Below are positions 1 to 64,000 of a stretch of DNA of 64,000 nt, one piece after another. The first letter of the stretch is position 1; each line of letters begins with the position of its first letter. A program made the position numbers and the translations under genes. Below the pieces are notes generated by a model. The model saw only the letters and a program-made list of their open reading frames with translations, made no database searches and had not been told where the DNA came from. The stretch covers positions 148,268-212,267 of the forward strand of contig NW_005434575.1 of NCBI RefSeq assembly GCF_000315625.1. Direction: 5' to 3'. Origin of the DNA: Guillardia theta CCMP2712 (lineage: Eukaryota > Protista > Cryptophyta).

Positions 1-193
1 TCAAGGGAGCATCTCTCCGCCATGGCCAAGCGTAACCTGGGGAGGACGAGACTGCCCCGGAAAGACTCTGGCTCCACCCTCCCTCCCCCTCCCTCCACCT
101 CTATGTGCCCCCGGCCCCCCATCCCCCCCTCCTCCGACGAGTAAACCCAGCCCCCCTCCCCCCCCCCCCTTCCCCCTTCTCTCTCCCTCTCCA

Positions 194-3073
<2,880 letters not shown>

Positions 3074-3681
3074 TAGATGAAACCCCCTTAGATGTCGAGG
3101 CTTGTGAAACCGTCTACCGTAGTACTGTCGAGTCCACTTACCTGAACCGTCAGTCATCTTTCTAGTATCATGACCCGTCACTCAGCGGTGATCCGGGCCG
3201 GGCCGCCGGTGGTATCAGGCTAGCAGTCAGGCTAGGCGGCTTCCGGGAACTTCCACGCCAATTTAAAAAACTCGGACACCAGTATATATACTTTCTTTAA
3301 ACTCTGAAAGTTTTCTGTGATTTTTATTGTTTAGCACCATAAACCACATAAATGGACCACCCCCCCCCCCCGGGGCAAAGGGGGGTTCGCCGGTTAACCT
3401 TTAATCGACAAAAGGACTCCCGAAGGAGTCCTGGACCAGCATGACAGGGGTCATTGATAGGTTTCAATCACCCATCCAATGGGGCTGTATGAGGGTCTTA
3501 AAAAAGAAAAAAAAATCTTCCCGCCTTCCCCGGAGTCCGACGGAAAGTTTGTGGCTGCTCGTTTCATCTTCCCGCCATTACAGAGTTTGCGGTCCGACAA
3601 TACACTGAAACGATGGTAATGAAAAAAATGTAGCGACTACCTGCTATCTAACATGGTTTCGCCAGACTAACATACTATAAC

Positions 3682-5874
3682 ATGCCGAGGAAGAGAAAAC
3701 GAATTACAGATGATTCAGACAACGGTCAAGAAATAAGTTATTCAAAACCATTCACGAGAGTCGTCAAATGTGGGTTATACTCGAGACTCAAGGTAGAGAA
3801 CAGATCGATTTTAGACGTGATCGACAGATGGGTATTACATATCAGTCAGATCACATCAAGAGGCAGTATGATATTCAACTGTTTTCTGATATGGGGCAGG
3901 GATACAGGGAATTTACGATATGTAGTGGATGAAATCAAGAGAGCCAAATCGACCTTTTTCTGGAATGTTTTTACACTTGGAATGGAACAACATAGCCGTA
4001 CAGATAACAAGTATCCAACTCTACAACGTTTCTGGTCAGAGAAAAGACATCTTTTCGTTGATTTATGTAGAATTCGAGGAGACTCGCAAGCTATTGTATT
4101 CGCTGCAAATCAATATGGAACGAATTTCTACCAAGACCTGAAAGCAAATTTTACAAACCGATTGGAAAAGTTCATTGCCGAATTCTGCAAAGGAGAGTTA
4201 CATATTAACCATCAGCAAAGGCCTGTTTATGTGGAGTCGACCTCTCCCGGAGNNNNNNNNNNNNNNNNNNNNNNNNNNNNNNNNNNNNNNNNNNNNNNNN
4301 NNNNNNNNNNNNNNNNNNNNNNNNNNNNNNNNNNNNNNNNNNNNNNNNNNNNTTCGTACGCCCCGATGTGCTGCTCGTACGATCTCTTCCTTACGAGTTG
4401 AGACAGAAGTGTGTTAACAGGAATAATTCACAGCAGATAGGAACCTTCATCGACCATATGAAACAACTAATTGGATTATCGGGGGACGAAGATCTTTTTA
4501 GTTTCAAATATGACAAATTTGATCATAGGTTGCAGAAAAATCTGTTTGAGATAATCGAGACACACATGTTCATGTTGAAGTTCTTCGAAGATCGTGGTCT
4601 CTCGAAAAAAACATTCAAGGCAGCACCAATGTCGAAATTCGGCAGAAAACATCTAACAATCGATAATGATGTGATGTATTACATTTTGAAAGAAGCGAAC
4701 AGTTTGAAACCGGGAGAAGATAAAAAATCGTTCATGAGAATAGATCAAACTTTGGAGAACTCTAAGAATTTCAGAAGGATTTTCGACTGTTCGAATCTGT
4801 TCAGAGATCAGAGAGAGGAGATTACAAGTATCACGACAGACGGTGTATCGGTTTGTTTTCGCTTCACGTTAATTGTCAAAACAATCGATGGACTCGAACA
4901 GGAACCTTCATTGCGCACTACCAAATGGCTTGCCGATAGAAAAAGGGCTGAACGGAAATCGGCGAAGAAGATATCAATATCATACAAAGTATTACATGAA
5001 AATTCAGAATACCAAAGAGAGATCGAAGAATGTAAAAATTGCCCAAGGGTAATTGCGATCGACCCTGGGAGGAGCGTCATTATATCGGCCGTCGAACAAT
5101 TCAGAGATGATCAACAAATAATCAGAAAAAGATTTCAGTTTTCGAGAAAACAATATTATCACGAGTCACATCTGAATCGCAATAAAAAGAAAAGAAAGAC
5201 GTGGGATCAAGATATTCAATCGACATTGCACTATCTCAAGGGGTTCTCGAGTAAGTCTGGCGGCAGTCTATCAAGATTCGAAGACTATCTTCTTGCAGTT
5301 ACAAGTCATTGGGAGGAGTTAACTTCGCATTATTCAAAGCGAAAATACGCCAGGATGAAATTCGACATCTACATTTCGAAACGAAAGTCAGTCGACAGGT
5401 TTATCCGTACAATGAAAGGAAAGGGAGAAATAGAACCTGTTATCGCATATGGAAATGCAAGGTTCCCGTCTACAGGACGTCGAGGAGAAAGGCCTGTACC
5501 GGTCAGGTGGATAAGAAGAAGATTCGAGAATCACTACAGAGTCGTAGATGTTGACGAATACCGTACTACCAAGTGCTGTAACGATTGTGGTTCTGAGCTC
5601 GATGTGCTTCGACGGATTGAAAATACAGGGAAAGAACCAGACGAGACCTGTAGGTTGAAAACAAGGAAAAGTGAAGTACGAGGATTGAAATTTTGCAGAT
5701 CATCGAGGTAATGTCAAGTTTTGTATACTCCTGTAATTCACCTTTTCATCTAACTGTTATCGTGACAGCTGTAAAGGAAAGCCGATCAAATCCAGGGACT
5801 TGAATGCTGCACTGAATATACTCACTTGTTTCAATGTGTTTCCTGAAAGACCGAATCACCTACGTCGCCCCTGA
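3682..5874 (+). CDS. Fanzor1: Fanzor1 / TnpB-family RNA-guided RuvC endonuclease, about 700 aa (interrupted by N gap 4253-4352; intron 5708-5768)
   Basis: N-terminal NLS-like PRKRKR and TRVVKCGL. RuvC-I VIAIDPG (D codon 5061), VIAYGNARF, RuvC-II VDEYRTTKCC (E codon 5556), Zn finger CCNDC...CRSSSC. After splicing, RuvC-III SRDLNAALNI (D codon 5797), then RPNHLRRP and a stop at 5872-5874. Confidence 0.9.
4253..4352. other. Assembly gap (100 N) inside the Fanzor ORF
   Basis: Run of N; accounts for the apparent frame change between ORFs 3682 and 4368. Confidence 1.
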
Positions 5875-6088
5875 GGTGAATTCAATGATTGTTGTCGCCC
5901 CCTCCCTACCCAGACTGCGTCCCTCGGGACTCGATGCCTAATTCCCTGCCTGCCTGCCTGCCCGGTGCCTGCCTCCATTATGATCCGATGTTTACGACAT
6001 GTGATCATTGAAGTGACTGACTGGCATCATTTGGTAGGATTCATGTAAGGCTCCAACAACATCCGAAGACAATTTGGCAAAAAAAAAC

Positions 6089-6266
6089 AACTGCCGTTGT
6101 ATGACGGAGAGTCGCGGCTCTCAATCATACGACGGCAGTTCTGTGCGAAAACTTAGTTCGTCGTTCAGAAGGGTATTCACATATTCCGTCACATCATGAG
6201 GGAGAGTACCCGTGGTAGATAGATTCGTGGCGTTTATCTATTAAAGTTAGGCCCGGAATTAAAAAT
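6089..6266 (+). ncRNA. Candidate Fanzor omegaRNA (scaffold plus 3' flank-encoded guide); boundaries approximate
   Basis: Consecutive stems: 6089-6140 (16-bp arm with one G-U plus inner GAGAG/CTCTC), 6139-6170, 6171-6178/6204-6211 enclosing 6185-6203, and 6216-6240. They end at the right inverted repeat, the position expected for TnpB/Fanzor guide RNAs. Confidence 0.6.
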
Positions 6267-7209
6267 TCAGTGAGTCCAAAGGCTTGGGGTGGTAACAGGG
6301 AAGGGAAGGGGTAGGGTAGGATACCAATTTTTGAGTACAGAACCTGTGTTGATGAAGGCATCTGGATACGGTAGGGGTAGTCAAGGGGGAAAAGGGGGGT
6401 ACAAGATAGCAGAGTCAGTAATGGTACCTCAAACTCTGAGATATGGAAAGTAACGGGTAGGGAAACAAAAGAGGGGGTACAGTAGTCATTCGTCCAAGAA
6501 AAGAGAGCACCGGTAGTATGATATTATGCTAAGACGGGGGGTGACTCAAGTTCAAAGGGGGTACTGGGTGATACAAGAGCTGATTGCAGCAGGGTCGTCG
6601 GATCACAAAAGCTAATCCCGGCATCCGGTCGCCAGGGAATGGGGGAATGAAGAGAAGGAGGGCAGGGAGGGAGGTAGGAGGGAGATGAGGAGAGAGGGAG
6701 AGTAAGGAGGAGAGAAGAGTAGAATAGAGTAGAGGAGGTGAGAGGTGAGAGGGCAGAAGCCGATACGGTGAAGGGAGAGTGTGGAGGAGATGAGTGAAGG
6801 TCTACGATTCAAGTTAGATGTGATGGACAGTGAGCGAAGGATGGTTCAAAAAAGGGAGAAGAAATGTAGCAACAGTAGGGAGAACAAGACAGAGTTGTGG
6901 GTAGTCTGGTTCAGCAAGTTTGTTGTTTGTGGATGGCAGTATCAGCCTACCGATTAAGGAAGTGAGATACATGAGGTACATGATAGGACTTTACACAATT
7001 CCTGATGTAAGAAGATATCATATCATGATGCCATATCTTGTAAAGGTTGTGTCAACCGATAATGCATTGTATGCTGTGAGAGCCTAGTCTAATCAGAAAT
7101 GGTAGCAAGTTGTATCGAACTCTTTTGCTGTACTATTTCGTTCATACTGATAACAATTGTTTGGCAGGTTATCGAGTTGTCTGGCTTCCATGGGAGCGTG
7201 ATCTAAGCA

Positions 7210-8844
7210 TGACTGTCCTTCTTTCACATCAAGTGCTCGTCAGGCGCAAGGCTGATGGGTCAAGTCGACGGGTTGTCGCTATCGGGACAGCTTTGCTCCT
7301 TTTGACTCTCATCTTCATCGCACGCAGGGATCACCAGGATAGGGCCGACTCTCTGCTCCTGCAACAGCTGCATGCATTGACCCCGTCGTCCTTGCTAGCT
7401 TTGAATGATGGGATGACTGCGTCCCTGGCTGAAAACTCTAACTTGTGTTCCAAGAAGGCTGAGATTTTCGAGAAGTTAGATCAGCTCCTGAAGCGCTTGC
7501 AAGGCGAGGTAAAATTGTAATGATCCTCGCGCCACGACCGTTTGACGGATGATTCAAAGAATTCGTTGGTGAATTCCACAGTTGATGATGCGAAAGATAC
7601 CTACGAGGAGTCCCTTGAGGGCTGGCTCGCCTCGGAATCGAGCTTTCGAATGGCAGCGAGCAAGGTTGAAATAGCCAAGGAGGCAGCCAAGTTCCTTATC
7701 AGAAGAGTTGTGGTGAGTTGTGCTCTTCTCGTCCTTTTGGCACCGAGTGCGCAAGTTCCTCTTAAGAGCACGCGTAGGTTGATAAAGAGGTTCTGACGAA
7801 GACTGAGGAGGAACACGCAAAAGTTCTTGAGGAGTATCCACAGAAGATCGCTATGACAGAAGACGTACTTGCTCGTTTCTCATGGTGCTTGCAGCACCTC
7901 ACAGTTACAACAGGAAAAAGCCTTGATCATGCACTTGATTGAGCTCATCGAATCAATGTCGAACAAAGGCAAATCGAGCCAGAAGGCATGGAAACGAGGC
8001 GCAAGCGAGCTCTCGTCGAAGATGAGAGCGCTGCAGTCACGGCTGCGCAAGGTATGAATGTTTGCAAGCTATCTTCCTTTCACTTCAACGGTGTAGGATA
8101 CGTTTCTTGGTCAATCAGCCAAGATGAGGCAGCAGCTGACCAAGATCGGCTTGTGAGGCAGCTACAACAATAGTAGGCAAAGCTCAAGTTCTGTGCAGGG
8201 CCATTCAGAAGGAAGACATGCTGCAGTCGGGTGGCTCCAAGGACTCTGATATCGAATCCACTCAAGATGAAATCAAAAACCTCCTCCTCGATCTTCTCAA
8301 GGTTTTCGCCGCCCCCGTTGATACATTGGAGCTGATCTCGATATCCCCAGGACCCGGAGTTCCGTGCCATGATGCTCAAAGCGGGGTTGGCAAACGCGAT
8401 GAACGAGTTGCTTGCTGCTCAAGGCGTTCTGATAACGGATGAAACCAGTTCGAACTTTGCATATGATGATCCTTTCCATGTTTGCTCACTTGTGCTGCAG
8501 AATTGACGGATACAACGCATACTCTTGATGCATCCCATCATGAAGAGCTGGTGGCTGGGCTAGCAAGGAGTAAGGAGGACGGCAAGAAGGTCATACGTTC
8601 TCGTCTGGTTGGACTCTAAGATATCCTGCAGACGGTCGCCGCTGACACTTACAATGCTGTGAATGCTGGATCAAAGGTGTTTGCTCAAGTGCAGGAGCGT
8701 GTAGTTGTGACCGCTTTGCAGACTCTGCTTAGCTCGATGGACAAGCAGATTATCATCATCAACGTCATCAAATCGAAAATCAACAATCATTGCGACAACT
8801 TGTTGAATCCTGAATCTCAGCCCGACAGCGCCTCATCGAAGTGA
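7210..8844 (+). CDS. Hypothetical type II membrane coiled-coil protein, multi-exon
   Basis: TM segment VVAIGTALLLLTLIFIA, then helical exons separated by short GT-AG introns. Confidence 0.55.
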
Positions 8845-9218
8845 ACTGAAAGGTCCAAGGACTCGGAAGGCTCTTCGTCATTAGACCACTGGGGTTGACG
8901 AGCCCGTTTGCCGAGTCTGGCGCTACTGGCCGGAAAGGCTGAAACTGGAAAGTTTTTCTTCTCATTCTTCTCTTTGTACAATCAGATCATTCGTGGTTTT
9001 CAAACTTTCATGATTCTTTTTTAAAATCTAATGAATTTACAAAAACAAAATTTGAACTTTACACGCGTGCTGGATTCTCCCGCCAAATTCAGTCCAAATC
9101 CATCGCGGCCCAAAAGAATTTGATTTTAAATTCCAAATATTCGAGCTCACTTATACAAATATAGTAGACAATTTTGGTATTTTCCTGAGACAATTTTGTA
9201 CCATCGCGGAAAGTCGCC

Positions 9219-10111
9219 ATGTCCACTGTTGGCGCTCAGCATCTTCTGATCAAGCACCAGGGTGAGATCGAGTCTGCATCCCCACCTCTCCCTCTTCCTC
9301 CCCCTTCTCCTTCTCCTTGTTCAAACATCTTTCTTGATCGTCCTCCTCCTTGATCGTCCTCCTCCTTGTTCGTTCTCCTGCTCCTCCTGCTCCTCCTGCC
9401 CTCCTGCCCTCCTCCTCGTCCCTTCCCGGCCATCACGGGAACTCCTCGTACTCCTCCTCTTCTCCTCCATCATCGTCGTCGTGATCCTTGTTGCTGTACC
9501 TCCTCTTCGTTCCTGTCCCTCTCTACACTCCTTCTCTCCTCTCCTGTACAAATCCTTCTCCTCAAACCGCCCTCTCTTGCTCCCCTTTTGTTTCCCCTTC
9601 CCTCGCTTCTCACTTCTGATGCTACATCTTCCTCTGTCAAAATGCCACCCCTTTATCTCTCCACTCCTCGTCCTCCTCATACCCGATTCTTCTCATTTCC
9701 TTGTCTCAGTCCTGATGCGATCTTTACTTGTTAATTTGGAGTTGATCTCTCATCCAATATGTGCAAACCAGCTGTGATTGACTTCATCGAACAGGTTCCA
9801 GGCGCCCTGCAAGTTGGAAGGATGAGTCGGGAGCAGAGATCAAGAAGAGAACGAAGGAGCAAGCTCGTGAGATCCTTCTCCAGCACAAACAAGCTATCAT
9901 GAACTCTCCCAACCCCGCACAGAAGTTTGGTGAGCTGGCATCCATTCACAGCGATTGTTCCTCCGCCAAGAACAATGGCAGCCTCGGGGTGTTCGGACGG
10001 GGAGAGATGCAGAAGGCCTTTGAAGACGCTGCCTTTGCCCTCAAAGTCGGGGAGATCTCTGATGTCGTCGATTCTGATTCCGGCCTCCACATTATCTACC
10101 GCTTCTCGTGA
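9219..10111 (+). CDS. PIN1: Pin1-type parvulin peptidyl-prolyl isomerase without a WW domain (exons 9219-9261, 9795-10111)
   Basis: HLLIKHQG|SRRPASW...FGELASIHSDCSSAKNNGSLGVFGRGEMQKAFEDAAFALKVGEISDVVDSDSGLHIIYR; in-phase intron 9262-9794. Confidence 0.92.
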
Positions 10112-10299
10112 GTTCGTTCAGGGCAAGTTGTCGCTGTGCTCCTCAGGGTCGAGCAACCCTTACAACGAGCTGTTGCAATGTTTAGAAGTTTAATTTCATA
10201 CTTTGTAACTTCAAAAGAATGCCGTGCGTGTGTTTCTGGTAGTATCTGCGATGATTCAGTTGGGACAAACAAGGAGTATGTCTGCTCACATGGCAAGGA

Positions 10300-11222
10300 A
10301 CAAGGGGAGCGAGACTGATGCTACAGCTATCCACAAGCTCCTGCTCCATCGCCTCTTCGATCGCATTCTCAGCCATTCTTCGCATCATCGCACGCCTCGT
10401 ACCTTAGCTGAGCCTCCGCTGAGGAAGTTTGTAGATCTTCTTGTAGCAGATGAAAGGGCATTACGAAGCTCTTGGATCTGATCACAACAATCGTCATGTT
10501 CACAAGCTCACCCGGAGAAGCGAATTCTGACCTGCATCTTGAGGCGCGCATTCTCAGACGCCATCTCCTCATATCGCGCTGCAGAGATCTTTCCTCCTTT
10601 CTTCGTCTTGCTGCCAGTGCCGCTGGCTGCACCCGAGCCCCCTACCTGTCCTTCCATGTCCTCCATAATCACTTTCATCTTGGACGACATCTCTCTCTCC
10701 AGCACTGTCCGCTGCTCCAGCATCAGCCTGTGAAGCTCTTCGATCTCCTCGTCCTTCTCATGCACCATCTCGCGTGCTTGCAGCACGTACCGTCGCAGAG
10801 TGTCCAGATCGTCGATATTCCGCGGTGATTGGATCGCGGCAAGGGAACCCCCCGCCTGATGGCTCTTCCTGCTCTTGTCGAGCTCCTCTTCCAGCTGAGC
10901 TATCCTAGCCTCGTACGATTTGAGCTGTTCCTTGAGCTCTTGGCCAGAGGTGGGTTTCTCGCATGTCCGATCCGTTGATGGGGAACTAGACACCTCATGG
11001 TGTCGGTCGCTCTGTCCTTCATTGCAGCTCTTAACGGCTGCCGCGTACACCTCGCTCTCATGGTCATCGAGAGAGGTCGACGCAAACTCATGCACGCAAT
11101 CAATGACATCATCAAGTCTTCGGGCGATGTCCTCATCTTTCTCCTCACCATGGATCACACCGTACTGTTCTTTCAGCGCGCAAAGGGTCTCGTAGATCTT
11201 GACAAGCTTTGACCCTGCCATT
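10300..11222 (-). CDS. Hypothetical coiled-coil protein; ends approximate
   Basis: ORF 10508-11440 coiled-coil stretch from MAGSKLVKIYE, with a probable downstream exon. Confidence 0.5.
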
Positions 11223-11698
11223 CCCCTGCCCTCTCGAGATTCTTGCATGCTAGTTGAAGCCTGCTCTTCCCCTGTCTCCTGGTACCTTGCGACGCCTTGC
11301 CTCTTGTTTCCTGCCTCCCTCCCTCCTCCCTTACCTGCTCCCTTCCAAATTTGTGGTTGCAGTGACAGGGTAGGGGTGGATATTTTGACCACTTGAAGGG
11401 GTTGTTTTGTATGTAATAAAGGGGGTAATGGTCCGCACACAAGTGGAGCCTAATGAGGGTAGGTTTCAGTGGGAATGAATGGGGATGAGGGTGTCGATAC
11501 CGCGGAGGCTGCAGCGCTATGGAGGCCGGGGAAGAGAAGGAGCGACGAGAGCGAAGATGTGAGACGAGATGGCGCGCGATGGAAGCATAGAACAGCATCG
11601 CACTTGTCTTGATGTTGTCTGTTGATGTTGAAGCAGGAGGGCCCTCTGTGCTGTTTCCCTTGACAGAACCTGACCTTTCTCTGACACCTTGTGCAGAT

Positions 11699-12359
11699 AT
11701 GAATCGCGTTTTGTCAAGACCCGTTCTGCTATCGTTCTTGCTCCTGCTTCACTTTCAACATGTCTCATCACTGAGATCGTTGTCTCGATTGTCTCTGAGT
11801 GCCAGAAACGAAGTTGTTCGTGGGAACATCAGAAAATTGTCAAGCACGTCTGAATTTGCGAGGAAGGATTATGTAGCAAGGCTCCGAGGAGGAAAAGACA
11901 TTCCGATCGACATGCAAATTGTGCATTGGTTGACGCACTCAAGGGGTAAAACTTTGAAGAGCTCACAGGAGAGTGCGGCACGCTGAGTGATGTGCTAGGT
12001 GGTCAGCTCATCGCTGTCGTCATGTTCGCCTGTGGCGTATACATGATTCCAGCATTGCCGAGGATCAAATCGGTCAGCCCCATCTACATCAGACAGGTGC
12101 TGCTTTCAATCATGAGGCATGCTCCATGACTTGTATGCTCCTTCCCTCAGTTTAAGATTGGGGTTGTTCTGTTGGTAGCCGGCACTCTGCTTTTCTTGGC
12201 AGGTCCGGTGATCAAGCACTATCTTGGTATGATAACTCGTTTCACCCACTTGCTGTTCTGCTCACATCTAAGGATGCAGGCGCGTGGTCGATGGGCTTCA
12301 TGCCGTTGTCGCACTCGATCATGATGGCTGGGGGGGTTTTCATCTGGGCGGTACAGTGA
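11699..12359 (+). CDS. Small multi-pass membrane protein with signal peptide and RLRGG motif, multi-exon
   Basis: Hydrophobic leader PVLLSFLLLLHF, RLRGG at 11879-11893, three hydrophobic downstream exons. Confidence 0.5.
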
Positions 12360-12677
12360 TGTAAACTGAAATTCTCTCGTGTTTTTTGTTTTGTTTTTTT
12401 TTGTTTTTTTTGTTTTTCTGTTTGTTTGTTTGTTTGCTTGTTTGTTTGTTTGTTAGGAACGCATTCTAGCTGGCACTCACGGAGATCTATTTCATGTGTG
12501 CCCTTGCACAATGCAAGAATGTAGAGAGACTGGTCCCCCACGCATTGGATCAATCGATGCGATGGCAAACATACATGTCTCCACATGAATCGATGCGCAA
12601 GTCGAGCAATCTTTGTCTTTGTGGTGCAGTGGGATTCGTGCAAGCTGTTGGAGTGACTCTGATCTTGAATACGTGTA

Positions 12678-14634
12678 ATGTTTGAACAGGCAGTTGGAGA
12701 GGCGATTGCAGATGCAAGGGATGAGCAACTGGATGATGAAACCAGGTCAGCAGAATGCCGTGATGACATCGAAATGTATGACTATGGATGGCAGAGACCC
12801 GAATACAGACACCTTTTCATCCAACTACAAGCTGATTGGATGAGATTATTGTTACTTTAGAATACTTGATTGTTTCTCTGTGAATAGCATGAACCTTCGA
12901 ACATGTTGATTTTTTTGCACAATCCCATCAACGTGCAACTTTGCCCTTTACAGGCAAATCAACGTCGAGCATGCAGTGATCTCTCTCTCGCGACTCTCTT
13001 GACAAAGGACGAATTTCCAGTCTTCAGGTCTAGTAGCACTTGTACACAACCAGCACGTGATCTTCTGACTTCTAGAGCATTTCACACAGAAATTCGTAAT
13101 GCTGAGCTAAATCTTAAGAGTCTTCTGACGTTAACCGTTCAGATCACTCAGTCCCATCTCAGTGATGAGGAAATGTGTATATGCTTGCGATGCATTCTTG
13201 TTCGATTTTCGAATTGTCAATCGCCTGACATCGCTGCTGAACTGCAAACCTCAGGTGTCACAAGCAATCACACTCAAGTAGAACCCATTACCGCGGTGAT
13301 CATCAGAGACACACAGGGAAGTCGAGACCAGGTTTCACCCATTGCTGCTTGTACATGTTCTGAATTACCACCTCTCGCTATCGTGCTGCAAATCATACAA
13401 TAAGGCCATGTCAATGGAAACTTAATAATTTCTTACGTGTGGTTCGTTACAAGGACCGCGATGCTGTACTTGGTCATCATGCGCTAGATCATGGGTCACT
13501 TCTGATCCGCACAGACGAGATTGTTCACCTGAATTTTCTGAACAATGTCCAGAAGCATGCAGTGACCAACCATTGAAGCACCTCCCAAAATTGGTGCAAA
13601 CAAGGAGCCAATTGAATCCACAACGACCTGAAATATCAGAGATCAGAGGCTTTCCCAGAGATCATCCGATTGATACCATTTTGAGGTTAACCAAAAAGGA
13701 GTCTATGTGCAATCCATCTGAGGTATTCCTTGATAGGCCAAACGCAGACTGCAGCTTGATTTCGAGGTCGGATAACTACTCATGAATTTCAATTGTTGTG
13801 TTGCTCAAGAGTCAAAACGTTTGCCTCGTCCATCAATTCTTGTACATTAGATACCGAGGACCTCCGTATTCTCTGGAGAGCCATCAACGATTCTTCCTTC
13901 GTACAGCCTTGCTCTTGCATGATTTCCTTCAAATGGGGACGCCACGTGAGTGGAGTATAGGACTGCAATGCTCAAAATACCTGCAATCTGATGGGCGAGA
14001 AAGAATTTCCGCTGTCCAAATACAGTACATTTGCTTGAAGATCACTGCAGAATATCTCAAATGAATGGGTAGATCGCCACAAACACGTGGAACATTACCA
14101 AGCAACTTTCGATGTCACCGATAAGCAAAATTGGGTTTTGCCGACCGCTGAAGGGCCCGCGATCTCAGTCAATTCACTGGTGAAGATTCCACCTGGAGGA
14201 TTCCTTCATTGCCTCATCACAGCATCATGCAAGAGACCGTGTAGAAGTTCATTGATCGAGGAACACCCAGTCTGGATAATAGAGTTTTTCTCTCTCCAAT
14301 CCTCGAAGATAGCACTGAAACATTGTTACAGGTGTGAATTCCATCTATGAGTGTCCAAATGACCTTGCCCTTTGCGGGACAGGACAGTATCTCCGCAAGA
14401 TCCTCTTCACAATCCCTTTGATTTCAGTTTCAGATAACTGTGCATTCTCCGCGACACTGTGGTAGCATGTCAAATCAGTTATCGTTAGCAAATGTGAAGG
14501 TAAGGGATGTTACAAGGCGAAACCACTGCGGGTTAAGAACAGGAGGTCTTCAGCAGAATGTATTCCAGCTGCAATCAAAGAGGCTCCATCCTGCAGGCAA
14601 CATGAACAACAGCACATTTCCCGGAACGCTCTAG
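12678..14634 (+). CDS. Hypothetical multi-exon protein
   Basis: Chain of short + strand ORFs with GT-AG spacers; no family recognised. Confidence 0.3.
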
Positions 14635-17382
14635 CGATAAGACGCAGATAGTAATGGAGGGAGAGAAAGGGCAAGTGGAAGGCCAAAAACAAGGCAGGCA
14701 AGCAAGCATCAGCACAAGTCAAGAGAACGTTTCGTCCTGCACTCACAGCATAGCCGATTATTCCGTTCTTCACCATCGTCTCCACACGCGGCATCACGTC
14801 AACCCGGCAGGGGCGGAATGGCGGGAGAACCGAACACAGGCTGGTGCCGCCGGGCCCCGCCGGGGCTCAGGCTGCCCGTTTACTCAAAGTTAAGTGAAAA
14901 ATCAGTACGAGGAGCTGCCGCAGGCTGCATGACGTTCCGAGTTCAGCCTGCGGCGGCGGCCACTGGCGTTGGCACGGCAGTGCCGGCCCGGCGATCCCGG
15001 CGGTCGCGGCCCGGCGACCGGGACTCGGACCGCCGGGCGCCGGGCGCCCGGTCCGACGATCGGCATCAGTTCAGGTCGGACCGTACGGTTTTTACGGGTC
15101 TCTCGTACCGTCCGTAAGTCCGTACTGCGTCTGTTGGATGTTGCCAGCTATAGGCTGATGGCCGTGACAGGCTTTGCCTCCGGAAGTGACCGAGTCACTA
15201 GCCTCGCTCGGAGGACTCGAAAGCTGACAGTTGTGATCTTGAGATTTTTATGAAGATTCGGTCGAAAAATTTGAACTGCTCAACTGTTAATTTTAAATTC
15301 CAAGTTAACTCCCCAAATCATAAGGCCCATCAATCTTCGCATTGGTTGCCAGTCAAAGGTCAGCAGGGCCCGAGAGCCCATGTAAGGGATGGGTGACGGG
15401 GGCGAAAAAGCAATATCGAGTACGGGTCCTTTCCCATAGAATGGATGGGTAGTCCCCATTAGAATACGGGACCGTTTGGAAAACACGTTTTTTCGAGCTC
15501 AGCGCTTATCCGGATCCTGTCAGCTGCCTCCACGGATCGCTCACGGCTGCGCCATGGACATTCTTCGCACCGGTACATTTGGGGTTTATGGAAGGGGTAC
15601 AATTCGATGCGATCTTTTAACTCCTGAGACTCGCACGGGGCAAGCGTCACCGTACCCCTGAATTTGACAGCAATAACCGGGTGGTCTCATCTGCAACCCA
15701 AATCCGCTTGACTTCTTGGCGGGACAAGCAAAAAAACAAAATCTCCAGGCGTCGAATCGAAAAGAGCTAAGTTCAGGAATGACTCTGAAACTTCGCTTTT
15801 TCGTACAACTGCCAGCTGTCCAAATCTAACGTACGACTTTCTAGGGGTAGGGTACATGGATTTCTGTGTCACACCGGTACTTTAGCAGCACTCGAAACCC
15901 GGTGATGACGTGCTTCGGTAAAGGTGTGGATCTTTTGGGGTAGGGTACGTAAGTGAGAAGGAGGGGTGGGTGGTTTCGATGGGAGATTAAAACCCTGGTG
16001 GCACCAATCTCACGCATTACTCCATGTCCCCACACGCGAGCCACGGCGAAAGTCATGCAGCAGTCCGCAAGCCACAGCATGTCTCTGTGGACGGGCAGGT
16101 TCAAAGCACTCTGGATGCCGAGATCCGTACTGTTCGCCGCCTCCCATTGAGCTCAAGCGATTTGAGCCGATGTCGCCATGGTTGCCCGAGCCGTGAGAAG
16201 CAGTTGGAATGCTTGTATGCTGCGATTGGATTGATTGAAAGGAAAGCTGAAATTGTTAACTCTCTTGGGGACATCATAATTTTATCTTCGACATGTTACT
16301 GATGTTTGATTGGCATCTATCCTTATAGATCAAGAAGCAAATCTGTAAATATTATTTGATTTAATGTACATAGTACTTTACCTTGACATACAATAAAGAT
16401 TAATGTCATGATTATTCCATGTTTCTTTGTCCATTGATCCATTGGTATCGTACAAGATGAAGGAGAATGGGTTCATCCTAGGAGATTTGATGTAGCGAGA
16501 TTGAGAATGAGGCAAGCTCAACGTTACCGAAAAGATGTTCCATCGTAGTTCAAGGGAGCCCATACACATAAAATTCTCAAGCACATGGTTCAATACCAGA
16601 TCAATCAATCGAGATGATATCAAACGCGCTAGAAGCGGCGGGAGAGATCTGCATTGGCGTCCTGCTCCATCTGCACATGTATGCATCAGAGCCTGACAAA
16701 TCTGTATCATGTTATAAGATTCGTCCTTCCAACGTAATGCTGGATGGATATTCAAGCTGATGAAAACACGAAGCACACGAAGCCTTTTGATGGGTCCAAC
16801 AACTGGATGAAAGACATTTTTCCATAGTCACACTGTTACTGCAGCTGAAGGTAAAGTTCAGTGATAGAGATCTGGGTCGGGCCCATTTTCCGATGGGAAG
16901 AGTGAAATTGTTTCAACTTGCTTCACTTTGATCATTGAGTGTAAGCATATGGCCAAAACTAGTCCTGCTGCGTGACGGTGGAAATAAACAAGTGGTAAGA
17001 ATTGCAATGAGTGGCTCTGTTTCGAAGCCTCATTAAGCCTCATCACTCGGAAGCAAAGTTTTCCATGCATCTTGAAAATTTTGTATCAATCTTCTTGAGA
17101 TGTTGATGATCGGACGATTTTCAGTAACTATCCCATGAGGAAGTGTACCGTAACATCTGACTCGACCTTGTTGTTCGTTACCAACTCAACATTATTAGAA
17201 CAGTCTTGCTACGGTGACCACTGTTGAGACCCTCGCATCCGTAAAACTATATGAGTCCGCCCCAGAATCTTATTAGACCAGGAGACAAGGCAGCAACTTG
17301 TTCCCATCAAAGCGATCCCTCACCTTCTTGATGCATTCCTGTCGTTGTGTAGGGGCCGGGGCCCAACGTTTGCTCTACCGCC

Positions 17383-20300
17383 ATGGTAGCAGGCGGAATA
17401 GGAGCAGCGCGAGCATGCGATTGCCCATTGAGCAGTGAGTATTGCAAGGAGCAGCGAGGACGGAAGAGGCTGTGGTTTCAGATGCTGCAGCTGGGAGATG
17501 TCGATTCGATGGCTGCCTTTGTTGCAGAGCTCAAGTTCCAGCAGGAGGATGTGCAGGAGTTGCTCACTGTGCAGGGATCGCACGGTAGAAGCTCGTTGCA
17601 CGTTGCCGTGGAGAAGCAAGCTGCGGATGTGGTCAGATTCCTGTTAGATGTAGCGGAAGAGGAAGACATGCATGAAGAGCTCTTGACAGTGAAAGACGAC
17701 TCTGGGATGACACCGTTCATGGACGCTTGCAAGGTTGGGAAGCTCGACGTGATTGATCATATTGTAGACTTCGGTCTAAGGCACTCTGCAGCAGAATCTG
17801 TGAATTTGGAAGCTGCTCTGAAGATAGCGAAAGAGGAAGGGCGGACTGCTCTTGTAGACTACATCACGATGAAACTCTCACAGATCACTTCTTCGCAGGA
17901 AGAAGCCACGACTCCGATTCACGCTGGAGCAGGAGCAACGAACTCCGATCCCCCCCATAGGTCGAGACCTCAGGTAACTGCATTAGCTGACAGCGGAGAA
18001 ACTCATCTCGAGGACACGCTGCGAACTCTCAGCAACGTCTCCTTCTTCTCGCTGTTGGATGCGGTCGCCCTGAAGCAAATAGCCATGCACTCCAAAAGAT
18101 GCACACTGGCGAACAAAGAGTTCGAGTTCCTCTCGAGCTTTCTGCCTGAGTTGAGCATGTTTGTTGTCGTCAGCGGCACAGTCGAAGTCGAGATCGAAGA
18201 AGTTCAAGTCGATGACAAGTCAAAGTTGCATCCATGGTCGATCCAGTATCGGCTCAAGACATGTTCGTACAAGTATTCGCTGAAGACTGGTGACTCGTTT
18301 GGTGAAAGAATGCTACTCGTCGGTGACATTGCCACGTCAAGAGTGCGAGCGGCAGGGAAGGCAAGCCTGATCTACGTTGACTACGAGGCCATGAATAGCG
18401 TCTTGGTCCGACAGCCCAAGGTTCGCTCAGGGCTGGCGTCGTACCTGGCCAATCAGGTCTTCGAAGACCGAAACGACTTGTGGGAGAAAGATAGTATCGA
18501 CACGCTCACGGATGAAATTCTAGACCGCATCACCGCCATGTACAAACTAGACAACAATGACGAGAACGGTCCGGAACTTTCTGATCAGTCGAACGTCAGT
18601 GCAGTGCAGAGAAAGAGAAGAATAGATGTTCCGATGATCACCAACAAGCACGACGGCAGCCTGAATCTGACGCATCTGTCGTTGCTGTATTCTGAAGCGG
18701 CCGACGAGAAAGCAATCCGAGGAGACTCTACGGGGATTCTTGCCTATATGATAACCTGCAAGAGGCTGATGGTGAGAGCCAGGCCCAACGTGCTGCTGCA
18801 ACTGATGAGCTCGCACGTGATGCTCGCAAACTCCTTCATCTTCTGGAAGGAAGGTCGAGCCCTTGCCGCCTCCTTCAGGCTGAACCCTGCGGTCCAGGCT
18901 GTGGACCTCTCTGAAAACTTCTTGTTTGATGATGCCTTGGTCGGTGAAGAGGACAGTGAAGATGGAATTCTCAGCTCGCTATGTGGCAAAGAGCATCTTA
19001 AAACTCTCAACTTGTCTCACTGCAGGCTGGGCAAGGGGGCGAGTTGTGCTTCTTCCATCCGCTCAAAGTCCTTTCAGCTTCTTACCAGCCTCGTTCAGAC
19101 CTGCAAGAACTTGAAAACCTTAATACTGGAAGGCAACTACATAACGGACAGAGGAGCGATGACACTCTTCAGAGGACTGCAAGGAGGCTCTAACACTCTA
19201 GAGACTCTTGTGCTGTCCCAGAATGTGATTGGAAATAGAGGAGCCAAGATGATCTCGGATTTCCTCAAGGAGTCGAGCGCATTGCTGACGTTGGACCTGT
19301 CATGGAATCAGATCGTTGAAGAGGGATGTTCCAACATCTTCGATGGGATGACGACGAATCAAGTCCTCGAACAGCTCAACCTGTCTCAGAATAGGATAGG
19401 ACACGAGGGAGGAGTTAGTCTCAGCAATATGTTGAAAGTCAACAAGTCGCTGAAAAAGTTGAGCGTCAGCAGCTGTCACATCCCGGAAAGCTGCGGAGGA
19501 ATGCTCGCCGACTCAATCTTTGTCAATGCAAGTATCGTAGAGCTGGACTTGAGCTGGAACCTGTTGGGTAGCACTGAGAGTTCTATCGTCACAGCATTCG
19601 CAAGCTGTAAGGCTGATCGCTCGCTAACTATTCACAGCTCAGGATCTTCGCTTCTCAGCTCATGGCCTCCTGACCATCAGAATCCTTCGGGACACTACAA
19701 GTTTGACTTGTCTCAACCCTACCAGGTCAAGTTCTTCGATGTCTTGAAAGATCTCGGGAAGAAGAATCGCTTTCAGAACTGGAGGAACGAGACGATGGAC
19801 GGCAAGCGGGTCTATGCTAGCAGCGACATAGAGGCTGCCAAGAAGGGAGTTGTGGAGCTGGACTTTGTGCAGCATCCAGCATCGCTCGATCGGTATCGTG
19901 TGATAGACGAGAGCTCACTGAAGATCTTGCTTGCAAAGCTCAACCGAAACATGTATCATGTGAACAAACTCATCGCCCTCAAAGATGCTTGTCGAGAATT
20001 CCTCTTCGGTCCAGAAGAGGCGAGTGCAGTGCTTCTAGCATTCGACTCAGCAGAGCAGCGGGAAGACGCGTTCGTCTGCTTGTACTGCAGGCTGCTCAAC
20101 ATTGACGGATGCGTTGCTAGTGTCGTCAGCAGATGTTTCAGAAGGTCGGAGATTGTCGGCCTGCAGGTGAGGCTGGGGCCTTCAGCCGTGTTCGATGAGA
20201 GCCGTGTCAACGGCTCCTACTGGTTCGACTTGGGGAAGCGAGACGACAGGGAGTGCTTTCAGAAGCTGATGAGTGTTTACAGCAGTGCGAAAGACGTGCT

Positions 20301-21558
20301 TCCTTGCTTGACTGAGTTGATGGTTTCCGACCTTGATGGAAATGAAGAGGATAAGGATGGAAATGAATATCAGGAATCGTTCCTCAATGTGTTCCAGGAC
20401 GAGACAAAGACTTCGGCTGAAGCTGTGAAGGAATTGTTTGCAACGTTCGACCAGTTTCAAGTTGAGCTTGTCTTCTTGTCGAGCCTGTTCGAACAGGAGC
20501 AACATGAGCAGTCCTCTCCTTCCTCTATCAGCGAGACATCTTCTATCAGTGAAAGCAGGAACAGACTCCCTTCGCTCAAACGAAATTCTGTCTTCAGATC
20601 CCCCAAGTTCTCTCTCGACAGGCTGCAGCGCGAGGACAGGACCACCTCGCTCCCCTCTGTCCAGGAGAGCAAGAGGCTGCTCCCTGCTCCGAGGAGACGG
20701 CAGACGCTGGCCAACATCGAGCAAGAGCAGAAGTTCGTGGAGGAGACGAAAGCACGACGAGAGGAGGCGCTGGAGAAGGCGTCGAAGATGATCGAAGAGG
20801 CTTGTGTGGGAGCTCCGGCATACTCGGTGACGGGCAGCCGGTTGGAGCGGGGGAAGAAGAAGTGGAAGCCTTGGGTGAAATGGAAGCGAACGCACGAGGA
20901 GGACTTCGTCATACATCGTGTGTCGCTGACGGACAAGAAGCAGGGGAACGGGCTGCATGAGATCCTCCACGGGGCTGTGGGGGAGAGCTCCTGCCTCAAC
21001 TACTTCATCGACCTCGCCCTGCAGATCAAACTTCACACCATCCCCCGCTACTTCTCCGTCATTCTCTCACCTGCCCTCCACCTGACCCTCTACGTCAACG
21101 TGACTGGCTATCCCTGCGAGGACCATCACATCTGGAAGGGACACCAGCTGGGGTCGGACCAGGTTGTCATAATCGAGCCCAACGACCCCAACTACTCGTG
21201 CGGCACCTTCTACGTCTCGGTCGTGTCTGAGGCCCACCCAGCTGAGTTCGAGCTCAGCGTCCAGCTCTACCCCTACTCGCAGATGCTGCAGGTGCTGCAG
21301 GTGTACGACGACAGGAGCAAGGTGACGCTGCGGGAGCACACGGACTCGAGGAGCAGAAAGGTGAAGGAGCTCAAGAAGGAGTTCGGAGCGAGCGGGAAGG
21401 TCCTGCGGCAGGTGTCGTTCCTCTCGAACCTCCGCACACACCGAGGGGCAGCCGGGGCGCGGCTGCAGCCGAAGCCTGTCCTCCACATCCGTTCTGAGAC
21501 GTCCCCGAGCTCTCGGCAGGCACCGACACCAAAGCTCGTGGTAGAGGATGAGAAGTGA
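17383..21558 (+). CDS. Ankyrin + cyclic-nucleotide-binding + RI-type LRR protein (1391 aa, intronless)
   Basis: ANK (GRSSLHVAV, GMTPFMDAC), cNMP domain (FFSLL...LKTGDSFGERMLL), LRRs (LxxLxLSxNxIGxxG). Confidence 0.88.
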   Translation: MVAGGIGAARACDCPLSSEYCKEQRGRKRLWFQMLQLGDVDSMAAFVAELKFQQEDVQELLTVQGSHGRSSLHVAVEKQAADVVRFLLDVAEEEDMHEELLTVKDDSGMTPFMDACKVGKLDVIDHIVDFGLRHSAAESVNLEAALKIAKEEGRTALVDYITMKLSQITSSQEEATTPIHAGAGATNSDPPHRSRPQVTALADSGETHLEDTLRTLSNVSFFSLLDAVALKQIAMHSKRCTLANKEFEFLSSFLPELSMFVVVSGTVEVEIEEVQVDDKSKLHPWSIQYRLKTCSYKYSLKTGDSFGERMLLVGDIATSRVRAAGKASLIYVDYEAMNSVLVRQPKVRSGLASYLANQVFEDRNDLWEKDSIDTLTDEILDRITAMYKLDNNDENGPELSDQSNVSAVQRKRRIDVPMITNKHDGSLNLTHLSLLYSEAADEKAIRGDSTGILAYMITCKRLMVRARPNVLLQLMSSHVMLANSFIFWKEGRALAASFRLNPAVQAVDLSENFLFDDALVGEEDSEDGILSSLCGKEHLKTLNLSHCRLGKGASCASSIRSKSFQLLTSLVQTCKNLKTLILEGNYITDRGAMTLFRGLQGGSNTLETLVLSQNVIGNRGAKMISDFLKESSALLTLDLSWNQIVEEGCSNIFDGMTTNQVLEQLNLSQNRIGHEGGVSLSNMLKVNKSLKKLSVSSCHIPESCGGMLADSIFVNASIVELDLSWNLLGSTESSIVTAFASCKADRSLTIHSSGSSLLSSWPPDHQNPSGHYKFDLSQPYQVKFFDVLKDLGKKNRFQNWRNETMDGKRVYASSDIEAAKKGVVELDFVQHPASLDRYRVIDESSLKILLAKLNRNMYHVNKLIALKDACREFLFGPEEASAVLLAFDSAEQREDAFVCLYCRLLNIDGCVASVVSRCFRRSEIVGLQVRLGPSAVFDESRVNGSYWFDLGKRDDRECFQKLMSVYSSAKDVLPCLTELMVSDLDGNEEDKDGNEYQESFLNVFQDETKTSAEAVKELFATFDQFQVELVFLSSLFEQEQHEQSSPSSISETSSISESRNRLPSLKRNSVFRSPKFSLDRLQREDRTTSLPSVQESKRLLPAPRRRQTLANIEQEQKFVEETKARREEALEKASKMIEEACVGAPAYSVTGSRLERGKKKWKPWVKWKRTHEEDFVIHRVSLTDKKQGNGLHEILHGAVGESSCLNYFIDLALQIKLHTIPRYFSVILSPALHLTLYVNVTGYPCEDHHIWKGHQLGSDQVVIIEPNDPNYSCGTFYVSVVSEAHPAEFELSVQLYPYSQMLQVLQVYDDRSKVTLREHTDSRSRKVKELKKEFGASGKVLRQVSFLSNLRTHRGAAGARLQPKPVLHIRSETSPSSRQAPTPKLVVEDEK

Positions 21559-21617
21559 GTCGTCAAGTGCTGACGACAAGCAAGTCAAGTTAGAGCGCCA
21601 CAATCAGCTGAAGTTGT

Positions 21618-22748
21618 TCATGCGAATTTCTTGACAAGCGAGAACGTCGGAGGTTCAGAACTCCTGGGAAGGAGTCCGAGGGCGTGCAAGGACAGTTGGA
21701 CGGCGCTGCCGACAAGCTTCTCCTGACCTCGAAGAGCATTCTCAGCTTCCATGGAGCTTTCAACCTGCAGGGAGGATGAGCGGGTTGTTGCAGCAACAAG
21801 ACATGCTGACTTTGAGCAGCCATGGTTGAGGACCGTTGGCTTCGTCTGATGTCAGTGCGAACGTGAAGGCGAACAACTCGAAGCAGTTTGGCATCGCCAG
21901 GAACTGAGTCTTCTTGTTTCTGTGGTAACGCGTGAGGTCAAGGAAGCAAGTAAGGTTCTTCCTGGCTGCTCTTACCTCAAGGCGTCGAAGACTTTCTCAA
22001 CAGAGATGGAAAGTTTCCCTTGTAAGGTCTCAACCCACGGGCCCAGCCATCGATAGGTGATATCCCCTCCAGAATCTTTCAGAGACTTGAGCGAGAACAT
22101 GGCTTCTTCTTCCCTCTCATCTTCCTCTCCTCCTGCGAGGTAGACCATGGCGTCTTGCTACAAGGACGTACTTGAGCTTTTGTCAAGAAACACTCTCAGA
22201 TACCTGGATGTAAACTTGTAGATTTCCCACTGCAAGCACTGCTACTTTGATTGAAAGTCTGTTTTTTAACGCCTGATTCGAAACTCTTAGACTCCTGAGA
22301 CAACCTTCCCAAGGTTCACCGCAAACTGCGGGAGAGGTTCAAGGTATTGCTGTAAAACGATCGATTTGCTTCCTCCATTCTGGCAAGGTTGTCAGAGGAG
22401 GCGACATATCGATAAGCTCGACGTCTCGGAGGAATGCAATCAATGCTTCGGAACTCCTGCAGATGGAAGAAATCTTACAGCCATCTGCGCGGATCGTCAG
22501 GTGATTTCATCTACCTTTCTTGTCTCACCAGTCTCGTGCATGCACTGCACACGCCAAGAAATGTCTCGGCTTGCAAGAAGGTCCAGAACATGTTGCTGCA
22601 GCACATCATCAACTCAACAAGAGACGTTTCACTCCCACCTCCCAGTCGTTTCTTGAAATATCCACCTTGAGCCGGAGAGTCACAGGCATCACATCCTGTG
22701 AACAGATTAAGGTCGAGGAGGCGGAGCAGGAGGACGAGGAGCAAGAGC

Positions 22749-22788
<40 letters not shown>

Positions 22789-23856
22789 TGAGCAGGAGCG
22801 GGAGCGGGAGCAGGAGCAGGAGCAGGAGCAGGACACAAGCCTTCGTGACCTGATGTCCGGCTGCATCCAGGAGGAGGAAGAGGTTTACGCGTCCCAGCAA
22901 GCCCTGCCGCAAGTGTGACTTCCTCTGCTCGCACGTCGCTGCCTCACCCGGCGCATGTGATAGTGACTGGAAATCATCAGCCCCTGGTCACGCGCGTCAA
23001 CTTGTCAGTTGCAGTATTTGAGGGAGGGAGTTGAAGGGGAGGGAGATATGGAGAGCTCTCAGAAGAGCAGAGTCGGGGAGAGATGCGGGAGGAAGGGACG
23101 TATGGAAGAGGCAGGAAGAAGAAGGCGAGGGAGAGAGAGTTGAGGCAGAGGAAGTGGAGGACCAGGAAGACAAGGAGGACACGAAGGAACGTGAGGTTGT
23201 TTTGGTGGGAAGAGAAAGAAGGCAATGCATGAGGAGACGGTGAGACAGAGGAGGAGGAGGAGGAGGAGGAGGAGGAGGAGGAGGAGGAGAAGCAGGAGGA
23301 GGAAGATCTCAAGAAACCTTGAGCACTTTGTCCCATGCGATATCTCTGTAGAACGTGATTTGAATGGAAGATCTTTCATGATCAAACTGAAGGATCGTAA
23401 GATGAGAACAAACACTCCCTCTCTCACCTCCTCTAAGATGCAAATCTCCTCGTGCCTTTTCAGCACCCTGCTCAGAAATCGTCAGGAAATTTCGATCACA
23501 ACGAATCTCTCTGCCACACCCCGTTACTTCGGCTGAAAACCAAGTGTTCTTCTGTACAAAACAATAGGGTCTGCTACCCGACAATGTCGTAGTCGTTGAC
23601 GTCTTGCATTCCCTGTTGACAAGTGCTGAAGTTCTCAGAAGACTCCGAAGCACCTGATACTCGATCGTCAACTTCCGCAATGACAATGACAAGTTCATCT
23701 TTGACAATGTTGCTCAATACAACATGATAGACAAAATCAAGAGATGGCAAGCAGGGCAACAACATCTTCTCCTCATCACCTTTAACCCTGCGAACCCTTC
23801 GTACTTGGGTGGCCGCGCATGCACGCAAGGAAATGATTCTCTTTCTCCTGCCCCGG

Positions 23857-23888
<32 letters not shown>

Positions 23889-25883
23889 ATTCTAGTTCCA
23901 GCTCCAGCCCCTGTCCCAGCTCCTGCTCCACTGACGCCATGCTTTTCATGGTTGTAGAATGGAAATCCAGCCACGTAGACCTGCAGCAAGAAGGTAAGGG
24001 GGAGCAACTATCAACCCTTGACGCACCGATGTCACATGCGGATTCTCTCTCCACCAATCGCTCCAGCTCTTGTCGGTACCAGGACAGTTCTCAGCTCCCC
24101 CGCACTTCCCTGCCCCTTCGGCCCATCCATCCCCCAGCACGAAGTCCAGCACATCCTCGATTATCTCTGCCAACTTGGGCTCGAGCTTCTCACCTACCTT
24201 TCAGTTAATTCCCAGCTCAGAGGGGTCTGGAGCAGCCGCAAACCTTCGTACAGGGCGAAGGACGGGTCCGAGTTGATCTCCAGCAGCCAGACCCCCCCAG
24301 CTTCATCGATCATCATGTCACAACCGAAGATCTCGAAGCAATGCCTGACACGTCAGAGTCAGGGAGCTGAGAAACTTCTGCCATTGAGTACGGCATGGGG
24401 AAAAAGCCAGCCGGGCAAAGCTTGGAGGCAGCAAACACCTCGGATATGATATCACATATACTAACATCGTCGGTTAGAAAAGTGTTTGCAAATCATGCAT
24501 GCAAACTTTTTGAAAAAGTGTCGGAACAGATCATCCGCTGTAGCAAAATCTGCAGCCCTGCCATCTTCTACTAACTCCTGAACTTACGAGGTTAGGAGCT
24601 GAGAGTGATTTTCAACCAAAAGAAACCTGGCAAAACTCTTGCAACAAGAGAGATTTTCCTGCAGCACACAAACATCAAATGCAATCATGAAGAGTTCTGA
24701 AAATGCCTTTCGAGAAGTCATCGTGTGTACTTTGAACACAATGATTGGTCAAGAATGCATATTTGTCAACCACTCCATCCCTGTCAACCACAATCGTACG
24801 AGGGAACTCAAACAATAGAGTGCTTGGCTAAACTTTACCTCTTGGTATACTGAGAGTGGGCTGGAATGACAACGATATTTCTATGCACTCTCACCTGCAA
24901 ACATACTATTAATTTTCGACACACATTTGTTCTCCTTCTTTCTTCCCGCCTTCCGCCCGCCCTCACTATCTCTCCTCTCTATCTCGCCTAACTCCCCCCT
25001 CCCATCTCACTCTCCTCCTCCTCCTCCTCCTCCTCCTCCTCCTCCTCCTCCTCCTCCTTTACTTCGAGATCGCCTTTGGCTACAGCGAGCACTCGTAGAT
25101 GAAACTTGCGATTCTGGTAACTTTTCCTTTCCCCGTCAGCAGTGCGATGGAAGGAGGGTGAAGGGATACAGCATTGGAGGGTCGATGCATCGCTGCTAGA
25201 AATGAGATTGTCTTGAAGCAGCAGCACTCAGAAAACCTGAAGCAGCCAGACGTTTGACTGACTTGTTTGCAAAATCTCCATCATCTTTGTCTTGGCGATC
25301 TCCTCCAAGGAGAAAAGATGCACATCTTGACCTTTGAGAACAACGAAACCTCAGTCTCCCTCAAGAACAAGAAAACGGAGTCCGTGCCCAGTCTCTCACC
25401 TCGGTTGGAGTCGCTTGCCTTCAATACCCATAGGTCTCCATCCTTCTTCAATTCCTCCTTCAGCTGCTCCAAGTATTCCGTCACATCCTCCTCGTCTTCT
25501 CTCAGCTCCACGAGATCCACGACGTGAGTGGTGGGGATCGCAGACATAAGTCGGGATCCAGGGAACTTTCTCGCATGCTTCTCGATCATCCTGTGCATGT
25601 CAGCCTTACGGTTGATGCACGTCTTGAGGTAGTAGAGGTTCGATCCGATCTTCCCCTCCAGTACATGATGCCATGGCACGTCCCGCCCGCTGCACCAAGT
25701 CAAGTCGACGGCCGGGTCAGCGCTGTCAAGAACAGAACTGTCCTGTGAGAGCACAGAGCTTCAGGAGGAGGGAGGAGAGCGTCTCCTACTCACCTCTGTG
25801 ACCTCCCATCCTCTCTTCTCAAACTGATCTCTTAGCAACTTCCTCGCCTTCCACCATGTCGGCAGCAAAATTACCCTCGGCAT
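21618..25883 (-). CDS. Tubulin-tyrosine ligase (TTL, ATP-grasp) family protein with two tandem TTL-like domains, many exons
   Basis: Domain 1: WVLKASDSNRG, QRCIDPP, RKFHLRVL, CFEIFGCDMMID..WLLEINSDPS. Domain 2: VLQQYLEPL, KVAVLAVGNLQVY, NCFELFAFTF..PWLLKVE. ATG at 25883, TGA at 21618-21620. Confidence 0.75.
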
Positions 25884-26215
25884 TCTCCCCGACCGCCTGG
25901 CCAAGGCGCTACCCCTACCCCCCGAAATTATCTAACACCCGTGATAAGTCAGTGTATTGCACCGGTGACTTAGTACCCTCTACCCCTGTAGAATCCCTGG
26001 TCTGTGCCTGGTGCCGAAAAATGCTTTCCTGTCGCAAGTAGCTCCAACCGAGTCTGGCAAGAAGAGAGACGATGAGAAGAAGTTGAGCCGATATGAACAG
26101 TATGATGCCGTCGACACACGATGGTGACCAAACATTTCATTGAAAGATTTAGATATACACGTGCTTTACAAAAGAATAAATGAGTGAACAAGCCTTTCCC
26201 AACAGCCCAGTTTCT

Positions 26216-27518
26216 CTAACCGGCCTTGCAAATTTTCTGCAAATTGAGAGAATGTGGCATGGAGAAACAAAGCTTCATAGCGGAATGATCGGAGAGATCA
26301 TCCTCCAAAATCTGTGCAATCCGAGGTCAGATCTCTTTTCCACACCCAACATCAGTCACCTTGTACTCGTCGACTTGCAAGTCCGTGAAGACATGATCAA
26401 GATTGACATTGTACTCCACGTCACGCCATCCAGGGGGGGTCAGGAAGGAGTGGGTCGAATAAGTGCCACGGAATTCAGGCGCACAGACGCTCTCTCGCCC
26501 GATGAGCTTCACGGCATCGTTATATTCGTCGGATCCGCCTTCGATGTTGAAATCTCCTCCGAGAATGTAGTGCTCGCCATCCTTCACCTACATTAGGATC
26601 AGCACATAAGCAAGGTGCTCCCGCATGCTTCGTACCACTGAGTCCAGAAAGTTCTTCACTTCGACGATCTGCCCATGGCGGATTCTGGTAGCCCCCTCTA
26701 TGCCGTCGTCTGTGGCTGCAAGAAATCGAACAACTTCGCTTCCCATGTCGTGTTGATCTCCTTTTTCAGTAGATTTCTCAAGCATGGAAGTAGTAGGAGC
26801 CGAAGTACATTGCATGTGCCTGAATCTTTCCTGTTAGCGACAAAAAGAAATACTGTTGGTTGTACTCACGTCGAAAGGAGATGAAGCTTCGAGTTGGAAT
26901 TCACCGAAACTTCTGCACTGAGAACACCATTGGGTACAAGACTCTGCCAACCAGAGCAGTTCTGGAAGACGATGGATTTTGCATCCTTGATCGGGAACCT
27001 ACGAACCAACGTCAGCTCATCTGCCTTCGCCAACATGAATGATGTACCGACTCAAGATGACGTTACCAGTATCCATCAACATCCCAACCTGTTCATAGAG
27101 GATCAGCACAGGAGGAGAAGTCGTCTGCGAGAACTACCGGTGTGAAACAGACGTAGAACCCTTTCTTCCTTGCTTCTTCGTAGAAGTATGTATGGTGCGA
27201 AGACCACCAGCATCCCCACAGCTCGTTGATCAGCAGCACGTCATATGAATGCAGCATGTCCAGAAGCATGTTGATTCGTTCGCGCTTCTTATCCTTTCCA
27301 TCAAATAGCCAGCCCCCGGAGAATGATAGGCCGCCTGGCAGCAAGCAGAAGTTCAAGACCATGGCTCGAATCCTTTGGTTGCTGATTCTGCTTTCCGAAG
27401 CAACCTTCTCGTCTTCAGGAGCAAGAACAACGGGCTTTTGGCTTCTTTTCGTTCTGAGGTAAAGATACGTCGCAAACACCGCAAGCGGAGATGTGAGAAA
27501 GATCCATGACGACATCAT
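26216..27518 (-). CDS. EEP-superfamily phosphodiesterase, sphingomyelinase-like, N-terminal TM anchor, multi-exon
   Basis: VLN.., YDVLLINELW, ILGGDFNI, NLDHVF and LSDH motifs. Confidence 0.8.
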
Positions 27519-28899
27519 CGCTCAGATACAGATTCCCGCCAATCGAATCCTGCGGGTAGCGAGGGCTCTTGCTATGCACGGCTCAAGACAGAGCCTTGCA
27601 CCGATGAGGAAGAAGTCTTGGGGAGGGATACGAAATCGGACAGAGAGCAGGGCTCGTCGAGAGGAGCAACTCAAGACTGGTGTGAAGGCACCGGAGGGAC
27701 GAGGATTGAAGTTGTGCCGGCAAGATGGGATCAAAGGAGGCATGCAAGAGGTATAAGACAAAATAAGGGGTAGTGGTACTCCTGGGATTCAGGGTGATAA
27801 TGAGTAGAGGGTAGGGTACTCCAATGATATACAACACCCCATCTTTGCGATCTGTATTTCACGGGTGATCTTCAAATAGATATTTTTCAAAGGGGTACTA
27901 GCCCACATGGGTAGTATTTTCAAGGGGTACACCATTTTCGAGGTGGGTGGGGCGAATTGGGGTAGGGCTTCAGGGGAGGAAACAGGCGTAGGTTAGATTG
28001 AGTGATTCTTAAAATGGTTTTAAAAACATTTTCGAATAAACGCGAAAGTTAAAAATTTATGAATCTGTATATTTCAAGTTTTAATCAATCATTTTAAATT
28101 TAATAGAATACTTGTTTTTCATAAAACATTTTATTCTTTACACCCTCTCCACCCTCTTTAGTGAACTAATTGTCCAGTAAATACGAACAATAAGTCCAGT
28201 AAATAGTCCACTGAAACCAGTCAGCCGGGGCCCGTGAGGCCCGGCCGGGCCAGTGAACTGAAATTTGATGGAGCCTTCAAGGGGTAGGTGGTAATTGAGG
28301 ATATTCGAGGGGTGATCACCATCTTCGCTCTAAAAGGAGCGATGGTAATGCAGAGATGCGATGGTGTTTGTGTGGGCTTATGGGCATGGCAGTTCCATAC
28401 TATCAGACAGACTGTCGAACTTCTGAGCAATGAGAATGGCGAGATGCTGGCTGCTCAGTTCTTCATCGAAAAGTCTCCTCCAGACGTCACTGTAAGAGTG
28501 AGTACATGCGTTGAGCCGAACTGGCAAAGATTGATCACTGTTGTCAAACAGGGTGCTGGCCTTGATGTTGGGGCATGGTTCTGCTCTGATGCAAAGACGG
28601 AAGAGGTTGATTGAAAAACAATAATCGAATTGTTCTGAATTGAAGATATAGGAATGCAAGCAGATTGCCACTGAGGCTAACAATTGGAGGTACACGGCTT
28701 GAACGCCACGGCATTGGCCGTATGCGCTCTTCCATGTGGTTGGTTTTGGTACCTTTCTGCTCTAGGTGTATCTATACTTTTTTATGGATGGCGTTGCCTT
28801 TTGTAGGTATTCACGCAACATCATCCATAAGCTTAAAATAAAGGTTCGGGTCATGTACATCAATGGAATTTAATCCTTCAAAAAATTATATCAGTTCAA

Positions 28900-30943
28900 C
28901 AAGCTGAATAGCCTATCATATCTGTTAACACGTCAGAAGGCAATCAAATTCTCGAACAAAAATGAGGAGCAACCTTGCACAAACTTGCTTCAAATGAATT
29001 TCGATCTCTGGGTCACCAGCATCTGTTGATTAGCATCGTGAGTGTTCTGCAGGGAGTGACAGCAGAGGCAAAGTTTCATCCACATGTATCAGAATAGTCC
29101 AAGAAGGAATTTGAAAATGATTGCGATCCAGTGGCTGGGAAAATGTCAGCTTTCTACTTCAGTGTAGAACAGATCTTGCCGTAGTCAGCTGAGAGCGTTG
29201 TCCTGTTTGGACTTCTCGATGCAGGGAAACTCGTTTGAGACTTCTAGAATGAACAAACTCAGTATTGATATTATCTTCTTACCAAAGTATTAACCTGATC
29301 CTGAAAAGAAAGCGAATGTTGAAGTTTGATGTTTTCCAGTCTCATCTCGTGCTTTCATTTCGGAAAGTTTGTGTCAGGACAGGTCGTGTTTTGTGTCACA
29401 GTGCACTTCGGTTTACAGCAACATACCTGCTTTCTGTTTTGATGGGAAATCTTCTGTTCTGCAATATGCAACTTGGATTCCAAGTTCTGTAGCTAACAAC
29501 TAAAAGTTCAAAATGCAACCCTGCAAAGAGTGTACCATCAAACCTGTACTTTGAGGCTTGAATTTTCTGCACTTTGCTGAATCATTCCATATTCATGCTC
29601 CTTGACTTTCCTACAGCATTGGTATGAGTATAAAGTCAAGAGAGAATTTGGCATACCTGCTGAGTATCAGATTCTCTTCCTGGAGTAATGACACCTTCGA
29701 TTGCTCGGAGAAATACTTCTCCGTCATGCTCTTCAACTCGGTACGCGTGTTAAGATGCTCAATCTTTTCAAGGTCGAGAATATTTTGCAAGCTCAAAACT
29801 TTTGCAGACAATGCGGAAGGTGACTCTGTCTGCGCTCTCGTTTCTACTCCCCGCAAGCATGATACATCTATGGTTTCTGCTTGGGTTAGATTTCAACAAG
29901 GTGAAAGATGTCAAGGTCTACCTGTTGGAGCCCTCTCCATATGTGCAAATTTGGACGTGTTTACAATGGGTGAAGTGTAGCTTTGTTGCCTGGGAACGAT
30001 AGATTCCTGAATTTCTCGTTCATACAAGTGTGGGGAGCTTTTTGTCATGGCAGCAGGGCTTGTTTGAGATTTTTCAACTGCAGGAACAGATCTTGCTCCG
30101 GCAACATAAGAATGAGACTTTTCGAGCATCGGAGAATATTTGTTCTCGCTAGTGTTAGAATCGCTCGGCTTCTTGACAAGGTAAATGCACAAACTGAATG
30201 TTAACGAAAGAGCAAAACCATGCAACAGTCAGATTACTTGATGATCGTAAGCCGCTACTCTTCTGAGTTGTTCGATCTCATGTCTTATTCTCTCCATATC
30301 ATGCCTCCTGTCATGTCGCAAATTTCAGCCTTGTCAGTTCATGTTTCTCTTGGGGCAGAGACTCATCAGTGTTCCAAGTTCTGGGGCAAGCACGCACCTC
30401 AGGTCCGACTCATCAGGACTGATCTTGCTTGTGTCGGAGACTGAGATTTCACCATGTCCTTTTGTTGGCTTCGAGACATGTCTGTTCTTCAGCCGGCAAA
30501 GTTGATCCTCAATTGCAGCCTAGCCCATCAAACCCAACTGAGACCAACGGCAGACCCAACAAGCAACTTGCCTCCTTGTCTTTGAACGCGTCGTAGATCT
30601 CACGGAGGTTCTCTGCCGCGCGCGGATCAAGCCTCATCCTCTGCCTCGAGTGCTGATCTCCGTCCTCTTCTCTCCTACTGCCTCCTCTCTCTCTCGATCC
30701 AAACCGCCTGGTTGCTCGTCCCCGACCTCCCTATCGCGCCATGTGAACAACGGTAGGGATCGGATCAAAGTTGTGCCGAGTCGAGAATACAAGCCCGCCT
30801 CACCGGAGTGAGGACAGCAGCACAAGGGTCCTCCTGTGCTATGCTGTGGTAGAACAGCTCCAAGGCACCGCCTCGCCTCCTCCTCGCCTCCTCCTCCACC
30901 ATCGCGGCTCCTCCACACGCCTCTGCCCCTCCCTTCATTGCCA
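28900..30943 (-). CDS. Hypothetical protein with C-terminal coiled coil; structure uncertain
   Basis: Minus-strand ORF fragments (e.g. 29611-29856 coiled coil) separated by short introns. Confidence 0.35.
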
Positions 30944-31047
30944 TCTCGAGCTGCCTGACGCTGCTAGAAGGTGTCTGATCTGATCCTCGTCCTACTCAAC
31001 GCTCGTTGCCCGTCCTCCTACCTCCCTCGACTCTTTTCGCTAGAATC

Positions 31048-31687
31048 ATGTCAAAGGCGTTCAGCTTTCCGTCTCATTACAATTTCCCTCCTTTCTTCAC
31101 CAAACAGCCGAACAGAGAAACAAACAGCACGCGAGTTCAACTGTGGAAGGACCTTATTCTCAACTACTGCCGGCATCACCGGATTTTCGTCATCGACGTA
31201 CGAGAATCGCTGGCAACGAGCCCACTTTTCTGCAACGAGAAGATCTCGAGGAAGCTCAGGCAAGACGATGCAAATGAGATCTTTCACTACATGGCTTCCG
31301 GTGGGTACGCGGAATGGTATCACCAGGATGGAAACAAGCTCCTGATCTACTGGAAGAAACCGTCTGAGTGGGCGACCTTAATGTACAACTGGGCGAGAGA
31401 CACGGGGCATCTCAATGCCGTCTTGACCTTTTACGAGATACAGGAAGGAGACATTTCCATCGGGACAGGTGATGAGTCCCACATACCCATCCTGATGCTT
31501 GCTATGCCAATCTCCCCCCATGTTGTAACAAGGATGCTCAGTTCTGATTTTCTTCCTTTCAGATCTGCACGGAATCGATCCGCTAATCTTAGAAAAATCT
31601 GCCAGAGTCCTGGAGCAGCAGGGCAAGGTGATAATATTCTCTACGGAGGGTGGAGAAACAAGTGGTATCAAATTCTTAGAATCGTAA
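31048..31687 (+). CDS. VPS25: ESCRT-II subunit VPS25 (exons 31048-31468, 31563-31687)
   Basis: FPSHYNFPPFFTKQPN...WKDLILNY, LF.N.KISRKL, YWKKPSEWA, LTFYEI, LHGID...GIKF. Confidence 0.95.
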
Positions 31688-31731
31688 TGCATTCTTTTGT
31701 TCACATTTACCATCGTTTGCCGCAAGGTCGG

Positions 31732-33540
31732 TCAATATTCAATCTTGTGCTGCATGACTTCGGTCGCCTTTCGATCCAAAGTCTCCTTGTCTTTGATCCC
31801 TTCGAATATCCGCGGTACATCTGGCCAGAATCTTTCAACATTCTCATCGAGAGAATCCCATTGACAGTTCCTGAGATCAAGTTAGTTCCCTTCCTCCCAG
31901 AGCCATGGCTGCTTACAAGATCAAGTCCTGGCGAGTTTGAATGTCTTCAAGAGTATTGCCTTGCTGGTGTGCGACGGGAACAATCCTGTCAGTCCACTCG
32001 TACGTGACTTCCTTGGTAGCATCCCATCGTATCCAGCTTCCGCCTCCAGGGTAGCAGACGTAGTTGGTGATCTTCTGACCGGGGAGGTACTTCAATCCTG
32101 TCTGTATCTTGAAATCTTTGCTCGTGTTGATGATGACTCCGCTACAAGCGTCTCTTGCTGCGTCCAACGGCACTCCCTGCTGGTTCAGCTGCTCCACTCC
32201 TGTCTTGTCGCCCAGCTTGTAAGTCCTGCGACGTTGAAGTGATATTTCGTCCAACGTCTGTCAATGTTGCCGAAATCATCAGCAGGCCAGCTGCGATCAC
32301 ATAACATGTCTTACCACTCGCTGACCTACTCGCAGATCCTTTCTACTTGGCCCTCGTTCACTCTGAAGGTCAACATACCCATTCGCCTGCCCGTCGCCGA
32401 CATATCGGACTTCATCGAACACCTTCTTCGGGTTCTTCACGATGGCAGTCAGTCCCCCACCAAGGGAGACGTTCACATGCTTTCTAGCCTGATCAGTTGG
32501 AGCTTCTCAGTGTTCTCACCCGGGCAGAGGACGCGTCCTCCCTGTCTCACCTTCTCAACCCACGTCCCCTGCACTTTTCGCTTCATGATCACATCCTCGA
32601 GCTCGTCTTGTCGGGGAACTTGGTCAGGAGTCCATCTGGGATGAAGGAAACGCCAGAGGTCAACGTAACAGGAGGAGGTGGCAGTGGCGCTACCTGTGCA
32701 TGACAGGACCGCCATGCACGTTTTGATGCTGGTTTTCTGTCAGCCCATGTTGGAACCTGCGGAGCACAGCCGCTTCTGCTGCCGCTGCAGCAATCGACTT
32801 GTCCCTGACAAAGATTTCTTTCATGTAGCATTTTTGAGCAACGCCGTCAACGATCTGATTGATCTGCAATGGGAACAGTCACGAGCAAACAAATGGTCTG
32901 AGCAATCACTCACCAAGGAAAGACACATAGTTTCTGTCTTCTTCTTCGCCTCCTTGAGCAACTTTTCTCTCCGCCTCTGGATCAACAGTTCTCGTTCTAA
33001 CCTTTCTCTCCTATCTTCCGCTGTTTCCATCCATTCGGGAATCACATTCCCCGCATGCGACATCCTGTGTTGCGGTACTAATTCGTTGGATCAATCAAAC
33101 TTCAGTCTTCTTAGCCTTAGCAGTCTCCCTTCCTCGTGAAGGGCTTCAACGTCTCTCTCACGCTTCTTGTATTGCCTGTCTTCTCACTGTACAGCCGTGA
33201 ACATCAAGTATGATGGCGAGAGGCACATCATTGGCGACTCACGCTTTCAGCCATGGAGTTTAGCCTCACCCGATCCGATTAGGAGCTTGTACGATACGCA
33301 AGCAGCAGGAGGCGTCTTGTTGCTCCTCCTCTCCTGCCCTTGTTGCTCCTACCTCCTCAGGCTGCTCTTGTTGCTCCTACCCTCCTGCTCTTGTTGCTCC
33401 TACCCTCCTGCTCTTGTTGCTCCTACCCTCCTGCTCTGGTTGCTCCCCGGCCCGGTAGTACCCTCCTGCTCTTGTTGCTCCTACCCTCCTGCTCTTGTTG
33501 CTCCTACTCTTGTGCCTGAAGCGACTGAGGTCCTTCCATC
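31732..33540 (-). CDS. Hypothetical multi-exon protein; 5' end uncertain
   Basis: Coding-like minus ORFs 31913-32254, 32473-32715 and 32821-33063 linked by short introns. Confidence 0.45.
33315..33507 (+). repeat. 23-bp minisatellite CCTCCTGCTCTTGTTGCTCCTAC
   Basis: Several near-identical tandem units; one carries a CG-rich insertion at 33447-33458. Confidence 0.85.
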
Positions 33541-33759
33541 GGAACGGCTAGTAAGTGCCGGCGGCCCTAACTAAAAATATGTGCGACCCGCCTCAGTTGA
33601 GGGGGAGAGAAGAACCCTGGGCATTTTTATCATTGCCTTCAAATTTTGAACCTATATTTTGCTGTCCTAGAAATAAGAGAGGAAGATTCTGAGGCGGATC
33701 AGTTCCAGCAGGCGCATCCTAGTCGGGCATGATCAACAGGAGTGGCAGCAAGGACTGTC

Positions 33760-33798
<39 letters not shown>

Positions 33799-33889
33799 TG
33801 ATGACGACGACACGTTCAAGATAGGATGGAAATGATGGAGATGGTTAAAGTGACAATCAAGATCATAAGTTGGAACGGATGATGAAAGA

Positions 33890-35070
33890 ATGGCGGATTG
33901 CGCGAAGAAGATTGAATTACTTGAACAATTTCGCGGTCGCTGTTTTCGATCTCCTCGCAGCTTGTTGGTTGTGATCTTCTCCTTCGTTGTTGTTCCTTCA
34001 AACTCCAACAAAGATCCGTATCCGCTCCGATGCATTCAACTCCGAGGAGGAAGGTGGGGAGGAGGAAAGGAGGAATGGAGGGTCTTTCGAAAATGTACGA
34101 GGATGTTCTATCCCTACGATGAGCTTCGATCCGTCATGTCCAACGACTACGACTCTTCAGATGACGAGTCAGATGACTATAAAGCGAAGCTCGTGCGAAG
34201 AAAGCATGCAGAAGAAAAAGCCAAGCAAGGTCAGAAATTCTTGGAGCAACCTCAGGCATTCAAGATCAGAACTAGGTATCTGAACCAATCGGCATATCAG
34301 GTGTGGTGGAGGCCTGGAATCGTCAACAAGATGTTATGGGCAGCGTGTGAGACTGGGGACAACTACGAGATAGACTTTCTTGTCAAGTTTGCGCATGCCG
34401 ATATCAATGCGGTGGATTTCAACATGAAGCACCTCACCGCGCTAATGAGATCAGTGATGAACGGCCGGAAGGAAACAGTGAAGCTTTTGATCGGCCATGG
34501 CGTAAACGTGAACGCAACAGACAGCCACGGCTCCACCGCCCTTCACTACGGTGAGAAGAGCAGCTGGATCCCTGATGCCTGATCTGCGTGTTTGACAGCT
34601 GCAATCTTTGGCTGGCCGAGAATCGTAGAGATGTTACTGGAAGCAAAAATCGACAGGTGGAAACAGAATCAAGACAACAAGACAGCACTGGACAGTGCTC
34701 TTGAGTTTGTATGCACCATGGTGGAGGTTGAGTGTTGTTTGATACCAGATGTCCAGGTGGTGCCATATGACGCGGACAGAACGCCTGAGGAGGACGATTT
34801 CATCGATCCAAGGAGAGTGTTGCGGTTGAAAGGGAATCAAGTCGTCATAGCAGGTGACCTGAGAATCTAACAGCAGGTTCTCACCATACTCTCATGCTCT
34901 TAGGTAGCAACTGGGAGACGGTGGGCGTGTTGCGAGCCGCCATGGGTCTCCCACCTGCCGACATGCTACACCTGACGGGCGACATCGAAAATTTTGACTG
35001 GCTGGAGGAGAAGGTTGAAACCTACACGAGTCATGTAGGAACAGCACCTGTCTTGTCCTCCATGGCATGA
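33890..35070 (+). CDS. Ankyrin-repeat protein with hydrophobic leader and LRGG motif, multi-exon
   Basis: ADINAVD..TALMRSVMNGRKETVKLLIGHGVNVNATDSHGSTALHY|AAIFG..IVEMLL. Confidence 0.8.
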
Positions 35071-35375
35071 GATTGATCATGTCTCAGCTCAGAGCTCATC
35101 CTCAAACAGTCGTCGACATGCCTCCTGTTCTTCCTGACGGTGATGACTGTTTGTACAATCCTTCTGCTCATCATACCTTGTTTCTGTTCAGGTTCAGCCT
35201 GGCATGAAGGACTGATCTTGGACAATCTCCCTAGGAAGCGAAGCTCTCCTTTCTGGAAACCGTACGAGGTTCTTTTGATGGATATTCTTCTGATTGTGGC
35301 GAGAGAAGACTCGATGATGATTGTGATGGTGGTGATGGTGTCGACTGTTCCTAGGGCATTGATTTATGAAGAAGG

Positions 35376-35412
<37 letters not shown>

Positions 35413-36083
35413 TGATAAAGTTGTGGTTGTAGTTAGAGTGAAAGTGATGGGTATCGTGGTCATGATTATGATGATGATAATGGTATCCTGATGGTGATTA
35501 TCATGATGATGTCATGTATCTTTGAGAGCTACTGATGGCAGGTTCAAGAAGCTGTTTGGCCTGCTGGTTTTCCTGCAGCGAACAAGAGGGCTGGGGAGTT
35601 CGGTAGGACGCGCCTTCCTGCCCGTCGAGCTGAAAACGTGTCAGGTTTTCCCATCCCTGAGTTACCAGAGTTGAACAAGAAGGACTTTGATCGATGGAAC
35701 ACTCCATGGAGGTTCCCAGTGACCTACGGGGACGGCAGTAGAGGAGAACAAGGACGGGAGCACTGGCAAGGCGAGGAGGGGAGCGGGTAAGATGACTGTA
35801 CATTGTTTCTTGCACTGATTCTTCTCGCATACAACTAGTGTACAGGGCAGGAGAGCAAATGCCTTTGTGGAACAGGAATCGTCTGCTCCTTCTCCTCCTC
35901 GTGCTCCTCCCCCGCCCAAGGCTCCGCCGCCTCCTCGGGCGCCTCCTCCAAGATAGCATGTCATGGCTTCTGACAGAACCTCTTGCTGTCGTTACGTTTG
36001 ATAACCCTCCCCTCTTCCTCTGGTATCCTTTCTTCCTCATCTCCTGCTACAACCTGTCACTTGCTGCTACTTCTTTCTTGCTG

Positions 36084-39000
36084 CTACTGCTTCATGTTGT
36101 AAATGTAACAGGACGGGCATTCGTCGCTTGCTGGCTCCTCCTGCGGCTCTAGTGTATGAAAGCTTTCTATCGCAAGTCGCCATGTCTCTTTCAACTTCTC
36201 GTCCTCGTAGCAGCTGCCGTCCGCTTCAGCAAACCAGTGTCGCCATCTCTTGGCTCTGTTCATCTTCCCTCTAATGCCCACGATGAAGTTGTTGTTCACC
36301 ACATACGGCACTCTCCCGCACTCGTGGCATTTCTCCCGGAGCTCTGCTCCATCCCCCCCTATCCCTCCGTCGTACCATATCCCACTCACGTAATCGCACT
36401 CCTCGAGCGTGAAGAGACGGATCTCATCAGTCGCCCTCATCTCCCCCAGCACATGGTTCAGCAGGTCCATCTCGTTCGCTACTGGGCCCAGGTACTTGTC
36501 AAGACGACCGTCTTGCTGCGTCTGAATGATCTCGTCGTATCTTCTGTCCATCTCCTTCCACAACTTCACAGTCGCCCGAGTCGCCCGCAGCAAAGTCCAT
36601 CCGAACCCGATCTTTCCTGTGTTCCAGAAACCAATGACGTCAGCATCTGCAGCCCATCGTCAGTTACAAGTCGACCCGTCTCAGTCCCTCACCGGAGTAC
36701 ATCAGGTTCACGTCATAGAGCGGGTTCCGCAACCAGATCGCGTCGGCCTCGAACAGCAGCATGTCGATCCCTGCGACGATGAGCCGCTCCATCAGCCGAT
36801 TCCTGTGCTGGGTGAGGAGGAAGAAGCCGAGAGACTGAAACTCGAAGGCGGAGGGCAGCTCCTCCCCATCCACTTTGAGGACGCTCCTCACGATAGTGGC
36901 GTTGTGAGACGATCGCCTGAGCTGCTGGTAAGCATCGTCGTCGGAGGCGATGATCAAGGTTCTGGAGTGTACCCCATCCATCTTGGCGGTATTGCACAGC
37001 CAGGACTGAAAGAAAGGAACGTACTCTCTGTTACCGAAGGCCACCAGCAAGAACTGCTCCTGGGCCGGAAAATTCCAGAGCCTCTGATGTACCCTCAGCG
37101 CGATCTCTATTAGGTCTTCCTCTTCTGAAGCAGCTCCTGGACTGCCATCAGGAGGCCATGCGGCATCGAAGTATGGCAGTTGGAGGCGATCGCTGCAGAT
37201 GTTGGACCCAGCCTTGCGGCAGTTGGCCATAGCAGAGCTGTCAGTGTCAACGCGCAGCTCCCGAGCCATGCCGGAGGAGAAGAGTATCGTGCTATCCTGA
37301 GCCGACGAGTCGCAGGTAGTCAGTTGCAAGCTCGAGAAGTAGCAGCCTCGTTCAAGCATCGCCTCTGCTGCGAAGGAAACATCAGTTTCAGGCGTGGAGA
37401 TGGAGATTTTTTCCATGTCATGCAACAAGGAGCCGACCGAGATGAGCATGTTGACACAAGTCACAGCTGGGCACCGCGAGGTGATTCGAATATCAAAAGG
37501 AAACACGGCAATGTCTCCCTCCCGATAGCGGAAATCTGCCGAGAAGTCGCAACTTTCAAGCTGATCGTAAGTCTCCATCCGCGACATGCTAGTTCGATCT
37601 GTCTTGTTCAGAACCCTGTTATAGCAGGATGCAAAATTCGTTTCTTCCTGCTCCAGGCACCACCACATCTTGTGCGACGAGTCCTCGAACCGGCCATCCA
37701 CCACCGCAACGTACCTCGCCCCTCTCAAGCACCCCTCCTCCCCTCCCTCTCCCCCTACCTCATGTATCGATAGCGTGTGCATCCCCCCCTCGTACCACCC
37801 CGACCCCTTCACCGGCCCCGCATGCCCCTCCCCCGTCTCCTCCCACTCCAGCTCCTCCCGCGTCAGTCGCTTCATCGCTCTGCTCGTGACGTACGACTCC
37901 CCCCCCTCCCCCGCGTGCGTCTGATGGAAGGCCCTCAGCCCGCCTCCCCCCGCCTCCTTCCACATCCGCCCCGCCATCCTGTAGCTCCCCCGGCATGACT
38001 TGGGATGCTCCCGGTACTCCCCGTCTACCGCCTCCGCGTACATCACACGCTCGCAGTTCACCCCCGAGTCCAGGAAGAACAAGAACCACGCCCTCTCCTC
38101 CTCCGAGTAGTACAGCACCGGGTCAAGCGCGTACCCCCGCACCTGCTCGTCCCGTAGCAGCGCTTGCTTCCTCCTCCAGCCCCGCGGCCACTCCTCCGTC
38201 GACGACTCGTACAGCCATAGCACCGGCTTCGTCGGCCCGTTGGTCGCGCACGTGATCATCAGCCGCCGCCTCCCCCCTGCCCCCTCCGCCTCGATCACGA
38301 AAGGCCAGCTCAGGTGCCAGCTCTCTCTCAGCACCACCCCCTCGTACTCGAAGCTGCACAGCCCGTCCCGGCTCACCGCCAGCCCGATCTCGCCTCGCTG
38401 GCAGTCGTTGTTGAGCACCTCCATGAACAGGTACCACTCCCTCCCGTCCCCCTTCACCAGGAACGGATCCGCCAGGTACAAGCCCCGCACGTCCTTGACG
38501 TCGCCTGAGGTGAGGATGGGGGGGGCGTGGGAGGCGCTGGCGATGGCGTCTTGCATGGAGTCACCCAGCCCGATCCCAATGGACCAGATCATATTCAGAT
38601 GAACAGGGTTGGAGGCTGTTGGAGCCGAAAGTCTCTCGTCCTCTTGTTGGCTGTCGTCCTCCGCTGCCTCAAGAAGTAGGAAGGATTCACTAGATTTCTT
38701 CCTCATGATCACAATGTACCCGCCGTCGTAGAAGTCATGGATGAAGACTTCATCGATGAAGGGGAGGAACAGCCATTCTTTCCAATACCTGTGGCTCATG
38801 CCTGTCCTATCTTCGATGATAATCCAGCCTCCCGGCTTTGCTATCCGGATGTTCTCATGGATAGTGACTTCTCGCTCTCTATCGTCCAAGTGCGCGATCA
38901 CTGCAAGGCACAGTACGATGTCGAAGGATTCCGACGGGATCCAACCCAACTTGGAGCAATCGCTCGCGCAGAAATGACCTTGCGGCATGAGCCGTTGGAT

Positions 39001-40728
39001 CACGTCGATGCAAGGATGCTGGATGTCAGAACCTGCCAACTTCAGGCCCGGAAACCACAGAGCAACAATCTCCAGCGTGGTTCCCACTCCACAAGCGTTC
39101 TCGAACAGCAGCTCGTCTCCTGCCACGGGTATAAAGTCGAGCATCTTGTAGGTTCGATCTGCCCAGTAACGCCATGGCAACGAGACTGTCGGCACTTGAC
39201 CTGGCGGTCCTCCTCTCCAGCTGAGCCAAAGAGGATCCAATTTCGAGAAGTCAGCACCGTCATATTGATTGTCTGGTCGACGATACTGGCAATCGTAGTT
39301 CTTGCTGTTATTACGGCACCAATCCTCCTTGTGTTGGAAACAACTCATATGCTCGAATAAAGATGAATCCGGCCTGACTTCCGGTGCAACTTGGTCAGTC
39401 CCAAGAACAATGCTGACCTTCAAATCCGCCTGTCTCAACATGGACAAGTGTAAAACAATAGGTTCGTTGTCAAATAATTGAAGGAGATTGCAAGCAAGCC
39501 TCTGATGTATGCTAGCAAGATCACATTCCATCTTCAAGTAATCTGCAAATCCTCCATGATAACTGATGGAGAAGCTATCGATCGAGAGATTGTCTATGAC
39601 AGAAACAATGAGCTCCTTGCTGCCATGCATCGAGCTGTTGCTTTGAATGTAAAGTATGCTGCCTTGAAGTTTGAAATCTAGATCCAACATCCACGCATTA
39701 GATGACGAGACTGTGCTGAAAGATTTGGTGAGCGCTTTGTAAGGACCAAAGGGATTGTTCGAATGATACAACTTTGAGGAACAAACTCCACTCTCATTGA
39801 TACATGATAAAACAGTGAGGAACCAGTTGCCATTGGACTTGAAGATGTTTGGATTTCGGAACAACGATCCCTGCAGTAAGGTTCCACTTTTCCTCCAACC
39901 AAACGGAAAGTTTTGGGCGGCATACAACTTGATGGACTTTAGAGTGGGAGAAGATACCAGCATGTACCAACTATCTTCACTCCTGAAAATGTGAGGGTCG
40001 GACATCTGATGAGCTTCCGACAGAACAATCTTATGCATTGACCAACTGACCAGGTCCCTGCTGATGATCACACCGATGCTACCCTGATCCGGCGACTTGA
40101 AGGCAGCCATCTTGTGAAAAAGGTAGTAGAGTGGAGGAGAGAGTCCGTCCGTGACCAGACAAGGATCCTCGAGCTGGTCCACCTGACCTAGACCTCTGTA
40201 CAAGAGTGGGGAGACCATGGCCTGAGGGCACGTCTGAGACGGCGAGAGGTCTTCGATCCGTGACAAGACTTTTAGAGCCCGTTGGCCGGCAGACCCCGGG
40301 AGCCTCGTGACCTTTCCGCAGTATCGAAGCGTGCAAGAGCTGAACCTTTGACTGCTGCAGTCTGATACCATCCAGAGGAAGGTCGAAGAAAGATTCTCGC
40401 TGGGTAATGGATACTCGAGGCTGAAAGAACATCGAGAAGAATTCTTGTCGGGGATGTACCAGCACACCTCGCTCAGCTTCTGTTTGGAGGTGACATGGCT
40501 ATCACATCCTATAAACGAATCTGAGAGGCAGACAGAAACATGTCCCAGCAACATCTCCTCGGTTGCTCCGTGCTCTATTGAGAAATGCAGCCAGGGGACG
40601 TTGTCAGGCTTGTGGAACAAGTTGACATCTCCGCTGCATTCCACATCCGCATCATCAGCGCAGGAGCAACAAGACAAGAAGGAAGAGATGAGGAGGGCCA
40701 AGAGGACGAGAGAGGATAGAGCCTTCAT
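36084..40728 (-). CDS. Secreted multidomain glyco-enzyme: signal peptide, GH43/GINT1-like beta-propeller, SAM methyltransferase, second propeller, nucleotide-diphospho-sugar transferase (GT77-like)
   Basis: MSDPHIF and YLADPFL..WYLFMEV..HLSWPFV propeller motifs; FENACGVG..FDIVL..IAKPGGWIII methyltransferase; SWLCNT, LLFEADAIWLRNP transferase. Short intron near 36647-36692 continues into GFGWTLLRAT. Confidence 0.8.
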
Positions 40729-40947
40729 CGGTCTGCCAGCACGAGGAAGACTACAGCCCCTTCACATCCTCCTCCTCCCTCCCCACTCATACTCTATCCC
40801 ATCACTCCATCGCATTCCAGGATATCACTCATCAATAAGATCACTTCGATTAAAACCTTAGAGCAGTTTTTTCGCTGCCTTTTTACTTTTCTAGTTTTAT
40901 GTTGAGGCGGACTTGTTAGTTTACCCTTTATATCTGTCGGACCTTGT

Positions 40948-42613
40948 GGCATACTGGCAGTAAAGTCATTGGCTACCTCGCTGCTAGACGACGTGAGCTC
41001 GCCTGCCCTCCCTCTCAACTTCTTCCCCTTCCTTGAGCCAGCCCATCCACCTAGGCGTGATGGCTCCTCCGAGTGCAGGACTTTCCGCGGGCCCTTCCCC
41101 GTACGGTCACTCCCCGCCGCCGGGAGTCCCCCGGTCGGAGTGCCTACCGTACCCCTCTCTCCGAGGCCGCCTTCGACCTCTACTTCGGCGGAGAGGAACC
41201 GAGAATAACTTGCCCCAGGAGGCAGAGCAAGTGGAGGCAGAAACCGCAACAATCTCCGCAGTGGGTAAAACTTCGCTTGATCCGGACCCCTGGCAAGCCT
41301 GGGTGGGGGACCCGTCGGAGCCCGGCTCGGTACTACCGTAGTACCGTCCCGGCCGGATCACACAGCGGGCCCATCCGAATAGACGCGACGGTTTCGGAGT
41401 CACCGTTGCCAGCGCTTGGGCCACGTGACTCCTTCAAGTTTCTTTTTTTTCCTTCAAGACCGTCTGACACAGCGGCGGTCCGACGGTCCGATCCGGCCGG
41501 CCGGGTGGCTCCGCATATCTAGCAATGAGCAACTTAACTCTGAGTAAAAAGAAGCAACGGAGTCATAATGCGAGCCTTACGAATAACCTCGCCGCTCCCG
41601 GACCCTGAGGGCCCGGCTCGGAGTCTCACAGAGGCTCGGAGTTGCCTTGAAGGCACTGAATGATGACCGTTCGACATCGGGACATTGAGGTCCTCGTGAT
41701 AGTCAAACATTGCTGACAGCTAAAAAGTCGTAGTCTATATCTTTAAAAGTCTAGTCACACGGTAGTTTGCCATGATAGCTAACCGTTTCGAGTTGTGCAC
41801 CTCAGCGGCATGCTGGCAGTAAAGTCATTGGCTACCTCGCTGCTAGACGACGTGAGCTCGCCTGCCCGGCCCTTCCTCTCAACTTCTTCCCCTTCCTTGA
41901 GCCAGCCCATCCACCTAGGCGTGATGGCTCCTCCGAGTGCAGGACTTTCCCGGCGCGGGCCCTTCCCCGTCACCCCCGGAGTCCCCCGGTCGGAGTGCCT
42001 ACCCCTCTCTCCGAGGCCGCCTTCGACCTCTACTTCGGCGGAGAGGAACCGAGAATAACTTGCCCCAGGAGGCCGGGCAGAGCAAGTGGAGGCAGAAACC
42101 GCAACAATCTCCGCAGTGGGTAAAACTTCGCTTGATCCGGACCCCTCCAAGCCTGGGTGGGGGACCGAGCCTCGGTACTACCGTCCCGGCCGGATCACAC
42201 AGCGGGCCCATCCGAATAGACGCGACGGTTTCGGAGTCACCGTTGCCAGCGCTTGGGCCACGTGACTCCTTCAAGTTTCTTTTTTTTCCTTCAAGACCGT
42301 CTGACAGAGCGGTCCGACGGTCCGATCCGGCCGGCCGGGTGGCTCCGCATATCTAGCAATGAGCAACTTAACTCTGAGTAAAAAGAAGCAACGGAGTCAT
42401 AATGCGAGCCTTACGTCTCTCATAACCTCGCCGCTCCCGGACCCTGAGGGCCCGGCTCGGAGTCTCACAGAGGCTCGGAGTTGCCTTGAAGGCACTGAAT
42501 GATGACATCGGGACATTGAGGTCCTCGTGATAGTCAAACATTGCTGACAGCTAAAAAGTCGTAGTCTATATCTTTAAAAGTCTAGTCACACGGTAGTTTG
42601 ATAGCTAACCGTT
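40948..42613 (+). repeat. Direct tandem duplication of a ~0.82 kb unit (40948-41787 and 41807-42613)
   Basis: Long identical stretches differing mostly by small CG-containing indels; each unit holds a degenerate copy of the MAPLHDS ORF start. Confidence 0.92.
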
Positions 42614-42923
42614 ACCTGCTGACGGCCGCCTCACGTCGTATTCGACCTTCTTATACGCCTTGAATCAAGGGTCCTCTAGTACTCACTTTTCTCGAGTCTG
42701 GGCCTATGTAAAATAGCTGAGGTTTCCACCCAAACCCTTTTTGACCTTCCCCTTGGGACGAAATATAGTGCTTCCCTCGTTTCGCTTCTTCTTCACCCCC
42801 TCTCGCCGACTGCTACATCGCCCTCCCTCCCACGCTCTCACGCCTCGATCTCTCTGAGGTCTCGCCTGCCCTTCCTCTCAACTTCTTCCCCTTCCTTGAG
42901 CCAGCCCATCCACCTACGTTCTC

Positions 42924-43286
42924 ATGGCTCCTCTGCACGACTCTCCCTCCCCCGTCCTCCCTCTCCTCCCTACCCCTCTCTCCGCCTTCGACCTCTACTT
43001 CGGCTCTGGCTCCCTCGCTGCCTGCCCGCCCTCCGACCCCTCATGCCTCTTCCTTGACTGGAGCACAGTGGGCTTGGACCAAGGGAGCCGGGAGGCGTGG
43101 ATGGAGGCCTGGGAGGGGCCGGGCCTTCCAATAGAGAAGGAGGATACAGATTTGTTGGAATGGAGTGATACAGAGGACGTAGAAGACGACAGCAAGCGAG
43201 AGAGCAGACAGCGAAGGGCAGATACATACAGTAAGCGATTTATGATGGCAAAAAGAAGCAGACCAGTAAGATTTGGGACTATGTGA
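42924..43286 (+). CDS. Small hypothetical protein, repeated family (MAPLHDS.., 120 aa)
   Basis: First ~53 aa nearly identical to ORF 44861; shared SDTED motif. Confidence 0.5.
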   Translation: MAPLHDSPSPVLPLLPTPLSAFDLYFGSGSLAACPPSDPSCLFLDWSTVGLDQGSREAWMEAWEGPGLPIEKEDTDLLEWSDTEDVEDDSKRESRQRRADTYSKRFMMAKRSRPVRFGTM

Positions 43287-43734
43287 TCTGAGGGAGACAG
43301 AAGGAAGAAATGGATACAGCTTTGTACATATTGAGTAAACGATTCGCAAACTTTCAGTTCCTTTCGCAGAGTTTGTCAACGAATTCCGGAAGAAGGGTCC
43401 AACATCTTGGTCATCTTGACCTCCTGTCAAGCGGTGGAGGAGAAGACCTCCTCACTTTCCTCTTAGCTAACCTTCTTGCTTGTGGCAATTTCCAGAAAAA
43501 TTGCGCACAGCACTAAGAGGGCAGGGCGGGTAACTTCAGGCAGGCTACTGAACGGTAAATCATGCAGACTCTTCAGACCCAGTGATGAGCGCCTACGATT
43601 CTGTCCCGGCCAGCTCGGGTTCCAACGGTCACGGTCCGTGTTGCAGATGACGGCAGCCAGCCGTCGGAGTAACGGGCCGGCCGAGCGTGCCCGGCATAAT
43701 TGACAGGGCGGATTGCCTCTGACAGCCGGGCGTG

Positions 43735-43903
43735 TGGTAGTACTTGTGTAGTACTTGTGGTACGGTAGTACTTGTCACTCCGGTAGTACTTGTGGTAGTG
43801 CTTGTTGTAGTACTTGTTGTCACTCCGGTAGTACTTGTGGTAGTACTTGTGTTAAGTTAGTACTTGTTGTCACTCCGGTAGTACTTGTGGTAGTACTTGT
43901 GAT
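43735..43903 (+). repeat. GTAGTACTTGT(G/T) minisatellite, about 11 units
   Basis: Direct read, with a higher-order GTCACTCCG spacer x3. Confidence 0.9.
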
Positions 43904-44860
43904 AGAGCTACAGAGTGACCGGCCGATGATCTCCGAGCCGACTTGACTGGTCTTACTTGTATCCACTTACGGTTGATGATGTCTGATCCATACAGGTCCT
44001 TTAACCCTAGTGTAGTCTCCTTTTCTGTAACACCCGCCATTGCCCCCTGCCTCCTCCCCCCTTCTTGCTCCCTCCCCTCCCTACCCCTCTCTCCGTCTTC
44101 GACTCCTCTGCTTCGGCTCTCGCTCCCTCGCTGCCTGCCCGCCCTCCGACCCCTCATGCCTCTCAGGCCCGCCGGTAAAGCAGCTGAAACCCTCTCTTCA
44201 TTCAAAGTTAAGTCACCTGCCCAAAAATCAGTCACTGAGTACGAGTATAGTACCCAGTGACCGTGCGGTCCGATCACCGGACCGCCCCGGGCCCGCGCTC
44301 TCGGCCAGGCCGCGGGGGCCGTCCGAACTCCGAGGCTCAGCACTGGCGGGGATCTGCCCGCGGCCGGGCACTGAGACTCGGCCCCGGAGTGGGCCCGGGA
44401 GCCGGCCCGGGCTGCGTCCGATACCGTACGGTCACAGTGACGGTGCCCTGCCAGTATCCAAGTTTCAAAAGTTTGGACTGTCGAAGTTGGTCACCGTGGC
44501 TGAGTCCGGTCAGGTTTGGATATTCGAAGAGACTCCGAGGCTTCACTGCCGCCAAGCGAGTGACTTGTAAGCAAGACCGTCAGCAGATCATCGGATATGC
44601 GGCACCAGCGGGTAGGCGTAATGGCGTAGGTCGGATCATGCAATGAATCGACGCGTTCTGAAACCTACGGCACGGTCTTTACTCGTATCTTCACTCGTAT
44701 CCATAACTTATTAGCCTCCCGGGACCAAGCCCAAAATTCACCCCCTTCCCGAGAGTCACCCTCCTCCTCACTTCTACTCCTTGTTGCTCGCTACTTGTCC
44801 TTACTTCTCCCTTCTCCTCTTGCCACCTGAGTTTCTGTTCGTACCCTTCCGACAGATACC

Positions 44861-45226
44861 ATGGCTCCTCTGCACGACTCTCCCGTCCCCGTCCTCCCTC
44901 CCCTCCCTACCCCTCTCTCCGTCTTCGACCTCTACTTCGGCTCTCGCTCCCTCGCTTCCTGCCCGCCCTCCGACCCCTCATGCCTCTTCCTTGACTGGAG
45001 CACAGTGGGCTTGGACCAAGAGAGCAGTGGCGGCAGAGCGTCAGACGAGGAGGATGAAGTTACGCAGCAGGAGAGTGATACAGAAGACATGGATGGAGAC
45101 TGCAGGCACGAGTGCAGGGCGATATGGGTGGCTGCATACGGTAAGCATGGTCACGATAGGGATCAGCAAGAGACGGCGATGATAAAACAGATGCAGAGGA
45201 GCAAAGCATGTCTAGGGAGACAGTGA
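44861..45226 (+). CDS. Small hypothetical protein, repeated family (MAPLHDS.., 121 aa)
   Basis: Paralog of ORF 42924. Confidence 0.5.
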   Translation: MAPLHDSPVPVLPPLPTPLSVFDLYFGSRSLASCPPSDPSCLFLDWSTVGLDQESSGGRASDEEDEVTQQESDTEDMDGDCRHECRAIWVAAYGKHGHDRDQQETAMIKQMQRSKACLGRQ

Positions 45227-45577
45227 AGGCAGAGAAGATAAAGGGAGGAGGAAGGGGGGGCTCGGCTTCTCTTCTCCTTCCCTGCTTGACAGGAGGGTGA
45301 GCTGAAGAAGATCCACACGAGAGGAGGAGCAACACCAGCGAGTTCGAGCTGTCGATCGTGACCAGCATATCTTGTATGGTATCAATCTCGTGAGAGCTCA
45401 TCAGGTCTTACTGGCATCATCGGTCGATATCTGCTTGAGGGGACCGGTTTAGTACTCTTGGCCTTTAGTTGCTATATCAACTTGTATTATCTCCTTGAAT
45501 GATCTCCACTCACATGGCCGCTATCACCTCCGAGCATGCCAGCACCCGCCATCTCTCCTCTCGTACCTCACGCCAGC

Positions 45578-48500
45578 TCACGGCGGAGGAGCTTGCAAGT
45601 AGGTCACGGCTTCTTCCGACTGGCTTCCTTGAAACTCCCAGTCCCACTCCAGCGGCGCTCGCCACTTCCCGCTCGACACGGGGCACGCGTACATCCAACG
45701 GTCGTAGAGAGGATTTCCCAGCTGCGCACTCGTGACTCGACCAGTCGCGGTGCACTCGCGGGTAGGGTTGCCATTGACGCGCATCCTCGTGAGGACATCG
45801 AGAGCTCGCCGCTTGCCCGGGTTGGCGTCGCTCGATCCTGCTGGCGGTGATCAGAGGAGAAGCGAGGGAGGGGAGGGGAGGGGGGCAACTGACAGCCGAG
45901 GGGGAGGCGGCGAGTAAGCAAGTGGACAGTGAGGGAGGAAGGAAAACAGTAAGAAGGGAATGAACGGGAAGGGAGGGAGAGAGGAGGGCGAGCAAGAGGC
46001 ATATAAGCCTAGTACCTCCCGTGAGCTCCTCTGCCGTGTATTCATCGAAGGTTCTCTTCTTCTCGAGGGGCTTGAACGGAAGTCCGTGGGTTTGAACTGT
46101 GTCATCCTAGGTGGAATCAGCGCGAACCTGGTCGACCAGTCGAGTACCTGTCGGTCGATCAAGTCCATCTTGTAATATCCACAAGCTTTCGAAAGGAATC
46201 CTGAAGAATTCCAAACGCCTCACTCTAGAGCACAGGTCAAACTGCTCATGGACAATTACCTGGTTGCGGCATCGCCAGGCACAAGAAATTCTGAAGGGAC
46301 TGCAGCAGTATCAGCCCCGATTCCGGCGATCTTCAAGCTCACCTCCTGATCAAACCCTGGCTTCGAGAAACGCGCGTTCAACTTCTCTGGAAGGCCGATC
46401 TCGGGGTCAACCTGGCAGACGGGGCACATTCAGCGCACTAGTGAGATCAGGGTAGAACGGACCTTGTTCTGAGCCAGGATCTCCTTGAACATCCTGTGCT
46501 TGTCCGCTACCGTCTACGAGCATCCCGTCAGCACCTCGACCACTAGGAAGATCCAGAGAGACCTGAGGGTTCTGCTCGGTACCGCTCGCATTCCTCGGGA
46601 CTTTGTGAGCATTCAAAATGTTCTCGATGATCTTTCAAAGGGGGGGAGACAGAAGTCAGAGAGCAGGGGAAGGAGAAACAAGCAGACCTCGATCAGATAC
46701 TTGATGTCAGACTCGTCATATGGGAGGGACGTAGTTTGAATGTCCGAGTCCAAGATCATGGTCGACGTCCCCATGTCGGTTCCCATGGGGTCCATGACGA
46801 CGTCCATGCCTTTGGAAACTCATCAGTGAAAGAAGACCAGGAGCTTCAGTCGGATACTTGATAGGTCGTCAACAGGAGGGGGAGCGTGGACGGTGGGGGT
46901 AGGAGGTGGAGGAGGAGCAGCGACTGTGTTTCCAGAGTTGTCAGCTCCACTTGCGCTTGTGTCCTGAAAATCAAACAATCAAAGGGTCGAGTCATAGCTG
47001 CACCATCCCTTTGCCTCCTTCACCTTCGGCTCCTTCGGTTGGCTGTCCCTCAGCTGCATCAAAGATCAGCTGTGCATCGGATTGAGACAGAGAGACTGGC
47101 AGACCTTCTTCAGGTAGTAGCTCAACAAGTCTCGAGTGAAGGTCAGGGCCTCGGGATCCAGCAGGAAATATTTCCCAAACAGCATGCGAGAGGCAGCGCT
47201 GGTGTCGGCCCCACCCGCCTGCTGCGCTTGTCTCGACTTCTCACTCTTGATGATGTTGGTAGTGGCATGCCTGGGACCCATCAGGTCAGAAGACATGCAG
47301 CGACTGGCTGGTGAGTACTTGAGATTCCAGACCGTCAACCCTACGATGCTTTCCCCCATGGTCAACATCATGTCGCTGCACAACGCCTGGGAGCCGATCA
47401 GAGATCCGACGGCCACTGGGCGACTTGCGGTCACCTTGAGCCTGCTGGTAGATGCTGGCGAGACTCCAGCGTTCGCTGAAGAGAGAAGTCCGTGAGCAGG
47501 AGCAGAGCTGAGAGCGAGGAACATCCAGCACCTCGTTGGGCTGCCTGATCGCCTCGGGGCATGACCGGCAGTGCGAACCGGAAGCAGTCGAGGAGGTAGA
47601 AGAGGAGCAACCTTGCTTCTGAGGACGTGCACAAGAACTTGACAAGGTGTCAAAGCTTGAAAACGTCGCAAGAGTGAGAGCAGTGCTTTCCCACCTGGTG
47701 CTCAGCTGACATGGAGTGAATCTTGATCGTCATGATCTCGTAAGCATGACGGTAAAATCTTCGTTGCTGAAAGAGAAGTGGCATCAGTTCCGATGAGAAA
47801 TCTCCTCTTCTCCCCTCCATTCCCCTCCCCTACATTATCTGGCATCTGCTTGTTGTTTTCACGAAGAAGCTTTACCACATTCTGAGAAATCATCAGCATC
47901 CTGTCGGCCGCATGCTCGGCTTAGATGCGGCAAGATAGGTTCCCACCTCCATGATAGAGAAAGCCATCGGGTGCGAGGTCATGATGCCGCCAAGAGCAAT
48001 CAGCGCGTCCCAGGCTTCGCTCAACTTCGCCAAGCTCACTTCAAGCTGATGGACCTGGCGGGTACGAACAGTCACGGTCTACCTCTAAGAGCAGGTGTAA
48101 GCACAATGTGAGAAGCAATCGACTGAGGCGTTGCGGTCTTGTCGAGGGCCCATGGGTGCGCCATCTCCACCACCTGCTTGCAGGCATGAGCCGACAATTT
48201 CAAGTCTCTTGCTTCTCTGCCTTGGCTCGTCCTGCGCTGTCCAAGAGGAGAGCGCAGTTGCCTGTTGGTGAGCTGCAGCCGTTGACGATACTTCCGAACA
48301 CAGTCACGTGCGGATCATAAGGCGCTTGCTGATCAGAGATGTACAGTTAGAATCATCTTGACAAAGATGAGATTGACCTGTAGGGAATCCAAAAATCGTG
48401 ACTCGACTGATCCATCACTGTATCCGATGATGATATATTGACTGTCGAATGTGATGGTTATGTTGATAGGAGTCGTCCCAGCCGTGCACGCCAGATCTAC

Positions 48501-49191
48501 ACTGGTCTCCTTGCTCCATATCATAGCGTCCAACTTCATCATTCCAGTCAAATAATGAGTTTCTCACAGCAACGTACAGCATACCTCAACCATGCTCGCG
48601 TTTGCTTGATTCACATTGGCAGACTTGCTGCGGTGCGACAGCTTCAATCGCTCTAGTCTGATGATGTCTTGCGAGCCAAACTCCGACGAGTTCCTTCCAC
48701 CACCAGACACCGTCTGATAGATCAAGTACAACTCATCCGACTACATCAAGCTCCCAAGTCAGCAGTTCGTCAAACCTCGCGACCTCATTTGAGCACCTTG
48801 GTGGGATTGAAGCTCATCAAAAGGAGCTGAGGAGCTGCCCACTGCCCCTTTGACAAAGGGAATAATCGGATATCGGACTTGAGCTGCGTCCTGGTGTGGG
48901 GAAAGGAAGTGACCTGGGGAGAGGATCAGATGAAAGTCATTCTCTGCCGTCCACGACCTTGAGAGGATGAAAACGGCACTTGATGTAAAAGATGACAATT
49001 TGACTCTCGTCTGCAACTGCAATCATGAGAGCCTGAGGAATGAATCAAGTCAGAAATTCGTATCAGGGCTACTGGGAAATCTCAACCTTGTCTCGGATGA
49101 TGGCAGTAGCCGACTGCACAAACAAGACCGCCTGGGAACAAATTTCAATCAAATGGCGCATGATCATCATTGACATCATCATCATCATTGA

Positions 49192-49236
<45 letters not shown>

Positions 49237-50146
49237 GGACATGAAGAGCAATAACTACTACAAGTACAAGATAACATCCATCCTCAGACCTGATTAGAAG
49301 TTGCTTCTGCGGAGCTTGACGAGCTAGTCGACCTCGCACTAGTCCTCACGAGACTTTCCGGCAACTCCAGTGTGGAGAGCTGCGTCGACGCAGAGGCCCA
49401 TTCGGTTCCATGGAGACTGTTGGACAGCTCCAGAAAGACTCGTGCCTCACCATATCGGCTCAGGGCAAAGAAGCACAGGCAGCCTGGAGGCGTCTTGAAC
49501 ACAAACTCGCTGGATTTGGACTGGGCGTTCGCCTGCCCTTGCGGCGTCGGAGCATCCCTACGAGCAACGTCTCGTCGATACTTGCCGTCATACCCCTTGG
49601 TGTTCTGGCTGGCTGACTGCGTCTGCTGTGCGGCAGTTGCTGGGTTGCCGCTGGAGAAAGGTGGCGGAAGGGAGTAGACGGGGCCAGTGTTGAGCCAGTG
49701 CACGAGTTGAGTCGAAGAGAAACTGAGACGATGGTGCAGGACCCATCTGTTGATCAACCCCTGCGAGCAGGTCAGGCATCGTCCGTTGGAGCATCACCTC
49801 CTACCTTCACAGGCTTCCACACGCATATGCAGCTTCGACTGTCCGCCGACATCAGCACCAGACCCATCTGAGCTGGAGCCCAAGACAGATGAGAGATGTC
49901 ATGCTCGTGTCCTCCGCAGAGCATGCTATGCCTCTCAGGCCTATCAACATGCAAGACATAGATAGAGGGCGAAGACGTGTATCCGAGCTTGCCTCTGTAA
50001 CCCTGTGGCTTGTTTGAATTCATGGCGAAAGCGAGCAGCCCGTCATCACTCCAACAGCAGGCACTGACAACTTGTTTAGGGTCCATGAAAGGGCCATCGG
50101 GTGGAGGTCCAGGAAGATTGAGAGAATAAATTTCACGCATCGGCAT
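45578..50146 (-). CDS. MED16: Mediator subunit 16 (Sin4/SFR6)-like, multi-exon
   Basis: N-terminal CCWSDDGLLAF..IYVLHVDRPE..HEHDISHLSW..LMSADS..ICVW..INRW..HWL; IIGYSDGSVESRFLDSLQ; SPTGNCAL; C-terminal DVLTR..RECTATGRVT..RWMYACPVSSGKW. Confidence 0.75.
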
Positions 50147-50507
50147 CGTGAGTGGCGACTTGCTTAACGAGTTCTGATTTCCTTCAGATGCCCTTGTCAC
50201 CTTCACCCCACCTCACAGCAGTTCCCCTGCTCTTGACTTGTTTAGCAATTCAGCTTGGTTCAGTTCGGTCAGTATCTCTCCCTGCTAGTTTCTGCCATCC
50301 TGTCCTCTCTCTGTCTCTCCTCTCCTCTCCGCTCTCTTCCATCATTTCCTCTCCTCTCCCCCATGAATTCTCCAATCCCCGCTCCTCTGATCACCCCTTC
50401 TACCACCACCCCCACCATTTCCAAGCCAGGAAACCAAGCCAAAAGTACCCGTGAACTTCGACGCTTGTCACCTACCCCACCCCCCCGAATGTCGCCCGTC
50501 TGGTCTC

Positions 50508-50590
50508 GGATACTCACGGATACTCGTGGATACTTTGAGTTTTCCTTCACGGATACTTTTTGGGATACTTTCGGATACCTTACGGATACT
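50508..50590. repeat. GGATAC(T) motif cluster (7 copies) in the divergent intergenic region
   Basis: Direct read; lies between the MED16-like and collagen-like gene starts. Confidence 0.75.
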
Positions 50591-50604
50591 GTCTCTTCGC
50601 TGCC

Positions 50605-52257
50605 ATGCATGCAAGAAACCCGCTGATGGGTGGAGAGGCAGGAGGGGAGGATGGCAGACACAGCGATGGTGGGAGAAGGACCAGGAGATCGCTGGTGGCA
50701 CTCGCCATAGTGGGAGCAGTTGCTCTCACAGCGCTCATGGCTCTGACCTGGTCACCCTCCAAGTCAAATGTAGTTGTCCTCGACGATGCGGAAGCCGAGG
50801 AAGCTGATGGTGGCGATGGCGGCGATGGCGGCGAGTACGGGGTCTCAGCCACCTTGCAGCCTCGTGTGCTGGGCATCAAGCACTATCCTGATCCTCAGGG
50901 TATGCCGGATGCAGGACTTATCAAGAAGACAGTGGACATGGACGCGCAGTCTCTCTTCAGACTGAAGCTCTTTGCTAGGAAGCTGCACTCCCTCCGCCTG
51001 GAGTCAGATGATTACTCTAGGAAGTGGAAACGGCTGCTCACTCAGGCACGGGAGCTGGGTGTAGACACAACCTCGATGAAGATGGCCGTCAGTACCCTCC
51101 ACCGCCCCATGGGATTGCCAGGGCGGCGAGGAGTACCTGGACCGCAGGGACTGCGAGGGTTGGAAGGACCTCCAGGACGAAACCTAGTTGGACCAAGAGG
51201 TGAAGAGAATCGTCTGCGCTATGTCCGCTGAGAGAGTCTCTCCAGGGCCCATCGGATTCCCAGGCCTTCCTGGGGAGATGGTAAACAGTGCTTTTCTTCG
51301 CCATGATTGTTCCCTGTGGGCAACGAACCGCTGCGTGCGCTGACAAGAGTCTCAGGGAAAGCAGGGACGATCTGGAATGCCTGGACCAGCAGGGTACCCT
51401 GGACCTCAAGGGGTGGCTGGCAAGAATGGACAACCGGTTCATGTGCTACTTTCATAGACTGGTTGACTTATGGAGGAGCAGGGAACGCCGGGTGCAAGTG
51501 GTATGCCAGGGAAACCCGGCCCTGTAGGAGATACCGGGATAGCAGGTAGGCTGATGGAGTTGTTGTTGGTTCCCTGTGTTGACTCTGATCTTCCCTTCAG
51601 GACCACCAGGCAGGCCTGGTACGTGGAAGCTGTCAAGCAGTGTTGTAGTATGTTGAAGAAGCGCAGGCGTTGCGGGCCCTCCAGGTCCAGCTGGAGCCAA
51701 CGGGGTCAACGGGGTCCCGGGTGTGCATGGTGAGAAAGATCCAGATAGGTTTCTTTAGAGCTAGTGTGATACTCAACCGGGCAACAGGTCCTCCGGGCCC
51801 GAAAGGGACCCCGGGAGTGACAGGCCTGCCGGGCCCGCAGGGCTTTCGTGGCGTGCGAGGCGTTCGTGGACCTCCTGGACCTCCGGGCCAAGCGGTATGG
51901 AGGTGTAGAGCTTGCATGCTGATGGCTGAACACAAATGCAGGGACCCGAAGGCTTGAAGGGGTTGAGGTAGAACCGTCCTTGTCAATCTGAGTTGGTCTT
52001 CTAAACTTGTTGTTTCTCTTGGATTGTGCGAGCAGAGGTCCGCTAGGATTTTCAGGTCTGGAACATTCTCGCATGCTGCTCTCACCATCTGAAGTCTTCT
52101 TGTCAGGAGCTGCCGGCCCCCCAGGCCCGCCTGGTCCACAAGGTTGTCGATCCCTTAAGACCCTTCTGGCCAACTGAACGAATGTTATGCAGGGCCTAAA
52201 GGGATGAGCGGAATTCCAGGCATACCAGGCACACAAGGAATTGCAAAATTTGTTTAG
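50605..52257 (+). CDS. Type II membrane collagen-like protein (Gly-X-Y), about 10 introns
   Basis: [20 protein letters not shown], coiled coil, then a Gly-X-Y run continued across micro-exons (e.g. 51601-51618, 52107-52142) to TAG at 52255-52257. Confidence 0.82.
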
Positions 52258-52479
52258 ACAAGCCTGCCTTCGCGAAGTGATAACACTTCTGTACAATTCT
52301 TGCGATAACCACTCAATACGGTCGTCGTCTCTTCTATTTTTTGTGGTGCGGATGAAGAATAAATTTTCGAAGCAACTAAGTTATGGCCCAAGTTGACCTG
52401 CTAATTTCAAGCTCATGTTTCAAATAACCGCCAATCATCAGCCGCCGTGATTAAAATCTTTAGTGAATCAATTTTAACC

Positions 52480-53780
52480 ATCTCCCGAAATCACAGAAGC
52501 ATTGTCCCTTGAACGGGCTTCGATTCCATGTCCTCTGACATCGTACCATCGCCTTCTTGCGTTGAACCTAGCATATTTACATTTGCTTTTCGACCTTCAC
52601 CGTCCGAGTCGTTCCTGAACTGCATGCGATACGAATCTGACAGAGAATAGCTGCAAGAGCAAAGTCAACGGACGTGCTGAAGCAAACAAATCAATCATGT
52701 ACCCGTTGCGGAAAGGAATCGGAAAGTTCGAGCTGCTTTCCAAATCATTGTCATTCATCATCATCTCAGCGCATATCTGTCAAATGGCCAGACCTCGTTT
52801 CCAGCCTCTGTGAGCTGCTCTCCTCGCTCAGTCTGGCAGTGTCTGGCCGAATCCGAATGTTGACTTGGAGCATCATGGCATCAAGGGACTACCCTCCAAG
52901 TCAACACATGTCCATCTTCTTACAAGTCAGCAGACCTGGCTTTTGAGCTCCCTCACTATGGAAGCTGCTTCATCTGGTGATGAGGATTTGACTTGAAACC
53001 TGCGCGTCAGGGTGGAATCAACCGGCTGGGAGACGACATGAAAGTAGAAGTACGTAATTTCGGTGGCAGTCGAAAGCAAACGTCGACCACACTTTTCTCG
53101 CAGAGAAAGAATGCAAACGTCAGAGAGATCAACCTGATGGTGCGCATTCAGTCGAATAGTTCTCAAAGGTAAGTTCGAGGTACATTGCAAGTTGCAGCAA
53201 TGGCTTCTATAAACAGATCTTGTTTCGCTTGAGTCCATGATGTTATGTTCATGTCTGATGAGCCCAAGGGTGGTCAACTCAACTTCATGATTGTAGGAGA
53301 TCAGTCACCTGATATCGTCACAGTACTTTGTATCCATCCATCTTTTGAAGTGGTGTAATTCCTTGGGGAGTCTTGCCAAATTTCTCGTTTCGGGCCCCTC
53401 CCGCTCAACCTGGGGCTGAACGGCACCTTGGACGAAGAGGTCGAACGTGGACTGGGGATGGGGTCCTAGAAAATGTGTAAGGAGGCGAGGGGTGCGGGAG
53501 GATCCTGTCATGGGGAGGACCTCAGAAGGCAGTCTGAATCTTGGTGTGTGTGGCATATTGCGCAATTCCGCTGAGGACGGGTGTATCTTGGAGAAGAGCT
53601 CCCGTGGGGTACTGTTGTCAGGGTATCCGGCACTACGTGGGGTGTCAAGGTTCTTCATGGCTCCCATACTTCTTGGGGTTAAGATAGGCTTGAAATCTTG
53701 TGCCAAAGTGTCCGACGCCTTGCTCGTGGCGGAGGAAGGCTAGCGACTACGTGTCACCCCGCGGTCAACACATGACAAGG
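52480..53780 (-). CDS. Hypothetical protein, S/T-P-R rich; ends uncertain
   Basis: ORF 53305-53706 with repeated TPR tripeptides, plus probable downstream exons. Confidence 0.35.
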
Positions 53781-55416
53781 TTTGCCTACCGGAACGTGCA
53801 CAACATTCCGTGGAGTCGCTGGCTCGATTTGAATATCTACCATTGAACGAGTCAGAGGTTCATGTGGCATCACTGTGCAACAATACTGCTAGCTGTCTTG
53901 TTCTTCGTCCAGCTCGATCGATTGTAATTAGAGCCAGCTTGCATGCCTGCAAAACTTTTCCTGCTTGACAAACAGGAACCAAAAGCTTCATCATTTTCTT
54001 CCTCGTTACACATGCACACCCCTGAGCAACGGGCGAATCACCCAAACAAGCGCAAGGTGGGAAAGTTCACTTTACCCCAATTCGGCTCGCTGCTTTGGAT
54101 CGCCCCCATCTGACCGATTGAACTGTCGTCAACGCTTACAAGGACCTCTGTTCTCACTCGCAGTCGTGTCCGAGCTGCTGCTTCGTCAATCAAGCCCTGG
54201 ACTTGAAAGACTTCTGGCGCTCCATGACATGCTAGAGATGTGTTGCTCTCTGGTGTATAAGGCTACGAGCTTCCAAAGAGTCCCAAGGGTTCACCTTCAA
54301 CTTTTTGAAACTTCACTGTTTGCTTAACTCAGCTTGGAGATCGCAGAAGAGAAGTCCCATGCAGCGCAATCACTATCTCTGATCGCCTCTCATCGCCTAC
54401 TGCTTCTTGTCAGACGCATTCTTCTGCATGGTCCTGACGGTTGCCCCAGCCCCACTCCGCCGGCTGCTCATGTCGCCTGTGGATGTTTCCCGCCCACCCC
54501 TGGTTCAACCACCTACCCCCCCCCCCCACTCAGCCATTACCATGTCACCCCATCTTTTCCCCACAACATATAATTGAACCCCCCACCCTCAAAGTGACTT
54601 GGTTGACCGAGTACCCCACCCTTTACATCCACCCAGCAGCATCCGGTGCTCCTTTACACCCCTTTCTTTCTCTCGGCCATCAAGAGACCCTATCGACTAC
54701 CCCCTCCCAACCCCACCATAAACACCGAGGGGACCCCGCCCCTGCTCGTCGACGTGTGCCGACAGTAGGGGAGGGTAGTCCCTCGCACCCCCACCCCCCC
54801 AGCCTCCTTGACGGATCGGCGCGATGCTCTATTGTATGTCGGACCCCTACCCCCCTAGTCCTGCTAGTAGAGCCGCCCGATCAGCCGGGTTAAAAGCGAC
54901 TGGTAACTTTCACCCGACACCACCCGACTCCTCAGTGCCAGCTCAGTCACTGGCCATCGCGGCCGCCGGGTCGCCCGGCGGGACCCGGAGCCTGAGACCG
55001 CCGAAGCCCCGCCGGCCGGGCGGCAGTAGGCTTGAACTTACTACGGTCCGACCGGCAGCGCCGGGCTGGCCGCCCCCGCCGAGTCGGATACTAGGGCCCG
55101 GCCGTGTGACAGTGGCCCGGGATGGCACCGAGGCGAGTGCAAGATCGTCCGACGGCCAGTGATGCACGATGGTCACTGTTACGGTAGGCTGAGGCGGCGG
55201 GTGATCGGACTCCAAGGCCCGCCGGAAGTCACCGTGTGCTCCAGTGCTGGCCCGGGAACCCGGATTCATGGATCATAGGCGAGTGATTCAACTGGAAACT
55301 TTCAAGCATCCCCCACAGCCTCGCCGGGAGGCCATACTTGTCGGCGGCGGAAGGGGCCGGCTGGCCATGTATATAGTAGTACAGGAATTATCATAGTATT
55401 GCAACCCTGATCGCCT

Positions 55417-57384
55417 CTACATTACAATGCAACGAGAACCCGAAACTTTCGACCCGGGTTTTTTCGTCTTCATGCCCAGGACCGGATAGAACTCAGAATT
55501 CAGAGGCTCCAGCATAGCGTTCCCCGAGCTCATCCAGCCCTGGATCGACGACTTTGAAAAGGCCTTGCGCAATTTCTTCATGGCCTCCCTCATCACATCA
55601 TCGTTCGCAGGAAGCGGCAAGAATATCAGCGCGAACATGTAATCGTCTTCCGGCTTGAATGTCTTGTCAGGGTACAAAAGAGAGTAGAAATGATTCCTCT
55701 TGTAACAGCGTACATCAAAGCTCTCCGAACCCTCAAAGATTGCCGCAAAGTTTTGATTTTGAAGGAACTTTTTGATCTTCTGTTCCAGATCACCTTCGCT
55801 GCATTCCATGCATTCCGTTCGATTGATCTGTTTGTCCATGGGAGCAACCCAGATGATATGCTGAGATTTCTCTTGACTGTGCTTCATTCGCTTGTTTTGC
55901 AAAGGTTTTATCTCAGTTTCTGGCAAAGCAGAACGCAATTTCTGAAACCAGACTCCCATGGCATAGCCAACGAAAATCAGCATGCCTGCAATGTAGATGC
56001 ATATGATTATCAAGATTCCTGGCAACTCAGCATCTGGCTCAACGCTCCACAACGTTGCCACAACATTCTCTATGATTACCAAGATCATATTTCCGAAGCA
56101 GAAGAGGATGTACCAGTCGAGAATCGTCAGGTAGTTGATGGGAGGCAAGGCGCTGGACACCATGTTCTTGTAGGCAACCATAGTGAGTAGCATGACGAGG
56201 GTGACGCTGCAGCGATCTGCCAGTGCCGAAGGTTCGATCGCGAATGCCGCCCAACCGACGGTGGAACAAGTCGTGAGGGGCAGGGCAATATTCATCATCC
56301 ACAGTGTAACTTTCCTTCGCAAGCTGATGGAAACAAGCAGCAATGAATATTGATGACGCGATATGGATTGCTCCTCAGTGGTTGACGACTCCTCAAACAA
56401 CATCTCACTGCCGACCGCATACTCAGCCCTCTGGATGAAGTTGTTGGTCTTCAGGCTCGAAGGATAACGGTTGTTCTTGTTCTTGACAAGCTTTACCTTG
56501 GTTGAATTTGATTGCACGTCGAAGATGTGAATCCTGTACCCTTCAGGCATCATCTCATTCACTTCTCTTTCGATCTTCTCATTCCAATCCTGCAAGTGGG
56601 GAGCTGGACTGGAAACCTCCGGGTTGGGGATGATGATCCTCATGCTGAGAACAGTCGATTGGGAGCCTTTCTCCACCTGCTGCTTGTTGGTGATCAGCAC
56701 ACCAACACACTTCTGTGCGCACTCTATCGCAGTGCGGAGCAGAGAGAAGACGCGATGACAGATATCTTGAATGTTGGTTCCAAGACCATCAGGGAAATCT
56801 ATCCTCACCTTAATGTCCCTGAACATGCAGTCCATCGGCCACAGGCTGTGAAGACGGATAGTCAACAGCTGGTTGTCAAAGGGAAAGTTTGCCAACTCCA
56901 TTTCTTCTTGAAGTGTGCATGTCAATCTCCATCTCATGCTGATGATGATAGGAGATGAAGAATCTCCCGGACTATCATCAAAACAGTGATACCAGATCTC
57001 GCTCTCGTTAATCGCCATGGCGTTGTCGATCACGAGACGTGGAGCAAAAAATGCAGTGTTGGTGTCATCCTCCTTCAAGTACAGCTTGCCTTTCAACTGA
57101 TTGGAATCCTCCGAGACATTGATGTCAAACAGCTCCTTCTTGACCTTTAACTCTTTCATCTTGTAGTCAGCCCATGATGCCTCGATGACCATGCATACGG
57201 TGAAGGATTGGTTCAACAAGGAGACCTCTACAAGCTTCTCGACGACTAGTCGTACCCTTACTTCGTGAATGATATCTTCAGTTGAATTCTTGCTTCGCTT
57301 CTCGTCAACTGGCTGATCTGCAAGCTTTGTCTCGGAGGTAGTTGGGGTGTTCTCGATCATTGAAGAGTCTGATATCTTGTTCAT
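55417..57384 (-). CDS. Pentameric ligand-gated ion channel (Cys-less / Pro-loop type), 655 aa, intronless
   Basis: FFAPRLVIDNA, MELANFPFDNQLL, LRRK..NIALP (M1), LADRCSVTLVMLLTMVAY (M2), LPPINYLTILDWY (M2-M3). Confidence 0.9.
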   Translation of the reverse strand: MNKISDSSMIENTPTTSETKLADQPVDEKRSKNSTEDIIHEVRVRLVVEKLVEVSLLNQSFTVCMVIEASWADYKMKELKVKKELFDINVSEDSNQLKGKLYLKEDDTNTAFFAPRLVIDNAMAINESEIWYHCFDDSPGDSSSPIIISMRWRLTCTLQEEMELANFPFDNQLLTIRLHSLWPMDCMFRDIKVRIDFPDGLGTNIQDICHRVFSLLRTAIECAQKCVGVLITNKQQVEKGSQSTVLSMRIIIPNPEVSSPAPHLQDWNEKIEREVNEMMPEGYRIHIFDVQSNSTKVKLVKNKNNRYPSSLKTNNFIQRAEYAVGSEMLFEESSTTEEQSISRHQYSLLLVSISLRRKVTLWMMNIALPLTTCSTVGWAAFAIEPSALADRCSVTLVMLLTMVAYKNMVSSALPPINYLTILDWYILFCFGNMILVIIENVVATLWSVEPDAELPGILIIICIYIAGMLIFVGYAMGVWFQKLRSALPETEIKPLQNKRMKHSQEKSQHIIWVAPMDKQINRTECMECSEGDLEQKIKKFLQNQNFAAIFEGSESFDVRCYKRNHFYSLLYPDKTFKPEDDYMFALIFLPLPANDDVMREAMKKLRKAFSKSSIQGWMSSGNAMLEPLNSEFYPVLGMKTKKPGSKVSGSRCIVM

Positions 57385-57863
57385 GCCTCCTGGTTTCCTC
57401 TCTCTCCCACTATCCTCTTCCTCCCCTCTATCTCCTGTCTCCCTCTATCCTCTGTCTCCCTCTCTCTGCCCTCACTCGCTCTCTCCCACAAGTCGGACTG
57501 CGACTAGCTACAGTCTCTGTCCATGCATGATGTTCCACCCAGCCGATAAGTTTACTGCGGTTTTTTTTGATGAGTAGTTTATAACGGCTTCGTAACGGTT
57601 GTTATTTCCGGAGACCACCTTCATGGGCGGAGTGGGTGCGAAGTAGAAAGAGGGGAGGGAGGATAACGACCGAGGAGGAGGAGGAGGAGGTTCAAGAGCG
57701 CATCAAGATCTAGAGGTGAGTCAGACCTGCAATGTTGGTCGCTTTCTTACCATTTCATGCTGAAAATTTCTCCAGGTTTGTGCAATTCTTCAAACACAGC
57801 GAGTCCGGACTGAATGGAAATTGATTGATAGGATTGCTTGACTAGTTTCAAACTTCTCTAGTG

Positions 57864-60293
57864 ATGTCTCACAACAAGGCTGTCGTATTAATCACAGGCA
57901 TTGCCCTGACATTTGCAGCGCTCTGTGTCATCTTGGCAGTGAGGGAACCTGGGCCACGTTCGATCACAACATTGATTCGTGGGATCAACCATCTTCCGAA
58001 GAGCGCATTGCCGCCGTCATGGCTCTCAAAAGATGACATCAAGATGTCGCCCATGCTTCATGACAAGTCTGCATCCGTGATTATGACCTTCTCCCGCCAT
58101 CAGCCGAAGAGGTCTGTGCAAGTGAAATCCATAGCTCCACTGTCCAAGGGCTCACAAGAGGAGCTATCGGCAAAGCCGATGAAGGTTGAACAGCACGCTG
58201 TTGTCAAGACTGTTGTCAATGCTTCCAAACATCACGAGAGCACCCCTGCTTCTCATACCTCTCGCAACAGCGTCGAAGCCATGCCAACTAAGTCTGAATG
58301 GAAAAGAATTGTGAAGAATGCTGAGAAAGAGGCAGAGAAGTTGGCCCAGAAGCATCCTCGATCCGTCCTTGGAGCTCACTGGCGAGACAGCGTAACACCC
58401 AAGGAGGACTATCAATCCCAGCTGCGACAGGACAGTGATGACGCAACTCGTGCAAACACCGATGCTCAGAGTGAGTCCCTGGCCTTGGAAGACGCTCACA
58501 TGAAGCACGTCGGTATCTACCAGAAAGCTGCATGTGAGAAGAAGAGCGGCTGTGGTCAGGCACGTGGGGAACCTCACGTGAGGCCTTCTGGTACTGGAGG
58601 GAAGGTACAGTCGTCTTCCAAGAAACTTGCCCCTGCCAGGTACCCCGCCGTGTCTTTCTACGCCCAACTTCGAGAGGAGGATCCGCAATACAGGAAAGAC
58701 GATAGTGGGGCAAAGCAGGGCAATGAAGATGAGGAGGAGCACCGAAAGCGCATGGCTCGTCTACGTCTGGAAACCAAACATTCTTTGCGGAGGTCGGATT
58801 CAAGGAGCGAGGCCCATAAGCCTGAGAGCTTCCAGGACTACATGTTTCGATTGTTCACAGGCAAGTCCAGTTTGTCGAAGGATTTTCACGATCACGCCAG
58901 ATCTTCACAATTGTACAATGTTCCACGGGATGCATACTCTGAGGGTTTGCGACCTGATGGCAGTGAGCATGTCGTCCAGAATGCGCAAGAACGACTTGCA
59001 AGGAAGTGGCTGGACATGATGAGGAACCCTCCTCCCGTGACTAAGAACACTCGCCCCGACATGCTGGATCCCCGATCACTGGTGAGGGATCGTTGACGAC
59101 CTGTCGCGTTAAGATCTTGCCTGCACCTTCGCCCTGACCTTCGATGTTCCACTGCAGGTCCTCCCTCGTTCAGATTTCAAGAAGAAACGAAAGGAGCTGT
59201 TGGATTTCAAGCACGCGATCCAGGCGTATGAGAACGACCCCCAATTCAACCCTGTCATCTTGATGCAGGTAACTTCGCCCTAACTGACGCTCCTCTTCTG
59301 TCTGTGTTGGTTTCACGTGTTTCATGCCAAGTCGACCTCACATGCGTCTGAAGCTGTCCCCTGCAGGCTCACAATCTCGTCAAGTACGGCATTCTCCCTC
59401 CCGAATCCGACAGGCCGAGCGTGTGGCGAGCATGGTACATGGAGATTACCGACAAGTACAGGCTGCTGAGTCAGGAGGTGGCAATGCTCGCGACGCCGCA
59501 TGTCTCTCGGGACATGTGGGATCATGGAGATGCCGGTGACTGGTGTGGGACGGGAGGATGCAGGACACTGCAGAGGAGGGAGAGGGAAGGAACTCGACGC
59601 CACAGACCAGATCAGTTCGCCGCGCACTTGGCGGATGACTACGAGCGGATGCAGGCGGAGGGCGAGAAGGTGCCGCAAGGAGTAGTTGTGTCAGAGGTGA
59701 AGCGGGGGGAGGTGCCGTACAACTTTCCTGAGTCAGAGGAGGAGGCGGCAGGTGAGAACGGTAGGTCGGAGGGGGATGTGGCGAGGGAGTCGGACCATGA
59801 GGAGAGGGAGGGCCCTCGAGGGGAGGATGGCGAGACATGGGACTCCTTCCGGAGATCGTTCGCGGACCAGGAGCCCAACGAGGCGGAGGACGGGGGCATG
59901 AACGTGCATCGCGATGCTTCGGAGGGAAACAGCAGCAAGAGCGACCTGCAGCACAAGGTCGACAAGTTGAGCGAGGAGGTGCAAGACCTGTTGAAGGTCA
60001 TTCACAAGGAGCCGCACGGCGAGCAAGGGGAGGCGAGCAAGGAGGAGGCAAAGGAACGTTCCTCGCAGGCTCGCGTGCGGTTGCAGGAGCAGAGGGGGCT
60101 GTCGTCCCTTGCTGCGAGAGGGAGCGTTAGCGATGCTGTTGCACGAGATCTGCAGCGTCTGCGGGTGGACGAGGAGAAGGTTTCGAGGGACAGGATGCGG
60201 CGGGAGCGCGGGGGGGAGGAGCACGCGGGCCGGCATGTGATGGACTGGTTGAGAGGGGCGTTGAGGGCGGCTGAGGGATACAGATCAAAGTAG
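57864..60293 (+). CDS. Hypothetical type II membrane protein, charged/low complexity, multi-exon
   Basis: N-terminal TM AVVLITGIALTFAALCVILAV; long ORFs 57861 and 59421 bridged by short introns. Confidence 0.6.
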
Positions 60294-60902
60294 AGGAGGA
60301 GGCTTGGTTTTTCACATTATTGTTTGATCCTTGTGAATGAAAATTTCCTTACTGTTGGCACTTGTTGTTATTGTTCCATATCACTCACATGCTGGTGATA
60401 GTGATTCGCAATCTCAGTGGTGAACTGTACTCTTGGCGCAAAGAGGAGGAGGAGGGAACTGTGGAGAGGGAGGGAGAGAGCGTGAGAGGGAGAGGGAGAG
60501 AAGGAATGAGGTGAAGGAGGGAGAGGACGAGGACGAGGACGAGGACGAGGAAGAGGGATGGCTGGTGAGGTGGAGGCTGGCCGAAGCGGGCGGCCGGGGG
60601 TCTGAAGGGAGCAGAGAGGGCGGAGGGGTTGGAAGGGAAAAGACTTGGGGCAGGGGGGCAAAAGGGGAGTGCAGGGAAAAGCAGGGGGTGAGGGGAGGGA
60701 GAGCGGGAGAGCGGGAGAGCGGGAGAGCGGGCGAGCGGGCGAGCGGGCGAGCGGGAGAGCGGGAGAGAGGAGGGAGAAGGAGAGTGGAGGAAGAGGGAGA
60801 GGTGCGTTGGTAGTCGGATTCGAGCAGGAAGGGAGGAGGGAGGAGAGGAGGGAGGAGAGGAGGGAGGAGAGGAGGGTGGAGGGGAAGGCAAGGGCTCAAA
60901 CC

Positions 60903-61526
60903 ATGCCCCACTGGGGAAAGCTGTCCTTCAGCAAGAACGGAGTCCGACCAGTGAACAGNNNNNNNNNNNNNNNNNNNNNNNNNNNNNNNNNNNNNNNNNN
61001 NNNNNNNNNNNNNNNNNNNNNNNNNNNNNNNNNNNNNNNNNNNNNNNNNNNNNNNNNNCCATCACCTCCTTTCCTTCTCTCCCTCCCTCCTCTCCCACCA
61101 TGACGCAAGGAGCAGGCTCCAGCAGACACCTCTGTCTTCCTCACCGTCCGTCCAGCGCTGAAGGAGCGAGGAGACTGTCGAGTCTCTTCATTCGGATACA
61201 TCGGCAGCTACATCAATGTGAGCAACCTTTCGCCCGTGCTCCTTCAGCTGACTGATCTTCCGAAGGAGCTGAAGTCGATCCTCGACTTGTGGAAGCAGAA
61301 GGATGTGGGGGACGTCGTCAGGTCCATCCTCTGCCCCCGCAAGGACTTCCTCGGCGACTACGTCCTCCAGCCCCTCATACCGAAAGTTCCCGTCAACAGC
61401 TGCCAGAAAGTCGTGGTCATGTCGCTCAAACATGCTCTAGAGAAGGTTCAGGGCCCTCCAGGTGCTGCCCAGCTCACATTTCGACATGCTTTCACTCTCC
61501 TTCTACCCTCCTTCTCCCTCTGCTCT

Positions 61527-61598
<72 letters not shown>

Positions 61599-62335
61599 TC
61601 CTGCTCCTGCTCCTGCCCTTGTCGCTTCCCCTTCTCCTACCCATACATTATTTTGTCGCTGCTCGACCGCCCTCATCGTGTTTCCTGCGTCGTCCTTGTA
61701 CTCACAGCTGCTGAGCAGGCACTGGGAAGTCAACGACGATCTTCCACATCATCTCTTCAAGGCTTTCTCCCTCCTCCCGCGTGCTCGTAACGTGCTCCCG
61801 CAACGTCGCCATCGAGTCGCTCGTACAGAAGCTCGAGTCGCACTTCAGCTCTTCCATGCTCGTCTTCGGCAACGTCACGCGCATTGGGGAGACGGCCTGT
61901 AAGTACCTCCTTGATGCCCGAGCCGAGAACGACCCCATCCTCGCCCAGCTAGTGTCCAGCACTGAGACGCTCCGGTACTTCTGCTCTGTGATCCAGACGG
62001 AGTTTGCGGGCAAGGTGGCGATCAGTAGGCGTGCGCCCCTGCGATGGCAGCGAGCGTGGAGGAGGCACATGGAGAGGAGATACGAGAGGGAGCTGCTCTT
62101 CTTCGAGTGGGGCATGCGAATCATGTCGCTGTTCGAGACGTTCCAGTCGCTGAGGGGGAGGGAGAGCAGGAGGGAGCTGCTGCGGTCCAACAGGATCTTC
62201 CTCTGCACCGTTGCCAGCACTGGGTCGATGATCCGGGTGTGGGATGAGTTTGTCAGCGAGGCTCTCGATGTCCACACGGTGAGAATTTGTCTTCCTTCCT
62301 CTTCGTTTGCTCCTGCTCACACTGTCGGCTCATCG

Positions 62336-62366
<31 letters not shown>

Positions 62367-64000
62367 TATTCCCCCCTCCTTCCTCCCGGTTCCCCCTCCC
62401 CTCCTCTTCTCCCGCCGTCTCTGTGTCTTGCTCCAGCTCGCCTCCCAACTGTCACCAGCTGCCTCCTCCTCTTGACCTCCTGCCTCAATCAGGTTATCGT
62501 GGACGAGTGCGGCTGCACCCCTGAGTCCAGCGTCGCCCTCCTGCTTCGTTTCTCCCCCAAGAACCTCATCCTCATTGGCGACCACAAGCAGCTTCCTCCT
62601 ACCTCCATGATCTCTCCGCAGGTGAGGAGGAGGAGGAGGAGGAGGAGGAGCAGGGCAGGCGGCGGGAGGGGGGAAGGGGGGAAGAAGAGGAGGAAGAGGA
62701 GGCCCTCTCCTGCTCTTCCGTGACTTGCAGGAGCAGGAGAGTCACGGTACAGGGCATGTTCGGTCCCTCCTTGAGCGCTGCATCCTCTCCAGTGGCTCCT
62801 ACCACAAGTTGAAGGAACAGGCAAGCGATTTGCCTTTCTTCTCTCCCCATCCACCGTCTCCTTCTTCTGCTACTTCTCCCGCTCCTGCTTCCGCTCCCAT
62901 CACAGATGCTCTCTACTATCTTCCCATCCTCTCTCTTCCTTCGCCCTCCTCTTCTCATCCTTCTACTTGCCGCCTCCTCACCCGTAAGGTTCTTATCGGC
63001 TCCTTCAGTATCGGATGCATGATAAGATCTGCGATGTTGTATCCGAGAGATTTTACAACGGCAGTTTGATCACCAACAAAGAAATCAGCCGCATCAGGAG
63101 GCAGACTTCTGCCCATCCCTTGGTACTTCTTGTTTCTCTTCTGCTCCTGCTGCTGCTTTTCTCTTCCCCTTTTAGCTTTTTCAACCTTGTCCTCCTTCTC
63201 TCCTGCCTTGTCTTCTTCTCCCCTCTTCCCTCCCTCCAACTCTTACCTGGTCGTCTCCTCTGCTCCTCCTCGGTCTCCTCGCTGTTATCCACCCTTCTTA
63301 TCGGACTCAATCTCCTCCTCATCATCGATATCCCTCCCTCTTCCTCCTCTCCGAGCTCATGGGCGCGCAGGTTTGGGTCTCAACCTTTGGAGCAGAGGAT
63401 GTGAGCGAGCGGTCAAAGTCCTACTACAATCAGGAGGAGGTGGACGCCTGCGTCAGGGTTGCCAAGAGCCTGCGAGGAAAGGATCCTTTCTCCTCCATCG
63501 CCATCCTCGCCTTTTACAGGGGGCAGGTGCAGGAGGTGGCGAAGAGGGTCGGGGAGGAGGAGCGAGTGGAGGTGATGACGGTGGACTCGTGTCAAGGGAG
63601 CGAGTTCGAGCATGTAGTCCTGTCCCTCGTCCGATCCAACAGGATGGGCAAGTTGGGGTTCGTGAAGGACAAGCAAAGAATCAATGTCGCCATCTCTCGC
63701 GCCAAGAAGTCGCTGGTCATAGTCGGCAACGAGAGGATGGCATCTTCCGATGAGGACTGGGCTGCCGTGTGCCGAGCTTGCGAATCGCTTCCCCTTGACA
63801 GCTTCGACCTCTCCTCCTTCCCTCCTCCTCCTCCTCCTCTTGTCAAGAAAGACGTCCCCCGTGCCCCCCCGATGGAAGGAGGAGCGCGCTTGCCGGTCTA
63901 CTCGTTGCCGCCACTTCTAGCCGGGGCAGACGAGGAGGAGGAGGAGGAGGAGGAGGAGGAGAACTTGTACGATGCCTACTCAAGGGACAGCAGCAGCAGG
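60903..64000 (+). CDS. SF1 Upf1/DNA2/Nam7-like helicase; 3'-partial, 5' end crosses the gap
   Basis: VQGPPG|TGKS, VTCSRNVAIE, IVDECG, LIGDHKQLPP, QYRMH, FYNGSL, FYRGQV, TVDSCQGSE, SLVRSN, RINVAISRAK. Confidence 0.88.
60959..61058. other. Assembly gap (100 N)
   Basis: Run of N. Confidence 1.

Follow-up and report, generated by a model that had tools for sequence, protein, structure and literature searches.

Guillardia theta CCMP2712 is the source of a studied Fanzor1 nuclease, GtFz1, and an earlier note described an apparently complete Fanzor1 locus, with RuvC protein, omegaRNA and element ends, in a 64,000-nucleotide stretch of the same genome (the window, by which we mean the whole stretch analysed). 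The locus raises the question of whether its protein is a Fanzor1 nuclease, whether this copy is whole, where its guide RNA would be encoded, and whether it is GtFz1 or something else. The best explanation, to which we assign a probability of about 0.85, is that positions 3394-6243 are a copy of a Fanzor1 element (hereafter family A) whose tail would supply the omegaRNA, whose mechanism would be like that of GtFz1, and whose internal gap stems from poor sequence. The features of the locus are collected in Table 1.

Table 1. Features of the family A copy, in positions of the window.
Feature	Position	Strand	Basis or remark
Whole element (family A)	3394..6243	+	limits of similarity to sister copies; flanks all different
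Left TTAW (here TTAA)	3394..3397	+	pairs with TTA+A at 6241-6244
Subterminal left-end hairpin	3414..3431	+	perfect 7-bp stem GGACTCC/GGAGTCC, 4-nt loop
CDS first part, aa 1-179	3682..4218	+	open frame; protein identical to sister L003
NLS-like PRKRKR	aa 2-7, CDS first part	+	sequence
Unreliable stretch	4219..4413		34 letters, N100 gap (4253-4352), 61 letters
CDS second part, aa ~201-631	4414..5707	+	open frame; 2 aa differences vs L003
RuvC-I D417, motif IDPGR	D codon 5061-5063	+	aligned to SpuFz1 D383
RuvC-II E582, motif DEYRT	E codon 5556-5558	+	aligned to SpuFz1 E541
Zinc ribbon, first half	CxxC 5577-5588; C628 5694-5696	+	
Spliceosomal intron, 61 nt, GT..AG	5708..5768	+	in-frame TAA at its start
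Exon 2	5769..5874	+	second zinc-ribbon cysteine, RuvC-III SRDLNAALNIL, stop TGA 5872-5874
RuvC-III D642	D codon 5797-5799	+	in SRDLNAA
Putative 3'-UTR intron, 162 nt, GT..AG	5876..6037	+	one X8 contig joint, depth 3.5
Candidate omegaRNA scaffold	6038..6243	+	four hairpins
Long hairpin of candidate scaffold	6089-6140	+	
Terminal hairpin of candidate scaffold	6213-6243	+	abuts element end
Flank, putative guide source	6244..6265	+	assumed length; by analogy with GtFz1 and SpuFz1 guides

The extent of the element was set by its sister copies. Copies L002-L011 are 97-99.8% identical to the window copy, with similarity running from 3394 to 6243-6249, and the borders 3394 and 6243 were taken from at least 10 of these sisters, which corrects the limits of 3399 and 6266 first proposed. 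At least 11 full-length copies are present in the genome, where right ends of family A numbered 16 and left ends 11, and sequencing depth over the element exceeds that over its unique flank by ~15x in run X1 and ~11x in run X2. Sister copies measure ~2.72 kb, the window copy being longer owing to its gap region. The block is AT-rich, as had been claimed, with a GC content of 0.31-0.44 compared to 0.57-0.64 upstream. Family A is a young, multi-copy, non-autonomous DNA element.

TnpB (IS200/IS605, ISDra2) and Cas12f have a RuvC and zinc-ribbon core in common with the family A protein; their guide RNA is encoded by the element's right end and their TAM corresponds to the transposon target motif, as is predicted for family A. 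Fanzor1 membership of the family A protein was evaluated by sequence, profile and fold. In a single-sequence search the protein matched SpuFz1, the Fanzor1 of Spizellomyces punctatus (PDB 8GKH, 9CEU-9CEZ), with an E of 8.9e-7, in an alignment that took in RuvC-I and RuvC-II. A word-seeded search for homologues yielded 3 proteins and an exhaustive HMMER search 1388 representatives; the profile search, with 33 homologues, matched PpFz1 (E 9e-34), SpuFz1 (1.5e-33) and GtFz1 (1.6e-21), the SpuFz1 match being near full-length (profile positions 6-586 of 598) and placing D642 of the RD.NAA motif on the NRDM motif of SpuFz1. A Cas12f1-like TNB domain was found in 30 of the 33 profile members, and Pfam, run on pieces of the window, gave only a sub-threshold match to the same domain (E 0.042). 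An AF2 model (pLDDT 83.2, pTM 0.83), from which the last 34 aa encoded by exon 2 are absent, was then compared with the PDB: the top seven matches were all Fanzor1 structures (TM 0.53-0.65), led by SpuFz1 (TM 0.63/0.65, E 2e-19) and including GtFz1 (TM 0.53/0.55), whereas the next match was Cas12h at TM 0.19 and Cas12 proteins reached at most 0.29. By these matches the model has the Fanzor1 fold, which is characterised by a WED domain, an enlarged helical REC lobe, a split RuvC with helical insertion, and a TNB zinc ribbon. Compared to the family A protein, TnpB and Cas12f gave remote fold matches only (TM 0.2-0.3); they are prokaryotic, lack an intron or NLS and are partnered by a Y1 transposase, and their REC lobe is far smaller. 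The family A gene is, by profile and modelled fold, a Fanzor1-class RuvC nuclease with predicted RNA-guided activity. Profile search and fold match thus bear out the Fanzor1-class, TnpB/Cas12-related nuclease that the earlier note had read from motifs, and the alignment to known Fanzor1 proteins that it had recommended recovered PpFz1, SpuFz1 and GtFz1 alike.

The gene is not the single ORF of ~700 aa originally described, its frame being interrupted by the gap region and by a 61-nt intron that had been missed (Table 1). Once this intron is removed, an intact protein of 666 aa is encoded in four sister copies, in which the spliced frame ends with the RuvC-III motif, and the splice joint was found exactly in one contig of the independent run X8. 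The window protein equals that of sister L003 except for aa 180-200 and two substitutions. The four intact sisters are separated from each other by 3-6 substitutions and keep all catalytic residues and zinc ligands; copies L005, L007, L008, L010 and L011 are decayed, with frameshifts or deletions. All three RuvC acidic motifs previously noted (IDPGR, DEYRT and SRDLNAA) were confirmed, and the supposed Zn finger and N-terminal basic peptide were found as a zinc ribbon of the pattern CxxC...Cx4C and as PRKRKR. Across 33-50 homologues the catalytic D, E and D columns are invariant or nearly so, and the family alignment shows hardly any variation in RD.NAA.NI. Adaptation to the eukaryotic nucleus is suggested by the GT..AG intron, seen both in the frame and in a spliced contig, and by the NLS-like peptide, whose function is predicted.

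The description of the locus as apparently complete holds for four sister copies; in the window copy, 4219-4413 is unreadable. As assembled, the two sides of the gap are out of frame, and the upstream frame, read on across the Ns, meets a stop at 4399-4401. No sister copy matches the window letters of 4219-4252 and 4353-4413. Of these, the letters adjoining the gap (4219-4252, 34 nt; 4353-4390, 38 nt) are unique in the genome and therefore not a known repeat, and 4391-4413 departs from the sisters by one -1 and one +1 indel. Sisters hold 41 in-frame letters in place of window 4219-4390. Contigs of runs X1, X2 and X8 all link 4218 to 4414 through 64 letters that equal the sister form and are in frame, and no contig of these runs covers 4219-4252 or 4353-4413; the gap-side letters had zero depth in all three runs, despite a depth of 62 in X1 over the unique right flank of the locus. 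These contigs collapse ~15 near-identical copies and cannot prove the gap content of the window copy. The stop and frameshift that the earlier note had named as refuting are present in the sequence as written, and the bridge seen in three runs restores the frame. We consider the gap-edge letters to be probably assembly junk, that is, poor sequence at contig ends, and not a real disruption. Alternatively, a real insertion or rearrangement between 4218 and 4414 may have broken the window copy, making it a dead copy of a live family. Such a break would also account for the gap left by the assembler, and is in keeping with gap-side letters unlike any sister copy, with the indels of 4391-4413, with real decay in the other copies named above, and with the capacity of collapsed-repeat contigs to lose a variant held by 1/15 copies. 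We regard it as unlikely, though worth keeping in view, as the gap-side letters have no second occurrence in the genome and no depth where the flank is covered, the window copy outside 4219-4413 is no less clean than the intact sisters, and the frames on either side fit the sister bridge.

The segment that follows the stop codon, 5876-6037, contains a variable (CTGC)n microsatellite; in the older copies L028 and L016 it has expanded and varies, between conserved flanks, and a low-depth joint hints that it may be a 3'-UTR intron. The 3' tail had been called highly structured, and folding agreed: z was -4.7 for 5875-6265, and for 6038-6243 (206 nt) the sense strand folded at -70.8 kcal/mol (z -5.53, 0/200 shuffles), with the structure ending exactly at the right end of the element. 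The antisense fold reached -56.2 (z -2.67), and the terminal stem has four G.U pairs; a stem that needs these pairs, together with sense folding that is better by 14.6 kcal/mol, points to RNA. Covariation in the tail was minimal, with one compatible change (U.G to C-G in L028). The right-end motif GYCGTTTA..WTA is common to family A and to families B and C of the same genome, and was absent downstream of the virus-like relatives L047-L049, where it was sought. An Rfam scan of the element returned no family match. Run X23 had no reads over 5588-6400, but it is a cDNA library and therefore no evidence of omegaRNA absence. The right flank differs from copy to copy, except for 65 nt common to L004 and L009. 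The segment 6038-6243, placed where an omegaRNA would be expected, is the likely omegaRNA scaffold, and its guide would be drawn from flanking DNA.

A different possibility is that the Fanzor1 protein is real and its omegaRNA lies elsewhere, overlapping the end of the CDS, or that the tail hairpins are DNA-level transposition signals comparable to the end hairpins of IS200/IS605 or Helitron2. The omegaRNA of GtFz1 does start within its CDS, the family A element has subterminal hairpins at both ends and no TIRs, and the surplus of right over left ends shows that some copies are truncated on the 5' side, a feature also of one-ended Fanzor1 elements of the Helitron type (PMC3627910). We nonetheless find this improbable: the G.U pairs and the sense/antisense difference favour RNA, a stem closing just before the guide is also present in the published SpuFz1 and GtFz1 omegaRNAs by our reading of their sequences, and the roles of RNA scaffold and DNA signal are mutually compatible.

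Expression was weakly represented. In X23, the few reads that fall within the CDS have joints of the CT..AC type, indicating antisense spliced RNA, and sense expression is supported by one low-depth contig of X8, a run that we guess to be RNA. The very low sense signal, the antisense spliced transcripts and the lack of a transposase in cis would suit a nuclease that is inert in vivo, for example silenced or a passenger, in copies that spread only via a trans-acting transposase. To this we give little credence, given a 666-aa frame kept in four copies 3-6 substitutions apart with catalytic and zinc ligands intact, the near-invariant D, E and D family-wide, and a Hanusia phi homologue whose protein set bears a name like that of a transcriptome assembly.

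How the element moves was examined at its ends. Besides the Fanzor1 gene there is no second ORF of >=100 aa within the element, so that the nuclease gene is its only gene and the earlier observation of no transposase in cis stands; every genomic match to either end lay in a Fanzor-only copy. The imperfect inverted ends reported before proved weak: the best pair in an inverted-repeat search for TIRs matched at 12/14 bases, lay 7 nt offset from the left border and took in three right-flank bases, and was not counted as a TIR. A TIR-bounded cut-and-paste transposon (such as Tc1/mariner, piggyBac or Sola2) was rejected, there being neither a convincing TIR nor a second ORF. The left-end hairpin is kept in 11/11 left ends. 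In nine of the ten copies with both ends, the first flank base past the right-end TTA equals the fourth left-end base (A or T), which in the window copy looks like a direct repeat or target duplication of 4 bp. A search of the genome for empty sites of the TTAW target duplication found none. The TTAW direct repeat is compatible with DDE-type duplication or with integration by a recombinase (Crypton or serine-type).

Some features of the insertion sites were also recorded. GC-rich repeats are frequent beside family A insertions. The left flank of the window copy lies within another repeat, with 8 other genome matches, from which it departs 4 nt short of the insertion point; its right flank is unique in the genome. 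Copies L004 and L009 share 65 nt of right flank, for which 3' transduction or homing was considered; the metagenome contigs L034 and L035 carry the same flank and may be chimeric assemblies across a repeat.

The suspicion that this locus is a paralogue distinct from GtFz1 (XP_005840014, GUITHDRAFT_101477; PDB 9CER-9CET) was upheld. The 690-aa ORF of GtFz1 was retrieved from genome contig 7 by its published coordinates, and BLASTP aligned only 51 aa, at 35%, to the family A protein; this, together with the third catalytic site, which is N658 in GtFz1 and the canonical aspartate in family A, led us to reject orthology. Both proteins come from the same genome and are alike in fold and profile. 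The right end of GtFz1 closes in ...TTAA, and its TAM was measured as TTAAN (PMC10432273), which the TTAW bracket of family A resembles. GtFz1 has no intron at the family A intron site, adjoins a Tc1/mariner-like ORF in the published locus as we read it, and has an omegaRNA of ~150 nt that overlaps the CDS end, compared to the candidate ~206-nt tail of family A. Neither of the published G. theta Fz loci, on scaffolds 7 and 348, belongs to family A; both are of the GtFz1 type. Family A is a paralogue lineage separate from GtFz1 and, judged by profile and modelled fold, nearer the fungal SpuFz1 and PpFz1. Like family A, SpuFz1 has the D-E-D RuvC triad, aligned residue by residue, a zinc-ribbon TNB, an N-terminal basic peptide and a similar size (~640 aa); its host belongs to a different kingdom, identity in the structural alignment is only ~16%, and its CATA TAM and ~87-nt omegaRNA differ from the TTAW ends and longer candidate tail of family A.

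Family B, which occurs in the same genome in at least 10 copies (e.g., L017:337-2265, 642 aa), is also related: identity to family A is 32% over the full length and 48% in the C-terminal ~225 residues. Here too the element carries only a Fanzor gene, with the D-E-D triad, and its right end (...GTGTCGTTTAGCTAATA) has a motif related to that of family A (...GTGGCGTTTATCTATTA). Family B differs in having no intron at the zinc-ribbon site of family A, a shorter 3' tail (163 nt), an element end in ATA where family A has TTA, and a different left-end sequence with ~88-nt tandem repeats; its left border was fuzzy, and no clear duplication was seen there. Beside GtFz1, family A adds a second Fanzor1 lineage to G. 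theta, where families B and C also occur. The nearest outside relatives of these lineages were in giant-virus-like contigs, which fits the view that viruses spread Fanzor elements.

For family A we infer omegaRNA identity, TAM, cleavage and biological role. The protein-omegaRNA complex would recognise a TTAW-type motif beside DNA matching the flank-encoded guide and would cut the guide-matched DNA, as shown for GtFz1. The element itself would be moved by an enzyme encoded elsewhere, and cutting might favour its retention or re-copying. A more specific version, which we put forward tentatively and at somewhat less than even odds, is that the intact sisters encode a currently active Fanzor1 with a D-E-D triad, unlike GtFz1, whose TAM is the duplicated TTAW and whose unusually long omegaRNA, of ~200 nt and four hairpins, derives from a spliced 3' UTR; removal of intron 5876-6037 would set the scaffold beside the stop codon, and the omegaRNA would mature from the mRNA 3' UTR. 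If so, one alga would hold a second, independent lineage of programmable nuclease, apparently still mobile to judge from its near-identical copies.

The Fanzor1 family, its solved structures and its study in G. theta itself are already known, and family A leaves the understanding of what Fanzors are unchanged. Fanzor1 nucleases are candidates for compact eukaryotic genome editing, and only a handful have been characterised. Since family A has a canonical triad, a defined intron, a sharp right end and several copies that are both intact and nearly identical, a construct and guide scaffold could be designed from the sister loci. Several deeply diverged Fanzor1 lineages share the G. theta genome, with TTAW ends that echo a measured TAM, and their coexistence offers a natural system in which to compare the divergence of TAM and omegaRNA.

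The AT-rich block at window 3394-6243 (GC 0.31-0.44 vs 0.57-0.64 upstream) is a real, well-delimited Fanzor1 element and, with its sister copies, makes up family A. The assembly searched comprised 87.1 Mb in 669 contigs, the window lying within contig 99. A six-frame search with the protein encoded after the gap gave 65 matches, among them about a dozen loci 96-100% identical, an older relic set at 77-91% and a second family at 48%. When the window was compared with the fetched loci by BLASTN, similarity started at 3394 and stopped at 6243-6249 in all family A copies, and their flanks were mutually unrelated. Depth over the element relative to unique flank was ~15x and ~11x in two independent sequencing runs (X1 and X2, respectively). 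Exact-pattern searches of the genome found more right ends (16) than left ends (11), so some copies are 5'-truncated, which recalls the one-ended copies known from Helitron-type Fanzor1 elements (PMC3627910). Right ends without left ends, from truncated or decayed copies, lay on contigs 13, 36, 38, 53 and 1.

The sequence common to the copies opens with TTA(A/T) and closes with TTA. Of the two-ended copies, 9/10 had the same base at the variable fourth position on the left and at the first position of the right flank, a pattern that would fit a 4-bp TTAW direct repeat. This bracket resembles the measured TAM (the motif beside the nuclease target) of GtFz1, the characterised G. theta Fanzor1, which is TTAAN (PMC10432273); the right end of GtFz1 likewise ends in TTAA. 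DDE-type duplication or recombinase-type integration at a short shared core are both possible; a search for an empty insertion site found none. The imperfect inverted ends described in the earlier note were not real: no convincing TIR was found, and the best inverted match (12/14) does not begin at the left border and runs into the flank on the right. Its claim that no transposase is encoded in cis held, as the ORF listing gave no further ORF >100 aa beside the Fanzor gene within the element.

The surroundings of the copies had features of their own. The left flank (window 3284-3389) is part of another dispersed repeat with eight other genome matches, mostly ~80% identical with two short ones at 98-100%; its end is a C-run / GGGGCAAAGGGGGGTTCG, and the similarity breaks off 4 nt short of the Fanzor element. 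Directly to the right, window 6280-6800 is of low complexity and strongly skewed towards purines and G (GC skew as high as +0.58), with the motifs GGGTAGG and GAGGGAGG. Sister copies L004 and L009 have different left flanks (L009 without TTAW) and the same 65-nt GC-rich flank directly after the right end, also carried by metagenome contigs L034 and L035; possible explanations are a GC-rich repeat that is common in the genome, a flank moved along with the element, or a chimeric assembly.

The Fanzor1 gene of the window copy is in pieces: the gap splits exon 1, an intron follows, and RuvC-III lies on a short exon 2. With 5707 spliced to 5769, the frame stays open through SSSCKGKPIKSRDLNAALNIL... 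until TGA at 5872-5874. In four sister copies (L002, L003, L004 and L006) the spliced gene gives an intact protein of 666 aa, with 3-6 residue differences among them; five other copies have frameshifts or deletions. Reading of window 3000-6800 and the ORF listing bore out the three RuvC motifs, zinc finger and basic N-terminus noticed earlier.

Gene frames and intron (window positions) and protein motifs (residues of the 666-aa protein)
Feature	Position	Strand	Remark
First frame	ATG 3682, runs into N100 gap at 4253	+	ORF listing
Second frame	4353 to TAA at 5709-5711	+	ORF listing
Intron, 61 nt, GT..AG	5708 (GTAATG...) to 5768 (...GACAG)	+	Read from sequence
Basic PRKRKR	aa 2-7		
RuvC D in IDPGR	D417		
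RuvC E in DEYRT	E582		
CxxC	aa 588-591		
Cx4C	aa 628-633		Intron falls inside
RuvC D in SRDLNAA	D642		

Pfam gave only a weak Cas12f1-like TNB signal on the single sequence, and found this domain in 30/33 family members. In a phmmer search of the PDB, Fanzor1 of Spizellomyces punctatus (SpuFz1) matched at 8.9e-7, its catalytic D and E lining up with IDPGR and DEYRT. With a cut-off of E <= 1e-3, an exhaustive HMMER search recovered 1388 cluster representatives; the closest of them was 36% identical and came from the cryptophyte Hanusia phi. TnpB/Fanzor similarity was also found by a 33-homologue profile, which matched PpFz1 at 9e-34, SpuFz1 at 1.5e-33 (nearly full length) and GtFz1 at 1.6e-21. 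The seven best PDB matches of an AlphaFold2 model of the 632-aa exon-1 product (pLDDT 83.2, pTM 0.83) were all Fanzor1 (SpuFz1, TM 0.63/0.65; PpFz1, 0.61; GtFz1, 0.53/0.55), and the next family, Cas12, reached TM 0.29 at most. Because sequence, predicted fold and catalytic residues all agree, we regard membership of Fanzor1 as established; nuclease activity is inferred. The earlier observation was largely right and named the correct kind of element, apart from its inverted ends and its completeness.

The window copy cannot be called complete. As written, the two sides of the gap (N100 at 4253-4352) do not share a frame: the upstream one crosses the N run and stops at 4399-4401. All sister copies have 41 in-frame letters between the points of similarity loss (4218 and 4391), where the window shows the gap with 34 unrelated letters before it and 38 after it; window 4391-4413 differs from the sisters by one -1 and one +1 indel. 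The gap-edge letters (4219-4252 and 4353-4390) had no second occurrence anywhere in the genome, and the contigs from the independent runs X1, X2 and X8 gave them zero depth. One contig per run links 4218 to 4414 via 64 letters in the sister form; 537 + 64 letters set base 4414 at codon position 2, as in the downstream frame, so that with the sister bridge both sides read in one frame. Except at residues 180-200, the protein of the window copy is identical to that of sister L003 save F201V, which adjoins the suspect letters, and Q473H. We give a probability of about 0.7 to the gap edges being poor sequence at contig ends. Real disruption of the window copy is the less likely alternative; it draws on the fact that the run contigs showing the sister form merge ~15 copies, so they are no proof of the sequence at this single locus.

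Run X8, which we guess to be RNA, carries the predicted 5707/5769 joint and a 3'-UTR joint. In X23 (raw RNA reads of a cDNA library, ~6% of the run read), 98 reads fell on the element, all within 4132-5587 and nearly all in one orientation. CT..AC joints at 5063/5302 and 5368/5437 occurred in X23 reads and X8 contigs, and a third (5768/5826) in X8 contigs. Such joints mark introns on the opposite strand; some of the RNA, at least, is therefore spliced antisense transcript, and for this reason the runs argue weakly for sense expression of the Fanzor1 gene. The spliced antisense RNA spans window 4650-5830 on the minus strand. Freshwater, lake and runoff metagenomes (X6, X7, X10-X12, X16) held 34-88% of the element's sampled words. 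G. theta is not known from fresh water; the matches could be relatives, prey cultures or carry-over.

The 3' region (5875-6265) folds far better than shuffles (z -4.7). Within it, 5876-6037 was removed as a GT..AG intron in one X8 contig and is probably a 3'-UTR intron; it contains a (CTGC)n microsatellite, greatly expanded in older copies L028 and L016, with both sides conserved. The remaining 206 nt (6038-6243) form four predicted hairpins (-70.8 kcal/mol, z -5.53, 0/200 shuffles as good), against -56.2 and z -2.67 for the opposite strand. Because the terminal stem (6213-6243) relies on four G.U pairs, it exists in sense RNA only. A right-end motif, GYCGTTTA..WTA, is common to family A and two other lineages, families B and C, and in each of them the last bases find pairing partners further upstream. 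As we read the published SpuFz1 and GtFz1 omegaRNAs, a stem likewise closes just before the guide. From the fold, the sense-only stem, the common motif and this likeness, we infer a candidate omegaRNA scaffold that would end at 6243 and take its guide from the flank. The RNA stays a candidate because an Rfam scan matched no family to the tail, covariation there is minimal (one U.G to C-G change, in the terminal stem of L028), the motif is absent downstream of virus-like relatives (L047-L049), and X23, the one raw RNA run, gave no reads over the tail. Of the omegaRNA proposed at the element end, the structured tail reaching the right end thus stood.

Family B is a third Fanzor1 lineage of the genome (642 aa, intronless, 32% identical to family A), with at least 10 copies 94-99.9% identical (L017:337-2265 on contig 26 and sisters L018-L025 and L027). 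Its right end is ...GTGTCGTTTAGCTAATA, and ~88-nt tandem repeats lie near the 5' end. Further diverged Fanzor1 genes on contigs 201 (L030) and 72 (L026) are 40% and 34% identical over the C-terminal part, and the L030 tail ends in ...GTCGTTTATAGGTTATA, a right-end motif of the same type. With L030 the genome has at least one lineage beyond family B. The nearest relatives outside cryptophytes (33-36% identity) lie on metagenomic contigs L047 (GC 23%), L048 and L049, which look like giant viruses because PARP, histone-like, dsRBD and YqaJ genes are neighbours in gene-dense, intron-free contigs. The published GtFz1 coordinates (scaffold_7: 894431-896473) correspond to a 690-aa ORF at exactly that spot on contig 7, which identifies the genome as that of Guillardia theta CCMP2712. 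Identity of family A with GtFz1 (MSNIRIVKRK..., XP_005840014) was rejected: BLASTP aligned only a 51-residue segment, and family A has the canonical aspartate at the third catalytic position, where GtFz1 has N658 (PMC11423790). The earlier suggestion of a distinct paralog was thereby confirmed. The two G. theta loci that Saito et al. published, on scaffolds 7 and 348, are of the GtFz1 type, Bao & Jurka 2013 (PMC3627910) does not mention Guillardia, and the Fanzor literature checked held no earlier description or assay of family A. Family A thus adds a new and uncharacterised paralogue to a known family with solved structures, in an organism where that family has already been studied.
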